A stretch of DNA of 64,000 nucleotides from a virus: IMG/VR virus record IMGVR_UViG_3300033148_003591, positions 37,996 through 101,995 of that record; one strand, 5' to 3'. The stretch's first letter is position 1. Each line of letters opens with the position of its first letter. The notes beneath the pieces were generated by a model that was not told the DNA's origin, did not search any database, and saw only the letters and a program-made list of their open reading frames with translations. The translations under genes were made by a program, and so were the position numbers. Below, one piece after another: positions 1 to 64,000 of this stretch.

Positions 1-2
1 GA

Positions 3-2303
3 ATGGTGGATTATCCATTAATTCATGTATTTAATAAATCTTCAGGAGCTTCTTTATACACAGCTAATATTGGTAATGGTTCTCAATATAAATTATCATC
101 AGATACTACCCATGCTTCAAGTATAGAGCATAGGCGTGCACAATTTGGGTGGGATAGTGCCAATAATATAATATATTCTTTGGCTCATGATACAAATGAA
201 ACAAGCGATAACGGAATAATTGCTTATTCTGTTGGAAATTCTGCTTTAACTTTTAACAAGTATTATTCACAATTAGATGGAAATCCCACAGGATTATTGC
301 CAAGTCCAGATGTTTTAACGGATAAAATATCTTTTATTAGAGGTGTACAATTTAATACTTTAAATAAAAGGTTATACATTCAATCTTATACAACGTTAAA
401 TAGTGGTGGTGGTCAAGATGAATATTATTATAGTGTATTGAATACTAATATGCATCAAGTATTAGAATATTATTCTAATATAGATTCTGTTACATATCTG
501 ACCAATTTTCCAGCAATAGATTCAGTTATCAACAAATTACTCTTTAGTACATCGGCTACATTTTTTGGTAATTATTGGCTTATTGAATCTACTGATGATA
601 AAGAATTAATTTTTCAAACAACATCCGGTAATTATTATTGGCATATTTTAACCACTGAATCATCAGACCAAAGAGTGTATTATAGAAAATCATCCAATGA
701 TTCTGATTGGACAGCTCAAGCTTATTTAACGAATAATTCAAAAGATACATATGTAAATTTAGGTTATTCCGATTCACGTTTAAAAGCATTTTGGGATAGA
801 TTAGGAGATTCTATATATGAATTAAGGTGGGATGAAGATTTAAGTGGTGAATTAAATATTACAGAATATGTTCAATCGGTTGAACGATTAATGACAATTG
901 AAAATGAAGCCAATAGTTGTGATATTGTATTAACAGATGGTAGTGGGTTATTTAATCCCACAAATTATAATTCATTGTATTATGATTATTTACAGGAAAA
1001 TAATATTATTAGAATTGAAAAAGGAAATAATGGTGAATATACTCCATATTTTTATGGATTTATTGGAGCTGGAGATTCTGATTATATTCGTGGTGATGGT
1101 ATATTTTATAGATTAACTGTATGGGATAAAAGTAAAAATTACTATAAAAATAAAGTTACTACAGGACTTTATCTCAATCAAACTGTTACCGCTATCGCTG
1201 AAGATATTGCCAGTACACATATGAATTTATCTGGTGGTGAATATGATTTTCCTACAGTTTCTACAATAATACCACAAGTCCAATTTATTGATGAAACGCC
1301 AATGGATATATTACGAAAAATATTTCAGATAGATAATTATTATCCTGATTTTGATGAAGAAGGATTATTAATAGCAACATTAATAAATTATGATGCGTCT
1401 GTTGATTTTACTTATTATAAAAATGGAACAGATACTGTTGCAGCCAATAAAGCTCCCGAAATGAATATTAATTCTGTGAATTTTTCTTGGGATGATAATG
1501 AATTAATAAATAAAGTAACTGTTATAGGTCAGGAAGAGGCAACCGGAGAAGAAGAATTTGCTGAAGAATTTATGGGATTTTTAAATGGTGTTGCGGGATG
1601 GTTTTCAAAACGAAATCAATTTGAATTTTATTATTCTACTGATAAACAATTAAAAGCCAATAAACCACGATTGGTTGTTCAGGACAGTTGTGGAAATCAA
1701 TTTTTTGGTGGTGGAGAATCATTAACAGTTGACGGTGGAGATTTATCGGTTGAACAAGACCATTGTATAGTAAATCAAAATGTGTCAAATTTACTAGCTG
1801 CTATTTTTACATTAATTTTTGTTGCAATGATTTGGTTAGCACTTTTTGGAGTTGGTATTGGAGCAGTTTGGGTTTATAATGGATTAGCATTAGTAGTTAG
1901 TTTGGGCTATACATTTTTAGGTCAAATAGGAAGTTATTATTATGAAATTTATGCACGACCTATTGGTGAACCAATTCCTGATTTAATTTATGCATCAACA
2001 CAGGATGATGATTTGATAGATAAATATAATGGTGAAAATGAACTTGAAATAGATAATCCGTTATTATCATCTTATGCTAAATGTAAAACTTTATCTGAAA
2101 ATGAGTTACAAAAAGCAAAATGGTTTCGGTATAATATTCGCTTAAATATTATGGCTAATTTGGCGATACAACCAGGTGATGTAATTGAATTATATAATTC
2201 TACATTTGGTTTGACACAAAAAATATATGTTAGAGAAATTAGTTCAACATATGCTCGTGGTAATTCAGATGTTGATGAAATAACTGGAGCACTTATAATT
2301 TAA
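3..2303 (+). CDS. Phage tail/baseplate hub-like structural protein (probably 5'-truncated by the window edge)
   Basis: Beta-rich N-terminus, then hub-like motifs (WDKSK..., 'NKVTVIG', C-terminal 'NLAIQPGDVIEL...IYVREIS'); lies upstream of spike-like and fibre-like genes. Confidence 0.6.
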   Translation: MVDYPLIHVFNKSSGASLYTANIGNGSQYKLSSDTTHASSIEHRRAQFGWDSANNIIYSLAHDTNETSDNGIIAYSVGNSALTFNKYYSQLDGNPTGLLPSPDVLTDKISFIRGVQFNTLNKRLYIQSYTTLNSGGGQDEYYYSVLNTNMHQVLEYYSNIDSVTYLTNFPAIDSVINKLLFSTSATFFGNYWLIESTDDKELIFQTTSGNYYWHILTTESSDQRVYYRKSSNDSDWTAQAYLTNNSKDTYVNLGYSDSRLKAFWDRLGDSIYELRWDEDLSGELNITEYVQSVERLMTIENEANSCDIVLTDGSGLFNPTNYNSLYYDYLQENNIIRIEKGNNGEYTPYFYGFIGAGDSDYIRGDGIFYRLTVWDKSKNYYKNKVTTGLYLNQTVTAIAEDIASTHMNLSGGEYDFPTVSTIIPQVQFIDETPMDILRKIFQIDNYYPDFDEEGLLIATLINYDASVDFTYYKNGTDTVAANKAPEMNINSVNFSWDDNELINKVTVIGQEEATGEEEFAEEFMGFLNGVAGWFSKRNQFEFYYSTDKQLKANKPRLVVQDSCGNQFFGGGESLTVDGGDLSVEQDHCIVNQNVSNLLAAIFTLIFVAMIWLALFGVGIGAVWVYNGLALVVSLGYTFLGQIGSYYYEIYARPIGEPIPDLIYASTQDDDLIDKYNGENELEIDNPLLSSYAKCKTLSENELQKAKWFRYNIRLNIMANLAIQPGDVIELYNSTFGLTQKIYVREISSTYARGNSDVDEITGALII

Positions 2304-2315
2304 GGAGAAAATAAG

Positions 2316-2660
2316 ATGGCAAGAATACGTAGACCATTGGGGTATAGAACTAGACAATTGTTAAAGTACCAAAAACAGACACTCACTGGAATTATTATAT
2401 ATGTCAATACAGATGATAATTGGTGTAATGTTGAACTTCCTTCTGGTGCAATAATTTATCGTGTTCCATTTAGAGCTTCAAACATACGCTACCGTAGATT
2501 GAAACAACCGGTCATTCTTTCGCAAACTGTCGGAAGTCGTTATAAATATGTTATAACCGATGCTGCTGAAAGAAAAGTTGTAAGTACAGTGTTTGCAGAT
2601 AAAGGTTTCTTTAAATGGAATGATGGCACAAAATGGAATGATTTTCATCAATGGAAATAA
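2316..2660 (+). CDS. Putative baseplate spike/OB-fold tail protein
   Basis: SD AAGGAG; 'TGIIIYVNTDDNWCNVELPSG' resembles a gpV-type OB fold; follows the hub-like gene. Confidence 0.35.
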   Translation: MARIRRPLGYRTRQLLKYQKQTLTGIIIYVNTDDNWCNVELPSGAIIYRVPFRASNIRYRRLKQPVILSQTVGSRYKYVITDAAERKVVSTVFADKGFFKWNDGTKWNDFHQWK

Positions 2661-2669
2661 GGAGAAATT

Positions 2670-2939
2670 ATGCCAATTTTAGTTTATAATAAAGATAAAA
2701 TATATAATCCACAAGCACAATGTAATGTTTTAAGACGAGCTATGAAAAAACAAATTCGTCTTAAATATGTAAAACGACCAATATGTATTCCAGCTTTAAA
2801 TATGTTACTGAGAATCCCAGGTATGAAATTTTTATATAAACTTACAATGATGAGTGGAATAACAGTTTTGAAATTATTGGCAAATAAAGAACAAAGAGAA
2901 TTTTTAAATATTAAAGAAGAAACATTATTACTAAAGTAA
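2670..2939 (+). CDS. Hypothetical basic protein
   Basis: SD AAGGAG, in the + strand operon. Confidence 0.6.
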   Translation: MPILVYNKDKIYNPQAQCNVLRRAMKKQIRLKYVKRPICIPALNMLLRIPGMKFLYKLTMMSGITVLKLLANKEQREFLNIKEETLLLK

Positions 2940-2951
2940 GGAGAAAATAAA

Positions 2952-3782
2952 ATGGCAGCTTTACCTTATACTATAAGTTCAGGACAAGACGCTGACGCAG
3001 AACCAGTTCAAGCGAATTTTGATGCAATAAATGGTCGTGTAAATTCAATTGAGGCTGTGATAGATAATATAGTTGTTGATGCTGATACCTATGGGAACGG
3101 AGTTTTTCCCGATGGATTAGCTGCATCCGAAGTAGGAACTGATTTAGTTTATAGTTCTGGAACAGCTATTGTTAGTCATATTACATATTATAAATCTACT
3201 ATTACAGTTGCATTTAGTGGTCAAGCAGCAGATACTTATTATGTTGAAATGGATTCAGCCGGAGATACAGCGTTATATACCTCTCATGATGCATCAAGAA
3301 CTAATCTGAACACAGTTGTTTGGAATGGTTCGAGTTTTGATAGTGTTACAACAGCAGACAGAAATGTATTGGCTACATATCAGGAAATAATAGATGCTAG
3401 AGATTCCGAAACAGATTTAGATGCAAGGCTTGACAAAATAGAAGATGGCACACGTAGAGAAGATAAAATAACTATACAAACATCATCTACATTAACATTG
3501 GATGATACACATAAAATAGTAAATTGTAATACTACATCAAATGCTATTGCGATTACTGTGCCATTAGCTAATTCTCACTTGGGGCGAAGTTATTTGGTGT
3601 ATGTAGGAACGGTCACATCTGCTTATGCCGTCACTTTGGCTAGAAGTAGTTCAGATGTGTTTATCTATCAAGGAGTGGAATATACTGGTATGACTATGGC
3701 TCACCACGATTTTGTGAACATTACTGCTGTTAATACTGGAATATGGTTGGTAGAAAATCAATACGGAGTTGCCTTTTCATAG
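2952..3782 (+). CDS. Putative tail fibre/baseplate protein
   Basis: SD AAGGAG; 'DAEPVQANFDAI' N-terminus, 'DAR..LDARLD' linker, beta-rich C-terminal domain ('NTTSNAIAITVP') typical of tail appendages. Confidence 0.55.
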   Translation: MAALPYTISSGQDADAEPVQANFDAINGRVNSIEAVIDNIVVDADTYGNGVFPDGLAASEVGTDLVYSSGTAIVSHITYYKSTITVAFSGQAADTYYVEMDSAGDTALYTSHDASRTNLNTVVWNGSSFDSVTTADRNVLATYQEIIDARDSETDLDARLDKIEDGTRREDKITIQTSSTLTLDDTHKIVNCNTTSNAIAITVPLANSHLGRSYLVYVGTVTSAYAVTLARSSSDVFIYQGVEYTGMTMAHHDFVNITAVNTGIWLVENQYGVAFS

Positions 3783-3836
3783 TAATATAAATTGTGTTAT
3801 TAGAAATATAGTGTAGTAGTTTATGAAAATAAACCC

Positions 3837-3864
3837 TTGACAAATCTAAATTATGTGGTATACT
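3837..3864 (+). promoter_or_regulatory. Sigma70-type promoter TTGACA-16 bp-TATACT with extended -10 TG
   Basis: CCC TTGACA AATCTAAATTATGTGG TATACT, then GGAGG RBS of the HNH gene at 3885. Confidence 0.8.
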
Positions 3865-3884
3865 TATAGTGGAGGGTTATAATC

Positions 3885-4652
3885 ATGAAAAGTAAGATAT
3901 GTACAAAATGTGGTAATGAAAAATTGTTGGATGAGTTTTCTCTCGATAAACGACGCCCAAATGGAAAAGGTTCTTGGTGTAAAGAATGCTGTAATATTCC
4001 GTCTAAAAAATATCGCCAAAAACATAAAAAAGAACGTAAAGAATATTATTTAGTACATAAAGAAGAAAATAAAGAAAAAGAAGCAACACGTCAGAAAAAA
4101 TGGTATAATGAACACAAAGAAGAAATAAAAATTAAAGGCAAAAAATATAGAAATAAGCATAAAGATGAAATGAAAAAACAAAAGAAAAAATATCGTGAAG
4201 ACCATAAAGAACAAATCGCTATTAAAGTTAAAAAATATCAACAGGAACATAAAGAAGAATTACGCAAACTGCGAAATAAACATTTAAAGAAAAGACGCAA
4301 AACAGACCTGCGGTTTAAAATAATAAGTAATTTAAGAGGATGTGTTAGACAAACAATCAAAGACAGCACAAAAACTCTGTCCACAATGTTTCTAATAGGT
4401 TGTGAAATTGACTACTTATTGTTTCATTTACAAAGTCAGTTTAAAGAAGGAATGTCGTGGGATAATTATGGGCGTGGTGATAATGGTCTAAAAGAATGGC
4501 ACATAGACCATCGTAGACCATGCGCCAGTTTTGATTTAAGCAAACCAGCAGAACAACAGAAATGCTTTAACTACAAAAATTTACAACCTCTTTGGGCAAA
4601 AGATAATTTATCCAAAGGTGCTAAGTGGAATATTAAGGATTCTGAGAATTAA
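3885..4652 (+). CDS. HNH homing endonuclease (Zn-finger N-terminus, endonuclease VII-like C-terminus)
   Basis: KICTKC...WCKEC, long basic helix, 'WHIDHRRPC...NYKNLQPLWAKDNLSK'; paralog of 23308. Confidence 0.8.
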   Translation: MKSKICTKCGNEKLLDEFSLDKRRPNGKGSWCKECCNIPSKKYRQKHKKERKEYYLVHKEENKEKEATRQKKWYNEHKEEIKIKGKKYRNKHKDEMKKQKKKYREDHKEQIAIKVKKYQQEHKEELRKLRNKHLKKRRKTDLRFKIISNLRGCVRQTIKDSTKTLSTMFLIGCEIDYLLFHLQSQFKEGMSWDNYGRGDNGLKEWHIDHRRPCASFDLSKPAEQQKCFNYKNLQPLWAKDNLSKGAKWNIKDSEN

Positions 4653-5355
4653 GTTTTGTTCTTATGTAACTTCTCAATTTTTCTTGATTATAATTATATC
4701 CCTCAATTTTTCTAAGAAAAGATATAACACTTATTTTTTCAAATACATTAATTTGGCTGCTAGCAGATACATTATAGATTTTCAATGACTTTTCTGTAGT
4801 ATACGGCAAAAAAAGTTTATTCAAATCTGTATTTACATAGTAATCACGGTATCCACTTCCACGATGCATTGTGCTATAATAATGTGTATTACCTGTTTTA
4901 TTTGCATCAAACCCCAATAAATAAATACTTCCACTAAAATCTAACAAATAGCACGCCAAACTTAATGCTAAATGACCAGTGAGTGCATGGCAGTAGAAGC
5001 CTTTTACGAGACTTTTATCACGAAACCATGTGTGACTGTGTGCCTTTATAAAAACCGTGTTTAAAAGTTGGTTTTCTAGCGATTGTGTGGTATTTAAAGC
5101 GATAATAAGGGGTAATTTTGATAGATTTTCACGGTGAACCGGATTAAACTTGTTCCAGAGCTGAACCGTTGGGTCAAAATCAACCTTACCTTGATAAAAT
5201 TCACCATCTGCACACACTAATGCTGTTGGTGTAATATCTTTATATGAGTGATTACAAGCTAATGTGAATTTAGTAGATAGTGTTTGCCAGATATTTTGTG
5301 GGAACTTAGATAGACTATTTCCGCCACCGATGATTATAAGCTGTTTGGGGTTCAT
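4633..5355 (-). CDS. Maf/DUF115 (MptE-like) family protein, putative glycosyltransferase
   Basis: 'IIIGGGNSL', 'LACN', 'IYLLGFD', 'THYY', 'KIYNVS' pattern. Confidence 0.6.
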   Translation of the reverse strand: MNPKQLIIIGGGNSLSKFPQNIWQTLSTKFTLACNHSYKDITPTALVCADGEFYQGKVDFDPTVQLWNKFNPVHRENLSKLPLIIALNTTQSLENQLLNTVFIKAHSHTWFRDKSLVKGFYCHALTGHLALSLACYLLDFSGSIYLLGFDANKTGNTHYYSTMHRGSGYRDYYVNTDLNKLFLPYTTEKSLKIYNVSASSQINVFEKISVISFLRKIEGYNYNQEKLRSYIRTKLNSQNP

Positions 5356-5948
5356 AATAATTTACCCCATTGAGTAGCCATAGCTTTAGCTATTCCAGGA
5401 AAAGTTTTACTTCTATTTATCTGTCTGTTTTTTCCACCTTTATTAAACCAATTTCCAGCAAGTTTGGTTGATTCAATTTTTTCAACTATATTGGTGGGTT
5501 TTAATAGCGGAAGATTTTTTAACCATAAACAAGTTCTTTTTGAATATGGATGACCATGTTCAAAGGGTTGTATTATTTGAGTATATTTTGGTAAACCGAA
5601 TATTCTACTTGGTATTGGATTTTCGATACAAATTTTTTTGATATTTGCATTTAATAATTTTATAAAAAATTTAACAGATTTATCACCAAATCGTTTTCTT
5701 TTTAAATTTAATTTTCCTTTTGGATAAAGATGTCTTGCACCTGCGTTACTAATGTATGTACACGGAGGATGTGCTATCATCATATCCCACCCTTTATCTA
5801 GTTGTTCTAAAACATTTCCTAAAATATGCCATTCAGGATGTCCTCCTGAACAAGGAAGTATATCACAAGAGTATGCTTCTATTCCTAATTTCCGCATTTC
5901 TATTGTTACTACTTGGGATTCTTCACATGCTATTAAAATTCTGCTCAT
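5352..5948 (-). CDS. Phage DNA cytosine methyltransferase-like protein
   Basis: 'ILIACEES', 'AHPPCTY' (catalytic PC), 'IENP', 'RSKTFPGIAKAMATQWG'. Confidence 0.7.
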   Translation of the reverse strand: MSRILIACEESQVVTIEMRKLGIEAYSCDILPCSGGHPEWHILGNVLEQLDKGWDMMIAHPPCTYISNAGARHLYPKGKLNLKRKRFGDKSVKFFIKLLNANIKKICIENPIPSRIFGLPKYTQIIQPFEHGHPYSKRTCLWLKNLPLLKPTNIVEKIESTKLAGNWFNKGGKNRQINRSKTFPGIAKAMATQWGKLL

Positions 5949-6118
5949 GATTCACCTACATTTATAGCTAAATATTTAATATTATCAGAATGTTTGAAAA
6001 TTATTTTCTTCTTTAAATCTATAGCCATTTGTCTTGCTTCTTCTTCATTTTTTGCATCTATTGTAATATCACCTTCGGCTATTACCTTAAAAACGTGAAC
6101 ATGAAATTTTTTACTCAT
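5945..6118 (-). CDS. Small hypothetical protein (57 aa, MSKKFHVHVF...)
   Basis: SD AAGGAG; ATGA overlap with the next gene; not in the ORF track. Confidence 0.55.
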   Translation of the reverse strand: MSKKFHVHVFKVIAEGDITIDAKNEEEARQMAIDLKKKIIFKHSDNIKYLAINVGES

Positions 6119-6140
6119 CTTTTCTCCTTGTATGTTTATA

Positions 6141-6524
6141 TTAAATGTCCTCCTCTTTATAAGAAGTTATTTTAGTACCCCATTTATATTCTAAAATTTT
6201 AAATTGTTTTTTAATGGCAAATTCCTCGGCTCTTTGTTTTAAAAGTTTTAACTGGTCGGTTGAAGGTTTTTCATAGAAAAAAATATCAAGACTATTACTA
6301 TCATTAGTATTAAGAGAAACAGGTCTATTACATCCATGTTCATCGGGTACATAAGGATTGACTATTTCTTCAAAGATATCCTCGAATTTATTAATGAAAT
6401 CTTCAGCTTGGTTTTTACCTACTTCACAATCTCCGTATTTACCAGTACAATAAGCACATAGTTCTCTTTCAAAATTACCAGCATAGGAATCCGTTTTAAT
6501 TGTTAAATAATATTCTTTATCCAT
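6141..6524 (-). CDS. Hypothetical phage protein
   Basis: SD GAGGAG, 127 aa. Confidence 0.6.
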   Translation of the reverse strand: MDKEYYLTIKTDSYAGNFERELCAYCTGKYGDCEVGKNQAEDFINKFEDIFEEIVNPYVPDEHGCNRPVSLNTNDSNSLDIFFYEKPSTDQLKLLKQRAEEFAIKKQFKILEYKWGTKITSYKEEDI

Positions 6525-6537
6525 TTTGTTATCTCCT

Positions 6538-6822
6538 CTATTTTTTACTTATAAATATGTTTACATCTTTAGGGCGGAAATCAGTTATCAATTCTCCTTG
6601 TGGAGTTTCAAGTCTACTATGAATTACACCGTTGACAGCAGCCCGTAATGTGATATTTAAATCACCAAAGACTTTTCCTTCTACTGCATCATATCTAATA
6701 TTTGTAATTTTACTTATTGATGATTTTAAGGTTTTATTCTTTTTTGCAAATTCTTTTAAACAATCATCTGTGAACTGTGTTTGACCATTATTTTTTGATA
6801 ATAACACCACTGTAGCTATCAT
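6538..6822 (-). CDS. Hypothetical protein
   Basis: SD AAGGAG. Confidence 0.55.
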   Translation of the reverse strand: MIATVVLLSKNNGQTQFTDDCLKEFAKKNKTLKSSISKITNIRYDAVEGKVFGDLNITLRAAVNGVIHSRLETPQGELITDFRPKDVNIFISKK

Positions 6823-6836
6823 ATTATTCTCCTTTA

Positions 6837-7172
6837 TTAAAATTTTTCATATTTATTTCCACAGTATTCCCAATCAGACCAATTTATATCAATCAAATGT
6901 TCATCACCCAAAAAGAAACTTCCTTGTTCCCATTCTATAGTTTTAATAACGTCATAATCACTAAGCCATCTAAATTGGTCTCCATTATAAATCTCTCTAT
7001 TATCTTTATCATTAACAGTAGTATATTGTAGTAAAGTAGTAATACCATTTGGTCTATAACTCCATCTTTCTCCAACAACTTCCCATTTAATATCGCCAGA
7101 TTCAGGCAGAATACCAACATTATATTGCATTCCTACTGTGTTGTTTGTATAGGCATTAAATTTTAGTTTCAT
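6837..7172 (-). CDS. YopX-family phage protein
   Basis: 'KLKFNAY', 'LLQYT...DKDNREIYNGD', 'GNKYE' match the YopX pattern. Confidence 0.65.
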   Translation of the reverse strand: MKLKFNAYTNNTVGMQYNVGILPESGDIKWEVVGERWSYRPNGITTLLQYTTVNDKDNREIYNGDQFRWLSDYDVIKTIEWEQGSFFLGDEHLIDINWSDWEYCGNKYEKF

Positions 7173-7951
7173 TAAAAGCTCCTATAGTTATATTGAATCC
7201 ATCCTTCACGATTATCAACCATACCATTTATCTTACGCATCTTTTGGACAAATTCACTATACAATCTATTACGCATTTGTTTATATTCATCTGGCTTATC
7301 ATCTATGTAGTCTGCACTAATTTTATCTGTATAGTAAACTTCTACATTGTTTTCTTTTAATTGGTTGAAAAACGTCTCATGTTCACATAATTTTAATTCA
7401 TTATTCCAGGGATATTTTATTAATAATGCTGTAGGAGCTATAAAGAAATTTTTTACTATATCACACCGCTTATATTGTATTCCAGAAACTATTTCAAGGT
7501 CTCTGCATGGTCTATCTAAAATAAACTTACCCAATTCACGGTCTAACGTCATATCGTACTCAAATGGCTGTCTGTTGGCTAATTTCAGCCCAACAATAGC
7601 GTTATTATTTCTGGTTTTTATAAAATCAATAATAGGCTCAAAATTATACTTATCAGTAAATGCTATACTGTCTGCTGAAATAAGGCAGTATTTAATGCCC
7701 ATTTCGTGAGCTTTTTGAACTAAAAAGTTACGGGAGAAACTTAAACCACAGTCGTGAGGTAATCTATAAGCCAATGTTCGTTCATGTTGTAAACATTCTT
7801 TATAATATCCACAAGAGCATTTCATTAATGTATTTTGGTCGCCAATTAAAAGATAATAGTTATCTTTCATATTTTTAATAATAGAGGTTGTTGTTTTATA
7901 CACTAATTCATTTCTTAAAAATGTAGTATAAATTATAGCGATTTTTTCCAT
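7172..7951 (-). CDS. Glycosyltransferase family 2 (GT-A)
   Basis: 'IAIIYTTFLR', 'LLIGDQ', 'DCGLSFSRN', 'WNNELKLCEHETFF'. Confidence 0.7.
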   Translation of the reverse strand: MEKIAIIYTTFLRNELVYKTTTSIIKNMKDNYYLLIGDQNTLMKCSCGYYKECLQHERTLAYRLPHDCGLSFSRNFLVQKAHEMGIKYCLISADSIAFTDKYNFEPIIDFIKTRNNNAIVGLKLANRQPFEYDMTLDRELGKFILDRPCRDLEIVSGIQYKRCDIVKNFFIAPTALLIKYPWNNELKLCEHETFFNQLKENNVEVYYTDKISADYIDDKPDEYKQMRNRLYSEFVQKMRKINGMVDNREGWIQYNYRSF

Positions 7952-8352
7952 ATCTTAAACTCCTCTAATGCTCGTTTGAAAGCTTCTCCATACCATCTTT
8001 TATTAGATTTAATTACTTTTTTTGTCCATTTTAAACTAAAGTCTGTTCTGAAATATTTGTATATAGTTTTTAAAGCAAACAATTGTGCTTTATATTCACT
8101 TATTAACCTCTTGCTATGCATATATTTAACATGACCCAATTCATGAGCAGCGATTTCAACTATTTCCTTCGTATTACAATCGGCTAAATAATCAGGATGA
8201 TAACTGATAGTATAATTATTTAATTTTTTCTTCCAAGAACACCAAGCAGTGTATTTTCTTAATTTATAAGGTTTAACTATTGGTCTTTTTATCTTTTCAT
8301 ATTTGCAAATTAATATAATTATAGATATAAAAAGATATATTTTATCTTTCAT
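7933..8352 (-). CDS. HExxH zinc metallopeptidase-like protein (ImmA/SprT-like)
   Basis: 'AAHELGH...EYKAQ'; start moved to MKDKIY (ATGA overlap). Confidence 0.55.
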   Translation of the reverse strand: MKDKIYLFISIIILICKYEKIKRPIVKPYKLRKYTAWCSWKKKLNNYTISYHPDYLADCNTKEIVEIAAHELGHVKYMHSKRLISEYKAQLFALKTIYKYFRTDFSLKWTKKVIKSNKRWYGEAFKRALEEFKIWKKSL

Positions 8353-8531
8353 GAAAATATCCTCAATAAAAGTATGCACAAATAAAATCCACATGGAATA
8401 CTTATTATTAAAATAGCCGTTATTTTACATGCTTCATTTATAGTTTTACTTATATAGTTATCTGGAAATTTAGTTTTTAAATTAGCCACATCTTCTATAA
8501 ATCCTTTATAGCTAGTCATTATTTTCTCCTT

Positions 8532-8711
8532 TTATTTTTCCACCAATCTATTTACAATCGTTACAGGTAAACTAAATTGTTCTAATGCATTATTATTTTT
8601 AAAAATTTGAATGTTATAACCTCGTTCTGATACTATTGGATATACTTTTAATCTTATTTTACTTGGTTCAGGAAAAGCTCTATTCAAAATTTCTTCTAAT
8701 TTTGTGTGCAT
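8532..8711 (-). CDS. Small hypothetical protein, paralog of 9097-9312
   Basis: MHTKLEEILNRAFP vs RKLEIILNRAFP; translated by hand. Confidence 0.6.
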   Translation of the reverse strand: MHTKLEEILNRAFPEPSKIRLKVYPIVSERGYNIQIFKNNNALEQFSLPVTIVNRLVEK

Positions 8712-8714
8712 AGT

Positions 8715-9047
8715 TTATTTCCCCACTCCTATTTTAATTATAACAAACCCAATTAGACACATCGTTAATCCTACCCACTGTAAACAATTAAAACTTTTAC
8801 ATGCACCCATTTTAATTAACGCCCCTGTAAAAGCTGTAAACATTATTAAATCATACAATAACGCATCAAACATCATATTCTTAGTTACTTTGGCTACAAT
8901 TGTCCATAATGGAATACAACCAGCAATCCACAACATAGTAAAATATCTCCAGTGAGATGCCGGAGCATTAACTTTTTGTGACAACCATGCTTGCCATATA
9001 TACATTACTATAACTGCTGGTATCCACCATAGATAGTGATAATTCAT
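8715..9047 (-). CDS. Small multi-pass membrane protein
   Basis: About 4 hydrophobic helices; promoter and SD directly upstream. Confidence 0.6.
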   Translation of the reverse strand: MNYHYLWWIPAVIVMYIWQAWLSQKVNAPASHWRYFTMLWIAGCIPLWTIVAKVTKNMMFDALLYDLIMFTAFTGALIKMGACKSFNCLQWVGLTMCLIGFVIIKIGVGK

Positions 9048-9065
9048 ATGTTTCTCCTTACTATA

Positions 9066-9093
9066 AGTATACCATACATTTGTATTTTGTCAA
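9066..9093 (-). promoter_or_regulatory. Sigma70-type promoter TTGACA-16 bp-TATACT
   Basis: Reverse complement: GCCC TTGACA AAATACAAATGTATGG TATACT TATAGTAAGGAG. Confidence 0.8.
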
Positions 9094-9096
9094 GGG

Positions 9097-9312
9097 CTAG
9101 ATATCATTTTCTTCGTCTAGTTCAATCATTTTAGTTGCGCATGTTTCATTAATACTGAAATCGTCTTGAAATTCGTCACCTTTGAATATCTCCACAATAT
9201 AGGCTTCATCTGATACATCATATCGAACATTCATTACAATTCCGCTTTCAATAGGAAATGCTCTATTTAAAATAATTTCTAATTTTCTACCTGTGGTCAT
9301 TTTATTCTCCAA
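9097..9312 (-). CDS. Small hypothetical protein
   Basis: ORF; paralog of 8532-8711. Confidence 0.55.
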   Translation of the reverse strand: MENKMTTGRKLEIILNRAFPIESGIVMNVRYDVSDEAYIVEIFKGDEFQDDFSINETCATKMIELDEENDI

Positions 9313-10138
9313 TCCTTTCTAAAAAATGGCAAGTGTTACATGGATATGATTTTTTACCATTTTTACTAACCGATTTTCTAAATTTATTAGCCTTTTTATT
9401 ATTAAAAATACTGAATATAGTTTCATTTTTATCTGTTAATTCACCCAAAATAAATTGTTCATGTTCTTTCCAATCACTTCTTAAATTACAGCACGGCATA
9501 ACAGAGCCATTATAGTCAATGTAAATACCATTAGTGGGTATAAAACATGGTGCAATTCTGTGTGGGGGTTTATTTAATGCTTTTAATATTCCTCCTCTAT
9601 TTGAACCAACATTTTTAAAATTTCTATAATATATTAATATTTCCATATCATTAAAATTAGTATCTTTTTGAATAAGTTCACTATTTATTTTATGACTATT
9701 AGGCTTCAATTTTAGTTCGGCAAGCTTATCACCAATCATGTCTAATACTTTTTCTTGTTTATCAGTATATATTTGAATATTTAAACTCCTTAATCCGTTG
9801 TCGTATAATTTAGAAATTTTATTTGCTGTTAAAAAATCGCCATTAGTATTAAAGTGTAATGTTGCATTTGGAAGATTTATTTTTGCATAATTTAATCTAT
9901 TATAAATTATATCATCTGCTAAAGGTTCATTATACCTAGAATATGTTATTATTTTATTATAGTTTATTTCTTTTAAATTAGCGATTATTTTATTATATGT
10001 ACAAGTATTCATAAATATATTTTTAGAATTTCTATCAATTATTGAATTAGGACAATGCCAGCACTGTCTATTACAATAAGAAAATGTTTCTATTTCTATT
10101 AAGTTTACAAGTTTTTTAAATCGTTTCATATTATTCAT
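9302..10138 (-). CDS. Radical SAM protein with SPASM/twitch domain
   Basis: CNRQCWHC, 'YNEPL', 'TNG', C-terminal 'PC...YIDYNGSVMPCC...PCNTC'. Confidence 0.85.
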   Translation of the reverse strand: MNNMKRFKKLVNLIEIETFSYCNRQCWHCPNSIIDRNSKNIFMNTCTYNKIIANLKEINYNKIITYSRYNEPLADDIIYNRLNYAKINLPNATLHFNTNGDFLTANKISKLYDNGLRSLNIQIYTDKQEKVLDMIGDKLAELKLKPNSHKINSELIQKDTNFNDMEILIYYRNFKNVGSNRGGILKALNKPPHRIAPCFIPTNGIYIDYNGSVMPCCNLRSDWKEHEQFILGELTDKNETIFSIFNNKKANKFRKSVSKNGKKSYPCNTCHFLERIGE

Positions 10139-13100
10139 GATTTCTCCAGTTTTTCCCGTATAACTGTTCAAGATACCCTATAACTGGCATTGGTACTGAT
10201 AGATTGCATCCATATAAACTTCTTGGTTTAGTATTTTTTGTCCATTTTAAAATATGAACTTTTATGCCATTTTTTGCATATGTATTTTTTTCTTCATCAT
10301 GTATAAACATTTTTTGCCTTAATAGGTTACTATTAATCTCTGGTGCTGATATAAAAATATCTGTTGTTGTACTTGATAATTTTGATTTTTTAATAGCTTC
10401 AAGGCATGTTCTTTGAAGTAAACAACAATCAGGAACTATATTTATAAAATCTAAAAATACACTTTGTATATTATCACTTACTTTAGGTACAATATTTGTT
10501 GTCTTTTTTTCTACTTCAATTATATCGGCAACTGGATAATTAACCAATTCGTATGGAGTTTGGTATCTAATATGTTTAACACGTTCTAATGTGCTACTAC
10601 CTCTTGAAGTCATTTTCATTTCGCACTCCATATAAAATTTATTTTTTAAATAATGCAAGAATTTTTCAACCAAATGCATATCGGGTTTTCTTGGATGATG
10701 AATATATTTTTTAAGTTTTCTTATACTATTCGCTTTTTTATTTATACCTTTAAAATTATAGAAACACTTACCTACAGTTATTACAGGTTTTCCCCACATC
10801 ATTGCTTGCAACCCAATACCAGAATTTATTGTTAAAACTATATCCGAATATTTAATGCAGTCTTTATAATGATATTTATCTACGATTTTAACATTTTTAC
10901 TTTCAGTCATTAATGTTGTTTCCACCGGATGATTCTTAACTAGAAATTCTACATTTCTCATACTGCATCCTAATTCCTTTATAATGTTTTGAAAATTAGG
11001 CATAGATTTTACCCAATCACTCCATAATAATATAGTTGTATCATTATATACCTGTGACGCAACGAAAACTTTAATTGTATCTTTAGATAAATCTAATTCT
11101 TCATAGAAGGTTTTTTTAGTAACAAATTCAGCATGCTGTTTTTCTAAGCTACATTCATCCTCAGTGAAAGATTTAATATATTCTTTAATTTGTTTCTTTT
11201 CATAGGCTGTTATTTTAACATCCCAATTTTTCTTTTTATATGAATCACTAAAGTATAAAAAGTTGTGCATATCTAAATAAATGCTTCCAGGTAATGCTCC
11301 ACGTTCAAGTACATAAGCTAATTTTCCAGCTTCTTTAAATTCATGCAACAAATCGTATTTCCATTGAAACTTCTTTGCTATTGTATAACTATATGTATTC
11401 CAAAGAATTAATGCTTTATTAGATTTTTTAACTCTTTCTATATTTCTGTCTAATTCAATGTCTAAATATTTGCTTAATTCTACAACATAAGGGTGTCTAA
11501 CTTCAGGACTGATAAATTGTATTTTTTTGATTTGACTAATTTTATCTTGTACTATTTTAAATTTAGGATTATTTTGGTCTGTAAAGAAATTTTTTTCTTT
11601 ATTAGAACATTCTTCAGTAAATAAAGACCCAAATGCTCCTAATAAGGCATACAGGTTTAATTCCGTTGGGTTTTTTTGTAGAATCTTCCATAATTTTACA
11701 GGAACTTTGGTATATTTATCTTTATTATTTTTAGTTCTATCCATCATATTATAATATCTTTGAAATATTGTGTAGTTTGACCAATAAGGACAATGGTCTC
11801 CCATAACCCTTCTGTCGTTTATTGTAGTAAAACCGTCATTTAGCAGTGCGATTTTTTGAGTATTTTCGCAGCATAAAGTATCTTCAAAAGGATACTTTTT
11901 TAATATTTCCGTTCTATTAATTCTAACGCCTTTAATTTTTCTATTCATATGTACATCATACAGGGAAAATAATAATGTAGAAACAGTTGGTTCATTTTTT
12001 AACATACTTGTGTGCATATTATTAACAGCTTCAGGTTTTAAAATGATATCTTCATCACATTGGATAAAGTATGGTGTTTTACACCTAATCATCATTTGAT
12101 TAAATGCGTCTGACATGGGTGCAATATCTTCTATTATGTCTAGTTTAAAATCAACGGTTTGGTTTTTTAAAGCCAATAGACATGCTTGATAATTTTTTTT
12201 CTTTTCAACAGCAATTACAAATACAGTTACATCTGAAGAAATATCTTGTTTTCCCTTATCCCATGCCCGCACTACATTTTTTGTTCTATAATGAATATCT
12301 CTATTCGTCATTCCTTTTTTTGATAAATCTATATCAGTATAAAATTTCGTGCCAGGAAAAGGTTCAAATTTATACCACCCTTGTACAGATAATTTATTTT
12401 TTTTAATAAAATCCAAAGTCATTTGTCTTTCTTCTTCTGTTTCTCCTGGTATATGATGCATAAAAGATGCTCGAACTGGTAACTTAATTGAACGTGCTAT
12501 GTCTATAGTATTTTGATTGTCGGCTACTGTGTTACCTTTGTTTAATATTTTTAGCACCCTATCACTTCCACTTTCAGCACCAAATCTAACTTCGTAATAA
12601 CCCATCTCTTTCATTTTTATAGCCGTTTCTAATGTAAACACACCGGCTCTAACAAAACTTCTTATCTTTAACCTTTTATGCCATCCTCTTGCCATCCACA
12701 TTTCATGAATTTTATTAAAGCGTGGTTTGTTTACGATAAATAAATCATCATAAATGTACAATGTTTTAATTTGAGGATATTTTTTAATTAAGAAATCAAC
12801 TTCTTTTATAAAATATTCAGCACTATGGAATCTTGTATTACCCCAAAAAACTTGTGAGCTACAAAAATTACAAGAAAATGGACACCCTCTTGAAGTGAAA
12901 ATAGGAATAACATCTGTACACCGACCTCGTTCTGGATAATTTAATGTATCAATATTTTCAATGTTTGGTAATTGAATAATTTTTTCGCTTGGGTTATTTT
13001 TTATAATATGATTTAAAGCTTGTTCACCCTCACCTTTTATTATATGTTTAAATGGGTATTTTTCTAAATCTTCCCAAAGCGTACATTGTCCACCAATAAT

Positions 13101-13319
13101 GATAGGAATGTTTTTAATTGATTTTAGAATTTGAATAGCTTCTTGAATACCCCAAGCATTAGAAGATAATCCTATATAGTCACAGTTTTTTAATTCCTTT
13201 GGGTTTCTAATTAATTCAATATCAGCATTACAATTGGTTTTTAGATAACCTATGCTCAATGGATATTCATTGTCAACAGGGTCTTCCCACCCACACTGAT
13301 ACATTTTAATTTTTTTCAT
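10131..13319 (-). CDS. Multidomain fusion: B12-binding radical SAM + GT2 + KpsS/KpsC-like (GT107) beta-Kdo transferase + LicD-like domain
   Basis: 'SRGCPFSCNFC', 'GAESGS'; 'YFIQCDED'; 'ERG', 'QVYND', 'KNHP', 'TINSGIG..A...GKPV'; C-terminal 'PMP..YLEQLYGKNW'. Confidence 0.75.
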   Translation of the reverse strand: MKKIKMYQCGWEDPVDNEYPLSIGYLKTNCNADIELIRNPKELKNCDYIGLSSNAWGIQEAIQILKSIKNIPIIIGGQCTLWEDLEKYPFKHIIKGEGEQALNHIIKNNPSEKIIQLPNIENIDTLNYPERGRCTDVIPIFTSRGCPFSCNFCSSQVFWGNTRFHSAEYFIKEVDFLIKKYPQIKTLYIYDDLFIVNKPRFNKIHEMWMARGWHKRLKIRSFVRAGVFTLETAIKMKEMGYYEVRFGAESGSDRVLKILNKGNTVADNQNTIDIARSIKLPVRASFMHHIPGETEEERQMTLDFIKKNKLSVQGWYKFEPFPGTKFYTDIDLSKKGMTNRDIHYRTKNVVRAWDKGKQDISSDVTVFVIAVEKKKNYQACLLALKNQTVDFKLDIIEDIAPMSDAFNQMMIRCKTPYFIQCDEDIILKPEAVNNMHTSMLKNEPTVSTLLFSLYDVHMNRKIKGVRINRTEILKKYPFEDTLCCENTQKIALLNDGFTTINDRRVMGDHCPYWSNYTIFQRYYNMMDRTKNNKDKYTKVPVKLWKILQKNPTELNLYALLGAFGSLFTEECSNKEKNFFTDQNNPKFKIVQDKISQIKKIQFISPEVRHPYVVELSKYLDIELDRNIERVKKSNKALILWNTYSYTIAKKFQWKYDLLHEFKEAGKLAYVLERGALPGSIYLDMHNFLYFSDSYKKKNWDVKITAYEKKQIKEYIKSFTEDECSLEKQHAEFVTKKTFYEELDLSKDTIKVFVASQVYNDTTILLWSDWVKSMPNFQNIIKELGCSMRNVEFLVKNHPVETTLMTESKNVKIVDKYHYKDCIKYSDIVLTINSGIGLQAMMWGKPVITVGKCFYNFKGINKKANSIRKLKKYIHHPRKPDMHLVEKFLHYLKNKFYMECEMKMTSRGSSTLERVKHIRYQTPYELVNYPVADIIEVEKKTTNIVPKVSDNIQSVFLDFINIVPDCCLLQRTCLEAIKKSKLSSTTTDIFISAPEINSNLLRQKMFIHDEEKNTYAKNGIKVHILKWTKNTKPRSLYGCNLSVPMPVIGYLEQLYGKNWRNHE

Positions 13320-14122
13320 TACATCCCTTCCATTATTTTTAAAGTTTGTTTAACTACGTTTTCCGCTTCTGAGAAATTAAGAGAATTACTACCGTCACAT
13401 AAAGCTTTTTTTGGTGTTGGGTGAATTTCCATAAATATACCATTAACTCCATATGCTACTGAAGCTCTTGCTAAAGGTAAAATAAATTCTTTATTACCTA
13501 ATGATTTATTTCCACCAGCACTCGGTAACTGAACAGAATGAGTGCAATCAAATACTACAGGGTAATATTGTTTCATTATTGTAAACCCTGTAAAATCTAC
13601 TACTAATCTATGATACCCAAAAGAAGTTCCACGTTCTGTAAGTATAATATTAGTATTATTTTGGCTTTCAATTTTTTTAATTACATGTACTATATCATCT
13701 GGAGCTATAAATTGCCCCTTTTTAATATTAATTATTCTGCCTGTCTTTGCTAACCCTCCAACTAAATCTGTTTGTCTGCATAAGAATGCGGGTATTTGCA
13801 GAATATCTAAAGGTGATTTTTCTACCTCTTTTATTTCTGCTACAGAATGAACATCTGTTAATATTGGCAAATCGTATAAAATTTTTACTTGAGTTAAAAG
13901 TTCTATACCTCTTTTAATGCCCAAACCTCTATAAGCATCGTAAGAGGTTCTATTAGCTTTATCATAACTAGCTTTAAAAATAAACTGACACCCATATTTC
14001 ATTTTTAATTTTTTGACAAATCTTGCAGTTTCAAATAAAATCTTGTAATTTTCTATAGCACAATTTCCTACAATAAAAAATAATTTTGATTTTTTTATTT
14101 TGTCATACAATTTATTTTTCAT
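13319..14122 (-). CDS. kdsA: 3-deoxy-D-manno-octulosonate 8-phosphate (KDO8P) synthase
   Basis: 'FKASYDKANRTS', 'QIPAFLCRQTDL', 'KKGQF', 'ERG.SFGY', 'DCTHSVQ', 'EIHP..ALCDG'. Confidence 0.95.
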   Translation of the reverse strand: MKNKLYDKIKKSKLFFIVGNCAIENYKILFETARFVKKLKMKYGCQFIFKASYDKANRTSYDAYRGLGIKRGIELLTQVKILYDLPILTDVHSVAEIKEVEKSPLDILQIPAFLCRQTDLVGGLAKTGRIINIKKGQFIAPDDIVHVIKKIESQNNTNIILTERGTSFGYHRLVVDFTGFTIMKQYYPVVFDCTHSVQLPSAGGNKSLGNKEFILPLARASVAYGVNGIFMEIHPTPKKALCDGSNSLNFSEAENVVKQTLKIMEGM

Positions 14123-14517
14123 AGGTTTAATAATCCTTTATCTTTTAACTCTGGTATAGGTATTTCTGCACCATCAATAATTAACCCACCCTGAATCTGT
14201 CTAATTATATCATCTGGATTTATATCAGTGTCAATTGTATAAGCTATTTCAATTAGCACAGAATTTTCTAAAGCTTTAAATTTATGCACTAATGGTGGAT
14301 GAACTTCAAAAGTTTCATTTATGCCTAATACTTTAGTACCAAGTTCACTTATAATTTCCACTTTACCAGAAACCAATATAAACTTGTTTATTTTTTCTTT
14401 GTGATGATGCACAGAGCAAAAACTATCTCTCTTTAACTGCAATAAATCTATTTCGTTGTGATTATCAAGATGAATTCTTTGTTTAATACCCCAAATTTTA
14501 AAACTATTATTTGACAT
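14119..14517 (-). CDS. Cupin-domain protein (sugar-phosphate isomerase-like)
   Basis: 'KIWG', 'CSVHHHKEK...FILVSG', 'VHPPLVHKF...VLIEI'. Confidence 0.7.
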   Translation of the reverse strand: MSNNSFKIWGIKQRIHLDNHNEIDLLQLKRDSFCSVHHHKEKINKFILVSGKVEIISELGTKVLGINETFEVHPPLVHKFKALENSVLIEIAYTIDTDINPDDIIRQIQGGLIIDGAEIPIPELKDKGLLNL

Positions 14518-14882
14518 TATTTTAGCTCCTTTAATTCTTTAGCTACAAGTTTACTTATTTTCTTTTTTCTTACTAATTTTTTAATTAACCGATGCTGTTT
14601 CCTTGCATCTTTTTCAGGATTGATTTTAAGAACCTCATCTAATGCATTACGATTAACTAATAATTTTTTCATCAATGTTGCATGAATAAAACCTCTATCA
14701 ATAACATCTCTTCTGAATTGCTTTTTGGCAAGTCTATTTTTACAATATCCTTTTTCAACTATTTTAATTAGCTGATATAATTTTTTAATTTGTTCAAGAA
14801 TCTGAATTTTTTTAATATCAGCAGCCTTTTGCATTTGTTTCATTTTATAATTTCTAATTATATTTTTAATCCATTTTAACAT
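14517..14882 (-). CDS. Hypothetical basic protein
   Basis: ORF coupled to the cupin gene. Confidence 0.5.
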   Translation of the reverse strand: MLKWIKNIIRNYKMKQMQKAADIKKIQILEQIKKLYQLIKIVEKGYCKNRLAKKQFRRDVIDRGFIHATLMKKLLVNRNALDEVLKINPEKDARKQHRLIKKLVRKKKISKLVAKELKELK

Positions 14883-14895
14883 AATCTATCCTTTC

Positions 14896-15495
14896 TTATT
14901 TGAATTCTATTACGTTATCACCGAAATCTAAAAAATCTCCTTTGTGATGTGTTATGAGAATTGTTTGCATATCGAATTTTTTAACTATAGATTTTAAGCA
15001 TTCTCCTGTTTGTTTAATATCACCTGCACCAATTTGACTGAATGGTTCATCCAATTTTAAAATAATACCTCCTTCCGGTTTGACAAAACCCAACACAACC
15101 ATTCTTAATATCAAAGCAATTAAATCCTTTTGTCCACCAGCATTAGAGTCTTCAGGCTCGTGTGGTTCGGACATATCTGGTGTTTTAATGTACACCTTTG
15201 CTTCTGGAATAGCTCCTCTACGGTCAAATTCTAACTCTAAATGATGACCATCGCCAAATACTGACTGCAATGCATTGGTGCTGACTAACTCAAATCCTTC
15301 TTTCATTTTTTGCTGCAATGCCTTTTGAGCAATATCCAATACTTCAATACATTTTTGAAATAATTCTTTATTGGCTTTATTGGTGTCCACTTTTGTTTCA
15401 AGTTCATTGATTTTGAGTGTTAATGATTTATGAACACCATCTAAACTATAGACTTCTTTTTCTAAATTTTGATAGGTTTCTAATAAATTATTCAT
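14896..15495 (-). CDS. SbcC/Rad50-like ATPase, C-terminal half
   Basis: Short coiled coil, signature-like 'NAGGQ', Walker B 'LKLDEPF', H-loop 'ITHH'; no Walker A. Confidence 0.8.
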   Translation of the reverse strand: MNNLLETYQNLEKEVYSLDGVHKSLTLKINELETKVDTNKANKELFQKCIEVLDIAQKALQQKMKEGFELVSTNALQSVFGDGHHLELEFDRRGAIPEAKVYIKTPDMSEPHEPEDSNAGGQKDLIALILRMVVLGFVKPEGGIILKLDEPFSQIGAGDIKQTGECLKSIVKKFDMQTILITHHKGDFLDFGDNVIEFK

Positions 15496-15622
15496 TATTT
15501 TACTCCTTGATGATACCATATAGAAAAATCTTTCAAAGGAATTTCTATTATAATCTTTACAACTTTTAAACGGTTAGATTTGTCATAAATATATATGTAT
15601 TTATTTTTCCCTTTTTTATTCA

Positions 15623-15841
15623 TTATTCTTCCTCTTCATTTGATGGTAAAACATCAGGCAATATAAATGCTTTAATAATCTCAACTAACCCTAAACATTT
15701 TATAGAGTCACCATTGAATGTATGAACCATTTCAGCTTCTCCATCATTCAATATTTTCTCTCCTATTATAACAATACTATCTGTTCTGTTTACTAATTCT
15801 TCTATTAAATCATCCATAGGCACTAAACTTAATTCACTCAT
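15623..15841 (-). CDS. Hypothetical acidic protein
   Basis: ORF in the operon. Confidence 0.55.
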   Translation of the reverse strand: MSELSLVPMDDLIEELVNRTDSIVIIGEKILNDGEAEMVHTFNGDSIKCLGLVEIIKAFILPDVLPSNEEEE

Positions 15842-16068
15842 TTTATTCCTAACTTTTTTTTGCCATCAGCAAGTAATTTACTATATTCTTCTTCAGAATT
15901 TTCTAACACAACTTCTGCTTCATCTATAGCTATTCCCATTTCTGTAATAGTTTTTACCTCTTCATCTCTTTCTTTTTTTTGATTTGCAATTCTTTCTTCT
16001 AATTTAACTATTTCCATTTTGTTATCATTATTAACTTTTTCTAATTGTTCAAGCTCTTTATCTGCCAT
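15838..16068 (-). CDS. Small coiled-coil protein
   Basis: SD GGAGG; heptad-rich sequence. Confidence 0.55.
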   Translation of the reverse strand: MADKELEQLEKVNNDNKMEIVKLEERIANQKKERDEEVKTITEMGIAIDEAEVVLENSEEEYSKLLADGKKKLGIK

Positions 16069-16069
16069 T

Positions 16070-16375
16070 TTATTTTCCTCCAAATTTAATTTTATCTTCT
16101 AAAATTATTGTTAATCTGTTTGTTCCTCCTATCCATTCACATGGATTGCCAGAAAAATATTTACCTTTTATTTTAAATTTAAATTCTGATAATTTATTTC
16201 CAAATAATTTTAGAATGAATTTTAAATCAACATCTACTATAATAATTTTGGTTTTTTTAATTGAAGTTATAAAATGTTCAATTTCTGGATATGGATAAGT
16301 AGCAGCGTCAAAAATATTTGATATTATTAAACTTTCGAGTGTGCCAATTGGTTTGTTTCTATAATATACTTTCAT
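16070..16375 (-). CDS. Hypothetical protein
   Basis: SD AAGGAG. Confidence 0.5.
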   Translation of the reverse strand: MKVYYRNKPIGTLESLIISNIFDAATYPYPEIEHFITSIKKTKIIIVDVDLKFILKLFGNKLSEFKFKIKGKYFSGNPCEWIGGTNRLTIILEDKIKFGGK

Positions 16376-17320
16376 TTATTCTCCTTTTTCGCATAACCCA
16401 ATTCGTTCTCTCAAATTTTTCACAACAGGTTCTTCAGTTTTTGACGACTCACACACTCCCATAACCACATCTATCACCTTCATTGTTTGAATTTTAATAT
16501 TTTTTAATCCGGCTGTAAACATTTCCATTTTCTTTTTATTCTCTTTTTGAATAGATAATGCTTTTAAATCAAATATATCTTCTACCTTTTTAGCTGATTT
16601 TAATGGTATAATATCAATATCATATAATTTATTTTTTTTAATAGTTATTATGGCAATAGAAGGTATTCTATTTATATCATATTCATCAGCTTTACATCTT
16701 GCTATTGCTCCAGGGGCAATAAAAACAGGGTCTTGTTCTTTTTTAATACCCCAATACTTATGATTGTGTGAAACTAGCACTATATCGTAATTAGTTTTTA
16801 TATTTTCATAATAAACGCTAGTAGTAAACCACACTTTTACATCCACTATCATTGCATGGGGAACGTATATAGTTAATTTATCTTTTTTATCATGCTGTGG
16901 AAATTCTTTATTTAAATCATCTTCAATTCCTACATAATACTCTTGTCCTTTAATATAAATATTTTCATCTTCATATTCACCAAGTTGTTTAATATATTTA
17001 CTTCTTCTAAACATATGAGCTAATGATGTTGCATTTGATAGTGACCAATTATTAAACGCTTCATCATGATTACCAGGAGCTATAAGAATATTTATTTTAT
17101 ATTTTTCAATTAAATCAATAAACCAATCACTTAAAACATTACTCACTAAATAACCGTCATATACATCTGCTCCACAAATGATTAATTTTACTTTTTCTTT
17201 TTTAGCAATATCGAGTGATTCTACTATTTTAGCTTTAATGGCTTCACAATAGTTATCTGTGCGATTGCGTGGATTAACACCTTTAAGGTGCATATCTGTG
17301 ATGTAGAGTATCTTAGACAT
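16376..17320 (-). CDS. SbcD/Mre11-like metallophosphoesterase nuclease
   Basis: 'TDMH', 'GADVYD', 'PGNHD', 'HAM', 'SHNH', 'PGAIAR'. Confidence 0.85.
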   Translation of the reverse strand: MSKILYITDMHLKGVNPRNRTDNYCEAIKAKIVESLDIAKKEKVKLIICGADVYDGYLVSNVLSDWFIDLIEKYKINILIAPGNHDEAFNNWSLSNATSLAHMFRRSKYIKQLGEYEDENIYIKGQEYYVGIEDDLNKEFPQHDKKDKLTIYVPHAMIVDVKVWFTTSVYYENIKTNYDIVLVSHNHKYWGIKKEQDPVFIAPGAIARCKADEYDINRIPSIAIITIKKNKLYDIDIIPLKSAKKVEDIFDLKALSIQKENKKKMEMFTAGLKNIKIQTMKVIDVVMGVCESSKTEEPVVKNLRERIGLCEKGE

Positions 17321-17465
17321 AAATAATTCCTATTTTATTAATCTTCTACTTCAACAAAAAATACTTCCGGTTCAGGTAAGTTTAATTCTTTAACTTTTAA
17401 AACATAATATCCAACAAATTGTATTGGTTCGCCTTTATAATCTTCTTTTCTAATCATTTTATATT

Positions 17466-17690
17466 TCATTTGTCATGATACTCCTTTAAATGTTCTGCGA
17501 AATAAAACGTTGATTTTTTTTGAAGGCTTTTTATATATTTAAATAAATCGTCTCTCCAATCATCATATGAATGAATATCTCTATCGTTGGTTTTTATGTA
17601 ATAATCAAATTCGTGGTCGCCACCTATTTTTAATGTTCCTTCTTTTTCTGGTAGATGTCCTCTATCTATTTTAATAATTTCAAATCCCAT
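17466..17690 (-). CDS. Hypothetical protein
   Basis: SD AAGGAG. Confidence 0.5.
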   Translation of the reverse strand: MGFEIIKIDRGHLPEKEGTLKIGGDHEFDYYIKTNDRDIHSYDDWRDDLFKYIKSLQKKSTFYFAEHLKEYHDK

Positions 17691-17692
17691 GA

Positions 17693-18013
17693 TTATTCTC
17701 CTTTCAAAGTTAAAACTATAACTGATGATTGTTCAGTAATTCCAAATGTTCTAAATAATTTTCTAGCTTCTTTAAAGTTCATTCCTGTATCAGTACATAT
17801 TAATCCTTTGGGAATACTATTAAAATTTAAATATTCAGCGTTTATTAAAGTAGCTTTACAATGTAGTTTACCATTAAGTAACACATTAAATTCAGTATCT
17901 TCTTGACCCTTATAATAATTCCATTTTTTATAATCATACTTACGAATAGTAGTAAATATTTGTTGATTTAATTTCAAATTCCAATTATGACTGAAACGTA
18001 TATTATTCATCAT
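17693..18013 (-). CDS. ASCH/PUA-like domain protein
   Basis: 'RFSHNWNLKL...FTTIR' motif. Confidence 0.4.
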   Translation of the reverse strand: MMNNIRFSHNWNLKLNQQIFTTIRKYDYKKWNYYKGQEDTEFNVLLNGKLHCKATLINAEYLNFNSIPKGLICTDTGMNFKEARKLFRTFGITEQSSVIVLTLKGE

Positions 18014-18291
18014 TTACCTCTTTTATCCATTAATTTAGCTATTTTTACAATATCATGGTCAGCATTTTCGATAGCATTAATATCTTTCCACAACATCTCT
18101 GATAAATCTTCAGCACCATGCTTATCAGCTATTTCTATTATTTCAGCCACAATTTGTCTCATTTGTTGATAAAGCTCATTTAATTTCAACGCATCTGTAT
18201 GGAAATTAGTTTTCTTTAAATATGAAGATTTCCATTTAATTCCCAATTTTTTACATATTGATTCTATTCTATATGCGATACGGTAACACAT
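18010..18291 (-). CDS. Hypothetical protein
   Basis: ORF with overlapping start/stop. Confidence 0.5.
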   Translation of the reverse strand: MCYRIAYRIESICKKLGIKWKSSYLKKTNFHTDALKLNELYQQMRQIVAEIIEIADKHGAEDLSEMLWKDINAIENADHDIVKIAKLMDKRGK

Positions 18292-18557
18292 TATTTATCT
18301 CCAGTTGATATTTCATAAATTTTATTTCCATTTATATCATGTTTAATATTATCAATTTTTAGTATAGGCATTTTGGTATTCCATTTTGATTTATCAATAG
18401 ATTTAGTATCCATATTAATTTTATACCACATATTATCTTTTGTGTTTTTTGGTAACACATTTATATGGAATTCACCATTGTGTTCACAAATGGATATTCG
18501 ATGTCCATTATCTGTTTTTAAAATCATTGAATTATTAAATTGATTTATGATTTTCAT
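18291..18557 (-). CDS. Hypothetical protein, paralog of 25866-26081
   Basis: 'LKTDNGHRISICEHNGEFHINV' vs 'LETKEGNQICICMRDDTFEINV'. Confidence 0.55.
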   Translation of the reverse strand: MKIINQFNNSMILKTDNGHRISICEHNGEFHINVLPKNTKDNMWYKINMDTKSIDKSKWNTKMPILKIDNIKHDINGNKIYEISTGDK

Positions 18558-18682
18558 TATTTATTCTCCTAATAGTAATTCTCTCATTTCCTTTAAGCAT
18601 TTTAATAATTGATTAAATTTTTGAGGTGTAACTTTTTCACCTTTTGCTAATATTATTGGGTCAGGTAACTTTTCTAATTGCA

Positions 18683-19273
18683 TTATTTTTCCTCCTCAAA
18701 TCTTTTTTGACACAATTCACATACTGCACTTAATTCAGTGGCACACCTAACAACAGTACATCCACAATTAAATTTTTTCATTTTAGTTGGTGCTGCAATT
18801 TTACTTGATTCTTTTCTCACCATTTTAAACACATTATAATTAACATTCATTTCTTCTACGGCTAATTTAAGTTTATCACTCATACATGTCATTGCCCATC
18901 CGAACCTACCAGCCTTTTGTACGTTTAAACCGTAATTTTCAGCACGCTCTCTAAATGCTTTATTATGATACTGAGAAGCACTGCAATCTGGAATTTTATC
19001 TACACAATTATGATAATGTGCCATCTCATGTATTAGTGTTTCAATTGGGTTTCTGTTTAATACTTCTGCACAGATGTTAATCTCACTCAATTTAATATCA
19101 TCGCCATTACTCCATTTTTCTGTCCAATGCCATCCTAATGTTTGACCTCTACCCTTACTTTGAATAGTTATAATAGGTCTACGAGCTGTAAATTTATATC
19201 TATCTGCTATAAGGTCATATATTCTTTCTAATTCTCTTATTGCTGGACATATGCTATTTTGTTTAGTTTTCAT
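18683..19273 (-). CDS. SprT-like zinc metalloprotease
   Basis: 'TLIHEMAH', 'YHNKAF', C-terminal CxC...CxxC. Confidence 0.75.
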   Translation of the reverse strand: MKTKQNSICPAIRELERIYDLIADRYKFTARRPIITIQSKGRGQTLGWHWTEKWSNGDDIKLSEINICAEVLNRNPIETLIHEMAHYHNCVDKIPDCSASQYHNKAFRERAENYGLNVQKAGRFGWAMTCMSDKLKLAVEEMNVNYNVFKMVRKESSKIAAPTKMKKFNCGCTVVRCATELSAVCELCQKRFEEEK

Positions 19274-19275
19274 TT

Positions 19276-19497
19276 TTAACCCTCTAAATTTTTTAACCAT
19301 ATTTCATATGCATAATCGAATTTTTCAGACCCTTGACCTGGAGCAGTTTCACATAGGTGTATAATTTTTTCAACTTCTTCAAATGGATTAAGATTATGTT
19401 TTTTGCACTCAGGATAAATAATAGAAACAATACTACTATCTCCTAGTTGTTCTACTATTCCATCTAAAATTGATTGTAATAATATATCATTTGTCAT
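19276..19497 (-). CDS. Hypothetical protein
   Basis: SD GGAG before MTNDILL. Confidence 0.45.
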   Translation of the reverse strand: MTNDILLQSILDGIVEQLGDSSIVSIIYPECKKHNLNPFEEVEKIIHLCETAPGQGSEKFDYAYEIWLKNLEG

Positions 19498-19769
19498 AAA
19501 AATTTCTCCAAGTATTTTAAGGGTTCTGTTTCTAATACCATTTGTTGTAAGTGCCATTTCCAGTTTTCAATAGGAATAAAATTCATTGCATTTGTAATAA
19601 TTTTATCTTTTAACATTTCTTCACCCCAAAAAGCTTTAGCAAAATCGTGTGAAAAAATATAATTAAAAATCAATAATTCTTCATTAGATTTATTACATTC
19701 AAAATCTAATAATCTTAAATCTCTACCTGTATTTTTAAATATTTTATTTAATATTTCTTTATCTGTCAT
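19494..19769 (-). CDS. Hypothetical phage protein, paralog of 51467-51913
   Basis: Shared 'H(D/E)FAKA.WG' and 'W..HLQQ.V...KYLEKFL'. Confidence 0.6.
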   Translation of the reverse strand: MTDKEILNKIFKNTGRDLRLLDFECNKSNEELLIFNYIFSHDFAKAFWGEEMLKDKIITNAMNFIPIENWKWHLQQMVLETEPLKYLEKFL

Positions 19770-19783
19770 TATATTATCCTTTA

Positions 19784-20317
19784 TTAATCCCACAAATTGA
19801 AAAAGTATTTTCTAAATAAATCAAATCCCTTATAAAATTTTTTACTCTCTTGATGTGTAAATACTATTGAATTATCGTATAAATCAGAATTATCTCTCAT
19901 CATTGTTCTCAATTTAAGATATTGTTTTCTATTTTTTGTTAAATAAACTTCATGATTAGATACTTTTTGAGCCATTTTAAAAGTCCAAGTGATTCTCTTT
20001 AAAATATCATCCCATTTTTGTTTAGTTAAATTTGTTGGATACCCATGACTATTTTTTCTAAGATGTTCTACACTATCAGCTATAACATTAGCAAGGTAGG
20101 TATCTAATCCCCATGTATCATAATTAGCCCACCCTTTGTTAGCTCTTTGAAAATAGCCTGGTAATAACACACGGAAAAAGAAAAGTATGTCTTTCCATTT
20201 TACTACGATAGATAACCAAATATTATAATACAACCAACCAGCAATAGTTTTTTCTTTGGCTTCTCTTTCTTTTCTAATTTCATCCATCATTTCTTTAACT
20301 GATTTATATTTCTTCAT
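19784..20317 (-). CDS. Conserved-looking phage hypothetical protein
   Basis: 'DTWGLD', 'HGYP', 'GFDLFRKYFFNLWD'; has its own promoter and SD. Confidence 0.6.
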   Translation of the reverse strand: MKKYKSVKEMMDEIRKEREAKEKTIAGWLYYNIWLSIVVKWKDILFFFRVLLPGYFQRANKGWANYDTWGLDTYLANVIADSVEHLRKNSHGYPTNLTKQKWDDILKRITWTFKMAQKVSNHEVYLTKNRKQYLKLRTMMRDNSDLYDNSIVFTHQESKKFYKGFDLFRKYFFNLWD

Positions 20318-20335
20318 TTAATTCTCCTTACTATA

Positions 20336-20363
20336 ATTATATCACATAAAATGGATTTGTCAA
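20336..20363 (-). promoter_or_regulatory. Sigma70-type promoter TTGACA-16 bp-TATAAT
   Basis: Reverse complement: GCCC TTGACA AATCCATTTTATGTGA TATAAT TATAGTAAGGAG. Confidence 0.8.
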
Positions 20364-20367
20364 GGGC

Positions 20368-21084
20368 TTATTTATCTTTATTCTCCATTATATATGTAAA
20401 ATAAGCATACCAATAATCTCTATTAAAATTAGCTCTAAGATTACAGCATCTGCAAGTTGTTATTAAATTATTATCATCACAATTTTGTTTGTCATAATCA
20501 ATATGATGAATATGTAATAATTGATGATATTTTTCTTTATGCTTAGTTTCTATTATTCCACAGACCTGACATTTATAATTATCTCGTATTTTAATTTTAC
20601 GTTTTAATATTTTTGAAAATGTTAACGGATATGGTTTATTACCTTCTCCATGAATATAGGATGAATTATTTTCGCCCATATTTATTTTACTCCAGCAATC
20701 ATAACATCTTTGTGCTGTCCAACTAATTTCTTTTTTACATTTTTTACAATAATTGGGAGTAATACTTTTTCCATGTTTATAACTAGGTGCATTCTTACCA
20801 ATTCTTAATTTACCACCTCTAGGCTTGTTTTTTCGGCTTTTAGGAAAGCAAATTATACATAGTTTACTATCATAATTCATTAATTGCTTTCCACAATTCA
20901 AGCAAAATGGTTTCCCACCTTTCCAATTAGGATTATCTTTCCCTCCCCGTCGCTTACCATATTGAGGATTTAATTTGCCTAAATTAGCACATCTTCTGCA
21001 TCTTTGGTTTCCATAAAGAGCTGTTCTTTTACATATTTTATTTACTTTACAATTTTTGCAATAGTATTTTTTAATCTTTATCAT
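20368..21084 (-). CDS. HNH endonuclease with repeated Zn-finger/NPNWKGG modules
   Basis: Three CxxC...CxxC units; 'RDNYKCQVCG', 'HIHHIDYDKQN..NNLITTC'. Confidence 0.8.
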   Translation of the reverse strand: MIKIKKYYCKNCKVNKICKRTALYGNQRCRRCANLGKLNPQYGKRRGGKDNPNWKGGKPFCLNCGKQLMNYDSKLCIICFPKSRKNKPRGGKLRIGKNAPSYKHGKSITPNYCKKCKKEISWTAQRCYDCWSKINMGENNSSYIHGEGNKPYPLTFSKILKRKIKIRDNYKCQVCGIIETKHKEKYHQLLHIHHIDYDKQNCDDNNLITTCRCCNLRANFNRDYWYAYFTYIMENKDK

Positions 21085-22015
21085 TTCTATATCTCACAAA
21101 AACAGGATGTCTAGGTACATTTAATGCTCCCTCCAGCATTCCTTTATATTCAATTATTTTATTTATATAGTTTTCTTTATTATCCCAAATTTCCTCTTTT
21201 TCCTTATCAGTTAATGCAATTACTACCTTTAAATCATTACCTTTATATTCAACCAAAAATGCTGCTGCTTTATTAATTAAAATTCTATCATCTTTCTTTT
21301 TTGAAGTTTTTGAATATCCAAGTTCGGTAATTTCTTTTTCAGCAGACGGATTAACAACAGTCGCTTGAATTACATCTTTAATTTTACTATCAAATGTACG
21401 AAAATTTTTTATTTTATATACTAAACCTTCTTTTAATGTTCCACGTCCACATTTATAGTGTCCGTTTGGGTCTTTTAATATTAATCCTTCATATCCATCT
21501 TTTAATGCATCTTCAAAAAAATTCTCTATATCGCTTTTTGAATTTAAAGAAGTTTGAATGACTGGAATTATTAAATCATTTCGGCAAATTGAAATCACAG
21601 TAACATTTTTATTTCTGTTAATGAATTGGTTATTATAATTTTCATTTGCAATACAATCAAACATATAAAATTTTAATACTTCTGGTATTTCTAATATCTC
21701 ACCGAATTTTTTAATGCTCTTTTTATCTTCAAAATCTTGTGTCATTACATATCTTGTGATTTCTTGGAATGTCATTCTATGTGCATAAATTTCTCCATCT
21801 AAAATTACATTAAATTCTTTTGAATAATCTTTTAATGGTTGAAATTTTTTTTGAAGCTGTTTATTTTGTATTTGTTTTAAAGAACGGCTTAACATTTCTC
21901 CGTTTTTAAATATACATCTTATTCCATCCAATTTATAGCTCGCTAATATAGGATAATTTATTTCATCTAAATTAACAGATTGATTTGGTGCAAGAAACGG
22001 TTTAAATGATTTCAT
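21071..22015 (-). CDS. ATP-dependent DNA ligase
   Basis: Motif I 'KLDGIR', 'LDGE', 'FD', 'EGLILK', 'PRHPVF..YR'. Confidence 0.92.
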   Translation of the reverse strand: MKSFKPFLAPNQSVNLDEINYPILASYKLDGIRCIFKNGEMLSRSLKQIQNKQLQKKFQPLKDYSKEFNVILDGEIYAHRMTFQEITRYVMTQDFEDKKSIKKFGEILEIPEVLKFYMFDCIANENYNNQFINRNKNVTVISICRNDLIIPVIQTSLNSKSDIENFFEDALKDGYEGLILKDPNGHYKCGRGTLKEGLVYKIKNFRTFDSKIKDVIQATVVNPSAEKEITELGYSKTSKKKDDRILINKAAAFLVEYKGNDLKVVIALTDKEKEEIWDNKENYINKIIEYKGMLEGALNVPRHPVFVRYRNDKD

Positions 22016-23295
22016 TATTTATCTCCTAAATTGTATTTACAGTTAGGACACATTCCAGTATCCTTACCAATTTTAATTAATTCCTTTATTTTCACATCAT
22101 TTTGCTCTATTTGGCTTGTAAGAGCACTTTTCTGACTTTCGAGTGTCTTTATTGCTTTATTAGCAGAAGTAAGCTGTATCACGCTGTTTTTAATGGTTTT
22201 GACCCTATTATGCAACTCTTTTAAGGCTGATATATCTATCTGCTGAGATTTTTTAGTTAAAAGCTCCTTTTCGTATGTTTTAATGTTTGTAGTAGATATT
22301 TTATACTCATTTAATAATCTGGACAATTTATCTATTTTTTTGGACAGTTCTTTAATTGGTGATAAATTTATTACATGTAATGTTGATAATTTTTCTTCAT
22401 CACTTTTAATATTAACAGTAAGTCTATTATGATTTTTTATTAAAGGGGTTAATAAATTGTTCTTATTGTTTATTTTTTTGAGTGTATCAATTTCATCTTG
22501 ATTAATAATTTTTATTTTACTTTTTGATAAATTTAGTTCCTGTAAATTGCAATTAATTTCTTCTATTTTATCAACAGCTATTCTAAGTTTTTTATTACGT
22601 TTTTCTAATTCTGTTATTTCATCTATTATTGTTTTAACTTCATTTAATAAAACTCTTTTTGTGGTTAATTCATAATCTACTTTATTTGCATGTTCTCTAT
22701 TACTATTTAATTCTGTTTCTAAAATTCCTTTTTCTCTATTAATTCCAGAGATATCTTTGTTATATGAATGAACAGTTCTATCTATTACTTCACAGCCCGT
22801 AAGTTTATTTAATATTTTCATTCTAAACGAACCCTTTTCACCTAAAAAGAAATAAGGCTCTTTTTGTTTAGTAAAATCCAATAGTAATTTTTCACCATCA
22901 ACTTCTAATTCTACCTTACCTAATAGTTCTGCAATTTTAGGAGGAATAATTTTACCTACTTTTTTATATTCATCAGGTTTTACTTTGCCAGGATAATAAA
23001 CTTCATAACGATTAATAGTGCTAGATTTAATTTTTCCAGTTTTTTTATCTCTAGTTACGTGCTTAATTCTTTTAATCTTAATTCCACTATCTAATGTAGC
23101 AGTAAATGAACATTTAGTTTCTCCATCACGTACAATAGAGCGTTGTGGTTCTCCGTATAACCACATTAAACCTCTTAACACACCAGTCTTGCCCATTCCA
23201 CTATCACCATGTAATATGTTAAGACCTTTTGTAAGAGGTAAAGTTAAATCCTTATGTTTTTGTATATTTTTTAATTTAAACTCTGTGAAGTGCAT
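22015..23295 (-). CDS. SbcC/Rad50-like ATPase, N-terminal half with zinc hook
   Basis: Walker A 'GDSGMGKT', Q-loop 'KQKEPYF', long coiled coil, terminal 'CPNC'. Confidence 0.85.
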   Translation of the reverse strand: MHFTEFKLKNIQKHKDLTLPLTKGLNILHGDSGMGKTGVLRGLMWLYGEPQRSIVRDGETKCSFTATLDSGIKIKRIKHVTRDKKTGKIKSSTINRYEVYYPGKVKPDEYKKVGKIIPPKIAELLGKVELEVDGEKLLLDFTKQKEPYFFLGEKGSFRMKILNKLTGCEVIDRTVHSYNKDISGINREKGILETELNSNREHANKVDYELTTKRVLLNEVKTIIDEITELEKRNKKLRIAVDKIEEINCNLQELNLSKSKIKIINQDEIDTLKKINNKNNLLTPLIKNHNRLTVNIKSDEEKLSTLHVINLSPIKELSKKIDKLSRLLNEYKISTTNIKTYEKELLTKKSQQIDISALKELHNRVKTIKNSVIQLTSANKAIKTLESQKSALTSQIEQNDVKIKELIKIGKDTGMCPNCKYNLGDK

Positions 23296-23307
23296 TATTT
23301 ATTTTCC

Positions 23308-23889
23308 TTATTTCGTTTTCCATTTAGAACCTTTAGTTAAATTATCTTTTGCCCACAAAGGCTGTAAGTTTGTGTAATTAAAGCATTTACGTTGTTCAGA
23401 TTTTTTACTTAAATCAAAGCTGATACATGGTCTTTTGTGGTCAATGTGCCACTTACCATAGTTATCCCAATTCATTCCTTTAGTAAATTGAGACTGAAGA
23501 TGATATAATAAATAGTCAACTTCGCAACCAATTAAAAACATTGTGGATAGTGATTTATTATTATTTTTTATAGAAGCATTCATACGTCTTCGTAAATTAC
23601 GCAGAATTTTAAAATTTATATCTTTTTTATATTTATCTGTAAACCATTTATTCTTTTCTTTTTTATGTTTTGAATTATATTTTTTAACATCCAGAGATAT
23701 TTTTTCTTTATTTTTTAATCTATAAATAACTCGCCATTTTTTATATTCAAACTTATGATTATCTCTGTATTTTTTATTTCTTATATTATCACATATTTTA
23801 CACCAACTACATTTTCCATCAACATGGGATGCATTTGGATAAAATTCATCTAAAGATTTTTCTATTTTACATTTAGTACAAATTTTCAT
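23308..23889 (-). CDS. HNH homing endonuclease, paralog of 3885-4652
   Basis: KICTKC; 'LSTMFLIGCE.DYLL.HLQSQF', 'WHIDHKRPC', 'NLQPLWAKDNL'. Confidence 0.8.
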   Translation of the reverse strand: MKICTKCKIEKSLDEFYPNASHVDGKCSWCKICDNIRNKKYRDNHKFEYKKWRVIYRLKNKEKISLDVKKYNSKHKKEKNKWFTDKYKKDINFKILRNLRRRMNASIKNNNKSLSTMFLIGCEVDYLLYHLQSQFTKGMNWDNYGKWHIDHKRPCISFDLSKKSEQRKCFNYTNLQPLWAKDNLTKGSKWKTK

Positions 23890-25481
23890 TACAGTTTCCA
23901 TTTCCCATATACAGAAAATATCATTTGTCTACTTCCATTAGAATAAACTAAGCATCCAGCATTAGCCCATCCACTAGCCCCTCTATTATAACCCACTTTA
24001 AGATATGTACTTGTTCCTACAACCCACACACCACGAACAATGGCTGGAGAATGAGCATGACCAATTATACAATTACCATAAGCATTTTCTAAGTTTCTAA
24101 TATTTCCTCTTGAGCCATTGCTACCTAAATCACCGTGAGCACCACATTCAATCTTGGCAATTACATAATCTTCATCCCTATTTAGCCATTTAATTGATTT
24201 TCTTAATCTCTTGGGTAATCTGCCTACACTTTCAATGGCATATTTTAATGGGTCACAACCCTTAATTTGTGCTTCGGCTAAATGTAAAGCTGTTCTTAAA
24301 TTATATGGGTCATGAATATAATCTCCACTTTCTAACCATTTATCAAGCCATTCATCATGATTTGATTTAACAATAACAATTTCTTTAACACCGTTTAATC
24401 GTATACCTTTAATATAATTTGCTATTTTAATAAACTCATTATCCATGTTTAATTGTCCTTTTATAGCCTTTCTTGCTTGTAATGAGCGTCTTTTTTTATC
24501 GTGATGGCATACTGCTGTACCATTGTATAAATCATGAATAATCCATTTTTTACAATTTGTGAATTTTGAAATTTCATACCAATTTCTTATTACCTCTAAA
24601 TCTGTATCACCAATATGAAAATCTCCAGGTACAAATGCTGTAGGAGCTAATTTAGATACTTTATTGTTATTATATAACTTACCTAAATCCACAAATGAAC
24701 CATTTGCATCTGCTTGAATCTGTCTAAAATAAAATACACGGCTATCTTTAATTTCAACAATGATAGCACCTAATGTATGGTCACTTTCAGCAATATAAGC
24801 AGTTCGTTTGCTAAAATAATAACTACTGTCATAATCTGATTCTGTAATTGCGCCTGTGGTCATTAATACGGCAGGTATTTTTACATTTGAAACAGGCACT
24901 GCTTCTAAGAACTGTTTAGGTGATGCATAAATACAGCTTCCATTCCTTTGACCTATACGTTTTAATCCGGTTAATGGATTAATTTGTTTGGCTGAAATTT
25001 TGATTGAAGAAATGAATAAATTATTATTTAACTTCGTATCTCTCATAATAACTTGTTCGCCCTTTAAATCATTACTTAAATAGAATTCTGTTTTACTTCT
25101 TCTTTTTGCAGGGTCTTCAATTGGAAGAATAAGTAATTTGGCTTTATTTACTTTACAATAGTGTTTAATACTATTTAAAAATTTAACATTTACTTTTCCA
25201 TCAGATACGGCTGTTGTTACTATAAATTTATCTCCTGGCTTTACATTTAATTGTTCTTTTTTTACAGTGCCATCGAAAATATTAAATCCAATATTATTTT
25301 CAATTAATTTTTTATTTTCTTTTATAACTATTTTCTTTAAATTTGTAAGACAAGCAAAATGTTTCCTGATAATATTTCGATTTATACCAGCATTAAACAT
25401 GTCTGTTCTTGTAGGAAAGGTTTTTTTAGTTTTTAATATTGATAAATAAATATCTATTATTTGTTTATCTCTTTTTGTCAT
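23889..25481 (-). CDS. Large phage metallophosphoesterase-fold protein
   Basis: 'GDFH', 'HD', 'SNHD', 'HGD', 'GHAH' motifs in the C-terminal half. Confidence 0.7.
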   Translation of the reverse strand: MTKRDKQIIDIYLSILKTKKTFPTRTDMFNAGINRNIIRKHFACLTNLKKIVIKENKKLIENNIGFNIFDGTVKKEQLNVKPGDKFIVTTAVSDGKVNVKFLNSIKHYCKVNKAKLLILPIEDPAKRRSKTEFYLSNDLKGEQVIMRDTKLNNNLFISSIKISAKQINPLTGLKRIGQRNGSCIYASPKQFLEAVPVSNVKIPAVLMTTGAITESDYDSSYYFSKRTAYIAESDHTLGAIIVEIKDSRVFYFRQIQADANGSFVDLGKLYNNNKVSKLAPTAFVPGDFHIGDTDLEVIRNWYEISKFTNCKKWIIHDLYNGTAVCHHDKKRRSLQARKAIKGQLNMDNEFIKIANYIKGIRLNGVKEIVIVKSNHDEWLDKWLESGDYIHDPYNLRTALHLAEAQIKGCDPLKYAIESVGRLPKRLRKSIKWLNRDEDYVIAKIECGAHGDLGSNGSRGNIRNLENAYGNCIIGHAHSPAIVRGVWVVGTSTYLKVGYNRGASGWANAGCLVYSNGSRQMIFSVYGKWKL

Positions 25482-25482
25482 T

Positions 25483-25632
25483 TTATTTCTCCTTTGGATA
25501 AAGTTTACTAAACACTCTTAGGGCAAAGTCATGTTCCATTTCACCTGAAGTTTCTAGTCCATGTTCTTCCGCCCATTCTTGTGCAACACCTATAAGGTCT
25601 ATCATTATCGCTCTTTTTTTATCGTAATCCAT
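25483..25632 (-). CDS. Small hypothetical protein (49 aa, MDYDKKR...)
   Basis: Promoter and SD AAGGAG directly upstream; translated by hand. Confidence 0.55.
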   Translation of the reverse strand: MDYDKKRAIMIDLIGVAQEWAEEHGLETSGEMEHDFALRVFSKLYPKEK

Positions 25633-25649
25633 TATTTCTCCTTACTTAA

Positions 25650-25677
25650 AGTATATCACACATTCTGTATTTGTCAA
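25650..25677 (-). promoter_or_regulatory. Sigma70-type promoter TTGACA-16 bp-TATACT
   Basis: Reverse complement: GCCC TTGACA AATACAGAATGTGTGA TATACT TTAAGTAAGGAG. Confidence 0.8.
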
Positions 25678-25681
25678 GGGC

Positions 25682-25864
25682 TTATTGTCTTTCTTGAATA
25701 AAAGTATCAGCTAAATAAACACTTCCATTTAAAGGTACTACAGAATCCACCACACGATTACTATTTAATTTATTTATACTATCTACAAGTTCTTTATGTC
25801 CATCTGCTATCACATAAGTAAAACTATCTCCATCATAATTATTTATTTGTATTAAATATTTCAT
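25682..25864 (-). CDS. Hypothetical protein
   Basis: SD GGAG. Confidence 0.5.
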   Translation of the reverse strand: MKYLIQINNYDGDSFTYVIADGHKELVDSINKLNSNRVVDSVVPLNGSVYLADTFIQERQ

Positions 25865-25865
25865 T

Positions 25866-26081
25866 TTAATCTCCCATCTTTTCTATTGTTCCATTTTGCA
25901 TATTAACAACATGCCAATTATGTATTCCTTTTATTTTTTCAGTATTAGTTAATACATTTATTTCAAATGTGTCGTCACGCATACAAATACAGATTTGATT
26001 TCCTTCTTTAGTTTCTAATGTAATACCATTATAAACTTCTTTAAGTAATAATTCTCCACAATTAGATATTTCAATTTTCAT
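25866..26081 (-). CDS. Hypothetical protein, paralog of 18291-18557
   Basis: Shared motif. Confidence 0.55.
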   Translation of the reverse strand: MKIEISNCGELLLKEVYNGITLETKEGNQICICMRDDTFEINVLTNTEKIKGIHNWHVVNMQNGTIEKMGD

Positions 26082-26253
26082 GATTAAATCCTTTCATTAT
26101 TTTATCTAACAATACATCTCTTGCATTTAACGAAAAGGTTAAAAATAAACCTAAAGCTAAAGGTATAGATTTTAATGCAACAAAAAATATAATTATTCCA
26201 CAAAGATAATTTGATAAAGTCATACCTATTTTCAATGCAGATTTTTTATCCAT
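26071..26253 (-). CDS. Small membrane protein
   Basis: Two hydrophobic segments; TAATG coupling to the polymerase gene. Confidence 0.5.
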   Translation of the reverse strand: MDKKSALKIGMTLSNYLCGIIIFFVALKSIPLALGLFLTFSLNARDVLLDKIMKGFNHEN

Positions 26254-28328
26254 TATTTACTCTCCTTTGGTTTCTCATATTTAATAAAAGCTTCTAATTC
26301 TGCCCATAGTTTTTCTAAATCTAAATCTTTAATAGTTAAATTATTATCTAATGCCTCTTGTGGCGTACAGTATTTCTCGCCCTTCCCAGCGTTCCCAATT
26401 TTATGATTCTTTATAAGTTTAATTACACCGCTTCCACCATTAAAATACCCACGACTAATTTGGCATTGTATTTGTGATTCTTTTTTATATGTATCAGCAG
26501 GTTTGGTTTTAAATTCCCTAGCAATTAATTCCATTACATTTGGTTTTTGTAAATAATCTTCAACAGTTTTTTCAATAAAATCTCTGCTAAATTTTGCAGT
26601 TGATTTCTTTATCATTAATGGTTTTAATACTTCATTAAATATTTTTATCCCTAATGCAGTAGCTCCATCTTTTTTAATTGGAAGACCTTTAAGTTTTACT
26701 TTTGTTTCACCATCTTCTTTATAAATCATCACATAATTTTTCTTTAATCCCATTCGTTCTTTAACCCATGACCTACCTTTTTTCATAATTTTATCAGTAG
26801 ATTTTTCTACAATACATTTTTTACCAAGTATTTCTTCTAATTTATATTTTTCTTTAATATCCATTAGTTCTTTTTCATACTCACCATAATCATCAGAAAA
26901 TAATTTATTTAAATCTTTCCAACCAATTATCGCCTGTCGTGTTTTTAAATCAACTATTTCTTGTTCCATAAAAGGAAACATAATATAATCCAAATACTTT
27001 TCAATCACAATATTAAATGTATCTACTGGAAATGGTACATTATCAAATATTTTTTTAATAACTTTTTCTAAACATTCTTTTACATATTCTTTATTATTAA
27101 ATTTTTCTTCATTGGCTAATAAAGCAAACGAATCAGTGTCACCCATAATTGATTCAAATCCAAATTCACTCATCATGTCTTCAGTTAGTTTGTGCATCTG
27201 TTGACCCAACCAACAACAATCCCATCCAGCGTTGGGTGTATGTACCTTTTCAAAGATAGAAGACCTAACAGTTCCATAGAGAGTATTTAAAAAATTCTTC
27301 AAAGCTTCTATCATTGGGTTCTTAGGGTCATTCTTTTTTAAATCCATTCTTTCTTTTAATTTAGCTTGTACTTGTATAGATAAAGGATGTTGAGAATTAT
27401 CAAAATAATAACCCTTTACTTTAAAAACATCATTGCCATGCCATCCAGATTTTACTTCTGTTTCTTGATTTTCTGCAAATAAATTAAACATACAAAATAT
27501 ATGTGGATAAAGACTACTAAAATCTACCATCCAAACATTTCTTTTTTCTTCATACTTAGGCATAATAACTCTACCGCCCATTTCTTCTTTAGGCGTTCCG
27601 CTATTTGAATATGTAGGTTCTACACCCATTAATGTACAAGCTGCTTTATATGTTAATGATGCCATTGAATTTCTTATCCATGATAAATCCTGTACAAAAT
27701 TTTGTGATAATAATTCAGTAAAAGGTTTCCAGAAATCCCATAATGATTCAAACAATTGTTTAGTTATAAGAATATCATTTTTTAAATATTTTATTATATC
27801 AGTTTTTTCTTGTTCTGTATATGTTCTTTTCTCAAAAAGTCCATAATCAATTTCTCCTTTTTGAACATCAAACTTCATCACTTCAGCCATATGCTTTAAT
27901 GAATTCTTTTTAAATTTAAACTTCATGAATTCACCACGATTCTTATACGCATATCCGGCTTTATTTCTAAAATTAGGTCTTCCTAAAATCTGCATACAAT
28001 CAACTTGTAAATATCGTTTTGTGTTATCTATTAAATTGTTATTTTTTAAAATAGGAAAATCAAATTCTTCACTGTTAAATCCGATTAGGGTACTGTGGTC
28101 AGCTAATATCTCTTTTATTTGACCTATATTATTTTTGTATTCCAATAAATAAATTTTATCATGTTTAAAGGAATATGCACCAAACCATCTCACATCAGCC
28201 ATTTCAACATACTGGTCAAATTGAGAGTTAATATTAATAGCATTACCATCCCAATCTTCGGCATAGGTTTCTAAATCAAATACTAAACATTGGTCTAAGA
28301 TAGATTTAAATAGATAGTTATATTTCAT
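26253..28328 (-). CDS. Family B DNA polymerase with 3'-5' exonuclease domain
   Basis: Exonuclease 'FDLET', 'FNSEEFD', 'YLKND'; polymerase 'DFSSLYP', 'KNFLNTLYG', 'GDTDS', 'KKNY', 'KG'. Confidence 0.93.
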   Translation of the reverse strand: MKYNYLFKSILDQCLVFDLETYAEDWDGNAININSQFDQYVEMADVRWFGAYSFKHDKIYLLEYKNNIGQIKEILADHSTLIGFNSEEFDFPILKNNNLIDNTKRYLQVDCMQILGRPNFRNKAGYAYKNRGEFMKFKFKKNSLKHMAEVMKFDVQKGEIDYGLFEKRTYTEQEKTDIIKYLKNDILITKQLFESLWDFWKPFTELLSQNFVQDLSWIRNSMASLTYKAACTLMGVEPTYSNSGTPKEEMGGRVIMPKYEEKRNVWMVDFSSLYPHIFCMFNLFAENQETEVKSGWHGNDVFKVKGYYFDNSQHPLSIQVQAKLKERMDLKKNDPKNPMIEALKNFLNTLYGTVRSSIFEKVHTPNAGWDCCWLGQQMHKLTEDMMSEFGFESIMGDTDSFALLANEEKFNNKEYVKECLEKVIKKIFDNVPFPVDTFNIVIEKYLDYIMFPFMEQEIVDLKTRQAIIGWKDLNKLFSDDYGEYEKELMDIKEKYKLEEILGKKCIVEKSTDKIMKKGRSWVKERMGLKKNYVMIYKEDGETKVKLKGLPIKKDGATALGIKIFNEVLKPLMIKKSTAKFSRDFIEKTVEDYLQKPNVMELIAREFKTKPADTYKKESQIQCQISRGYFNGGSGVIKLIKNHKIGNAGKGEKYCTPQEALDNNLTIKDLDLEKLWAELEAFIKYEKPKESK

Positions 28329-28346
28329 TTATTACTCCTATAGTTT

Positions 28347-28586
28347 TCATTCATCAAACCCATCTTTGTCATATATCCATTCACAACATGGTAACAATCT
28401 TCCTTTATTATCTCTTTCTTGTTCATCAGAAAATTCTATAGTTCCAGTTAACTCATTATCTGGTTTAATAATTATTGAATTACAAGAACATCCTCTAGGC
28501 ACGCAATCATCACAGCACGCCCAAATTCCTTTTCCTGGCATGTATACCCACACAGCGATTTTTCCACAATTACATTTTACTTTCAT
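28347..28586 (-). CDS. Cys-rich small phage protein
   Basis: 'CNCGKIAVW.YMP..CCDDCVPRGCSC...GRLLPCCEW'. Confidence 0.6.
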   Translation of the reverse strand: MKVKCNCGKIAVWVYMPGKGIWACCDDCVPRGCSCNSIIIKPDNELTGTIEFSDEQERDNKGRLLPCCEWIYDKDGFDE

Positions 28587-29146
28587 AATATCTTATCCAC
28601 CACCCCATATTTTAAACATTCTTCAGCATTTAACCAAACTTCACCATTTCTGCATTTCTGTATTAATACTTCTGGAACATTTGTATTATCTTCATAAATT
28701 TTTATCAGTTTGTTATTCAAAGTTTTCATGAATTCAACTCTATCCAATACATAGGGAAAATAATCATTAGCTCCACCAGCCATCGGATGCATCATGTAAT
28801 AAGCGTTCTCTGTTATAAATCGCTTACTACCTACTACTGATATAATAGAACCCATACTACAAGCATTACCGGTGATGATAGTATATACAGGTGTACCAGA
28901 GTTTTTTAATCTTTTAATAGTGTCAACAATAGAAAAACCTTGAGTGCAATATCCACCAGGAGAATTTATTTCAATTGTTACTGGTTTCTTTTTCTTCCGA
29001 AGATGCATAGCTACTAATTTTTTATTTACTAATTCAGCACTTGCATCATCTATATCGTCATATAAATAAATTAACCTATTTTTATTAAGGATTTCATCAT
29101 AATATTTGTCATCATATCTTACTACAGATTTTTTCTTCTTACCCAT
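28583..29146 (-). CDS. clpP: ClpP-family protease subunit
   Basis: 'INSPGG', 'GNACSMGS' (Ser), 'MMHP' (His), 'WLNAEECLKYGVVD'. Confidence 0.85.
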   Translation of the reverse strand: MGKKKKSVVRYDDKYYDEILNKNRLIYLYDDIDDASAELVNKKLVAMHLRKKKKPVTIEINSPGGYCTQGFSIVDTIKRLKNSGTPVYTIITGNACSMGSIISVVGSKRFITENAYYMMHPMAGGANDYFPYVLDRVEFMKTLNNKLIKIYEDNTNVPEVLIQKCRNGEVWLNAEECLKYGVVDKIL

Positions 29147-29147
29147 G

Positions 29148-29783
29148 TTAACCTCCCATTACACTATCAGCTAAACCTAATCTGACAGCTTCTTTAGGTG
29201 ATAAATAAGTGTCATACATCATTGTTTCCTGTAATTGTTCTCTAGTATATCTTGGGTGTTTTTCTCTAATTCGATTCAAATAAATATCTTCCATAACTTT
29301 ATTAACTTTTTTAGCTTCATCAGCCGATGCTAGAATATCTTTTGTTTGAGGAGAAGTATCTCCAATACCTGAACCATAATGAATTAAAAACTCACAGTGA
29401 GCTGATAAAATACGCTTATTAGCTGCTTGCAATATAATTGTACCCATAGAACGTATTCGACCATATGCTTTAAGTGTTATTGGGCTTTTAATTTGTTTCA
29501 TATAATCAAAAAGAGCCATACCAGCATTCCAATCACCACCGTAACTCATCCAAACAATTGTAATCGGAGCTATTTTTGATTGTTCAAGAATATACAATCC
29601 TTTAAGAGCATTTTGTACAGACCAATCATTAACTTCCCATGATTTTTCTTCATCTATCATTTCTTCATTAGGTTGCCAAGGACAAAAATAAAGAATGCGG
29701 TTTTTAATATCCAAATTTCTAGTATAAAGCATTTCTGTCTCTTCGATATTCATATTTCTTTGGATTCGTTTTTTCATTACCAA
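29148..29783 (-). CDS. clpP: Second, divergent ClpP-family protease subunit
   Basis: 'SYGG', 'RSMGT' (Ser), 'FLIHYG' (His), 'YLSPKEAVRLGLAD'. Confidence 0.8.
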   Translation of the reverse strand: MVMKKRIQRNMNIEETEMLYTRNLDIKNRILYFCPWQPNEEMIDEEKSWEVNDWSVQNALKGLYILEQSKIAPITIVWMSYGGDWNAGMALFDYMKQIKSPITLKAYGRIRSMGTIILQAANKRILSAHCEFLIHYGSGIGDTSPQTKDILASADEAKKVNKVMEDIYLNRIREKHPRYTREQLQETMMYDTYLSPKEAVRLGLADSVMGG

Positions 29784-29792
29784 TCATCTCCT

Positions 29793-30137
29793 TTATTTAG
29801 TTCGTAATCCTTTAACGATATTACGATATACTTTGTTAAATTCCTTTATTTGTTTATTTGATGTTTTTTCACTTGGAGCTTGTTTTTCAAAAATAACAAT
29901 CCCTATTTTATAAATATGTCCATTTTTTATTTCTGTGTATATATCTTTAATAAGACATGGCAAATCCTGAATAAAAATAGTTTCACCCACTTTCATTGGT
30001 ATATCTTTTGATAGATGTAATTCTCTTGTTTCTTTTACAGGGTCTTTGTAATTATTAATATTAATAATTAAATGAATTTTTATAATAGTTTGAACATCTT
30101 GTGCTGATGTTATTTGTATTTTATTAATATTTTTCAT
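29793..30137 (-). CDS. Hypothetical protein
   Basis: SD AAGGAG. Confidence 0.5.
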   Translation of the reverse strand: MKNINKIQITSAQDVQTIIKIHLIININNYKDPVKETRELHLSKDIPMKVGETIFIQDLPCLIKDIYTEIKNGHIYKIGIVIFEKQAPSEKTSNKQIKEFNKVYRNIVKGLRTK

Positions 30138-30146
30138 AATTCTCCT

Positions 30147-30662
30147 TTAACTACATTGATTGTGTAAATTAACAATATCTTTATATAATTTACTAAAAAG
30201 TATATCGGTTTTTTCTTTTGGAATCAATGTTTCAAATGTACATTGTGCTTGATATTTTTCTATTGATTCCGACTTATTATTCGGTTTTATAAAACCTTCT
30301 CCTATAGCCATATCTGCCCATAACTGTTTATTGTGTTTATAAGCTGCGAATAAATCCTTATCTGCAATTGGGTGTCCACATTCCTCAATTCTTCCTCCTT
30401 GTAAACCATCTAAATCAGTTTCTATTTTAAAATCAATAGGTACATCTAATCCTATATCCCAACAGTTTTCTTCGGATTTAATGGTTATTGTTTTATTATT
30501 AAATTTTATCTTTTGATTAATTTTTTCAATTTCAGCAACAGATTCAAATACTAAAATCACAGAATTATAAATTATCTTAAACACTGTGTCTAATTCTTCT
30601 TTATAAATATACAATAAAAATAACATAACCCATAAAATATTTGATATTAATAATATGTCCAT
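30147..30662 (-). CDS. Hypothetical protein with N-terminal membrane anchor
   Basis: 'ILLISNILWVMLFLLYIY'. Confidence 0.5.
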   Translation of the reverse strand: MDILLISNILWVMLFLLYIYKEELDTVFKIIYNSVILVFESVAEIEKINQKIKFNNKTITIKSEENCWDIGLDVPIDFKIETDLDGLQGGRIEECGHPIADKDLFAAYKHNKQLWADMAIGEGFIKPNNKSESIEKYQAQCTFETLIPKEKTDILFSKLYKDIVNLHNQCS

Positions 30663-31228
30663 TATACAATCCTTTCTGATAACTTTTTCCATAACAATCT
30701 AGTTGCTCTTACATCGGCTAAAGCATTGTGTGCGTTATCTAATGTAATACCAAATTCTTTACAAGCTGTTTCTAACTTAATATTTTTCATATCAAATTTA
30801 CCAACAGAGACTAAACTTAATAACAATGCTGCTGTATCCATTTTATGATAGTCAAGATAACTACCGCAAAAATTGTTACCACCCTTTTTAAAAAATTCAA
30901 ATAAAAATCCTACATCAAATCCTATAACATGCCCACAAGAAATAAACTTATCATGCTTATTATATTTATCAATATACTTATCAAAAATAGTAACAATCTT
31001 ATTTAATACTACTTTAGGTGCTGGATAAGTTTTTAATTGTTCAACTGTTGTTTTATTTATTTCTAAGGCTCGTTGAGATATATTAATAAAATTATGTGGT
31101 CTAACATTAAAATCAAATTCTTCCTTTACTATACTATCAATTTCTATTATTCCCGCAATTTCAATAATATCATTTTCTACAGGATTAACACCTGTTGTTT
31201 CAGTGTCTAAGTAAAATATCTTCATCAC
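30662..31228 (-). CDS. DEDDh 3'-5' exonuclease (DnaQ-like)
   Basis: 'LDTETTG', 'GH..FD', 'DT', 'AHNALAD'. Confidence 0.9.
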   Translation of the reverse strand: MMKIFYLDTETTGVNPVENDIIEIAGIIEIDSIVKEEFDFNVRPHNFINISQRALEINKTTVEQLKTYPAPKVVLNKIVTIFDKYIDKYNKHDKFISCGHVIGFDVGFLFEFFKKGGNNFCGSYLDYHKMDTAALLLSLVSVGKFDMKNIKLETACKEFGITLDNAHNALADVRATRLLWKKLSERIV

Positions 31229-31683
31229 TCATTCTCTCCTTTAACATGTTTCCAAATATAACCATTTGCTGTTTTACGTTTACCTAAACAAACTTTGGAA
31301 ATATTTTGATTAGCGAAACCTAACTTTCTTTCAACTTCATGCATACTTTTCCAACTTCTAATAAAATTTCCTTGTAAATCGTATTGGTTAACTGGTTTTT
31401 CTTTATCTTTTCCGGCATTTATAGGCATTTCAATAAATCTACAATTTTCAAAGGTGTAATTTTCGTTATTATCCTTTCTATCTATACTAGGTTTTTCAAG
31501 CAACCATGCTTTATCCCTAAACCATAATCTCTTTACTTCTTTTGTAGTAATTAAACATTTAATTCCTCTACCGCCATAACGATGATAACCACAGTAATTT
31601 TTATTTGTGCATCTATTTTTAGCATCTGCTCTGATTGAAATCCAGGGATGTTCTTTTCTCCATCTTTTTATTGTGTTATTCAT
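31225..31683 (-). CDS. HNH homing endonuclease with NUMOD1 domain
   Basis: 'YGGRGIKC', 'SIDRKDNNENY...NCRF', 'PVNQYDLQGNFIRSW...GYIWK'. Confidence 0.8.
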   Translation of the reverse strand: MNNTIKRWRKEHPWISIRADAKNRCTNKNYCGYHRYGGRGIKCLITTKEVKRLWFRDKAWLLEKPSIDRKDNNENYTFENCRFIEMPINAGKDKEKPVNQYDLQGNFIRSWKSMHEVERKLGFANQNISKVCLGKRKTANGYIWKHVKGENE

Positions 31684-32137
31684 TCTCGCCAACACCTTGT
31701 TTTTTAAACTCATATTTCTTATTTAGCGACTGTCTCTCACAATCTTTAATTCCGCAATAAGACCTGCTAATATATCCTTCTAACACTGTAACCAAATCAT
31801 AATAACTCTTAATTGCAATTTCCGCTTTAGACTTTACAGCCGTATCTGTCATTCCTTTTTCACCACTTTTTTTATATTCATAAATCTTTTCGTGTTTAAT
31901 GTTGTGCCTATATGATTCTCCTTTAACCGAAATAGATTTTAAAAACATAATACATCCGGTTAATTTCTTAGTTATGTTATCATAATCTGCAAATGTCAAT
32001 CCATCATTGTTTAAAAGGTCTCCGTTTACTACATCAATCATTTCCATCACAGGTTCACAATTATCTAATAGTTCTACAATACCTTCTTCTGTCTGTATTA
32101 ATTCCTTAATTTTTTCATAACTCAATGGTAATATCAT
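31676..32137 (-). CDS. Helical protein, possibly a UvsY-like recombination mediator
   Basis: All-helical; 'MTDTAVKSKAE'; near recA. Confidence 0.3.
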   Translation of the reverse strand: MILPLSYEKIKELIQTEEGIVELLDNCEPVMEMIDVVNGDLLNNDGLTFADYDNITKKLTGCIMFLKSISVKGESYRHNIKHEKIYEYKKSGEKGMTDTAVKSKAEIAIKSYYDLVTVLEGYISRSYCGIKDCERQSLNKKYEFKKQGVGENE

Positions 32138-32306
32138 TATATTCCTCCTAAATCTATTTCTATAATTAATTTTCCATCTGAATTATAATAAGCGTGTGAT
32201 ACTTCAACAGAACACCCCCATTGATTAGGTTCAATAACTTCTGCATTTAATACATCATCCATTAAATTTATTTGACAATTTTTGATAAATCTTTGTATCC
32301 ATTTAA

Positions 32307-32603
32307 TCATCGTATTTCCTCCTTAAAATTTTTTAGCCATTGCTCATAAGCTTCAGCTTGTTGTTCTGTTATCTTAACATTTTTTAATAAACTATAATCA
32401 TCATGATGTTCTCTGCATATTGGGAAACAGTTAAATATTGATTGTAAAAATAAAGGAAATTTTTTAAAATTAAGCTTGGTATTTGATAATCTATGATGTA
32501 AATCGTTTACTTGATTTAAACATCCATGAACCATACAAAAACCATTAGTCATATCCATAGCTAATTTATAAACATATTCTGAAAAGTTTGGTTTCTTATC
32601 CAT
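32307..32603 (-). CDS. Small HNH-like nuclease
   Basis: 'C...C...DLHH...NCFPICREHH'. Confidence 0.55.
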   Translation of the reverse strand: MDKKPNFSEYVYKLAMDMTNGFCMVHGCLNQVNDLHHRLSNTKLNFKKFPLFLQSIFNCFPICREHHDDYSLLKNVKITEQQAEAYEQWLKNFKEEIR

Positions 32604-32615
32604 TAACAGTTCTCC

Positions 32616-32864
32616 TTATTTATAACTATTATAATACATTTTCAATTCTTCTTTTGTTGCATTTCTTTTTAATCTACATTCAGCCACTATTTCAACATTA
32701 CGTGTTCTGCCATTAAATACTGATGCAACAATAATCATATATTTCCTCATTGTTATATTGTGTTTTTCTTTTAATTCTTTTTTAATATAATTTAAAATTA
32801 ATTTTGTCTTTTTACCCCATAATTTTTTAGGTAAATTAACAATAACTCTATAACTATCCATCAC
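32616..32864 (-). CDS. Hypothetical basic protein
   Basis: SD GGAGG. Confidence 0.5.
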   Translation of the reverse strand: MMDSYRVIVNLPKKLWGKKTKLILNYIKKELKEKHNITMRKYMIIVASVFNGRTRNVEIVAECRLKRNATKEELKMYYNSYK

Positions 32865-33385
32865 TCCTCCTTAAATTTCCAAACAAATCCCCACATCTGT
32901 TTATATTTTCCATTACACACTTGAGAAATGCCCGTATGTACCAATCCCAATTTTCTTTCAATTTCTCTTGCACTCTTCCAACTCCTAATAAAATTTCCTT
33001 GTAAATCATATTGGTTTATAGGTTTTGAAGAAACCCAAACATTTTTTTCTGCAACATTTTTAGCTAATTCAATAAATCTACAATTTTTAAAAATATAATC
33101 TCCATCATTATCTTTTCTATCAATACTTGGTTGTACTTGTGAATAGGCTTTATCACGAAACCAAAGTTCTTTTAATTCTTCTACAGTGATTAAACACTTA
33201 ATACCACGACCACCATAACTATCATAATTAATACATTTTGAATTATTACACCGTTCTTTAATGTGATTAAAAACCACTTTCCAGGGATATTTTTTTCGCC
33301 ACTGTTTATTTTGATAATTACGTTTGATTTTATTTTTTAAATAATGATTGTGGTCATAAATTTTCTTTTCTTCTTTTGTCATCAT
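32861..33385 (-). CDS. HNH homing endonuclease with NUMOD1 domain
   Basis: Same motifs as 31225 and 40121. Confidence 0.8.
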   Translation of the reverse strand: MMTKEEKKIYDHNHYLKNKIKRNYQNKQWRKKYPWKVVFNHIKERCNNSKCINYDSYGGRGIKCLITVEELKELWFRDKAYSQVQPSIDRKDNDGDYIFKNCRFIELAKNVAEKNVWVSSKPINQYDLQGNFIRSWKSAREIERKLGLVHTGISQVCNGKYKQMWGFVWKFKEE

Positions 33386-34386
33386 TCTTCCTCAATAATT
33401 TGTAATATTTCTTCTTTAATTTTGTTATAAACATCATTATTATCCTTTAAAAATTGTATTGTTTTAAATTCACCTTGACCTATTTTTTGATTATTATATG
33501 ATATCCATGCACCGCTTTTTTCTATTATATTATACTTTAATCCCGCATTAAGAATATCTGAATATTTAGATAATCCATCTGTAAAAAATATAGTAAATTC
33601 AGTTATTTTATATGGGTCAGCCAATTTATTTTTAAGAATATCCGCCTTAACAATTATTCCATATTTATTCTTTTGACTATCTTCTAATTTTTTTATGCGT
33701 GTTAATCTAATTCTGATTGAACTATAAAATTTAAGAGCATTGCCACCTGATGTAACATACTTTTCACCAAACCCAAATTTTTGGATATTTGCTCGCATTT
33801 GATTAATAAATACAACACAGCATTTTGATTTGCTAATTTTACCTTTTAATCTATTTAATTCTTGACTCATTAATCTAGCAAGTTGTGCCATGTGTGAATC
33901 TCCAACGTCACCTTCTAATACCGCTTTAGGAGTAAGAGCTGCAACTGAATCTATTACTATTAAATCAACAGCTTCAGACTCTATTAATTTTTCTAAAATA
34001 GTCAATCCTTGTTCTGCTGTATCAGGTTGTGAAAATAATAACTTATTCACATTAACGCCAATTTTTTTGGCATAGGTTAAATCACAAGCATGTTCTGTAT
34101 CAATAATAGCACATTTACCACCTGATAATTGACATTCTCTGATTGCCGATAAAGCAAATGTGGTTTTCCCACTTGATTCTTGACTTGAAAAAACTTCTAC
34201 AATTCTTCCTTTAGGTAATCCGCCTATACCAAGTGCTTTATCTACTAAAATACTACCAGTAGAAATTACTTCAACAGGCTCAATAGGAGTTTTACCTAAT
34301 TCTCGGATTGCACCCTTACCATACAACTTTTCTATTTCTTTTAATTTAATTTCGAGTGGTGATAATTTTTTCTCTTCTTTAGCCAT
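33382..34386 (-). CDS. recA: RecA recombinase
   Basis: 'ISTGS..D.ALGIGGLPKGRIVE', 'ESSGKTT', 'SQPD', 'DSVAAL', 'ARLMSQ', 'GGNALKFY'. Confidence 0.96.
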   Translation of the reverse strand: MAKEEKKLSPLEIKLKEIEKLYGKGAIRELGKTPIEPVEVISTGSILVDKALGIGGLPKGRIVEVFSSQESSGKTTFALSAIRECQLSGGKCAIIDTEHACDLTYAKKIGVNVNKLLFSQPDTAEQGLTILEKLIESEAVDLIVIDSVAALTPKAVLEGDVGDSHMAQLARLMSQELNRLKGKISKSKCCVVFINQMRANIQKFGFGEKYVTSGGNALKFYSSIRIRLTRIKKLEDSQKNKYGIIVKADILKNKLADPYKITEFTIFFTDGLSKYSDILNAGLKYNIIEKSGAWISYNNQKIGQGEFKTIQFLKDNNDVYNKIKEEILQIIEEE

Positions 34387-34583
34387 TATAATTCTCCTAT
34401 TATTTTTCGATTATCATCCATGTAACATTCTTGTTTACACCACAAATTATTAGCCCAAAGTTTAGTTTGATTTTTACATACTCCAATTGGATTATTACCT
34501 TTACTCCAATCATCTTCATAATGATTATATTCATATCTTTTAGTTTTATAATTAAATTTATACCAAGTAGTTATTTTTTTCAT
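34386..34583 (-). CDS. Hypothetical protein
   Basis: Coupled to recA (TAATG). Confidence 0.5.
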   Translation of the reverse strand: MKKITTWYKFNYKTKRYEYNHYEDDWSKGNNPIGVCKNQTKLWANNLWCKQECYMDDNRKIIGEL

Positions 34584-34600
34584 TTATTCCCCTTAAATAT

Positions 34601-34958
34601 AATAGACAGGCAAATTGTCTATATTCTTTCTATTGTTTTACCTTCGTCATTTAATAAATAAACTACTAAATTGGTAACAAAATTCATCGGTTCATCTTTT
34701 CCTCTTAACCAAGCTGTGATATGATTATAATATTCTGCATCTTCGAGAATTTTTCCATTTTTATCTAGTCTTTGAATGTAATCATTTAACATTAAATCGG
34801 TATTAACATTGGGTTTTTGTCTTTGTTTCTTACTTATCGGTTGATGTCTTACTGATGATACATTCTCAATTAATTCCCACGCTTCTCCAAACATTCCATT
34901 TACTTTTAATTTCAATATCATATCTACCTACCTTTCTATCTATATCTGCCTGTCTATT
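34601..34958. repeat. 12-bp perfect inverted repeats (AATAGACAGGCA / TGCCTGTCTATT) flanking ORF 34619-34921
   Basis: Copies at 34601-34612 and 34947-34958. Confidence 0.8.
34619..34921 (-). CDS. Hypothetical beta-rich phage protein (C-terminal YLLNDEGKTIERI)
   Basis: 100 aa ORF with a purine-rich repeat leader. Confidence 0.65.
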   Translation of the reverse strand: MILKLKVNGMFGEAWELIENVSSVRHQPISKKQRQKPNVNTDLMLNDYIQRLDKNGKILEDAEYYNHITAWLRGKDEPMNFVTNLVVYLLNDEGKTIERI

Positions 34959-35544
34959 TATTTTCTGCATAATAAGCCAATCCTAATATAATTGAATCAG
35001 CAGTGTCTTCACCTATTCCAATTTCATCATCAATTAATTTACTTATCTTTTCCATTCTATATTTAAATTTTGTTGCTTTTATATCTTTAGCCTTATACTG
35101 ATTTTTCATTTGAAGAATCATATATTCATATTTTTCAATTAATTCTTTATCTCCCCAACCATATTTTTGAGCAACATAAAGTTGTATTTCTGCTTTATGA
35201 GAATTACCTTTTGCACCTGCTAATGGTCTTGCCCTATTAGCCATATAGAAATGTGGTATTTTATATTTCTCATTTATCCATGAATAAACAACTGCACCAG
35301 ATATTCTAGCTAAATATTTCAATACATCAACATTTTTAAACCGCATATTTAAAAATACATCTTCAACTACAAGTTCATCTATTCCATTATATAATTCTTT
35401 AATTTTATTTACTAAGTAATGTATTTTTTTAAAAGGATGAATCTCAGGAGAAGGTGTTATTCTACCCTTATCTATCAACTTACAATCTTTGCTGAATTTA
35501 CACCAACCTGTGCATTTACTTGAAAGGTCTAAACAAAGTATCAT
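34954..35544 (-). CDS. ruvC: RuvC-like Holliday junction resolvase
   Basis: 'ILCLDLSSKCTGW', 'VVED', 'KAEI', 'EDTADSI'. Confidence 0.75.
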   Translation of the reverse strand: MILCLDLSSKCTGWCKFSKDCKLIDKGRITPSPEIHPFKKIHYLVNKIKELYNGIDELVVEDVFLNMRFKNVDVLKYLARISGAVVYSWINEKYKIPHFYMANRARPLAGAKGNSHKAEIQLYVAQKYGWGDKELIEKYEYMILQMKNQYKAKDIKATKFKYRMEKISKLIDDEIGIGEDTADSIILGLAYYAENK

Positions 35545-35549
35545 TTTTA

Positions 35550-37556
35550 TTATCTCCTCTTTTCAGCTTCTATTTCTTTTATTGTACGTACTTGACAAGT
35601 GTTCTCGTCATAGTAAGTAGGTATCAATCTTGTTTCAGGATGTTTTGGTTTATTATTTTTCGTAACAAGAAATTTGCCATTTTTACGATTGGTATTTACA
35701 TCTTCTAATAAAAATTTTACAGCAAGTGATGGGTAATGTTTACAAGAATTTGGCGAGAACCATCCGTTTTTATTTATACCATCTTCTTTTAATTGCATAA
35801 AGGTTATTAAAAAACTATTACTTTTTATAAGTTGATTTTTTAATCGTTTAAACATACTAGGAACTTGAGTAAAATCTTCAGATGGGTCTAACCAATCAAT
35901 AATTATAATAGAATTTTTTTCAAATTCCACTTCTAATGGGTCACTCTCATCATCATAAAGAAAATCACATTCTTTTAAACCTCTTGCCAATGCAATTTCG
36001 ATAAAGTTCTTCACTTCAGTTTCAAATAATTTGGGTGTTTTACCTTGTTTAACTAATCGTTCTATAATGTTCATCACAAGTGTAGTTTTTCCCGAACCTG
36101 ACTGAGCACCAATTAAAATTTGCTCACCATACTTTAACCTAGTAATATCATCAAAATATGGTATTTTAAAATCTAATGGTTTTGCTCTGTCAATTAAACT
36201 TGTTTTCCAATTAGCTTTTTTGATTAAAAAATATTCATTTTTCTTACGCTGAATTTTATCCTCTTGAATTAATTCTACTAAAATACTAGCTAATAATAAT
36301 TTTTTCTCGCCCTTTACTCTTTCACTGAACACACAAATCTCAATCTCATCACTTCTTCCTCTTGTTGCTTTTTCTAAATAATTTAACACTTCATTTTTAA
36401 TATTTCGCTCATCTTGTTTAGTGTAGTTTCTAATACTTTTTAATACTGTTTTTTCTAATCCAATGTCTGGAATTGGCGGATTACAGTGTGTTTGATTAAC
36501 TAATTTAATCATTTTCTCAGTCATATGTATTGGAAAATTGTTTCTTAAAATACCACCGAATTTAATTAAATACTCACTACGACCTTGACCCTTATCAACT
36601 AATCCAAAATTCATCCCTTCATAATTACCAAGATTAGGATTATCAGATGTATTTGTCTTAACTGGAGATTCCATTTTTTCTAATAAAAACTTTTTCAATT
36701 CTTCCGGTATATCTGCTGTTTTATCACCAATAACTTGTCTTGTGGTATCTCCTATTTTACTTGGTTGAATAGCAATATATCCACCATCATGTTCAACATC
36801 AATATGTAATTCATTAATTTTAGTTTTTCTAAATCCTTCCACATAATTAAATATAATATGCATCCCACCATTAGTAATCTGATGCATTGTTAATTTTTCA
36901 GGATGTCCTAATTTTCCTAAAATTTCATCGAGTAATTTATTGCTATCTGCTATTGCCTGTTTTTTTTCTTCTTCTGATGCTTTTCCTGAATAAATTTTCT
37001 CTTTAATTATCTTCGGCATAGTATCAATATCTATAGTTGTTTTCTTTGATAATCCACACACCATACCAACATTTAATCCTAACTTAATCCAATTCAGCCA
37101 TTCTTTAATGTTAGTATATGAAGTTTTTTGCCAATTGTTATTACCTTTAACTGGCATTTTTCCAAAATGACCTTCTGGAATAGAGTTACTATTTTTACAT
37201 AACGGTGTTAAACAAAACCCATTATCTTTATACTTCTGAAATAGTTTTTCTAAATCACTTTGTTCATTATCTGTGACAACAGGAATGTTAAACAAATCCC
37301 GTATGTGCTTAATAATTTTTTCATCATTAGAATCCTTAAATTCCGGCTCTATTTTCTTAACGAAATCTAAGATAGTAAATTTTTTACAAGTGAAACAATT
37401 TATCTTAGGTACATTAGGAATTTTTTGTCCAGTAAACGGTTCTTTACCACATTTAGGGCATTTAACCATCGTTAAAGCACCACTCTTTTTGAATGGATAT
37501 TTTTTTAACGTAAGATAATCCATTAACTTATTATAAATTGCATCTTGATATGCCAT
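35550..37556 (-). CDS. Primase-helicase (Zn finger + bifunctional Prim-Pol + RecA-like helicase)
   Basis: CPKC...CFTC; 'NVGMVCG...IDID', 'TNGGMH', 'GGYIAIQPS'; Walker A 'AQSGSGKT', 'IIIDW', 'MQ'. Confidence 0.85.
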   Translation of the reverse strand: MAYQDAIYNKLMDYLTLKKYPFKKSGALTMVKCPKCGKEPFTGQKIPNVPKINCFTCKKFTILDFVKKIEPEFKDSNDEKIIKHIRDLFNIPVVTDNEQSDLEKLFQKYKDNGFCLTPLCKNSNSIPEGHFGKMPVKGNNNWQKTSYTNIKEWLNWIKLGLNVGMVCGLSKKTTIDIDTMPKIIKEKIYSGKASEEEKKQAIADSNKLLDEILGKLGHPEKLTMHQITNGGMHIIFNYVEGFRKTKINELHIDVEHDGGYIAIQPSKIGDTTRQVIGDKTADIPEELKKFLLEKMESPVKTNTSDNPNLGNYEGMNFGLVDKGQGRSEYLIKFGGILRNNFPIHMTEKMIKLVNQTHCNPPIPDIGLEKTVLKSIRNYTKQDERNIKNEVLNYLEKATRGRSDEIEICVFSERVKGEKKLLLASILVELIQEDKIQRKKNEYFLIKKANWKTSLIDRAKPLDFKIPYFDDITRLKYGEQILIGAQSGSGKTTLVMNIIERLVKQGKTPKLFETEVKNFIEIALARGLKECDFLYDDESDPLEVEFEKNSIIIIDWLDPSEDFTQVPSMFKRLKNQLIKSNSFLITFMQLKEDGINKNGWFSPNSCKHYPSLAVKFLLEDVNTNRKNGKFLVTKNNKPKHPETRLIPTYYDENTCQVRTIKEIEAEKRR

Positions 37557-37569
37557 AATTTTCCTTTTA

Positions 37570-37644
37570 TGGTCAGGTAGAAAGACATTTCATCTTCCAT
37601 CTCCTCGCTGTAAGCATGGTATTTTATACTTAAACTATACCTGA
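37570..37644 (-). ncRNA. Degenerate tRNA-like element (anticodon position UAC, Val-like)
   Basis: Reverse complement TCAGGTA-TA-GTTT..AAAT-A-CCATG CTTACAG CGAGG-AGAT-GGAAG..CTTTC-TACCTGA-CCA; no TTC in the T-loop and no GG in the D-loop. Confidence 0.55.
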
Positions 37645-37656
37645 TAAATTTAACAT

Positions 37657-38178
37657 TTATTTATTCTGTATTTTTACAAGAGCTGCATCAAACATTATTT
37701 CATACGCCTTTTTCAATACATCCAAATTATCACCATTAATATGTCCGGCAAGAACTTGAATAGATGTAGATGCTGTTATAGACGCTTGTTGTCGTTCAAT
37801 ACTATTTTGTGTATCATTTGGTACATATCCAGGCTTAGAACCCTGTTTTTTAGCGTATGGTGTGGCTATATCCTTAGTTTTCTTGGTGTCCGGCTTGGTA
37901 GCTACTGTTTGTTCCTTTGTTGGCTCTACGGGCTTACCATCCTTTATTTCTTTAATTGAAGTAATCTTTAATCCTTTTTTACCTTCAGCTTGAGTGTATT
38001 CAATTTCAACTTCTCCATCTGCATTGGTTTCAAATAATTTTTTCGCATAATTGTGTTGCTGTTCTGCTGTTAAATTACCATCGCCTTGAAATTTTCCCCA
38101 TACTACATCATCGTCTTTTGGAAGTTGAATACCAAAAAATGCTGAACCCATTTTAATTATTTTTACTGTTAATTTCAT
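37657..38178 (-). CDS. Hypothetical protein (possible OB-fold, replication region)
   Basis: Beta-rich N-terminal domain, linker, C-terminal helices. Confidence 0.45.
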   Translation of the reverse strand: MKLTVKIIKMGSAFFGIQLPKDDDVVWGKFQGDGNLTAEQQHNYAKKLFETNADGEVEIEYTQAEGKKGLKITSIKEIKDGKPVEPTKEQTVATKPDTKKTKDIATPYAKKQGSKPGYVPNDTQNSIERQQASITASTSIQVLAGHINGDNLDVLKKAYEIMFDAALVKIQNK

Positions 38179-38420
38179 GATTTATTTTCTCCTTTTATTT
38201 TATCAATTAATTTACTAAATTCTACTAGCCCATATTCAAAAGTATATACCTTTTTAGATTTTTTTACTAAAATAACAGAAATATACATTCTTCTATCAGA
38301 AGGAATATTAGTTCCTTTTTTACATTTTACATACGGAGTCGGATTTATTTTAACTGATAACCCCGATTGTTTTGGTAATAAACTATTTAACAATACTTCA
38401 TATTTTGAAATTTCTTTCAT
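38175..38420 (-). CDS. Hypothetical protein
   Basis: SD AAGGAG. Confidence 0.5.
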   Translation of the reverse strand: MKEISKYEVLLNSLLPKQSGLSVKINPTPYVKCKKGTNIPSDRRMYISVILVKKSKKVYTFEYGLVEFSKLIDKIKGENKS

Positions 38421-38454
38421 ATGATTTCTCCTTATTTTATGTTTAAACTATAAT

Positions 38455-39051
38455 TTAAAAATCATCTGCACTTGGCTCATCATTGGCTGGCTCAACTTCA
38501 ATTCCATTTTCTTCATTAAACCTTCCAATTTGTGCCTGTAATACATTGTATAAAAATTCCTCAACTTTTTTATAATCCAATTTCTTTTTACCAAGTTCAA
38601 CTGTTTCTACTGGTAATGGTAAACCATTTGGTTCATCTTTAGTATGCTGAAATTTAACATTCTCGCCATTTTGTTTTACTAATAAAACATTTCTTTTAGC
38701 ATCTGTTTTATCTGAAAACGCATTGATTCTGACTTGTGAAGAAAAATCAACATTCGGTAACTGTGAAACAATATTTCTCTTCATACTTGACTTCCAAGGA
38801 ACTGATAAAATATACTTATCATCAATTTCAATGTTAATAAATGCACCAAAATCTTTTACATCATAAGTAATCCCTGTTATTTTACCATCTAAATATTGAT
38901 AGTGCTGTTCATAAACTAATTTACCTTGATTTTTACCTGCTGCTAATACCCTTGATACTGCTCCCTGTGTTCCTTCGCTTACTCTTATAGCCATCATTCC
39001 ACCAACTACTTGTACAAATGTTTTCCCATTACCGCTGTTACCTAAACCCAT
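38455..39051 (-). CDS. Putative single-stranded DNA-binding protein
   Basis: Beta-rich, acidic tail ending 'DEPSADDF', lies between exonuclease and primase. Confidence 0.5.
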   Translation of the reverse strand: MGLGNSGNGKTFVQVVGGMMAIRVSEGTQGAVSRVLAAGKNQGKLVYEQHYQYLDGKITGITYDVKDFGAFINIEIDDKYILSVPWKSSMKRNIVSQLPNVDFSSQVRINAFSDKTDAKRNVLLVKQNGENVKFQHTKDEPNGLPLPVETVELGKKKLDYKKVEEFLYNVLQAQIGRFNEENGIEVEPANDEPSADDF

Positions 39052-39225
39052 TTTGCCCTCCTTAGTTAAAGTTATTATTTAATTATTTTTTCTATTGCGG
39101 TTTCAACATCAATAATTGCACACCTTATTTCTTCTAATTTTTTATTAGCTTTTTGTATAAGAGCATTTAGACTTATAACTAGAAACCCAATCCCCCATAA
39201 TGCTAACAATATTAAGAAATCCATC

Positions 39226-40128
39226 TTACCTTCCTTCCTTTAATTTTTGAGCTTTTAAAGCCAACCTTTTAGCTTTCCCTTTTTCAGACTGTTTTTTCTT
39301 CTGTGCCTTTTCTTTTTTAATATAATATTTTTCACATTCTTCCATTGTTAATATATTACTTTTACCATAAGCTTGTTGTATTCTATATTGAAATTTATCA
39401 AAGTACGGCAAATCTTCCCAATTATATCCAGCACTCATGTCTAACTTTAAAATTATTTTCTTTAATGGCTCAGTCACGAAATTAGGAAGAGAAATTAAAT
39501 CATTGCAAAGCTTCCGATTATCATAGGCTTCCTCTGTATAGGTTTCATTTTCCATCCCATCTTTGGCTTCTTTTTGTGATTTCTTAGCAATTATTTTTAC
39601 TACATCAAAATTTTTGGGTTTTATTTTCCACGCACCCTTACTGGATTTATATTTCTTTTTGGGTGAAAAAATAGATACGTTTGGATAATACCACATTTGC
39701 TCAATATCGCCATCTGATGTAATAAATACTAATTCTTTATCCTTTATAACTTGCGGAAGGATACCAAAAAAATCATCCGCCTCAAACCTATTAAGACATA
39801 AGAATTTTATTCCTATCCATTCTAAATCCTGTTGTAACTCTTCTGCTAACCGCCAAATTAATGTCCAATTCCTCCCTGATTTTTTTCTCATGTCTTTACG
39901 TTGGTGCTTATATTTTTTTTCGTAGTCGGAACGCCAACAGCCTTCTAAATGTGTTAAATCTTTCGCCACAACTATAACATCATTTTCATTTAAACCAATT
40001 TTACGCAAATGTGATGTCATCATATTTAATACTTGATATTTTAAACCGTATTCTGGTATAGCTTTAGCAAAGCCTATCACATGGATGTAGATTAAATAAT
40101 CAAAAACTATAATTTTTTGCTTATCCAT
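39226..40128 (-). CDS. 5'-3' exonuclease / T4 RNase H-like flap nuclease
   Basis: 'VFD', 'WR..Y..KYK.QR', 'FEADD', 'TSDGD..Q'. Confidence 0.85.
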   Translation of the reverse strand: MDKQKIIVFDYLIYIHVIGFAKAIPEYGLKYQVLNMMTSHLRKIGLNENDVIVVAKDLTHLEGCWRSDYEKKYKHQRKDMRKKSGRNWTLIWRLAEELQQDLEWIGIKFLCLNRFEADDFFGILPQVIKDKELVFITSDGDIEQMWYYPNVSIFSPKKKYKSSKGAWKIKPKNFDVVKIIAKKSQKEAKDGMENETYTEEAYDNRKLCNDLISLPNFVTEPLKKIILKLDMSAGYNWEDLPYFDKFQYRIQQAYGKSNILTMEECEKYYIKKEKAQKKKQSEKGKAKRLALKAQKLKEGR

Positions 40129-40672
40129 TACTATACCTCCAAATAAACCTATTGGCTGTTTTTCGTTTTCCCAAACAAACTTTAGAAATATTTTGATTAG
40201 CGAATCCTAAAAGGTTTTCTATTTCAACTGCACCCTTCCAACTTCTAATAAAATTACCTTCTAAATCATATTGATTAATTGGTTTATATCTGTCTTTTAT
40301 AGTATTTATAGACATCTCTATAAATTTACAATTTTCAAATATATAATCTCCATTATTATTTTTTCTGTCAATTGATGGTTTTTGCAACAACCAAGCTTTA
40401 TCTCTGAACCAAAGTTCTTTTAATTCTTCTGCGGTGATTAAACATTTTATACCACGCCCACCCCAATCTTTATATCGTTTATCATTTGGATTATTACACC
40501 TTTGCTTAATATGATTAAAAACCACTTTCCAAGGATACTTTTTACGATATTCTTTTCTCAAAAAATTAAAACAAAATTTGCACTGAGAACGTTTTCCGTT
40601 TTTACCTCTTTTATTTGAATAAAACTCATCAAATATTTTCTCTTCACTGCATTTACTACAAATTTTCTTCAT
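40121..40672 (-). CDS. HNH homing endonuclease (Zn finger + HNH + NUMOD1)
   Basis: KICSKC N-terminus plus the core shared with 31225 and 32861. Confidence 0.8.
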   Translation of the reverse strand: MKKICSKCSEEKIFDEFYSNKRGKNGKRSQCKFCFNFLRKEYRKKYPWKVVFNHIKQRCNNPNDKRYKDWGGRGIKCLITAEELKELWFRDKAWLLQKPSIDRKNNNGDYIFENCKFIEMSINTIKDRYKPINQYDLEGNFIRSWKGAVEIENLLGFANQNISKVCLGKRKTANRFIWRYSNG

Positions 40673-41219
40673 TATTATCCTTTATAGTATAATGTTTTGG
40701 GTTCTTATCTTTATGTTTTTCTTTTAATTCTTTAATCATTGGTGTAAATTTATCTATTAGTTTAGAATATCCACCTTTAATCATTCTATCATCATTTAAT
40801 TTTCCGGCTTCCATCGCATCGGCTATAACCGCTAAACACGCTCCAGCTTTATATAAATGATTTAATCCACTATCAGGGTCTATATCTTCTCCCTCAAACC
40901 ATGCGATAAGATGTCTTAATGCAGCATCATAATAAATACTAGCTCTAACTCCTACAGCCCTAAAATTACTTCTTCCATACTTTAAGCACCCTTCTAAAAA
41001 CGCCATAGATACACCCGCAGTAAAGGTTGTTGGACAAAGATGAAATGGTAATTTATTTGACCCTATTATATCTTTAGGATTAGTTAGTTTAGTAGATTTT
41101 ACATCTCTAAAAAAATCACAAGCTATACCAACAAGCATTTTTACTTCTGCTCCTTCACAACGCATATTATCTTTATCTATACATTTTTCACACCAAGGAT
41201 TGATATATTTTCTTTCCAT
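40656..41219 (-). CDS. dATP/dGTP diphosphohydrolase-like protein (DUF5664-type)
   Basis: 'NPKD.IG..KLP', 'G.LKYG..N', 'YYDAALRHL.AW.EGED.DPDSGL.HL'. Confidence 0.8.
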   Translation of the reverse strand: MERKYINPWCEKCIDKDNMRCEGAEVKMLVGIACDFFRDVKSTKLTNPKDIIGSNKLPFHLCPTTFTAGVSMAFLEGCLKYGRSNFRAVGVRASIYYDAALRHLIAWFEGEDIDPDSGLNHLYKAGACLAVIADAMEAGKLNDDRMIKGGYSKLIDKFTPMIKELKEKHKDKNPKHYTIKDNNEENL

Positions 41220-41233
41220 CTTACTTAATCTCC

Positions 41234-41863
41234 TTATTTGTTTAAAAATTTATATTTTTCTTTCAAAAATTTAACCAATTCTTTAGTACAATTACTACCA
41301 GAAAAAACAACCCCACCTGAATCTCTAACCATATTTATTAAAGTCGAATTAGCATCTGTTACTGTGTCATCTGGCAATAATAAATATACTGGAATATTAA
41401 GTAAATACGCTGTATGAATTTCTTTAATAGTTCCAACAGTTTTAACATTCTTTTCCATATAAGCAATTATAAAATCACTTCTAATCACAGCTTGATAGTC
41501 TGCCCAATGATTTAAATCATCTATTGTATTACCATGTTTTAAAAAATCCATTCGCAGTGATAATATCATTTCTATTTTTTTTGCTCCAGGTTTAAGAATC
41601 CCCCACCATATTTTATCCATCTCTTCATCAAATCTATCTAAATGTCCAGCTTTTTTAAGATTTTTAATATACTGATTGGCAAGTTTACAATCTTTGCCTG
41701 ATTTTTGTCCTTCTCTTGCTACAGGGTCATAAATACCAAAATAAGGATTTGAAAGCTCATTAACAATAATCTCTTTATGACTTTCCTTATCTAAATCTTG
41801 AACTACTTTATTATGTTCTATAGCTGATGCTAAATATGTTGTGATAAGTAATTTTTCAAACAT
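41234..41863 (-). CDS. Nucleoside 2-deoxyribosyltransferase / NMP N-glycosidase-like protein
   Basis: 'YLAS', 'YDP', 'D..AVIRSDFIIAY', 'GTIKEI..AY..NIPV'. Confidence 0.7.
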   Translation of the reverse strand: MFEKLLITTYLASAIEHNKVVQDLDKESHKEIIVNELSNPYFGIYDPVAREGQKSGKDCKLANQYIKNLKKAGHLDRFDEEMDKIWWGILKPGAKKIEMILSLRMDFLKHGNTIDDLNHWADYQAVIRSDFIIAYMEKNVKTVGTIKEIHTAYLLNIPVYLLLPDDTVTDANSTLINMVRDSGGVVFSGSNCTKELVKFLKEKYKFLNK

Positions 41864-41868
41864 TTAAA

Positions 41869-42483
41869 TCATCTCCTTTTGCGTAAGTTCTTAGTTATTT
41901 CTTTATTAATCATTATATATTCTTTTTTACTATACAATCTTGGTCGAAATTTTTTAATAAACCATTTAGTATATTTCTTTATTTGATTCGTTTCTACTAA
42001 AAAATTATATGCTTGTTTATGTAATGATTGATGAGCTGCATCAATTAAATATAAAATATTATTATTTCTATTATCTATACGATTTAAATCAATATGATGC
42101 CTATTGATTAAATTTTTTCTACTACCCACACCTTTAATTGAATCTGAATGACCTTTTTTAAAAGCACCTGGTGTTGTTATTTTATTCTTAATTTGAGTTC
42201 TTTTCATCTCCATTATTGCTTCAGGATGTAATTCCCAACGAGATTTCCCCTTTATCCAATCAGAATTGACAACACCGTTTTTACGATTTTTCTTCATAGT
42301 TGCACTTTTACTAATTCTTCCTTGGAACGATATCTTTCTTATTGGTATATTGTATTCGTGCAATCTTCTACAAATTGTAGTCATATCACACCCTATTTCT
42401 TCTGCTATGGTATAAGTTGTTTTATCTTTATCAATATATTCTTTTAATAAAAATTCTTTAGTAATATTATATTTCTTTTTCAT
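41869..42483 (-). CDS. HNH endonuclease with N-terminal HTH
   Basis: 'TYTIAEEIGC...IPIR', 'FKKG', 'HHIDLNR.DN...N....H..LH'. Confidence 0.7.
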   Translation of the reverse strand: MKKKYNITKEFLLKEYIDKDKTTYTIAEEIGCDMTTICRRLHEYNIPIRKISFQGRISKSATMKKNRKNGVVNSDWIKGKSRWELHPEAIMEMKRTQIKNKITTPGAFKKGHSDSIKGVGSRKNLINRHHIDLNRIDNRNNNILYLIDAAHQSLHKQAYNFLVETNQIKKYTKWFIKKFRPRLYSKKEYIMINKEITKNLRKRR

Positions 42484-42490
42484 TTTTACC

Positions 42491-43132
42491 TCATCTTTGT
42501 ATTGATTTTGGCTTTTCATCATTTTCTATTGTTTTCTTAAATAATTGTTTTGAAGCTGTATGATAAATAACTATTCCTTCTGGCTTCATAAATCCTGGTG
42601 CAGCCACACTCCCATTCTTTTGTAATTTATCAATTTCCCACCATGCATTTTCGGTTTCAAACATACCCCTGTATAAAACTGGAACTACTCTACAACATTT
42701 AGGACATAATTCTCTTTTATCCTCAACATCTAATCTGGGGGTTTCAACTTCTATCCATCTACCAGTATTAAATAAAGAGAATACTTTTTCTTCCATGTTA
42801 TATCCTCTTGCTATTCCTTGACCCCACCATTCTCCATAATGATGCCCTGCACCAAGTTTTAATAATTCTTCAGCATTTTCTTTAACCCATTTTGCAAAAC
42901 CCTTATTATCTTTAGTAGTTGTTATCCATTTATTTCTTGAACCTGGAACAACACCATATAAAAAATCACCATTTTCAATTACTGCCCAATCTCTTGATTT
43001 GAAATCATTCCCAATGTTGGTATGTTTATCAATAGGTAAAATAAATATCTGTGCATTAGTTCCATCTATTTTTTCTGTAATCACACACTCTCTACTTAAT
43101 CTTGCTATCTTTTCAAATTTTTGAAATTCCAT
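42491..43132 (-). CDS. RNA ligase (Rnl2-like adenylation domain)
   Basis: 'TEKIDGTN', 'SR', 'YGEWWG', 'F.LF', 'PEGIV', 'K'. Confidence 0.8.
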   Translation of the reverse strand: MEFQKFEKIARLSRECVITEKIDGTNAQIFILPIDKHTNIGNDFKSRDWAVIENGDFLYGVVPGSRNKWITTTKDNKGFAKWVKENAEELLKLGAGHHYGEWWGQGIARGYNMEEKVFSLFNTGRWIEVETPRLDVEDKRELCPKCCRVVPVLYRGMFETENAWWEIDKLQKNGSVAAPGFMKPEGIVIYHTASKQLFKKTIENDEKPKSIQR

Positions 43133-43136
43133 TGTT

Positions 43137-43376
43137 TTATACCCTCTCTATTTGAATTAATCCATCTTTACATTTTATTTTTACTTTATTTTTTGGGGGA
43201 CAATTAAACCCAATCCCTAAATATTTATAAATTAACTCTTGAAACATTCTCTTATTTGATAAAAATATTCCATCCCATGTAGGATAAAACTGAGAATTAA
43301 ACTCTTCTTGCCAATTAGGTTCTGGCTTTCCTAAACATTCTTGAGCTATTTCTAAAAACTTCTTTTCCTTCATCAT
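43137..43376 (-). CDS. Hypothetical protein
   Basis: ORF in the operon. Confidence 0.45.
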   Translation of the reverse strand: MMKEKKFLEIAQECLGKPEPNWQEEFNSQFYPTWDGIFLSNKRMFQELIYKYLGIGFNCPPKNKVKIKCKDGLIQIERV

Positions 43377-43792
43377 TTAATCCTCTCTTCTAATATTTTT
43401 AATTTTAAAATACCATAAATAGTTAGTGTTGAAATAATAGATAATTCAAACATTCCAAGTCCAATTAATAATGAAATACCAACAGTCGACCACAGAACTG
43501 CTGCTGTTGTAATACCCTGTGCATGACCCTTCTTTTCAATAATAACTCCACTACCTAAAAACCCTATACCTATAATAGGGGCATATAGAATCCGTGTCAT
43601 ATCTAAATTCATTTGGTCTTTAAATGTTAATGCAATTATAGCAAATAAAGTAGTACCTAAAGTAACAAGCATTATTCCTCGTAAGCCCATTGGTTTGTCT
43701 GTTGTTTCTCGTTCTATACCAATAAGACTACTTAGTAATAATGATAATCCTATTTTTGCTATTGGTATTAATTCTGGAAAATATTTAATCAT
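43373..43792 (-). CDS. MgtC/SapB family membrane protein
   Basis: 'IGIERE..KPMGLRG..LV..G', 'GIGFLGSG.I', 'GITTAA.LW'. Confidence 0.85.
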   Translation of the reverse strand: MIKYFPELIPIAKIGLSLLLSSLIGIERETTDKPMGLRGIMLVTLGTTLFAIIALTFKDQMNLDMTRILYAPIIGIGFLGSGVIIEKKGHAQGITTAAVLWSTVGISLLIGLGMFELSIISTLTIYGILKLKILEERIK

Positions 43793-43828
43793 TGTTCTCC
43801 TCAATTTTATATTTTTTAATTTATCTAT

Positions 43829-43999
43829 TTAATTATCCTCAAATTCTAATATTATAATTTCTTTTTCTTCTTCCTTTGTGGTTTCTTCAATTTTTACATT
43901 ATTTATAGTTTCTTTTTTTCCAAGCACATACCCTTTAGTAAAAAAATAAGTGCAAAGTATAGTAGTAACTAACACAAAAACTACGAATGATTTTTTCAT
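43829..43999 (-). CDS. Small membrane-anchored protein
   Basis: SD AAGGAG before MKKSF; hydrophobic N-terminus. Confidence 0.45.
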   Translation of the reverse strand: MKKSFVVFVLVTTILCTYFFTKGYVLGKKETINNVKIEETTKEEEKEIIILEFEDN

Positions 44000-44187
44000 T
44001 ATATCTCCTTTTTTAATAAATTTTTTACCATCGAATAAAAACCCAAGAATGTAAAACTTATACACATAAAGTTTAATGGATATAAAAACCCAGGCTGCCA
44101 CCATCCTTCTTGTATCTCTGGTTGTGCTAAATGATATGATAAAAACATAGTTAATACAATTAAAAATATAAGTATTAGTTTTTTCAT
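43999..44187 (-). CDS. Small membrane protein
   Basis: Two hydrophobic segments. Confidence 0.5.
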   Translation of the reverse strand: MKKLILIFLIVLTMFLSYHLAQPEIQEGWWQPGFLYPLNFMCISFTFLGFYSMVKNLLKKEI

Positions 44188-45335
44188 TTTAAATTCTCCT
44201 CTAAGAATTTTTTAATATAAAACCCCTTTACAACATTGGTTCTTGTGGTGTCCATTTGTAAATTACCAAAAGCCTCAAACCCACTACCACTATATATTAA
44301 CCCTAGTAATTCTCCGTCTTTATTAAATACCCCACTACCTGATTGCCCTGGAGAGCCAGGAATCTGATAAATATCATGTTTCAAAATTGTACCAGAAAAT
44401 ACACCTTCACCATAAATAAAGGGTCTTGCAAGAGAATGCCCGATTGTAAATACTTTTTCAGTAATTTCAGGGTAAGCTAAACCTCTTACAACATCCTTTC
44501 CAGGTATTGTTCCCTCTATTTTAAGAAGTGCTAAATCTACTGATTCATGTAATTTTACCACATCACAAGCTACCATTTTTTTACCAACTTTTACTGATAT
44601 TAAAGAAACAAATGGGTCATAACCACCGACTACATGTTTATTAGTTAGTATGTAAGTATTATTCTCATCAACTTTAACTATAACACCTGTACCACACCAA
44701 CTAACAGGTGGAGTATGGTCATAATTTACTTCTTTTCCAGTTACAATTACTGTTACAGATTTTAAATATTTATGTGTGGGTTTTTTATTAATTTCCTCTA
44801 TATTTTCTTTATTAAGAATAGAGCATTCTTTATTAGATATTATGTTTGCCTCATTCAAATAAATCTTATTCACGTTCTCATTAACTATGGCTGTTGTTTT
44901 TTTATCTCTTTCATTATTCACTTCAATATTTTCTTTATTACGTGCAAAGAGAGTTCTATTAAAATTTATGTTCTGCTCATTTAAACAAGTTTTGCCAGTG
45001 TTTCCAGCAACCATGCCAGTTATCTTTTTATCCCTCGCTGTATTTGCTTCAGATTGTTTTTCATTGATAAAAATGTTAGCTTTATTTTCAAGAATTTGAT
45101 TGCCCCAAATACCATTTCTTACCCTAATTGAATCTTTATATTTTGTATAACCTCTTGCAAGTCTATTTAAAGAATCACACAAAACTATTGTAGTTCCGGC
45201 TAATCTAATAGTTGCTATTGCATTTGAGTTACAATGTTTAGTATTTAGCTTAATATTATATGAATTTGAACATATAAGCACTAATACTAAAAGTATATAG
45301 AGATGCTTTTTTAATTCTTTAACTAAATTATTCAT
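44184..45335 (-). CDS. Membrane-anchored trypsin-like serine protease with coiled-coil stalk
   Basis: N-terminal TM; triad motifs 'TNKHVV', 'DLAL', 'PGQSGS'. Confidence 0.85.
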   Translation of the reverse strand: MNNLVKELKKHLYILLVLVLICSNSYNIKLNTKHCNSNAIATIRLAGTTIVLCDSLNRLARGYTKYKDSIRVRNGIWGNQILENKANIFINEKQSEANTARDKKITGMVAGNTGKTCLNEQNINFNRTLFARNKENIEVNNERDKKTTAIVNENVNKIYLNEANIISNKECSILNKENIEEINKKPTHKYLKSVTVIVTGKEVNYDHTPPVSWCGTGVIVKVDENNTYILTNKHVVGGYDPFVSLISVKVGKKMVACDVVKLHESVDLALLKIEGTIPGKDVVRGLAYPEITEKVFTIGHSLARPFIYGEGVFSGTILKHDIYQIPGSPGQSGSGVFNKDGELLGLIYSGSGFEAFGNLQMDTTRTNVVKGFYIKKFLEENLK

Positions 45336-45360
45336 TTATAATCACTTATCCTTTCTATGT

Positions 45361-45660
45361 TTAAATAATAGATGCTTCTATCATAGCTTCCATTGTATCT
45401 TCATAATCTTTAATAGTTTCTTTATATTCTTCAATAATTTTTATAAGTTGTTTTATATAATTCTGATTTTCTTTATAAGCTTGTTTATACTTATCTATCA
45501 TAGTGTCTTGGAGTTTAATAGTAACTTTCTGCTCATTAATTACTTTATTACAGATAATCACACATTCTTTGTATGTTCTAATAGTATTAAAATTTGTTAC
45601 AACTGTTCCACTAAATATAATATTGGTTAATAAAAGTATACCAATAATAATATTCTTCAT
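45361..45660 (-). CDS. Membrane-anchored coiled-coil protein
   Basis: Signal/TM segment followed by heptads; SD GGAGG. Confidence 0.55.
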   Translation of the reverse strand: MKNIIIGILLLTNIIFSGTVVTNFNTIRTYKECVIICNKVINEQKVTIKLQDTMIDKYKQAYKENQNYIKQLIKIIEEYKETIKDYEDTMEAMIEASII

Positions 45661-45676
45661 TATTTACCTCCGTTAA

Positions 45677-46009
45677 TTAAATATCACCATTAAGTTCGCA
45701 TTTCTCATCTTCGTATTTCATAACATGTTTAATAAAAAACACCTGCCACGCTAATTCATATGCTCTTTTTGAATCTTCATCCATAAAATTTTGTTTTACA
45801 CAATTACGCATTATTTTATAAACATTATGAGCTGTAGCCCATCTTCGTTCCTTATGCCATTTTATCATCATCTTTTTATAAAAATAGTAGCATTTATCAC
45901 CAACATCAAATCCAGCTTCAACTGATTTATATGTTAATAAAATATGTTTAACTTCATCATCAGTTAATGCATCTACTTTTTTACGCTTATCGGGTGTTGT
46001 GAATGACAT
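45677..46009 (-). CDS. Conserved-looking phage protein (YEDxKxxxNGD C-terminus)
   Basis: Distant paralog of 46021-46737. Confidence 0.55.
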   Translation of the reverse strand: MSFTTPDKRKKVDALTDDEVKHILLTYKSVEAGFDVGDKCYYFYKKMMIKWHKERRWATAHNVYKIMRNCVKQNFMDEDSKRAYELAWQVFFIKHVMKYEDEKCELNGDI

Positions 46010-46020
46010 TAATTATCTCC

Positions 46021-46737
46021 TTAATATACTTCAATATTTTTACAACCGTATACATCTAATCCATTATCATTCTTTCTTTCAATCATAACCTCTTGATAGC
46101 CAACATGATGTCCATCTTGGTCTATAATTTCAATTAATTTAGTATAATAAGGAGTGTCATAACAATCTCCTGACTTTACTATTTGAGCAGCTTCATAACC
46201 TGGGTTTACCCTTCGTTTATATTCATCCTTAATATCTTCAAAAACTCCACCAATTCCTACCATTTGTTCCTTATTATTAAAATAATTAGTAGTCTTTACT
46301 AATGCCTCTACAGTTAAAGCATAAATAAAATATCTTAATTCGCTTTTCTGTTTCCCTTGCTCAACTAATCTTTTTGGAACTTCTTGAATTAAGCGAGTAA
46401 TAGCATAATTTAACTCACCTAAAAAAGCTCCTTCATAGTTATAAGCTTTACCTACTTTCCAAATTGTTCTTGCCAAAAAAACTTCATCTTCATATATATA
46501 AGTTTCCTCCGCTTGAGATACATCACCTAAATCCTGTATAACTAAACTAAGAAAATTTCCAATATTTATAAAACAACGAAATAATTCTTCGGCAATGCTG
46601 TTATTTAAATAAATCTTCTTAGCTATTTCTCCAGATAACATTTTTACATCCTTATCAATTAAAACTCTATCTTGTGCTTTTCCATCTTTTACTATTCCAC
46701 TTGGATTAGGTGTTATTTCACTTGGTACATATGGCAT
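46021..46737 (-). CDS. Conserved-looking phage protein (MPY..., GELNY, EYKRR..YE...GD)
   Basis: Motifs as listed; SD GGAGG. Confidence 0.6.
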   Translation of the reverse strand: MPYVPSEITPNPSGIVKDGKAQDRVLIDKDVKMLSGEIAKKIYLNNSIAEELFRCFINIGNFLSLVIQDLGDVSQAEETYIYEDEVFLARTIWKVGKAYNYEGAFLGELNYAITRLIQEVPKRLVEQGKQKSELRYFIYALTVEALVKTTNYFNNKEQMVGIGGVFEDIKDEYKRRVNPGYEAAQIVKSGDCYDTPYYTKLIEIIDQDGHHVGYQEVMIERKNDNGLDVYGCKNIEVY

Positions 46738-46749
46738 AATATTCCTCCT

Positions 46750-47076
46750 TTATAGTTTCATGTTTAAAAAATATTCAATACTTCCTGATGCTTTATCATC
46801 CACATAAATATCTGCATTTATTTTTCGTGGGTCTCCAAACCGACATCTAAACTCATCGCATTGTTTATTTACTTCATCAAAATATATTTCATGTGAACGA
46901 CACCATTGTACTGCCTCTGCTAAATAGTGTTCCTCATCTCTACAAGTCCATAAAATAACAGTATGACCCAACCCAAATGCCATTTTAACTTTTGCAATAA
47001 CATCATAATGAGGTTTACCAATACTAGGATATGCAAAATCACATAAAGTACCGTCAAAATCAATTGCTATTATCAT
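46750..47076 (-). CDS. Minimal (capless) HAD-superfamily phosphatase
   Basis: 'IAIDFDGTL', 'WTCR', 'K..ADIYVDDK'. Confidence 0.85.
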   Translation of the reverse strand: MIIAIDFDGTLCDFAYPSIGKPHYDVIAKVKMAFGLGHTVILWTCRDEEHYLAEAVQWCRSHEIYFDEVNKQCDEFRCRFGDPRKINADIYVDDKASGSIEYFLNMKL

Positions 47077-47245
47077 TTATCTCCTTATATAAGACATGTA
47101 TTTAAAGACCATCTAATTCTGGCTATTTCATCTTCTATTTTTCCTAATCTCTTTTCATTTGTAGTATTCTTTTTTTCAGCTTCTAAATCTTCTATTTTTC
47201 TTTTTACTGTGCAATAAATTTCATCTAATTTCCAATCCTGTATCA

Positions 47246-47431
47246 TTATTGAATCCCTCCGGCTTTCATTTCTCTAATAACAATATCAAAGGCTTTCCTG
47301 ATATTAAGTTCTGCTTTTACAAATTTTCCAACTAATTCTTTTGATGCACCAGCTTCAAGTGGGTTCATAACTTGATAAAGCGCACTTATAACTAATTCTT
47401 TTGTTATTTTTACATCTTTTAAATGCAACAT
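47246..47431 (-). CDS. Hypothetical protein
   Basis: SD AGGAG. Confidence 0.45.
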   Translation of the reverse strand: MLHLKDVKITKELVISALYQVMNPLEAGASKELVGKFVKAELNIRKAFDIVIREMKAGGIQ

Positions 47432-47925
47432 ATTATCTCCTATATTTTATACGAATGGCACAACACAAACAGTTTCTTCATTTATAAAATATTCTAATAC
47501 TACATGAATTAATTCACCATCTTTAAATACTTGAAAACAATGCTCTTCATACTGATTATAAACTCTTCGTAATCTTAATTTCATTTTATTATTCTCCTTA
47601 TATTAAACAATATAATATTAAAGCGTTATACGATGATAAATAACTTTTTTGATATTTAATGTTTTTCACTTCAATTGTTTTTTCATTTTCTTTTAAAAAT
47701 TTATTTATTTTATCTTCTAAAAGCTTTGATGTATAATCCTGAAAAATTTTTACTTGAAACATAAATCCTCCTATTTAACAAAATACAAAAATATATACAG
47801 AAAAAATAACGCAATATTAATTCCGGTAAATTTCCAACTATGAGCAACAGCATTCATTATACCCATTATACCAAAACAACTTGTAGCAATTATTTGTAAT
47901 ATTCTTTCTAACATTCTTTTCTCCC

Positions 47926-48129
47926 TTAATCTAAACGTAATAGAAAATGCATGCCGTTTTTTAATGCTTTCATATCCTTTTTATCAAATATTTTTTCTTT
48001 GATATTCATTTTTTCTAATTTATTTATATCGGTACACATAACTCCAACTCCTCCATCTGGAAAAGTAAATTCTAATCCAGAATGTTTATGCACCCATTGT
48101 TCAAATTTTTGCGAATTAGTTCTTTTCAT
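47926..48129 (-). CDS. Hypothetical protein
   Basis: TAATG coupling to the upstream HNH gene. Confidence 0.45.
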   Translation of the reverse strand: MKRTNSQKFEQWVHKHSGLEFTFPDGGVGVMCTDINKLEKMNIKEKIFDKKDMKALKNGMHFLLRLD

Positions 48130-48599
48130 TAATATACCCCACTTGTTTTTATTCTATGACAATTTGAACAAAGTAATTTACATTTCATTAGCTCTTTTAA
48201 AATTATCTTCCAATTCTTGTCTCCAATATTTCTAACATTTAATAAAAAATGTTTATCTCTCAAATGATGAAAATCAAAAACACAAGCATTAGTTCCATTA
48301 TATAACAAATTGCATTGGGTGCATTTTCCACCTTTTAATAAAATTAATTCTCCTTTTCTTCGCTGATATCTAAGTTTTTTATATAGATATATTTTATGTC
48401 TATTTTTGCGACTCCATTCTCTTTTATATTGGGTAGGATTATCATATTTTCTTCCATTATGACCATTAATATACTTCCTATCTCTGCCGTATTTATCCTT
48501 ATTTTTAATTTGAATTCCACAGCCACATGCACAAGAAACAACCCTTGCTTCTTTATAAACTTTATTAAAATGACGTTGTTTAATTTCTTGTTTAGTCAT
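48129..48599 (-). CDS. HNH endonuclease
   Basis: 'CACGCG...YINGHN', 'GGKCTQC', 'FDFHH', 'KCKLLCSNCHR'. Confidence 0.75.
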   Translation of the reverse strand: MTKQEIKQRHFNKVYKEARVVSCACGCGIQIKNKDKYGRDRKYINGHNGRKYDNPTQYKREWSRKNRHKIYLYKKLRYQRRKGELILLKGGKCTQCNLLYNGTNACVFDFHHLRDKHFLLNVRNIGDKNWKIILKELMKCKLLCSNCHRIKTSGVY

Positions 48600-48627
48600 T
48601 ATTATTCTCCCTTATCTGCCTATTATA

Positions 48628-48655
48628 AGTATACCACACAAATCGTATTTGTCAA
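48628..48655 (-). promoter_or_regulatory. Sigma70-type promoter TTGACA-16 bp-TATACT
   Basis: Reverse complement: CCCC TTGACA AATACGATTTGTGTGG TATACT. Confidence 0.8.
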
Positions 48656-48811
48656 GGGGTGATTATTATTTTCTTACATTTAGAACAAATCTGCCCTAAT
48701 TTTTTATCCCACAAAGTAATCAATGGTTTTTCCTTGCATTTACATATATTAATATTAAATATCTTGTCGTAATTATTTCTGTATTCTTCTGTTGCTGCTC
48801 GCTGCTTATAA

Positions 48812-49114
48812 TCAAACATTGTTTTCTCCTAATTCTTTAAATATCCATCCTTTTCCTAAACATGTCTTGCATCCTATTCTTTTAAACATATCATGTAAAT
48901 GCCCCATTGACCAATTTTTATCCTTACACGTTGATACACAATCAGGGCATGGAGATATTTCTTTTCCATAAATATACCAATGAACACCACTTAAAGTTAA
49001 TTTCACACAATTATTACAAATATAAGTTCCATCTTTAAATTTTTCGTTTAAGTCAGAAAGATTTTTAAACTTTCCACATAATATACATTTGTGTATTTTT
49101 ACTGGATTATTCAT
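48812..49114 (-). CDS. Zn-finger hypothetical protein
   Basis: Four CxxC pairs. Confidence 0.5.
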   Translation of the reverse strand: MNNPVKIHKCILCGKFKNLSDLNEKFKDGTYICNNCVKLTLSGVHWYIYGKEISPCPDCVSTCKDKNWSMGHLHDMFKRIGCKTCLGKGWIFKELGENNV

Positions 49115-49387
49115 TTACTTATCCTTTAAATAACTGTTAATAAAATTCCTCTTTGCACCATTAAGAGTTTTAAATTGTTTTACATATTGACTATCTTTCA
49201 TTGGAAATTCACAACGCCATCCTCTTTTAGCTACCCATGAATATAATCCTCTATCAGCAGCAATGTAAGTATCAAGTGGGTTCTGGTCAAATTCTACTGA
49301 TGTTAATCCTAAATCATACTCTTTGAGATTTATTATTTCATCTACTTTAGCACTCATAATTCGTTCAATTAAATTTGTATAGTCCAT
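49115..49387 (-). CDS. Hypothetical protein
   Basis: SD GGAGG; 'FKTLNGAKR'. Confidence 0.55.
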   Translation of the reverse strand: MDYTNLIERIMSAKVDEIINLKEYDLGLTSVEFDQNPLDTYIAADRGLYSWVAKRGWRCEFPMKDSQYVKQFKTLNGAKRNFINSYLKDK

Positions 49388-50010
49388 ATTTACTCCTCCT
49401 TAATTATGCTTAATAATAAATCTCCGGCATCGTACAATCCAAATTTATTAGCTATTAATTTTAAAAAATATAATTGGTCATTTAAAGAATATTGCCTTTG
49501 TTGTAATTGTTTTAGATTATTAAAATTTTTCATAAATTCTACATCATCTGCAATTTTCATTCTTGCTCCTTAATTATATTATTTAAAAATTTATCAAAAA
49601 TAATTTTATCAACTAAATCTTTTAGTGCTTCTAATTCACTAATTTCAAATTTATAAAGTCGTTTATATAACATTTTCTCATCTGGTGTCATTATTTTTCC
49701 TCTTCTAAAGAAGTTTTTATTACACCATCATAATCATCCCATGCATTATCAGCAACTCTACAAGCATTATCGTGATGTACAATATGTTCTTTTATTTTCC
49801 TACTGCCATCTTTGAAATAAATAGTTACTCGATACATTATATCTCCTCTATTTCTTGAATATGATATTCACTTCTATTAGCTATTTGTTTAGCTTTTTCT
49901 ATCGCCAAATGGTCAGTGGTAGCTTTTACTTTAATTATAATTGGAGAAGAACATAATATAAAACCATTTGAACCAAAACTATATCCCTTTATTGTATATT
50001 TATACATTAT

Positions 50011-50475
50011 TTACCTCCAGATAATTTCATCAATACCTTCTTTAATTGTGGGTTTTTCATATTGTTTTTTAAATTTATTATAAACCATTGTCCATACATT
50101 ACTACCTTGCCCATGAGTAACTTTCAACTTTCTTCTTAATGTTTCCTTTAAAGATATTTTTGGTAAAACTATTACCGTGATTTTATAATTATAAAATTTC
50201 GCCAAAGCAATATATTTCCTCCTACTTAATTTATTGATTCCTACTTCATCAACTATTATCGGCATAACGCTACACATATATGCTTCTAAAATAGCAATTT
50301 CAGATTCATGTATCAAAGGCTCATTTTCTTCTTCAAATCTATAATTTCCTCCGCCAATCATATATCTTAATGCATCTCTTGAAATAACATAATATCCTTT
50401 TTTAACATATTCTTTTGCTAATGTAGATTTACCTGTTCCAATATTACCAGTTAATATAATTAAATGATTATTCAT
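50011..50475 (-). CDS. P-loop polynucleotide kinase-like protein (AAA_33)
   Basis: 'GNIGTGKST', 'ISRDALR', 'IIVD', 'PTIKEG'. Confidence 0.8.
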   Translation of the reverse strand: MNNHLIILTGNIGTGKSTLAKEYVKKGYYVISRDALRYMIGGGNYRFEEENEPLIHESEIAILEAYMCSVMPIIVDEVGINKLSRRKYIALAKFYNYKITVIVLPKISLKETLRRKLKVTHGQGSNVWTMVYNKFKKQYEKPTIKEGIDEIIWR

Positions 50476-50478
50476 ATT

Positions 50479-51303
50479 TTATTTACCTTTCATTTTAGTA
50501 GCATATTCATCTTCAATTTCTTTCATTGAAATCTTTAAATAGTTATTCCAAATTGTTTCTGGTGTTATGCCTATTATTTTTGCTATCTTTTCAACTTCCC
50601 ATTTACAATCATGATAAAGATAATTTATAGCACTACCTCTAAATATATGCGGATGCAAATGAATATCTGAAACCATTCCATCTAATCTATTGAGCAGATT
50701 TTTTAGTGTGGTTTGTTTCAAATTAAAAGCATTATCTATTTCTTCTGTTGTATCGAAATAATTAACTATATATTTTATTGCTGTCTTTGGAAAAAATATC
50801 TTTTTATTAAATTTATTTTTCTTAACATATACTGTTGTATATCCGTAATCTTCTTTAAACACAAAATTACTCCTATGCAAATTCATGTAGTCCTGTAATC
50901 TTAAACCAGTATAGAACATAAAAATTAAAATAGCCTTTGTTTGATATGTATCATGAAAATCACCAATATCTACACTTCCAAATATATCATTGATTAAATA
51001 ATCATACGTTACTACTTGTTTAGTATCATTTTTAATTTTCTTTATTTCTTTTGGAATTTTAATATCTAATTTTCTAAAACCAACATAATGCCGGAGCGAG
51101 TTTAATATTACATTAATGTAACTAGGACAATGATTTTCTTTTAGCATAAGATAATAATTATCCACTCGTTCTTGTGATATACATTCATGGTGTTTAAAAA
51201 AGGTTTCTACATTATTCACATATGTTGATACACTACCTTTACTTAATGAAAAATCTGGATTGCACGTTAAATAATACTGAAAATCTTTTTTGTCTTCAAA
51301 CAT
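50479..51303 (-). CDS. Tyrosine recombinase (XerC/D-like integrase)
   Basis: 'TGLR', 'KK', 'HPHIFR', C-terminal 'T...Y'. Confidence 0.85.
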   Translation of the reverse strand: MFEDKKDFQYYLTCNPDFSLSKGSVSTYVNNVETFFKHHECISQERVDNYYLMLKENHCPSYINVILNSLRHYVGFRKLDIKIPKEIKKIKNDTKQVVTYDYLINDIFGSVDIGDFHDTYQTKAILIFMFYTGLRLQDYMNLHRSNFVFKEDYGYTTVYVKKNKFNKKIFFPKTAIKYIVNYFDTTEEIDNAFNLKQTTLKNLLNRLDGMVSDIHLHPHIFRGSAINYLYHDCKWEVEKIAKIIGITPETIWNNYLKISMKEIEDEYATKMKGK

Positions 51304-51324
51304 TTTATTTCCTCTATAAATTTA

Positions 51325-51400
51325 TGGGGTGTCCGAGGGAATTTGAATCCCTAATCTTTAGAGCCACAATCTAATGCTTTACCAATTAAGCTACGGACAC
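51325..51400 (-). tRNA. tRNA-His (GUG) with encoded CCA
   Basis: Acceptor GTGTCCG/CGGACAC, anticodon arm TTAGA-TTGTGGC-TCTAA, T-arm AGGGA-TTCAAAT-TCCCT, C73, CCA. Confidence 0.93.
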
Positions 51401-51452
51401 AGATTAAATGTAAACCAATTTGGAATACATTCTTATTTTTCTCCTTACTTAA

Positions 51453-51480
51453 AGTATATCACAAAATCACGTTTTGTCAA
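51453..51480 (-). promoter_or_regulatory. Sigma70-type promoter TTGACA-16 bp-TATACT upstream of tRNA-His and the recombinase
   Basis: Reverse complement: CC TTGACA AAACGTGATTTTGTGA TATACT TTAAGTAAGGAG. Confidence 0.8.
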
Positions 51481-51913
51481 GGAATTTCTCTAAATATTTC
51501 CATTTTTCTTCATCCGGTAAAATAACTATTTGTTGAAGATGATATTCCCAATTACCAGTATTAATTGTTGGATTTAATTCGTACATACAAAAACTACTAA
51601 CCATTGTCTGTCCAAATTTTTTAAGTTCTTCCATTTGCATTTCTGAAATATCATCCTTTAATTCATTTAAATTATTTCTTATTTTATTTGAGTCACACCA
51701 AATAGAACCATCTGTTATTTTCTGTTTTCCATCACCCCAAATAGCTTTAGCAAATTCATGTGTTGAAACACAAGCGAACCAAATTCCATCTTCTATTATT
51801 TTATTTATAGACCACATCTTCTCTGAAAAACACATATCATTCCAACCTTTTTGTGAGCATCCGTTTAAAATAGCTTTATCTATCATCTTTATTAATATCT
51901 CTGCTTTATTCAT
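51467..51913 (-). CDS. Hypothetical phage protein, paralog of 19494-19769
   Basis: 'HEFAKAIWG', 'WEYHLQQIV...KYLEKFL'. Confidence 0.6.
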   Translation of the reverse strand: MNKAEILIKMIDKAILNGCSQKGWNDMCFSEKMWSINKIIEDGIWFACVSTHEFAKAIWGDGKQKITDGSIWCDSNKIRNNLNELKDDISEMQMEELKKFGQTMVSSFCMYELNPTINTGNWEYHLQQIVILPDEEKWKYLEKFLDKT

Positions 51914-53102
51914 TATCTTCTCCAATCTTTAAATGAGGAATTATAAATAGGCATAATGATGTACAAATACTTGCAATTATCACATTTGTATTATACCCAA
52001 AATTATCATAAATTATCCCACCAATTGCACTTCCTATTTTACTGGCTAAATTATTAGCTGAAGTAACTAACGCATAAAATAGAGCCTCACTTCCTGTTGG
52101 TAATATTTTCACCATAAAACTCATTACCGCTAAAAACGAAATCCCTTCAAATGCACCGAACAATAAACTATAATAAATAAGAAACCATTTATTAGGAATA
52201 TATAAATAAAATAAATTAGTTATCGCTCCAAAAATTATTGTAAAATATAACATCTTTTTCAATGGAAAATTATGTGCTTTCCAATAATACAATCCATACC
52301 CAACCAACCCAATCACAGTTCCAATAACTCCAACATAACCTAAAAATATTTTACCTATAAATAATTCTTCTCTGCATTTTATCATTAAAGCTGTACCAAA
52401 TCCAGGGCTAAATCTCAGTAAAACCAAAAATGCCAAACCAAGTAAAAAATCCTTGTTCTTCAAATACTTAAACACACTCCACGTAAATTTTTTAACCTCT
52501 TTAATTGGTTGTTCAAAATACTTTGTTTTAAGGTAAATTAAAGCACTTATTGGTATTATTAAGCAGATAGCATAGGCTACCTTATAATTTAGCGGTGTGG
52601 GCAGTGTAGAGGCTAAATATGCACCTAATAGTGATACTACAAGACTGCAAATAGCTAGTGCACTCCACTGCACGGACTGGATTTTGCCCTTTAAATTATG
52701 CTTCCGTTCAAGTATACACATCTGTTTATCATTGGCTACATCTGCCAAAGCAATGCCTATATTAATTAATAATCCGGTAATAATAAGACTGATTAAATTT
52801 AACCCAAAAATAACAATATAAATTATACAAGCTATAATTAGCCAATAAGCAATATACAAATAGTATTTAGATAAATACCCCTTTATGGGTCTATAATCAT
52901 TAAGGTAGCCCCATATAACTTTTGTATACCACGCTAAACCAGTTATTAATCCAATCACCCCTAATGTGGTCGCAGAAAGACCCCATGATTCTCTAAGAAG
53001 GTAATATAAGCATTGGTCTGGTAATCCAGATAATCCTTGATTAGAATAACATATCACAAAAAATAAAAATGTCCAAAATGGAATTTTGTATTCCTTTTTC
53101 AT
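51906..53102 (-). CDS. MFS transporter, BT1/folate-biopterin (FBT) family
   Basis: About 12 TM; 'W.TK..WG.L.D..PI.GY', 'ALADVAND', 'IQS..W', 'P.GSEA..YAL..S..N'. Confidence 0.8.
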   Translation of the reverse strand: MKKEYKIPFWTFLFFVICYSNQGLSGLPDQCLYYLLRESWGLSATTLGVIGLITGLAWYTKVIWGYLNDYRPIKGYLSKYYLYIAYWLIIACIIYIVIFGLNLISLIITGLLINIGIALADVANDKQMCILERKHNLKGKIQSVQWSALAICSLVVSLLGAYLASTLPTPLNYKVAYAICLIIPISALIYLKTKYFEQPIKEVKKFTWSVFKYLKNKDFLLGLAFLVLLRFSPGFGTALMIKCREELFIGKIFLGYVGVIGTVIGLVGYGLYYWKAHNFPLKKMLYFTIIFGAITNLFYLYIPNKWFLIYYSLLFGAFEGISFLAVMSFMVKILPTGSEALFYALVTSANNLASKIGSAIGGIIYDNFGYNTNVIIASICTSLCLFIIPHLKIGEDNE

Positions 53103-53103
53103 A

Positions 53104-53871
53104 TCATCTCCTACTCTTTCTTACCATTTGGCTAAATTCGTCAATTATAGTATTGGTATCATTCATAAAGCATTTAAAATCTAAATACTCATGATATACA
53201 GATTTACCTAAAGTTTTATCCAAAATATGATTTACCTGCATCATACATAAACTAAAATTGACTTTCTCGAATGGATGTCCTATAACAAATAAATGAATAT
53301 AATGACCTAATAAATTAATCAATGTACCCTGAAATGGTCTACAATACCACCACATATTACCATTTGCTCGGTCTTTAATAAGTGCTTTTATTTGTAACAT
53401 TAAATTACTCATTAAAATTAAATAATATTTAACATTCTCGTTAGCCGGTAGTTCTAATGATAAACCATTATGTGTATTTGATATCCGATGCCATGCAAAT
53501 CCATGTATTCCATTTATTGTTGGTCGAATAATATCTCCAAATTTTAATTTATATTTTTTCAATTCTTTATTATACCATTCTTTTTTTAAACATGGTCTCT
53601 GTAAATTAATATGAAACTCAGGCTCATCCCTTAATGCATTAATTACAGGTCTATTTAATACAGGTGTTTTTGTATAACCTTTATAACCTCGCTCAGTCAT
53701 AGCCCTATGTTGTGCTTTTAAAGAATCTCTAAACCATATATAATTAGCCGATTCACTAAGTGTATTATTAATATCTGTATTAAGATATTGTTCAAATAAT
53801 GCTCGTGCATCTAATATATTCATGACATAATTTTGATTAATTTTCTTTTGATAAAATTTAGTTATCTTCAT
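53104..53871 (-). CDS. Divergent Fic/Fido-domain protein
   Basis: 'YIHLFVIGHPFEKVNFSLCMMQVNHIL' resembles the Fic HPFxxGNGR helix-loop-helix. Confidence 0.55.
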   Translation of the reverse strand: MKITKFYQKKINQNYVMNILDARALFEQYLNTDINNTLSESANYIWFRDSLKAQHRAMTERGYKGYTKTPVLNRPVINALRDEPEFHINLQRPCLKKEWYNKELKKYKLKFGDIIRPTINGIHGFAWHRISNTHNGLSLELPANENVKYYLILMSNLMLQIKALIKDRANGNMWWYCRPFQGTLINLLGHYIHLFVIGHPFEKVNFSLCMMQVNHILDKTLGKSVYHEYLDFKCFMNDTNTIIDEFSQMVRKSRR

Positions 53872-55451
53872 TTTGCCTCATATCTTTTTATTTCATTTAA
53901 TAATATTTTATTAGTATCATCTATTATCTTTTTCTTAATATTTATTTTAATTTTATTAATTAATTCATGGCGAGCATTTCTGAAAAAATCAATTGGTTTA
54001 TTATCAAATCTAAAAATTAATTCACGAATTAAATTAATCTGTAATATATTATGTACAACATGTATATCATGCAATATATTATTACCATTATCATTTCTAC
54101 TCATTCTATTGGAGCGTGATTTTAATTTGGCTAAATACATTATTGACCCAACTTCATTTTCTAACGATTTAATTACATTTATAATAGATTGTATTTTTTT
54201 ATTTTTATATGAAACGTCATACAATAATGTCTCACTATTATATCCAATTATTAAATTTTCTTTTAAACATTTATTAAAAAATTGTGTTCCTTTTTGGATT
54301 TTAAGTTGATTTAATGGATAACTCATTGCATCATACAAATCTAAATCGTCTACAAAATTTATAGTTTCCATTACTTCTTCTGGTGTTACAAACGGGTCAA
54401 ACATAATTACACCTATAGAAATTTCTTTCCATATTTTTTTAATACGTTTAATAGCTTCATAATTTTCAATTGGTAATATACCTTTATTATATCGTTTTAA
54501 TTGTGTTTTAGAATTTGTTTCAATACCTAAAAATGGCAAATTAAATCCGGCTTTCTTCATAACATTTAAAACTGTTAAATTAAAATTGTTCTCATCATCA
54601 GACATATTTGATTTAAATACATCATCTGCTCTTAAAGAAAATGCAATATTTATATCATAAGTATTTTTGATAAGTTCATAGCATAATTTAATCATCCTGT
54701 TCTTGGCTATTTTTCCAATTGGTGTTGCTCCTCCTAATACACATGGGTCGGTAATTGATATATCTTTATATCCTAATTGTTTAGCATATTTTAATTCTTG
54801 TAAAAATATATCACTATTTAATAACTCGAATTTATGAAAACGATTTGGGTCTTTAAAACAATAACTACATGCACCCCATCCACATCCTCTTGATGTCCAT
54901 AATAAAATATCTCCTTTATAATCTATGGTTTTATTTAATGATTCCTTATTTACAGGAATAATATTAATCAAATTTGTTTTGACTGATTTATTCATTTGTA
55001 ATTTATTATCATAATAAACTATTCCACGTATTTCTGATATTTTAATTTGATTTTTAATATACTTTATGTAATCTATAATTGTATTTTCTCCTTCACCAAT
55101 AGCCATAATTAAATTATTGTATTTATTTAAAATATTTTCATAACTATTAGATATTAAATTTCCGCCAACAATAATTTTTCTATTTTTTAAATAATCTTTT
55201 AATAAGCGGTGATTTAAAAATTTAAACAATTCATTTTGCGATTCAAGTTGAGCCGAAATGCCTATAAAATCATAATTATTTTTGGATATATGTATTAATA
55301 AATCATCAAATTTTGTATACTGATTGTCAATCAAATCAATTCGGGCATCGGAATAAACAGAACGAATAGCACAGTCTATGCGATTCAATCCCAATGGATA
55401 ACTAAATTGTTGATGTCTTTTTGATGGAAAACTTATTAATAGAATTCTCAC
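53868..55451 (-). CDS. B12-binding radical SAM enzyme (class B methyltransferase-like)
   Basis: GTG start with SD; 'YPLGL', 'IGIS', 'IVGG', 'GEGE', 'SRGCGWGACSYC', 'GIET....LKRYNKG'. Confidence 0.85.
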   Translation of the reverse strand: MRILLISFPSKRHQQFSYPLGLNRIDCAIRSVYSDARIDLIDNQYTKFDDLLIHISKNNYDFIGISAQLESQNELFKFLNHRLLKDYLKNRKIIVGGNLISNSYENILNKYNNLIMAIGEGENTIIDYIKYIKNQIKISEIRGIVYYDNKLQMNKSVKTNLINIIPVNKESLNKTIDYKGDILLWTSRGCGWGACSYCFKDPNRFHKFELLNSDIFLQELKYAKQLGYKDISITDPCVLGGATPIGKIAKNRMIKLCYELIKNTYDINIAFSLRADDVFKSNMSDDENNFNLTVLNVMKKAGFNLPFLGIETNSKTQLKRYNKGILPIENYEAIKRIKKIWKEISIGVIMFDPFVTPEEVMETINFVDDLDLYDAMSYPLNQLKIQKGTQFFNKCLKENLIIGYNSETLLYDVSYKNKKIQSIINVIKSLENEVGSIMYLAKLKSRSNRMSRNDNGNNILHDIHVVHNILQINLIRELIFRFDNKPIDFFRNARHELINKIKINIKKKIIDDTNKILLNEIKRYEAK

Positions 55452-55462
55452 TATATCTCCTA

Positions 55463-56017
55463 TTATTTAATTAACCATAATATAAACCCCATACCCAATA
55501 TACCTTCTACTATTTTCCATGAATCTAAAATATAAGTCTTTGCTATTTTATTGAATACTCTTAATTGTAGATATTTTGCAAATGGGAATACTACAAATCC
55601 CAACAAAGCAATAGTTAAATATACAATAGGACATTTATTAGGGTGTAATATCATGTACGGAAATAAATAATAACTCATACTTACAAATCCTAAATAAACA
55701 TATCTTTCTTTAACAGGTGTAACATTCGGATAAGTTTTTAAATTCAATTTAACTCTGGCGATATAATTACCATTAATGTCTCCACAGGTTTCTCCGTATC
55801 CTAGTGCGCTTTCTAATGTTGTTAAAACAACTACCACAAACATAGGATTAATATTAAACACTGATTGTTCTGTAAACCATAAACAATATAACCCCACAAT
55901 CATAAACGCTGATAAGAACGCTCTAAAATATCCATGTACCAAGTTAGGTACACTATACCCCCTCCACATCCAAATTAATCCACATATAATTGAAAATAAT
56001 AATAATTTAATAATCAT
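55463..56017 (-). CDS. Multi-pass membrane protein
   Basis: 5-6 hydrophobic segments; SD AAGGAG. Confidence 0.6.
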   Translation of the reverse strand: MIIKLLLFSIICGLIWMWRGYSVPNLVHGYFRAFLSAFMIVGLYCLWFTEQSVFNINPMFVVVVLTTLESALGYGETCGDINGNYIARVKLNLKTYPNVTPVKERYVYLGFVSMSYYLFPYMILHPNKCPIVYLTIALLGFVVFPFAKYLQLRVFNKIAKTYILDSWKIVEGILGMGFILWLIK

Positions 56018-56119
56018 AAATTCTCCTTAATTAAAAATTTCCGGTATAAAAATTACTACAAACAATAAACCAAAACATATGATAAGCATTATTGTTTCTA
56101 CCATATATATTCCTCCATT

Positions 56120-56260
56120 TTAAATATCATCAATTTCTTTTTGTGATTGACGTTTATTTTTATTACGGTTATATTTCTTCTTACTTTTCTTAATTTTTTC
56201 CACTGGATTTATAGTCCAAGTCTTTCTTACTTTTTTATTAAAATCATAATTAGTGGTCAT
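56120..56260 (-). CDS. Small basic protein
   Basis: 'RKTWTINPVEKIKKSKKKYNR'. Confidence 0.5.
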   Translation of the reverse strand: MTTNYDFNKKVRKTWTINPVEKIKKSKKKYNRNKNKRQSQKEIDDI

Positions 56261-56694
56261 AATGCTCTTCCAATAATAATCAAATAAGTTCCTGTTAAAA
56301 TAAACGCCCAATAATCAATAGGAACACCTAAAAACCATTTCTTATGCCAACGAACCTTTTGTTTAAAAAATTTCTTTATATCATAATAAGGATTAACAAC
56401 AAACCATAAAAAATCTTCTACAATTAAATAATTTAAAAGTGCTCCTATACATATTAATTCCTTACCAAGTGTCCAAGCATTAAATAAGAAATATCCGTGA
56501 AATACTAAACAAAATATTAACACCATAAATGTGTGATATCCAGTAATGCATTTTCCATTAAAAACTTTTTTATAAGGAATAGATATACGCCAGGTAGGAA
56601 GATTCTTAGCCCATCCACCTGTCTCTCCTTCAATTTCTGATTCAAAAAGTGCATGAAGAATTGCTAATACAAATAAATATATGATATATTTCAT
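56257..56694 (-). CDS. Membrane protein of unknown function
   Basis: 'EIEG..GWAKNLPTWR', 'YH', 'EDFLWFVVNP' with 4 TM. Confidence 0.6.
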   Translation of the reverse strand: MKYIIYLFVLAILHALFESEIEGETGGWAKNLPTWRISIPYKKVFNGKCITGYHTFMVLIFCLVFHGYFLFNAWTLGKELICIGALLNYLIVEDFLWFVVNPYYDIKKFFKQKVRWHKKWFLGVPIDYWAFILTGTYLIIIGRAL

Positions 56695-56695
56695 A

Positions 56696-56914
56696 CTATC
56701 TATTCCTTTTAATTTTGTTTTTTCGTTCTTCTATATAATCAGATAAATTTAAACACAATTCAATACCTCCAATATAAATAAATAGACACCCAAAACTCAT
56801 ATTAAATATTAAAGGAAAGGGTATAGGTTCACTTGCCCCATATTTAATAAGTACACTACTTAATAATACTGCACCTACAATTAGACAGCATAAACTTTCT
56901 TTTACATTAAACAT
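56696..56914 (-). CDS. Small membrane protein
   Basis: Two hydrophobic helices. Confidence 0.5.
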   Translation of the reverse strand: MFNVKESLCCLIVGAVLLSSVLIKYGASEPIPFPLIFNMSFGCLFIYIGGIELCLNLSDYIEERKNKIKRNR

Positions 56915-56926
56915 AATTAAAACTCC

Positions 56927-57208
56927 TTATAATTCATCTATATTTTCAAGTAACCAATCATAAGTGTCACATTTTGCTTTATCAATTTGATTATCTGGAA
57001 AATCTCCACCATAATCTTCAAGTAATTCATCAAGTCTATCTTTAGTATCTCCATATGTCCAAAGGTTTTTAAGAAATCTTTCTAATATTCTAACTTCTGC
57101 ATCTATTATTTTCCAATTCTCATCACCAAAATTGGAATATTCAGGGAGTTTTTTCCGTTCCGCATATAACTCTTTAATTTTCTTTTTTACTTGTGTATTA
57201 GTTCTCAT
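56927..57208 (-). CDS. Hypothetical protein
   Basis: SD AGGAGG. Confidence 0.55.
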   Translation of the reverse strand: MRTNTQVKKKIKELYAERKKLPEYSNFGDENWKIIDAEVRILERFLKNLWTYGDTKDRLDELLEDYGGDFPDNQIDKAKCDTYDWLLENIDEL

Positions 57209-57228
57209 TGTCTCCTCCTATTTAATTA

Positions 57229-57876
57229 TCATAATTCAACACTAAAATAAAGAAGTCCTCTATCCTCTCCTTTATATCCTTTTCCTCCTCCTAATCCAAT
57301 TGAAGAATTTGGTAAATACTTCCAACTTGGCTTATAAGAAAATCCTAAATAACCACCCCTATTAGTTCCTATAACTTCACTCCTTATCTGCCATAATTTA
57401 GCGTATCTAATAGCTAATCCAGCTTCTAAACCAATATTATCTATACCAGAACCAACACCCTCAACAAAAAGTAAATGACTCATGAACCCATACGGCTTTA
57501 ATTTCTTACGTAATTCCTTAATATCCTCTACTTTAATAGGCTTTCCTAATACTCCTGTTCGCCAATCAGCATAATGTAAAAGACTGGAATTTTTAGGTTT
57601 TCTTAAAGCAGGGTCTTCATTTTTTGCTAATTCTTTCGGGTTTAAACGTAATGTAAACTCCTGTTCATAATTAAATAAATCTTTTCCAATTTCTACAGGC
57701 GTATTTTTAATACCTTTCCAATAAAATATACCAGCAACTAACGATAATATAATTACTATTGTTACCAATCCTTTCGGGTCTAATAAACCCATTCTTATCC
57801 ATGTTTGACACCAAGCACCTAAACCCCATTTGTTCCAAGATTTAGTAAATTCTTTTTTATCAAATTTAAGTATCAT
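57229..57876 (-). CDS. Membrane protein with Gly-rich amphipathic beta-strand C-terminus
   Basis: TM 'LVTIVIILSLVAGIFYW'; alternating beta-strands ending 'YFSVEL'. Confidence 0.5.
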   Translation of the reverse strand: MILKFDKKEFTKSWNKWGLGAWCQTWIRMGLLDPKGLVTIVIILSLVAGIFYWKGIKNTPVEIGKDLFNYEQEFTLRLNPKELAKNEDPALRKPKNSSLLHYADWRTGVLGKPIKVEDIKELRKKLKPYGFMSHLLFVEGVGSGIDNIGLEAGLAIRYAKLWQIRSEVIGTNRGGYLGFSYKPSWKYLPNSSIGLGGGKGYKGEDRGLLYFSVEL

Positions 57877-57887
57877 GATTTAATCTC

Positions 57888-58100
57888 CTAACTTATATCT
57901 TTATAATTATCTGAATTTTGTTTTTCCACTAATTCATTTATTTGTATTTCGAGTTTTCTGATTTCTTTATATCTATTACAATACGCTATCCATTCAGGCG
58001 AATGTGATTGTAAATGTTCTCTTTTTAATCTCTCCATATTATAAAAACCATTAATCCTTAATTCTTTTCTACAATGTTTACATATAGCTTTTTCTATCAT
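57888..58100 (-). CDS. Small Zn-finger-like protein
   Basis: CxxC...HxxxH. Confidence 0.5.
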   Translation of the reverse strand: MIEKAICKHCRKELRINGFYNMERLKREHLQSHSPEWIAYCNRYKEIRKLEIQINELVEKQNSDNYKDIS

Positions 58101-58246
58101 TTTATTCCTCCTATATTATTAAATTCTATCTTCTACTCGTAATCTTATAAATGCCTCACAATCCGCTAAACTACCCTGAAATAAACTTTCAGTGAAATCA
58201 CTATCATCATAAACTTCATATTCATCATCAAAATAAGGTCTAACTT

Positions 58247-59413
58247 TTAACATTTTAATTCCTCCAATAGTTTAATACCACTTTGACTAATAATCCGCTT
58301 ATGTGGTCTTTCTAAATATCCTTCTTCAACTAAAAATGGTTCAAAGTCAGTTATATAATCATCAGTATTTACACCTGCTTGTTGTGATAATGCACTGGCT
58401 GACATTGTTTTAGGATATTTACTATTAAGTATTTGTAATATCTTAATATCCATTGCAGTTAATCCATTTTTAATTATCTTATAATTGGTAATTAATTTAT
58501 TAATATCTTTATTTATTCTATAATGTTTAAGCATGTGGATTGCTTTTCTTGGTTCATTCCGGCAATTTTCTGCGACAACTTCCACAGCTTGCTTATCAAA
58601 GTTTTCTTTTGGATATACTTGCTCAATATACTGGTTTAATATATTTACAATATCATTTTTATTGTACTTATCAAACATAATAGGATAATTTACTCTGCCT
58701 AAAAAATCACCATTACCACGCTTAATTAATAAATTCTTATTAATGGTGCATCCTATAAATATAAAGGGGCGTAAATTTTTATCACCCAATTTGAAATCCT
58801 CAATCATAGGATTCATAACTTTACATAATTCTGGTTTAACAGTATCAACTTCATCAACAAATAAAATACAATATTCTTTATCTGACTTGTAAAATACATT
58901 CATAGCATTTATTAATGTGTCCATTGTAATTTGTTTACCTATCATTTCTATCATTTCAGCATCGAGTTCTTTTTGTATTACTCTCGCAAGAGAAGTTTTA
59001 CCAACACCTGGTTTGGCATAAAAGAAAAAATGAAATATCTCACCCATTCTAATTCCTTGTAGTGCATCTTTAATTATTTCCTTGTTTAAATCCTGTCCGA
59101 TAAATTCATCAAATGTGTTAGGTCTAAACTTAAATTTATTTGTTTTTGCACCCTCATAATTTAATAAATTGGCTGTATTTAATCCTTCATCTTTTATTAC
59201 AACTTCCATAGGTGAGTTATCATTGTGGCAATTCTCATTAGTATCTTTTAAATATTCTTCTAAACTTAATCCGGCTCTTGTAATATCGGACACTAATTCT
59301 TTTGAGTTATTTGTTTTTGTTTCACCGCATACAATCCAAGTAATTAAACTCTTACCTGAAAAATATAAACCAACACAAATAACTAATATAAATAATAGAG
59401 TGATTATATCCAT
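58247..59413 (-). CDS. ruvB: RuvB-like AAA+ ATPase with N-terminal membrane anchor
   Basis: 'FRPNTFDEFIGQ', 'KPGVGKTSLA', 'LFVDE', 'FIFIGCT', 'EPR', 'GLT..D', 'EPFLV..G'. Confidence 0.75.
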   Translation of the reverse strand: MDIITLLFILVICVGLYFSGKSLITWIVCGETKTNNSKELVSDITRAGLSLEEYLKDTNENCHNDNSPMEVVIKDEGLNTANLLNYEGAKTNKFKFRPNTFDEFIGQDLNKEIIKDALQGIRMGEIFHFFFYAKPGVGKTSLARVIQKELDAEMIEMIGKQITMDTLINAMNVFYKSDKEYCILFVDEVDTVKPELCKVMNPMIEDFKLGDKNLRPFIFIGCTINKNLLIKRGNGDFLGRVNYPIMFDKYNKNDIVNILNQYIEQVYPKENFDKQAVEVVAENCRNEPRKAIHMLKHYRINKDINKLITNYKIIKNGLTAMDIKILQILNSKYPKTMSASALSQQAGVNTDDYITDFEPFLVEEGYLERPHKRIISQSGIKLLEELKC

Positions 59414-59646
59414 TAACTTTTTTTCTCCGTTTTTGGTAAGTTAGGAATAGTCATAGGAGTAAATACACCTTCCCCTGTTTCTTTTTTGGACATAAAATTA
59501 CCATTGCATATATAGGCAAAACCATTACTAATTTTCCTAACTCTAACAGCACATAGTTCTTTATTGTCTTCTCCTTGAAATACATAACCATAAAACCAAT
59601 ACCAGCCAACTTTATTAGGAAATTCTTTTGTCCATTTATTTTCCAT
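59413..59646 (-). CDS. Hypothetical phage protein (WTKE.P...GWYW)
   Basis: SD; coupled to the RuvB-like gene. Confidence 0.55.
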   Translation of the reverse strand: MENKWTKEFPNKVGWYWFYGYVFQGEDNKELCAVRVRKISNGFAYICNGNFMSKKETGEGVFTPMTIPNLPKTEKKS

Positions 59647-59662
59647 AATATATCATCCTTCC

Positions 59663-59872
59663 TTATTGACACTGTACACAAACAAATGTTTTCTCACGTT
59701 CTTCTGTATATAAAGGTCTGTTTCGTTCATTAATTCTAAATGTTCTTAATTCACCGCACTTTCCTGTGCATCTCCATGTTACTGATGGTAAATGATGTAA
59801 GGTTGTATCTTCTTTGCGTTGTTTCTTAATTTTTTTATTCTTTTTCTTTTCAGCTTTTTGCTTTTTTCTCAT
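59663..59872 (-). CDS. Basic Zn-ribbon protein
   Basis: K-rich N-terminus, CxxxC...CxxC; SD GGAGG. Confidence 0.5.
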   Translation of the reverse strand: MRKKQKAEKKKNKKIKKQRKEDTTLHHLPSVTWRCTGKCGELRTFRINERNRPLYTEEREKTFVCVQCQ

Positions 59873-59897
59873 GGTATATTATTCCTCCCAACAATAA

Positions 59898-59926
59898 AGT
59901 ATATCATATCCCTTTTAAAATTGCAA
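59898..59926 (-). promoter_or_regulatory. Putative promoter TTGCAA-17 bp-TATACT (extended -10)
   Basis: Reverse complement: TTGCAA TTTTAAAAGGGATATGA TATACT, upstream of GGAGG. Confidence 0.55.
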
Positions 59927-60025
59927 ATTTATTTTTAATCATACATTCCATCTTTTCCATATTTAATCATAACAAGTATAGCAATAAAAAGAAATAAAAA
60001 CCAACAAGCTGCAAATATTTGCATT

Positions 60026-60268
60026 TTACTTTCCTCCTGCGGTTCTACCAAGTTCGGTAATTTTAATATTAAATTTTGTCATATCTTCATTCGCTGTAAC
60101 TTGTGCATATCCTTTATCTATTAAACTCTCCATTGCTTCTATTCTTTCTTCTAATCCGATATTATTAGGAATATCTTTACCATTTTTAAAAACAAATGCT
60201 TTAATAATTGCCCTCATTGTTTTTCGTTGACCTTCTGGTAAATCTTTTATTAACGGTTTACTTCTCAT
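60026..60268 (-). CDS. Hypothetical protein (possible winged helix)
   Basis: 'LIDKGYA...KITELG'. Confidence 0.45.
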   Translation of the reverse strand: MRSKPLIKDLPEGQRKTMRAIIKAFVFKNGKDIPNNIGLEERIEAMESLIDKGYAQVTANEDMTKFNIKITELGRTAGGK

Positions 60269-60690
60269 TTTACTTTCCTCCCTTTATCAACAATAGTTAT
60301 TCCTTGTAAATGGTCGTACTCATGCTGAAATATAATCGCTTTCATTCCTGTTACACCACCCTTTATTAATCTTCCTCCGGCATCTAAAAATTCAGCCCAT
60401 ATTTCCAAAGAACGCTCAACCATATATTCACCGTCTACACTTAAACAACCCTCTTTAATTTGTCCTTTACGCTCACCATATTTAGTGATTACAGGATTAT
60501 AAAACACTTCATCGGTTATAATAAACATCTGTGATAATATACCAATTTGAACACCAGCAAGACCGTAACCGCCATTTTCACGCATTACTTTACGCATAAG
60601 TTTTATTCTTCCACCTAAAAATGGTATTAAATATTGACTTACTGGCACAGATGGCGAAGATAATATTGTATCGGGATATTTTCTAAGCAT
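60265..60690 (-). CDS. def: Peptide deformylase
   Basis: 'GYGLAGVQIG', 'NP', 'EGCLS', 'QHEYDHLQG'. Confidence 0.93.
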   Translation of the reverse strand: MLRKYPDTILSSPSVPVSQYLIPFLGGRIKLMRKVMRENGGYGLAGVQIGILSQMFIITDEVFYNPVITKYGERKGQIKEGCLSVDGEYMVERSLEIWAEFLDAGGRLIKGGVTGMKAIIFQHEYDHLQGITIVDKGRKVK

Positions 60691-60691
60691 A

Positions 60692-60988
60692 TTAAGCCCT
60701 TTCTGATTCTGCTATTATTTGTCTTAACATATTAATCATTTCTCTTTCAGTATATTTAGTAGATACTAAACCTTCTTCAATTTCTTTACAAACTTCAACT
60801 AATTTATCATGCATATTCCAGCATTTAACTAATCGTTTTGCGTTGGCTTTAGATTCGTTCAAAGACATTTCTTCATTACTTCTATAAAGATATACCTCGC
60901 AAATATAATCTTTATCACTTCCAATAAGTTGTGTACCTCTATCACAATGAATATCTGACAAAAATATTTTCCCTTTTGTATGTTCCAT
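60692..60988 (-). CDS. Hypothetical phage protein (HT.G...ANA.R...CWN)
   Basis: SD AAGGAG; common early-gene motif. Confidence 0.55.
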   Translation of the reverse strand: MEHTKGKIFLSDIHCDRGTQLIGSDKDYICEVYLYRSNEEMSLNESKANAKRLVKCWNMHDKLVEVCKEIEEGLVSTKYTEREMINMLRQIIAESERA

Positions 60989-60996
60989 ATTATCTC

Positions 60997-61121
60997 TCCT
61001 TATATTAATATTCTATTCCACATTTTTCGCAACATTCTATACCCAATATATCATCATATAACATATCTCCACCACACCAATAACATTTTTTCATTATTAT
61101 ACGTTCCTTATATTAATATTC
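60997..61121. repeat. 17-bp direct repeat TCCTTATATTAATATTC flanking a 29-aa Zn-ribbon ORF
   Basis: Copies at 60997-61013 and 61105-61121. Confidence 0.65.
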
Positions 61122-61274
61122 ATCTACATTTTTACGATGTAAACCAACTCCAGCCCTTGCCGGATTAATAAAGTTCTTCATAATATGTTTATAATCAGTA
61201 ATGACTTGCTTATCTTTTTTCGCTTCCATTTCTGCCTTCAATCCTTCTTTTGTGGGTTTCTGTTTGTTGCTCAT
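61113..61274 (-). CDS. Small hypothetical protein
   Basis: SD GGAGG before MSNKQ. Confidence 0.45.
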   Translation of the reverse strand: MSNKQKPTKEGLKAEMEAKKDKQVITDYKHIMKNFINPARAGVGLHRKNVDEY

Positions 61275-61299
61275 TTTATTTTTCCTCCTCTGGTTAATT

Positions 61300-61605
61300 T
61301 TAAATAATATCTTTATATTCTTGTGCTTCTTCATTATCAAACTTTGGCGGATTTTCTGCTGGTAAATTATCATATTCTGTCAGTTCTTCCGTTACATCCT
61401 CTCCGGCTTCTACTGCCAGCGTATCAGCTAACTCCTGTGTTTCTGTTTCCTTTTGTACTTTCATCCCCTGCAACATAGGCAATGCGTGAGGTACTCTTTT
61501 TCCTTTTGAATTTGTATAGAACGCCTTACCGCCTATTTTATTAGCCATTGAATATCTAACCCTCATTTTTGCCTGATATTTACTTTTTTTCTTTTCTTGA
61601 GACAT
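61300..61605 (-). CDS. Hypothetical protein with basic N-terminus and acidic C-terminus
   Basis: SD AGGAGG. Confidence 0.55.
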   Translation of the reverse strand: MSQEKKKSKYQAKMRVRYSMANKIGGKAFYTNSKGKRVPHALPMLQGMKVQKETETQELADTLAVEAGEDVTEELTEYDNLPAENPPKFDNEEAQEYKDII

Positions 61606-61614
61606 TATATATGC

Positions 61615-62286
61615 CCTCCTATGTTAAAGGTTAATAACTCAGATAAACACATCTTCCGCTTGATAATTCAAAATAATTGTCATTATTTAATAAATCACTT
61701 GCAAACGCTTCATAATCAAAATACTTTTCTACACTTTTGAAATTTTCAATAAAGTTTTCCGCTTCTTCTATTCCTAATTTTTCGGCTGTATCAAAAACCC
61801 CTCCTAATATACCCCTATCCCGATACGACAAATAATATTCATCAAATACCTCGTCAATCTCTTCGTTAGTTAATCCTATTTCATCTTGAATATATTGTCT
61901 TTCTTCTTGTATTACTTCCTCAAATAGTTTTTGATTTTCTTCTGATTCCAGCTTTTTAAAAATCGGCTCAATACCTTCAAGGATATATAAGCCTTGTTTA
62001 TATCTTACAGAACCCTTTGTTATTCCATGTCCTAAAGTATTTAACTGTTTATCCGCTTCAACTAATAACATTAATTCTTCTTTTAATAATACAGATTTTA
62101 TATCTTTCGGCAATTCTAAACTCCTACTAAAACAAGCACCTAATAAATGGATTCCTCCAAAATAATGTCCGCATTCAAATTTAGGTCTCTCAATATAATT
62201 GACAACATCTCTATCGTCACTATTTAATTCTTTAAAAATAAATAATGTTTTACCCATAATATTAATCCTCCTATGTTAAGGTTAAT
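61615..62286. repeat. 20/21-bp direct repeat (ATTAACCTT[T]AACATAGGAGG on the - strand) flanking the ArdA-like gene
   Basis: Copies at 61615-61635 and 62267-62286. Confidence 0.7.
61631..62257 (-). CDS. ArdA-like antirestriction (DNA mimic) domain protein
   Basis: Acidic C-terminal half with 'EKLG.E', 'KYFDYEAFASDL'. Confidence 0.55.
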   Translation of the reverse strand: MGKTLFIFKELNSDDRDVVNYIERPKFECGHYFGGIHLLGACFSRSLELPKDIKSVLLKEELMLLVEADKQLNTLGHGITKGSVRYKQGLYILEGIEPIFKKLESEENQKLFEEVIQEERQYIQDEIGLTNEEIDEVFDEYYLSYRDRGILGGVFDTAEKLGIEEAENFIENFKSVEKYFDYEAFASDLLNNDNYFELSSGRCVYLSY

Positions 62287-62301
62287 TTCCTGATATAGTC
62301 A

Positions 62302-62330
62302 AGTATACACTAAAAAATAAATTTTGTCAA
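62302..62330 (-). promoter_or_regulatory. Sigma70-type promoter TTGACA-17 bp-TATACT
   Basis: Reverse complement: TTGACA AAATTTATTTTTTAGTG TATACT. Confidence 0.8.
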
Positions 62331-62337
62331 GCTCTGG

Positions 62338-62835
62338 TTAAAATTTAAACATAAAGCGACATTGAACACCTTTATCTTTTGTTATGCCTATTAAAGCCAT
62401 TTTGTGTTTTTTATTACTTTCCCAACCTATTGAAATTCCAAAGTCTTTTGAATAGTCTATTGTTTTACTATACACAGGGCTTATAGACTTACCATTATAA
62501 TAAAAACCCTCTAACTGTTTATGTTTAAATTTGTTAATACCTATTTCTGTTATTATAGAAAAATTATTATTTACTTTTCTACCTACTAATAAAGAAATCC
62601 CTGTACCATAACAAATGTTATTATAGTTAGGAAAATATTTTTTTGTTATGTAAGGCAAAAAATAAGATAGGCTTGTGCCATAAATTAGCTTATTATCTAC
62701 TTTCAAATAAGTTATGCCTATATTTGACTGTTTACCTTTTCCACCAACATTTAACCCTAAGTAATCTTGACAGTAAGACAATTGACAAGTAAGCACTACC
62801 ATAAGACTTAAAATTAAACACATAAACTTTTTCAT
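62338..62835 (-). CDS. Secreted protein, probable small outer-membrane beta-barrel
   Basis: Signal peptide, Gly/aromatic amphipathic strands, terminal 'RFMFKF'. Confidence 0.5.
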   Translation of the reverse strand: MKKFMCLILSLMVVLTCQLSYCQDYLGLNVGGKGKQSNIGITYLKVDNKLIYGTSLSYFLPYITKKYFPNYNNICYGTGISLLVGRKVNNNFSIITEIGINKFKHKQLEGFYYNGKSISPVYSKTIDYSKDFGISIGWESNKKHKMALIGITKDKGVQCRFMFKF

Positions 62836-62857
62836 TCTTTAGCCTCCCATATTGTAT

Positions 62858-62886
62858 AGTTTACACTAAAATTTTTTATTTGTCAA
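62858..62886 (-). promoter_or_regulatory. Sigma70-type promoter TTGACA-17 bp-TAAACT
   Basis: Reverse complement: TTGACA AATAAAAAATTTTAGTG TAAACT; spacer similar to the 62302 promoter. Confidence 0.75.
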
Positions 62887-62934
62887 TAGCATATAGCGTT
62901 TTATTCAATGTAACATGTTTATCGTTTTTATTGT

Positions 62935-63270
62935 TTATATATATATAGTGATAATACATTTATTGTTATTCACGACTAAAATTAAGTCTATATCATTTAT
63001 ATATGGCACTCTATAACATGTTTTTATTATTTTATTATCTTGACTGTAATATTCAAAAACTTGTCTGGCTTCTAAAACTAAATTTTTAATATACAATAAC
63101 ACGGCTTTATTATCTATTAACCTATACTTTAAATTATCCAGACAATGCGTGCTATATTGCCATTTTAAGCCATTTAATTTATCAGTCAAGGCTTGTATAT
63201 GTGCCAGCGCATTATTAGGAAAGTATATCTTTTTATGGTATCTTAGCATGGTTATATTATCCTTTTTCAT
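62935..63270 (-). CDS. Hypothetical phage protein
   Basis: 'RYHKKIYFP', 'YSTH', 'FEYY', 'IITIY'. Confidence 0.5.
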   Translation of the reverse strand: MKKDNITMLRYHKKIYFPNNALAHIQALTDKLNGLKWQYSTHCLDNLKYRLIDNKAVLLYIKNLVLEARQVFEYYSQDNKIIKTCYRVPYINDIDLILVVNNNKCIITIYI

Positions 63271-63426
63271 GGTTATGTTATACTCTTATTTCAATTTTAT
63301 AATTATTATTAATTTTACCGCTTTTTAAATGCTTTTCAATTGCTGTCTGTGCTAAATAAAAACTTTTATGTCTTGATATTACCTTATTCATACAAATAAC
63401 ATAATACATTTATACCCTCCTATTGT

Positions 63427-63600
63427 TTATAAAACCTTATTCATTTTTATAAGATTTTTTTGTATATTTTGCAAGCGTTCCATATCGCATTTATACGCCT
63501 TGTCTATCAATTTAAGCTGTGCTTTTTTATGTCTTAAGGCTTTAAATAGTTTATTCATGCTTTCCAGCCGTTCTGCTTGTCTTTTGTCTTGTGAGTTCAT
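63427..63600 (-). CDS. Small hypothetical protein
   Basis: SD AAGGCGG before MNSQ. Confidence 0.45.
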   Translation of the reverse strand: MNSQDKRQAERLESMNKLFKALRHKKAQLKLIDKAYKCDMERLQNIQKNLIKMNKVL

Positions 63601-63616
63601 AACATACCGCCTTATA

Positions 63617-63805
63617 TTAATGTTTAATAACAAATACACTTGCATTTTCATATAACCACAAAAAACTTTTCCATGAATTAAATGTTCGTTTTACTTTATA
63701 AATGGCATGCTCTTTATTATTAGCCGATACAATACTGTTATTCGCTTCTATTCTCTCGTTTATTCCTGTTAAATTGTTTGTATAGTATACTTTATAATGC
63801 TTCAT
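63617..63805 (-). CDS. Small hypothetical protein
   Basis: SD AGGAGG before MKHY. Confidence 0.45.
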   Translation of the reverse strand: MKHYKVYYTNNLTGINERIEANNSIVSANNKEHAIYKVKRTFNSWKSFLWLYENASVFVIKH

Positions 63806-64000
63806 TAAAAACCTCCTATTATTTATCAAGCATTAATTTTTCTATTTGTGCGTTCCTTTTATTTACAACATTAACACCAAGTTTAGCAACATTAACGGCA
63901 ATAAATATGTAAACGAGTATTACAATAACTATGATAATAGACTTGTACATTTTATACCCTCCCATATTTAGTTGATAATTTTTACACCTCATATATAGGC

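Follow-up and report, generated by a model that had tools for sequence, protein, structure and literature searches.

Virus-encoded Kdo pathways have been described for CroV (crov265–267; PMC9614988) and for Synechococcus phage S-SCSM2R, which carries KdsA and KdsB (PMC12801897). Giant viruses glycosylate their virions with their own glycan genes, and CroV is a predicted Kdo maker (PMC9614988). Phage DNA glycosylation clusters combine a C5-methyltransferase, a TET-like 5mYOX enzyme and a glycosyltransferase (GT); one metagenomic phage enzyme, GT94, puts putative Kdo on 5hmC, for which an anti-restriction role was proposed (preprint 10.1101/2023.12.21.572611). Among cellular enzymes, the closest are KpsC and KpsS (CAZy GT107, PF05159), in which catalytic roles are assigned to the QXXXD and HP motifs and to a Glu (PMC10148158, PMC12887879). 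Here we analyse a 64,000-nucleotide window (IMG/VR record IMGVR_UViG_3300033148_003591, positions 37,996 to 101,995) of the complete, 101,995-bp DTR genome of an uncultured phage. An operon with KdsA and a four-domain enzyme that includes a capsule-type Kdo transferase indicate that this phage very probably makes a tailored acidic glycan of its own.

Gene island and Kdo supply

The genes for a cupin, KdsA and a 1,062-aa fusion protein are three minus-strand open reading frames, at the coordinates given in the initial annotation (Table 1). The cupin stop and kdsA start overlap by 4 nt (ATGA, 14119–14122), and the kdsA stop and fusion start share 1 nt at 13319 (TAATG); the translational coupling proposed initially can thus be read directly at both junctions. 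The cupin and the gene 5′ of it are also joined by TAATG, and the radical SAM/SPASM gene 3′ of the fusion overlaps or abuts the fusion stop, so the coupled unit exceeds three genes. The trio described initially is therefore present but as part of a longer operon, which runs on past the fusion through radical SAM/SPASM, GT2-like and MptE/WaaZ-like genes and reaches 4633. The second radical SAM (SPASM) enzyme and the MptE/WaaZ-like gene were absent from the earlier description. The island is transcribed together with genes for replication and recombination rather than with the structural genes, and it is convergent with the block of tape-measure and tail genes, in keeping with the earlier remark that it adjoins tail genes.

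Table 1. Features of the island (window coordinates)
Feature	Coordinates	Strand	Basis
Lysine-rich protein, 121 aa, first of coupled run	14517..14882	-	TAATG junction with cupin
Monocupin, 132 aa, P0003	14119..14517	-	Pfam MannoseP_isomer
KdsA, predicted metal-dependent 3-deoxy-8-phosphooctulonate (KDO8P) synthase, P0002	13319..14122	-	NCBIfam equivalogs and PDB 1fwn
Radical SAM domain, B12-binding (class B) type, P0001 residues 1–350	12270..13319	-	Pfam and NCBIfam
GT-A (GT2-like) glycosyltransferase domain, P0001 residues 357–600	11520..12251	-	Model and VIA
GT107-like retaining beta-Kdo transferase domain, P0001 residues 601–930	10530..11519	-	Pfam and fold
Small alpha/beta C-terminal domain, P0001 residues 946–1062	10134..10484	-	Modelled with confidence
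Radical SAM/SPASM enzyme, P0006, likely ATG at 10138	9302..10138	-	Pfam
110-aa protein, C-terminal hydrophobic segment	8715..9047	-	Kyte–Doolittle 19-residue maximum 2.02
153-aa protein, N-terminal hydrophobic segment	7933..8394	-	Kyte–Doolittle maximum 1.69 near residue 12
GT2-like glycosyltransferase, 259 aa	7172..7951	-	Homologs in related islands
MptE-like/DUF115 protein, 240 aa, P0173	4633..5355	-	Structural likeness

Three of these proteins are uncertain members: the lysine-rich protein, which has no Pfam or PHROG match, the 110-aa protein, which matched no family in profile searches including NCBIfam, and the 153-aa protein, with a weak match to DUF2201_N.

KdsA exceeds the cut-offs of two NCBIfam equivalogs (NF003543, 344.7 bits against 242; TIGR01362, 324.4 bits against 314), matches Pfam DAHP_synth_1 (1.6e-60), a search suggested earlier, and is far closer to the KDO8P synthase 1fwn (E 3.7e-75) than to DAHP synthases (~1e-24). 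Its ligand motifs, GNC (C21), THS (H195), EIH (E232) and CDG (D243), previously noted as intact, align to the Cys/His/Glu/Asp of the Aquifex enzyme 1fwn. Judged by its sequence, P0002 is a genuine metal-type KDO8P synthase, predicted to convert arabinose-5-phosphate and PEP to Kdo-8-phosphate. KdsB, KdsC and an SIS-type KdsD, reported initially as missing from the window, are absent from the whole 101,995-bp genome, so the host must activate Kdo, as had been supposed for KdsB and KdsC. Host enzymes would dephosphorylate and CMP-activate the sugar, which implies a presumably Gram-negative host.

At least 589 kdsA-like stretches occur in IMG/VR, and viral kdsA frequently lacks any GT107 gene nearby, as would be expected if KdsA and the cupin only raised host Kdo for LPS and the neighbouring transferases were unrelated. 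Such metabolic boosting is highly improbable here: kdsA is translationally coupled to an enzyme with a Kdo-transferase fold, and in other phages it is flanked by sialyltransferase-like GTs (19 of 80 viral loci) or KdsB (14 of 80), neighbours that point to dedicated transfer rather than bulk supply.

The cupin matches MannoseP_isomer (25.9 bits; cut-off 23.6) and is modelled with a pLDDT of 94.7. Its best fold match is the Thermococcus PMI 7zvy (Z 13.7, VIA), with which many other cupins tie, so that PMI-like isomerases and other small cupins are not separable by this search. Residues H37, H39, K42, N44, H78, E90, D103 and R106 are invariant among 13 homologs. The protein may act as a non-SIS arabinose-5-phosphate isomerase feeding KdsA, in line with the initial idea that it provides the pentose phosphate, or may tailor the ulosonic acid; it also accompanies GT107 genes that have no kdsA nearby.

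The transferase fusion and other island enzymes

The fusion protein P0001 comprises radical SAM, GT-A, GT107-like and small C-terminal domains; the initial annotation recognized the GT107-like domain and left out the radical SAM and GT-A domains. Residues 141–305 match Pfam Radical_SAM (1.5e-18) and carry CX3CX2C (C146/C150/C153), and the N terminus gives partial matches, far under the cut-offs, to B12-type radical SAM NCBIfam families (PhpK, HpnJ, BchE). This domain is fused only in P0001 and P0007 and does not occur at the N termini of P0008–P0013. The GT-A domain (pLDDT 94.5) resembles the GT2 enzymes 6p61, WrtF and SpsA (Z 17–18, VIA), and its D422-E-D424 and D455 are invariant in all 33 homologs.

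The GT107 assignment proposed earlier for residues 600–930 is borne out by both the profile and the structural comparisons that had been suggested. Capsule_synth covers residues 703–897 with 56.2 bits (cut-off 20; 4.9e-15). Residues 601–916 are modelled with a mean pLDDT of 94.5; the best Foldseek matches are to KpsC (6mgb, 5.4e-12), with Z of 19.9–20.2 across 258–282 residues (VIA). The motifs are QVYND (756–760), KNHP (795–798) and TINSGIGLQAMMWGKPV; E672, Q756, D760, K795 and P798 are conserved in 30 of 30 homologs and H797 in 28. In P0007 and P0008, the nearest relatives, Asn replaces this histidine, a substitution that counts against the assembly line proposed below. The C-terminal domain has no Pfam match and travels with the GT107 domain, recurring in P0007–P0013, P0029 and P0031–P0033 and at L089, L090, L091, L093 and L097.

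Beyond the fusion, P0006 carries CX3CX2C and matches SPASM (5.3e-11) and Radical_SAM (7.4e-08); a homolog with 59% identity lies directly 3′ of the GT fusion in L089, and remoter ones are encoded no more than 2 kb from kdsA at 12 of the 80 viral loci. Homologs of the 259-aa GT2-like protein occur in the islands of L003, L089, L090, L093 and L097, and that of L003 (39% identity) matches Pfam Glycos_transf_2. P0173 has neither a Pfam nor an NCBIfam match; in its Atlas model it is similar to the MptE-like and WaaZ_KDO_III clusters (TM ~0.69), and its homologs lie beside the GT107 gene in L002, L003, L089, L090, L092, L097 and L098. On this modelled likeness, P0173 is a candidate second ulosonic-acid transferase.

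The island in related phages

In related phage contigs of ~40–100 kb, the island keeps its place after SbcCD-like genes (L090, L097 and L098), and L089 has an equal run of GT fusion, SPASM, GT2 and MptE-like genes. The co-occurrence of kdsA with a GT107-like gene, the subject of an earlier suggestion, is found in L003 and in a 100,377-bp contig bearing P0008 and P0175. In L090 and L097, the 5–10 kb flanking the GT107 gene on each side contain the cupin gene but not kdsA, which is thus an optional member. The cupin gene lies immediately 5′ of the GT107 gene in L090, L094, L095 and L097, and 23 of the 80 viral kdsA loci include a cupin homolog, in 20 cases no further than 2 kb from kdsA; the cupin is a conserved partner of both viral kdsA and GT107-like genes. 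The kdsA and cupin pair recurs among other viral contigs, and podovirus-like and myovirus-like contigs share a cassette of kdsA, cupin, radical SAM-SPASM, short SDR and GT29-like GT genes, with or without KdsB and JmjC.

Because L090 and L097 have no kdsA near their GT107 genes, the donor might not be Kdo itself; a modified octulosonic acid could take its place. A methylated, oxidized or epimerized derivative, which the cupin and the radical SAM enzymes would generate whatever the acceptor, would also fit the recurrent cassette, the persistence of the cupin where kdsA is missing and the B12-type domain fused to transferases. We consider this a minor possibility, as radical SAM chemistry is not assignable from sequence and, with no phage KdsB in the genome, the derivative must suit the host CMP-Kdo synthetase or arise after transfer.

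Proposed function and acceptor

Tentatively, and at a little under even likelihood, we read the island as a cytoplasmic assembly line for a Kdo-containing acidic glycan with virion proteins as the likeliest acceptor. The enzymology itself is very likely. It rests on KdsA scores over equivalog cut-offs with intact ligands, a GT107 fold (Z ~20) with catalytic residues conserved in 28–30 of 30 homologs, tight gene coupling, an island conserved in relatives, and the co-occurrence of kdsA and GT107 genes in L003 and the 100,377-bp contig. The GT107-like domain would transfer Kdo from CMP-Kdo onto Asp760 of QXXXD and hand it with retention to a sugar acceptor, His797 of HP serving as the acid and Glu672 as the base. 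The GT-A domain, the 259-aa GT2-like protein and the MptE/WaaZ-like protein may add adjoining residues, and the fused B12-type radical SAM domain and the separate radical SAM/SPASM enzyme may modify a sugar, with C-methylation, oxidation and epimerization among the candidate reactions. Relatives vary in pyruvyl-, methyl- and sulfotransferases and APS kinase; these swapped enzymes are polysaccharide-type tailoring that adds negative charge, in support of an acidic product.

The virion itself, as acceptor, has a somewhat less than even chance; phage structural proteins might then bear an anionic glycan coat. Pointing this way are island transferases without clear transmembrane segments (19-residue hydropathy maxima 0.9–1.6), the lack of export or lipid-priming genes in the annotated parts, convergence on the tape-measure and tail block, an L022 kdsA cassette that abuts a tail sheath gene, and the precedent of giant viruses, whose own glycan genes serve virions (PMC9614988). 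Counting against it are transcription with replication and recombination genes and the small hydrophobic proteins within the island. KpsC/KpsS-type enzymes also use lipid-linked acceptors at the membrane, a further point against a virion acceptor.

Alternatively, the enzymes may add sugars to a lipid-linked glycoconjugate of the host (LPS core, a Kdo-lipid primer of the KpsS/KpsC type, capsule or EPS), leading to receptor masking, superinfection exclusion or a changed surface of the infected cell. The nearest solved relatives, KpsC and WbbB, make capsule primers and O-antigen caps; the BT1/MFS transporter and M50 membrane peptidase in the L090 island hint at the envelope, as do a BT1 homolog adjoining kdsA in L008 and the two small hydrophobic proteins here; and cyanophage kdsA/kdsB have been interpreted as cell-wall modification genes (PMC12801897). 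This appreciable alternative is nevertheless unlikely, given that neither a flippase nor an ABC exporter is seen in the annotated parts, nor a Wzy-type polymerase or a polyprenyl-phosphate priming transferase, that the transferases lack clear membrane segments, and that a 102-kb phage that looks lytic would profit little from slow surface change unless for exclusion.

DNA, also offered initially as an acceptor, is very unlikely. A glycan or single Kdo on phage bases could block restriction, and the Kdo-mass adduct made on 5hmC by a phage GT, the position of the island at the end of a DNA-metabolism block, its two radical SAM enzymes and P0172, a small viral C5-cytosine-methyltransferase-like protein encoded between island genes, fit this idea. 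However, the GT reported to put Kdo on DNA folds like T4 beta-GT rather than like GT107 enzymes (preprint 10.1101/2023.12.21.572611), and relatives combine several GTs with pyruvyl-, sulfo- and methyltransferases, a set typical of polysaccharides. Neither a Tet/JBP dioxygenase nor a thymidylate-synthase-like hydroxymethylase nor a canonical PF00145 C5-methyltransferase is encoded in the complete genome, which thus offers none of the known routes to 5hmC or 5hmU.

Comparison with known systems

The island resembles DNA glycosylation clusters in having phage GTs with LPS-type sugars, including putative Kdo, and adjoining DNA-metabolism genes; it differs in GT fold, in the polysaccharide-type tailoring of its relatives and in a genome without 5mYOX or hydroxymethylase. 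Like CroV, Fadolivirus and S-SCSM2R, it encodes a KDO8P synthase in the company of glycosyltransferase and sugar-tailoring genes. Those viruses also encode CMP-Kdo synthetase, and CroV an isomerase and a phosphatase, whereas this phage has only KdsA and relies on its host; the published accounts of virus Kdo pathways (PMC9614988, PMC12801897) include no GT107-type transferase and no radical SAM fusion. The IMG/VR cassette (L036, L022 and others), of which we found no published description, shares the cupin, KdsA and radical SAM-SPASM families and their tight linkage with the island, but has a sialyltransferase-like GT29 transferase instead of GT107, and frequently KdsB.

Compared with KpsC, the phage domain is only 16–18% identical and lies in a phage-encoded protein, fused to radical SAM, GT-A and novel C-terminal domains, with donor and acceptor predicted; a membrane-anchoring tail of the KpsC type is not seen, the KpsMT/KpsED export partners are lacking and the HP histidine is replaced in the two nearest relatives. 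As in KpsC/KpsS, the domain has a modified GT-B fold (Z ~20 to KpsC), exceeds the Pfam gathering cut-off, and has QXXXD with its invariant Asp, HP in the C-terminal Rossmann half and an invariant Glu in the N-terminal half. It is also similar to the N-terminal module of WbbB (GT99; Z ~16.5, VIA), and, like WbbB and KrkA (GT140), the phage protein fuses a Kdo module to other GT modules.

Genomic setting of the Kdo genes

The phage record has direct terminal repeats, is rated complete at 101,995 bp and has a GC content of ~28%. Between 64,000 and 4,633 nearly every gene is on the minus strand, in a block that includes genes for DNA polymerase, primase, a UvsX-like recombinase, ligase and exonuclease as well as T5 A1-like and SbcD/SbcC-like genes. 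The plus-strand block stops at ~4,650; it encodes a large tail protein and, immediately ahead of the window, the tape measure protein. The Kdo genes, described in the initial annotation as abutting the tail genes, indeed sit at the far end of the replication and recombination transcription block and converge on the tail genes. The three proposed minus-strand open reading frames, for a cupin, KdsA and a fusion protein, were recovered exactly, and the ATGA and TAATG junctions read in the sequence bear out their translational coupling. Coupling reaches one gene further upstream (TAATG) and one further downstream; there, the stop codon of the fusion gene overlaps or adjoins an ATG of a radical SAM/SPASM gene. 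We refer to these genes together with the glycan genes that follow them, down to position 4633, as the island. Elsewhere in the genome, a long open reading frame (L087) has no match by tblastn in 50,697 phage records and no PHROG family.

Positions of genes and gene sets in the window, the complete genome and related or kdsA-bearing viral loci
Feature	Record	Position	Strand	Description
Cupin (P0003)	Window	14119-14517	minus	
KdsA (P0002)	Window	13319-14122	minus	267 aa
Fusion protein (P0001)	Window	10131-13319	minus	1,062 aa
Two small proteins	Window			Hydrophobic segments; downstream of fusion, in island
GT2-like protein	Window			259 aa; downstream of fusion, in island
P0172	Window	5352-5948	minus	198 aa; small viral C5-cytosine-methyltransferase-like family, PHROG 757; between island genes
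P0173	Window			240 aa; end of minus-strand block; Atlas model resembles MptE-like/DUF115 and WaaZ_KDO_III clusters, TM about 0.69
BT1/MFS transporter	Window	51906-53102	minus	Pfam BT1, 7.6e-24
Unassigned protein	Window			255 aa; between transporter and B12-binding radical SAM protein
B12-binding radical SAM protein	Window	53868-55451	minus	
Open reading frame, L087	Genome (outside window)	14404-17427		1,007 aa
Sulfation genes	L002	945-3694		Three or four sulfotransferases and APS kinase beside GT107-like gene
Sulfation genes	L003	5912-12872		As for L002; also PHO4-type transporter
HNH endonuclease	L090	8206-9048		Between MptE-like gene and cupin
Transporter homolog	L090	15121-16320		Inside island; 38% identity
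Transporter homolog	L008	8522-9748		Directly upstream of kdsA; 53% identity
kdsA cassette	L036	6761-12158		Podovirus-like (T7-like) contig, beside ribonucleotide reductase; recurrent cassette plus KdsB and JmjC dioxygenase
kdsA cassette	L022	9947-13938		Myovirus-like contig, beside tail sheath; KdsA with ~220-aa extension of no recognised family

Synthesis and supply of Kdo

The reading of the second gene as a KDO8P synthase is upheld by two NCBIfam equivalogs (NF003543, 344.7 bits versus a cut-off of 242; TIGR01362, 324.4 versus 314). Among solved structures it is closest to the metal-dependent KDO8P synthase of Aquifex aeolicus (1fwn; E = 3.7e-75), and KDO8PS chains in the PDB match at E = 3.7e-75 to 1e-51, compared with ~1e-24 or worse for DAHP synthases. 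Each motif that the initial annotation quoted for KdsA or for the fusion protein was found; C21, H195, E232 and D243 of KdsA align with the metal ligands of 1fwn, and an alignment of 12 sequences shows no variation at these positions. By family criteria, the protein is a metal-class KDO8P synthase, predicted to convert A5P and PEP to Kdo-8-P. The closest bacterial homologs come from mixed phyla and are about 50–56% identical, and PHROGs holds no family for KdsA, the fusion protein or the SPASM enzyme. The noted absence of KdsB, KdsC and KdsD extends to the complete genome, in which we found no CTP_transf_3, KdsC-type phosphatase or SIS domain with models that matched all control genomes. Activation of Kdo would therefore depend on a Kdo-proficient, Gram-negative host.

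The cupin was detected as MannoseP_isomer (25.9 bits versus a cut-off of 23.6). Its model (pLDDT 94.7) has a Thermococcus phosphomannose isomerase as top VIA match (Z = 13.7); vicilins, CapF, PAC13, KdgF and others tie with this enzyme within 1 Z, and the fold search does not discriminate function. Because the cupin fold differs from the SIS fold, the protein can be at most a functional analogue of KdsD/GutQ/KpsF and not a member of that family. A SIS domain was found in 1 of 50 viral kdsA records, where it adjoins kdsA in a locus without a cupin (L010); this fits replacement of KdsD by the cupin, although a single locus is much too little to prove it. The recurrent cupin beside kdsA is a candidate non-SIS arabinose-5-phosphate isomerase.

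KdsA genes are common in viral contigs, with at least 589 stretches found. Among the best 80 loci of these, a cupin occurs in 23 (within 2 kb in 20), a GT29-like transferase in 19 (all within 2 kb), KdsB in 14 (13), an rSAM-SPASM protein in 12 (12) and a short SDR in 12 (10). A recurrent viral cassette combines kdsA with the cupin, a GT29-like sialyltransferase-like protein, rSAM-SPASM and a truncated SDR, and this cassette lies on podovirus-like as well as myovirus-like contigs (L036 and L022; see table).

A GT107-like module in a four-domain fusion

The capsule-synthesis domain postulated for the third protein was detected by Pfam (Capsule_synth, residues 703–897). It lies in a conserved ~700-aa unit (residues 357–1062) that stands alone in the homologs P0008–P0013. 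We modelled this unit with AlphaFold from a 55-sequence alignment (mean pLDDT 94.5). The postulated KpsC-type fold of residues 600–930 was recovered: KpsC beta-Kdo transferases are the top Foldseek matches (5.4e-12), followed by WbbB. VIA alignment to KpsC gave Z = 19.9–20.2 with 258–282 residues aligned at an r.m.s.d. of 3.1–3.6 (model residues 245–560, corresponding to 601–916 of the fusion), and to WbbB, Z of about 16.5. Residues 601–916 thus share the modified GT-B fold of KpsC, WbbB and KrkA (GT107/GT99/GT140).

Retaining Kdo transferases use a QXXXD motif, which supplies the nucleophilic Asp and a carboxylate-binding Gln, together with an HP motif, which binds CMP and whose His is reported as the general acid, and a general-base Glu (PMC10148158, PMC12887879). 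In the fusion, QXXXD is Q756-V-Y-N-D760, with Q and D kept in 30 of 30 homologs and profile-aligned to LQVEDD of WbbB. The HP motif is H797-P798; P798 and K795 are invariant in all 30 family members, and 28 of the 30 retain the His, with Asn in its place in P0007 and P0008, the two nearest relatives of the fusion. E672 (in ERG), which by sequence position is the candidate general base, is also invariant (30/30) and lies 88 residues before the Asp, versus 94 in KpsC-N. The domain is a GT107-like module whose predicted catalytic residues are intact, and fold model and sequence together predict a retaining beta-Kdo transferase. On numbering, the discussion in PMC10148158 gives the general acid of KpsC-N as 'His94'; the peptide printed there, the order in WbbB (HP after QXXXD) and the later GT140 paper place HP in the C-terminal half, after Asp160, and 'His94' may be a misprint.

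The remaining domains flank this module. The N terminus contains a Pfam Radical_SAM core (residues 141–305; 67.9 bits versus 29.5) with CX3CX2C at C146/C150/C153; among the homologs, radical SAM is joined to the glycosyltransferase unit only in this phage and in P0007 (71% identical). Its best partial NCBIfam matches are B12-dependent radical SAM families, all below cut-off, and the cobalamin-binding PF02310, carried by the more distant homologs P0017–P0020, is not reported by Pfam for the fusion itself. The GT-A domain resembles GT2 structures (VIA Z = 17–18, model residues 1–179) and has a DXD motif, D422-E-D424, kept in 33 of 33 sequences; PF00535 was detected only in the relative P0010. 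The C-terminal domain (~115 aa) is well modelled, accompanies the GT107 domain in many homologs and has no family match. We rejected a LicD-like identity for it: there is no Pfam LicD match, and the expected second-strand acidic residues are not conserved in the family alignment.

Counterparts of the island in other phages

Metagenome and IMG/VR scans yielded ten further distinct GT107-like loci (L096 and L099 repeat L003 and L002). When the fusion was compared by tblastn with 50,697 phage records, the only match was to a radical SAM sequence in Streptomyces phage SF3; a single-protein-query scan of viral contigs gave no match, and scanning GTDB genome contigs with the family alignment revealed no relative and identified no bacterial host or prophage copy. 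Three loci are syntenic with this phage (L090, on a 96.8-kb contig, L097 and L098), with the island after exonuclease, SbcD-like and SbcC-like genes. The closest fusion relatives lie on contigs of 94.9 kb (P0007), 100.4 kb (P0008), 71 kb (P0009) and 54 kb (P0010).

Recurrent island members are an MptE-like gene (7 loci), a GT2-like gene (5 loci) and a cupin directly upstream of the GT107 gene (L090, L094, L095 and L097); L089 has a SPASM enzyme, 59% identical, in the same position. P0173 has no HMM match, and its likeness to MptE/WaaZ proteins is a structural resemblance between models that we treat as a lead only. Members that vary include, in L090, a SAM methyltransferase, a polysaccharide pyruvyl transferase-nitroreductase fusion, a BT1/MFS transporter and an M50 peptidase. 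The gene sets of L002 and L003 amount to phage-encoded sulfated-glycan machinery. An inserted HNH endonuclease gene in L090 suggests homing-endonuclease traffic in the variable island region.

The expectation that kdsA and GT107 genes co-occur in related phages was borne out, but the pairing was seen in only three cases: the present genome, L003 (with the cupin next to kdsA) and a 100,377-bp contig. P0008 and a KdsA 71% identical to ours (P0175) are placed together on this last contig solely from the equal size of their contigs. A distant cassette in our phage comprises the B12-binding radical SAM protein, the unassigned protein and the transporter (see table). Because homologs of the transporter lie in the L090 island and beside kdsA in L008, this cassette may belong functionally to the Kdo-glycan system. 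By BLASTP, the 398-aa transporter has no similarity to the N-terminal radical SAM domain of the fusion.

The acceptor of the glycan

We tentatively favour the phage virion as acceptor, at rather less than an even chance. The transferases look soluble. The KpsS/KpsC capsule-primer system is marked by a lyso-phosphatidylglycerol acceptor, membrane anchoring and KpsMT/KpsED export partners; in the fusion, hydropathy reaches at most 1.26 and no tail of hydrophobic or amphipathic character was seen. No KpsMT/KpsED-type export genes were seen among the annotated neighbours of the island, and no priming genes in the annotated parts. In this phage and in others, the islands are found close to tail genes, and giant viruses provide a precedent (PMC9614988). 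The KpsC/WbbB ancestry of the transferase and the membrane proteins in or near some islands point instead to the host surface, as cyanophage kdsA/kdsB have been read (PMC12801897); we consider this acceptor somewhat less likely than the virion.

DNA is a still more doubtful acceptor, and we judge it improbable. The complete genome has no match at E ≤ 1 to Tet/JBP (PF12851) or thymidylate-synthase-like hydroxymethylases (PF00303) and no PF00145 methylase. Only one phage enzyme is reported to attach a sugar of Kdo mass to 5hmC, and its fold is T4 beta-GT-like (10.1101/2023.12.21.572611); the pyruvylation and sulfation encoded by relatives are polysaccharide chemistry. A new hypermodification class, in which a Kdo-containing, radical-SAM-tailored glycan is put on the phage's own DNA by a route other than 5hmC/5hmU, has a very slim chance of being correct. 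For example, P0172 and a radical SAM enzyme might create an attachment point on which the capsule-type Kdo transferase would build the glycan. P0172 retains PPC and ENP motifs. An FxGxG SAM loop could not be recognised in it, a target-recognition domain is lacking, and Pfam, NCBIfam and PDB sequences gave no match.

Comparison with known systems

Kdo is a sugar characteristic of Gram-negative envelopes, and to our knowledge retaining beta-Kdo transferases have otherwise been described only in the synthesis of bacterial capsules and O antigens. Virus-encoded Kdo synthesis is on record for CroV and Fadolivirus (PMC9614988) and for cyanophage S-SCSM2R (PMC12801897). New here are the GT107-like module, with its predicted catalytic residues intact, within a four-domain protein that also contains a radical SAM enzyme, the fixed position of the island in a lineage of ~40–100-kb phage contigs with variable, charge-adding tailoring genes, and the recurrent cupin partner; our literature search found no published description of the GT107-radical SAM fusion, the fixed island slot or the cupin partner. 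This phage lineage carries, beside a KDO8P synthase of its own, a predicted beta-Kdo transferase fused both to a radical SAM enzyme and to another glycosyltransferase, in a conserved genomic slot where pyruvyl, sulfate and methyl tailoring genes vary among relatives. As a single polypeptide, the fused enzyme is attractive for studies of Kdo transfer coupled to radical SAM tailoring. If the host surface is modified, the outcome would be a phage-directed, capsule-like change. If instead the product coats virions, it would represent a type of anionic phage glycan not described so far, and could bear on adsorption, aggregation and survival of marine phages.
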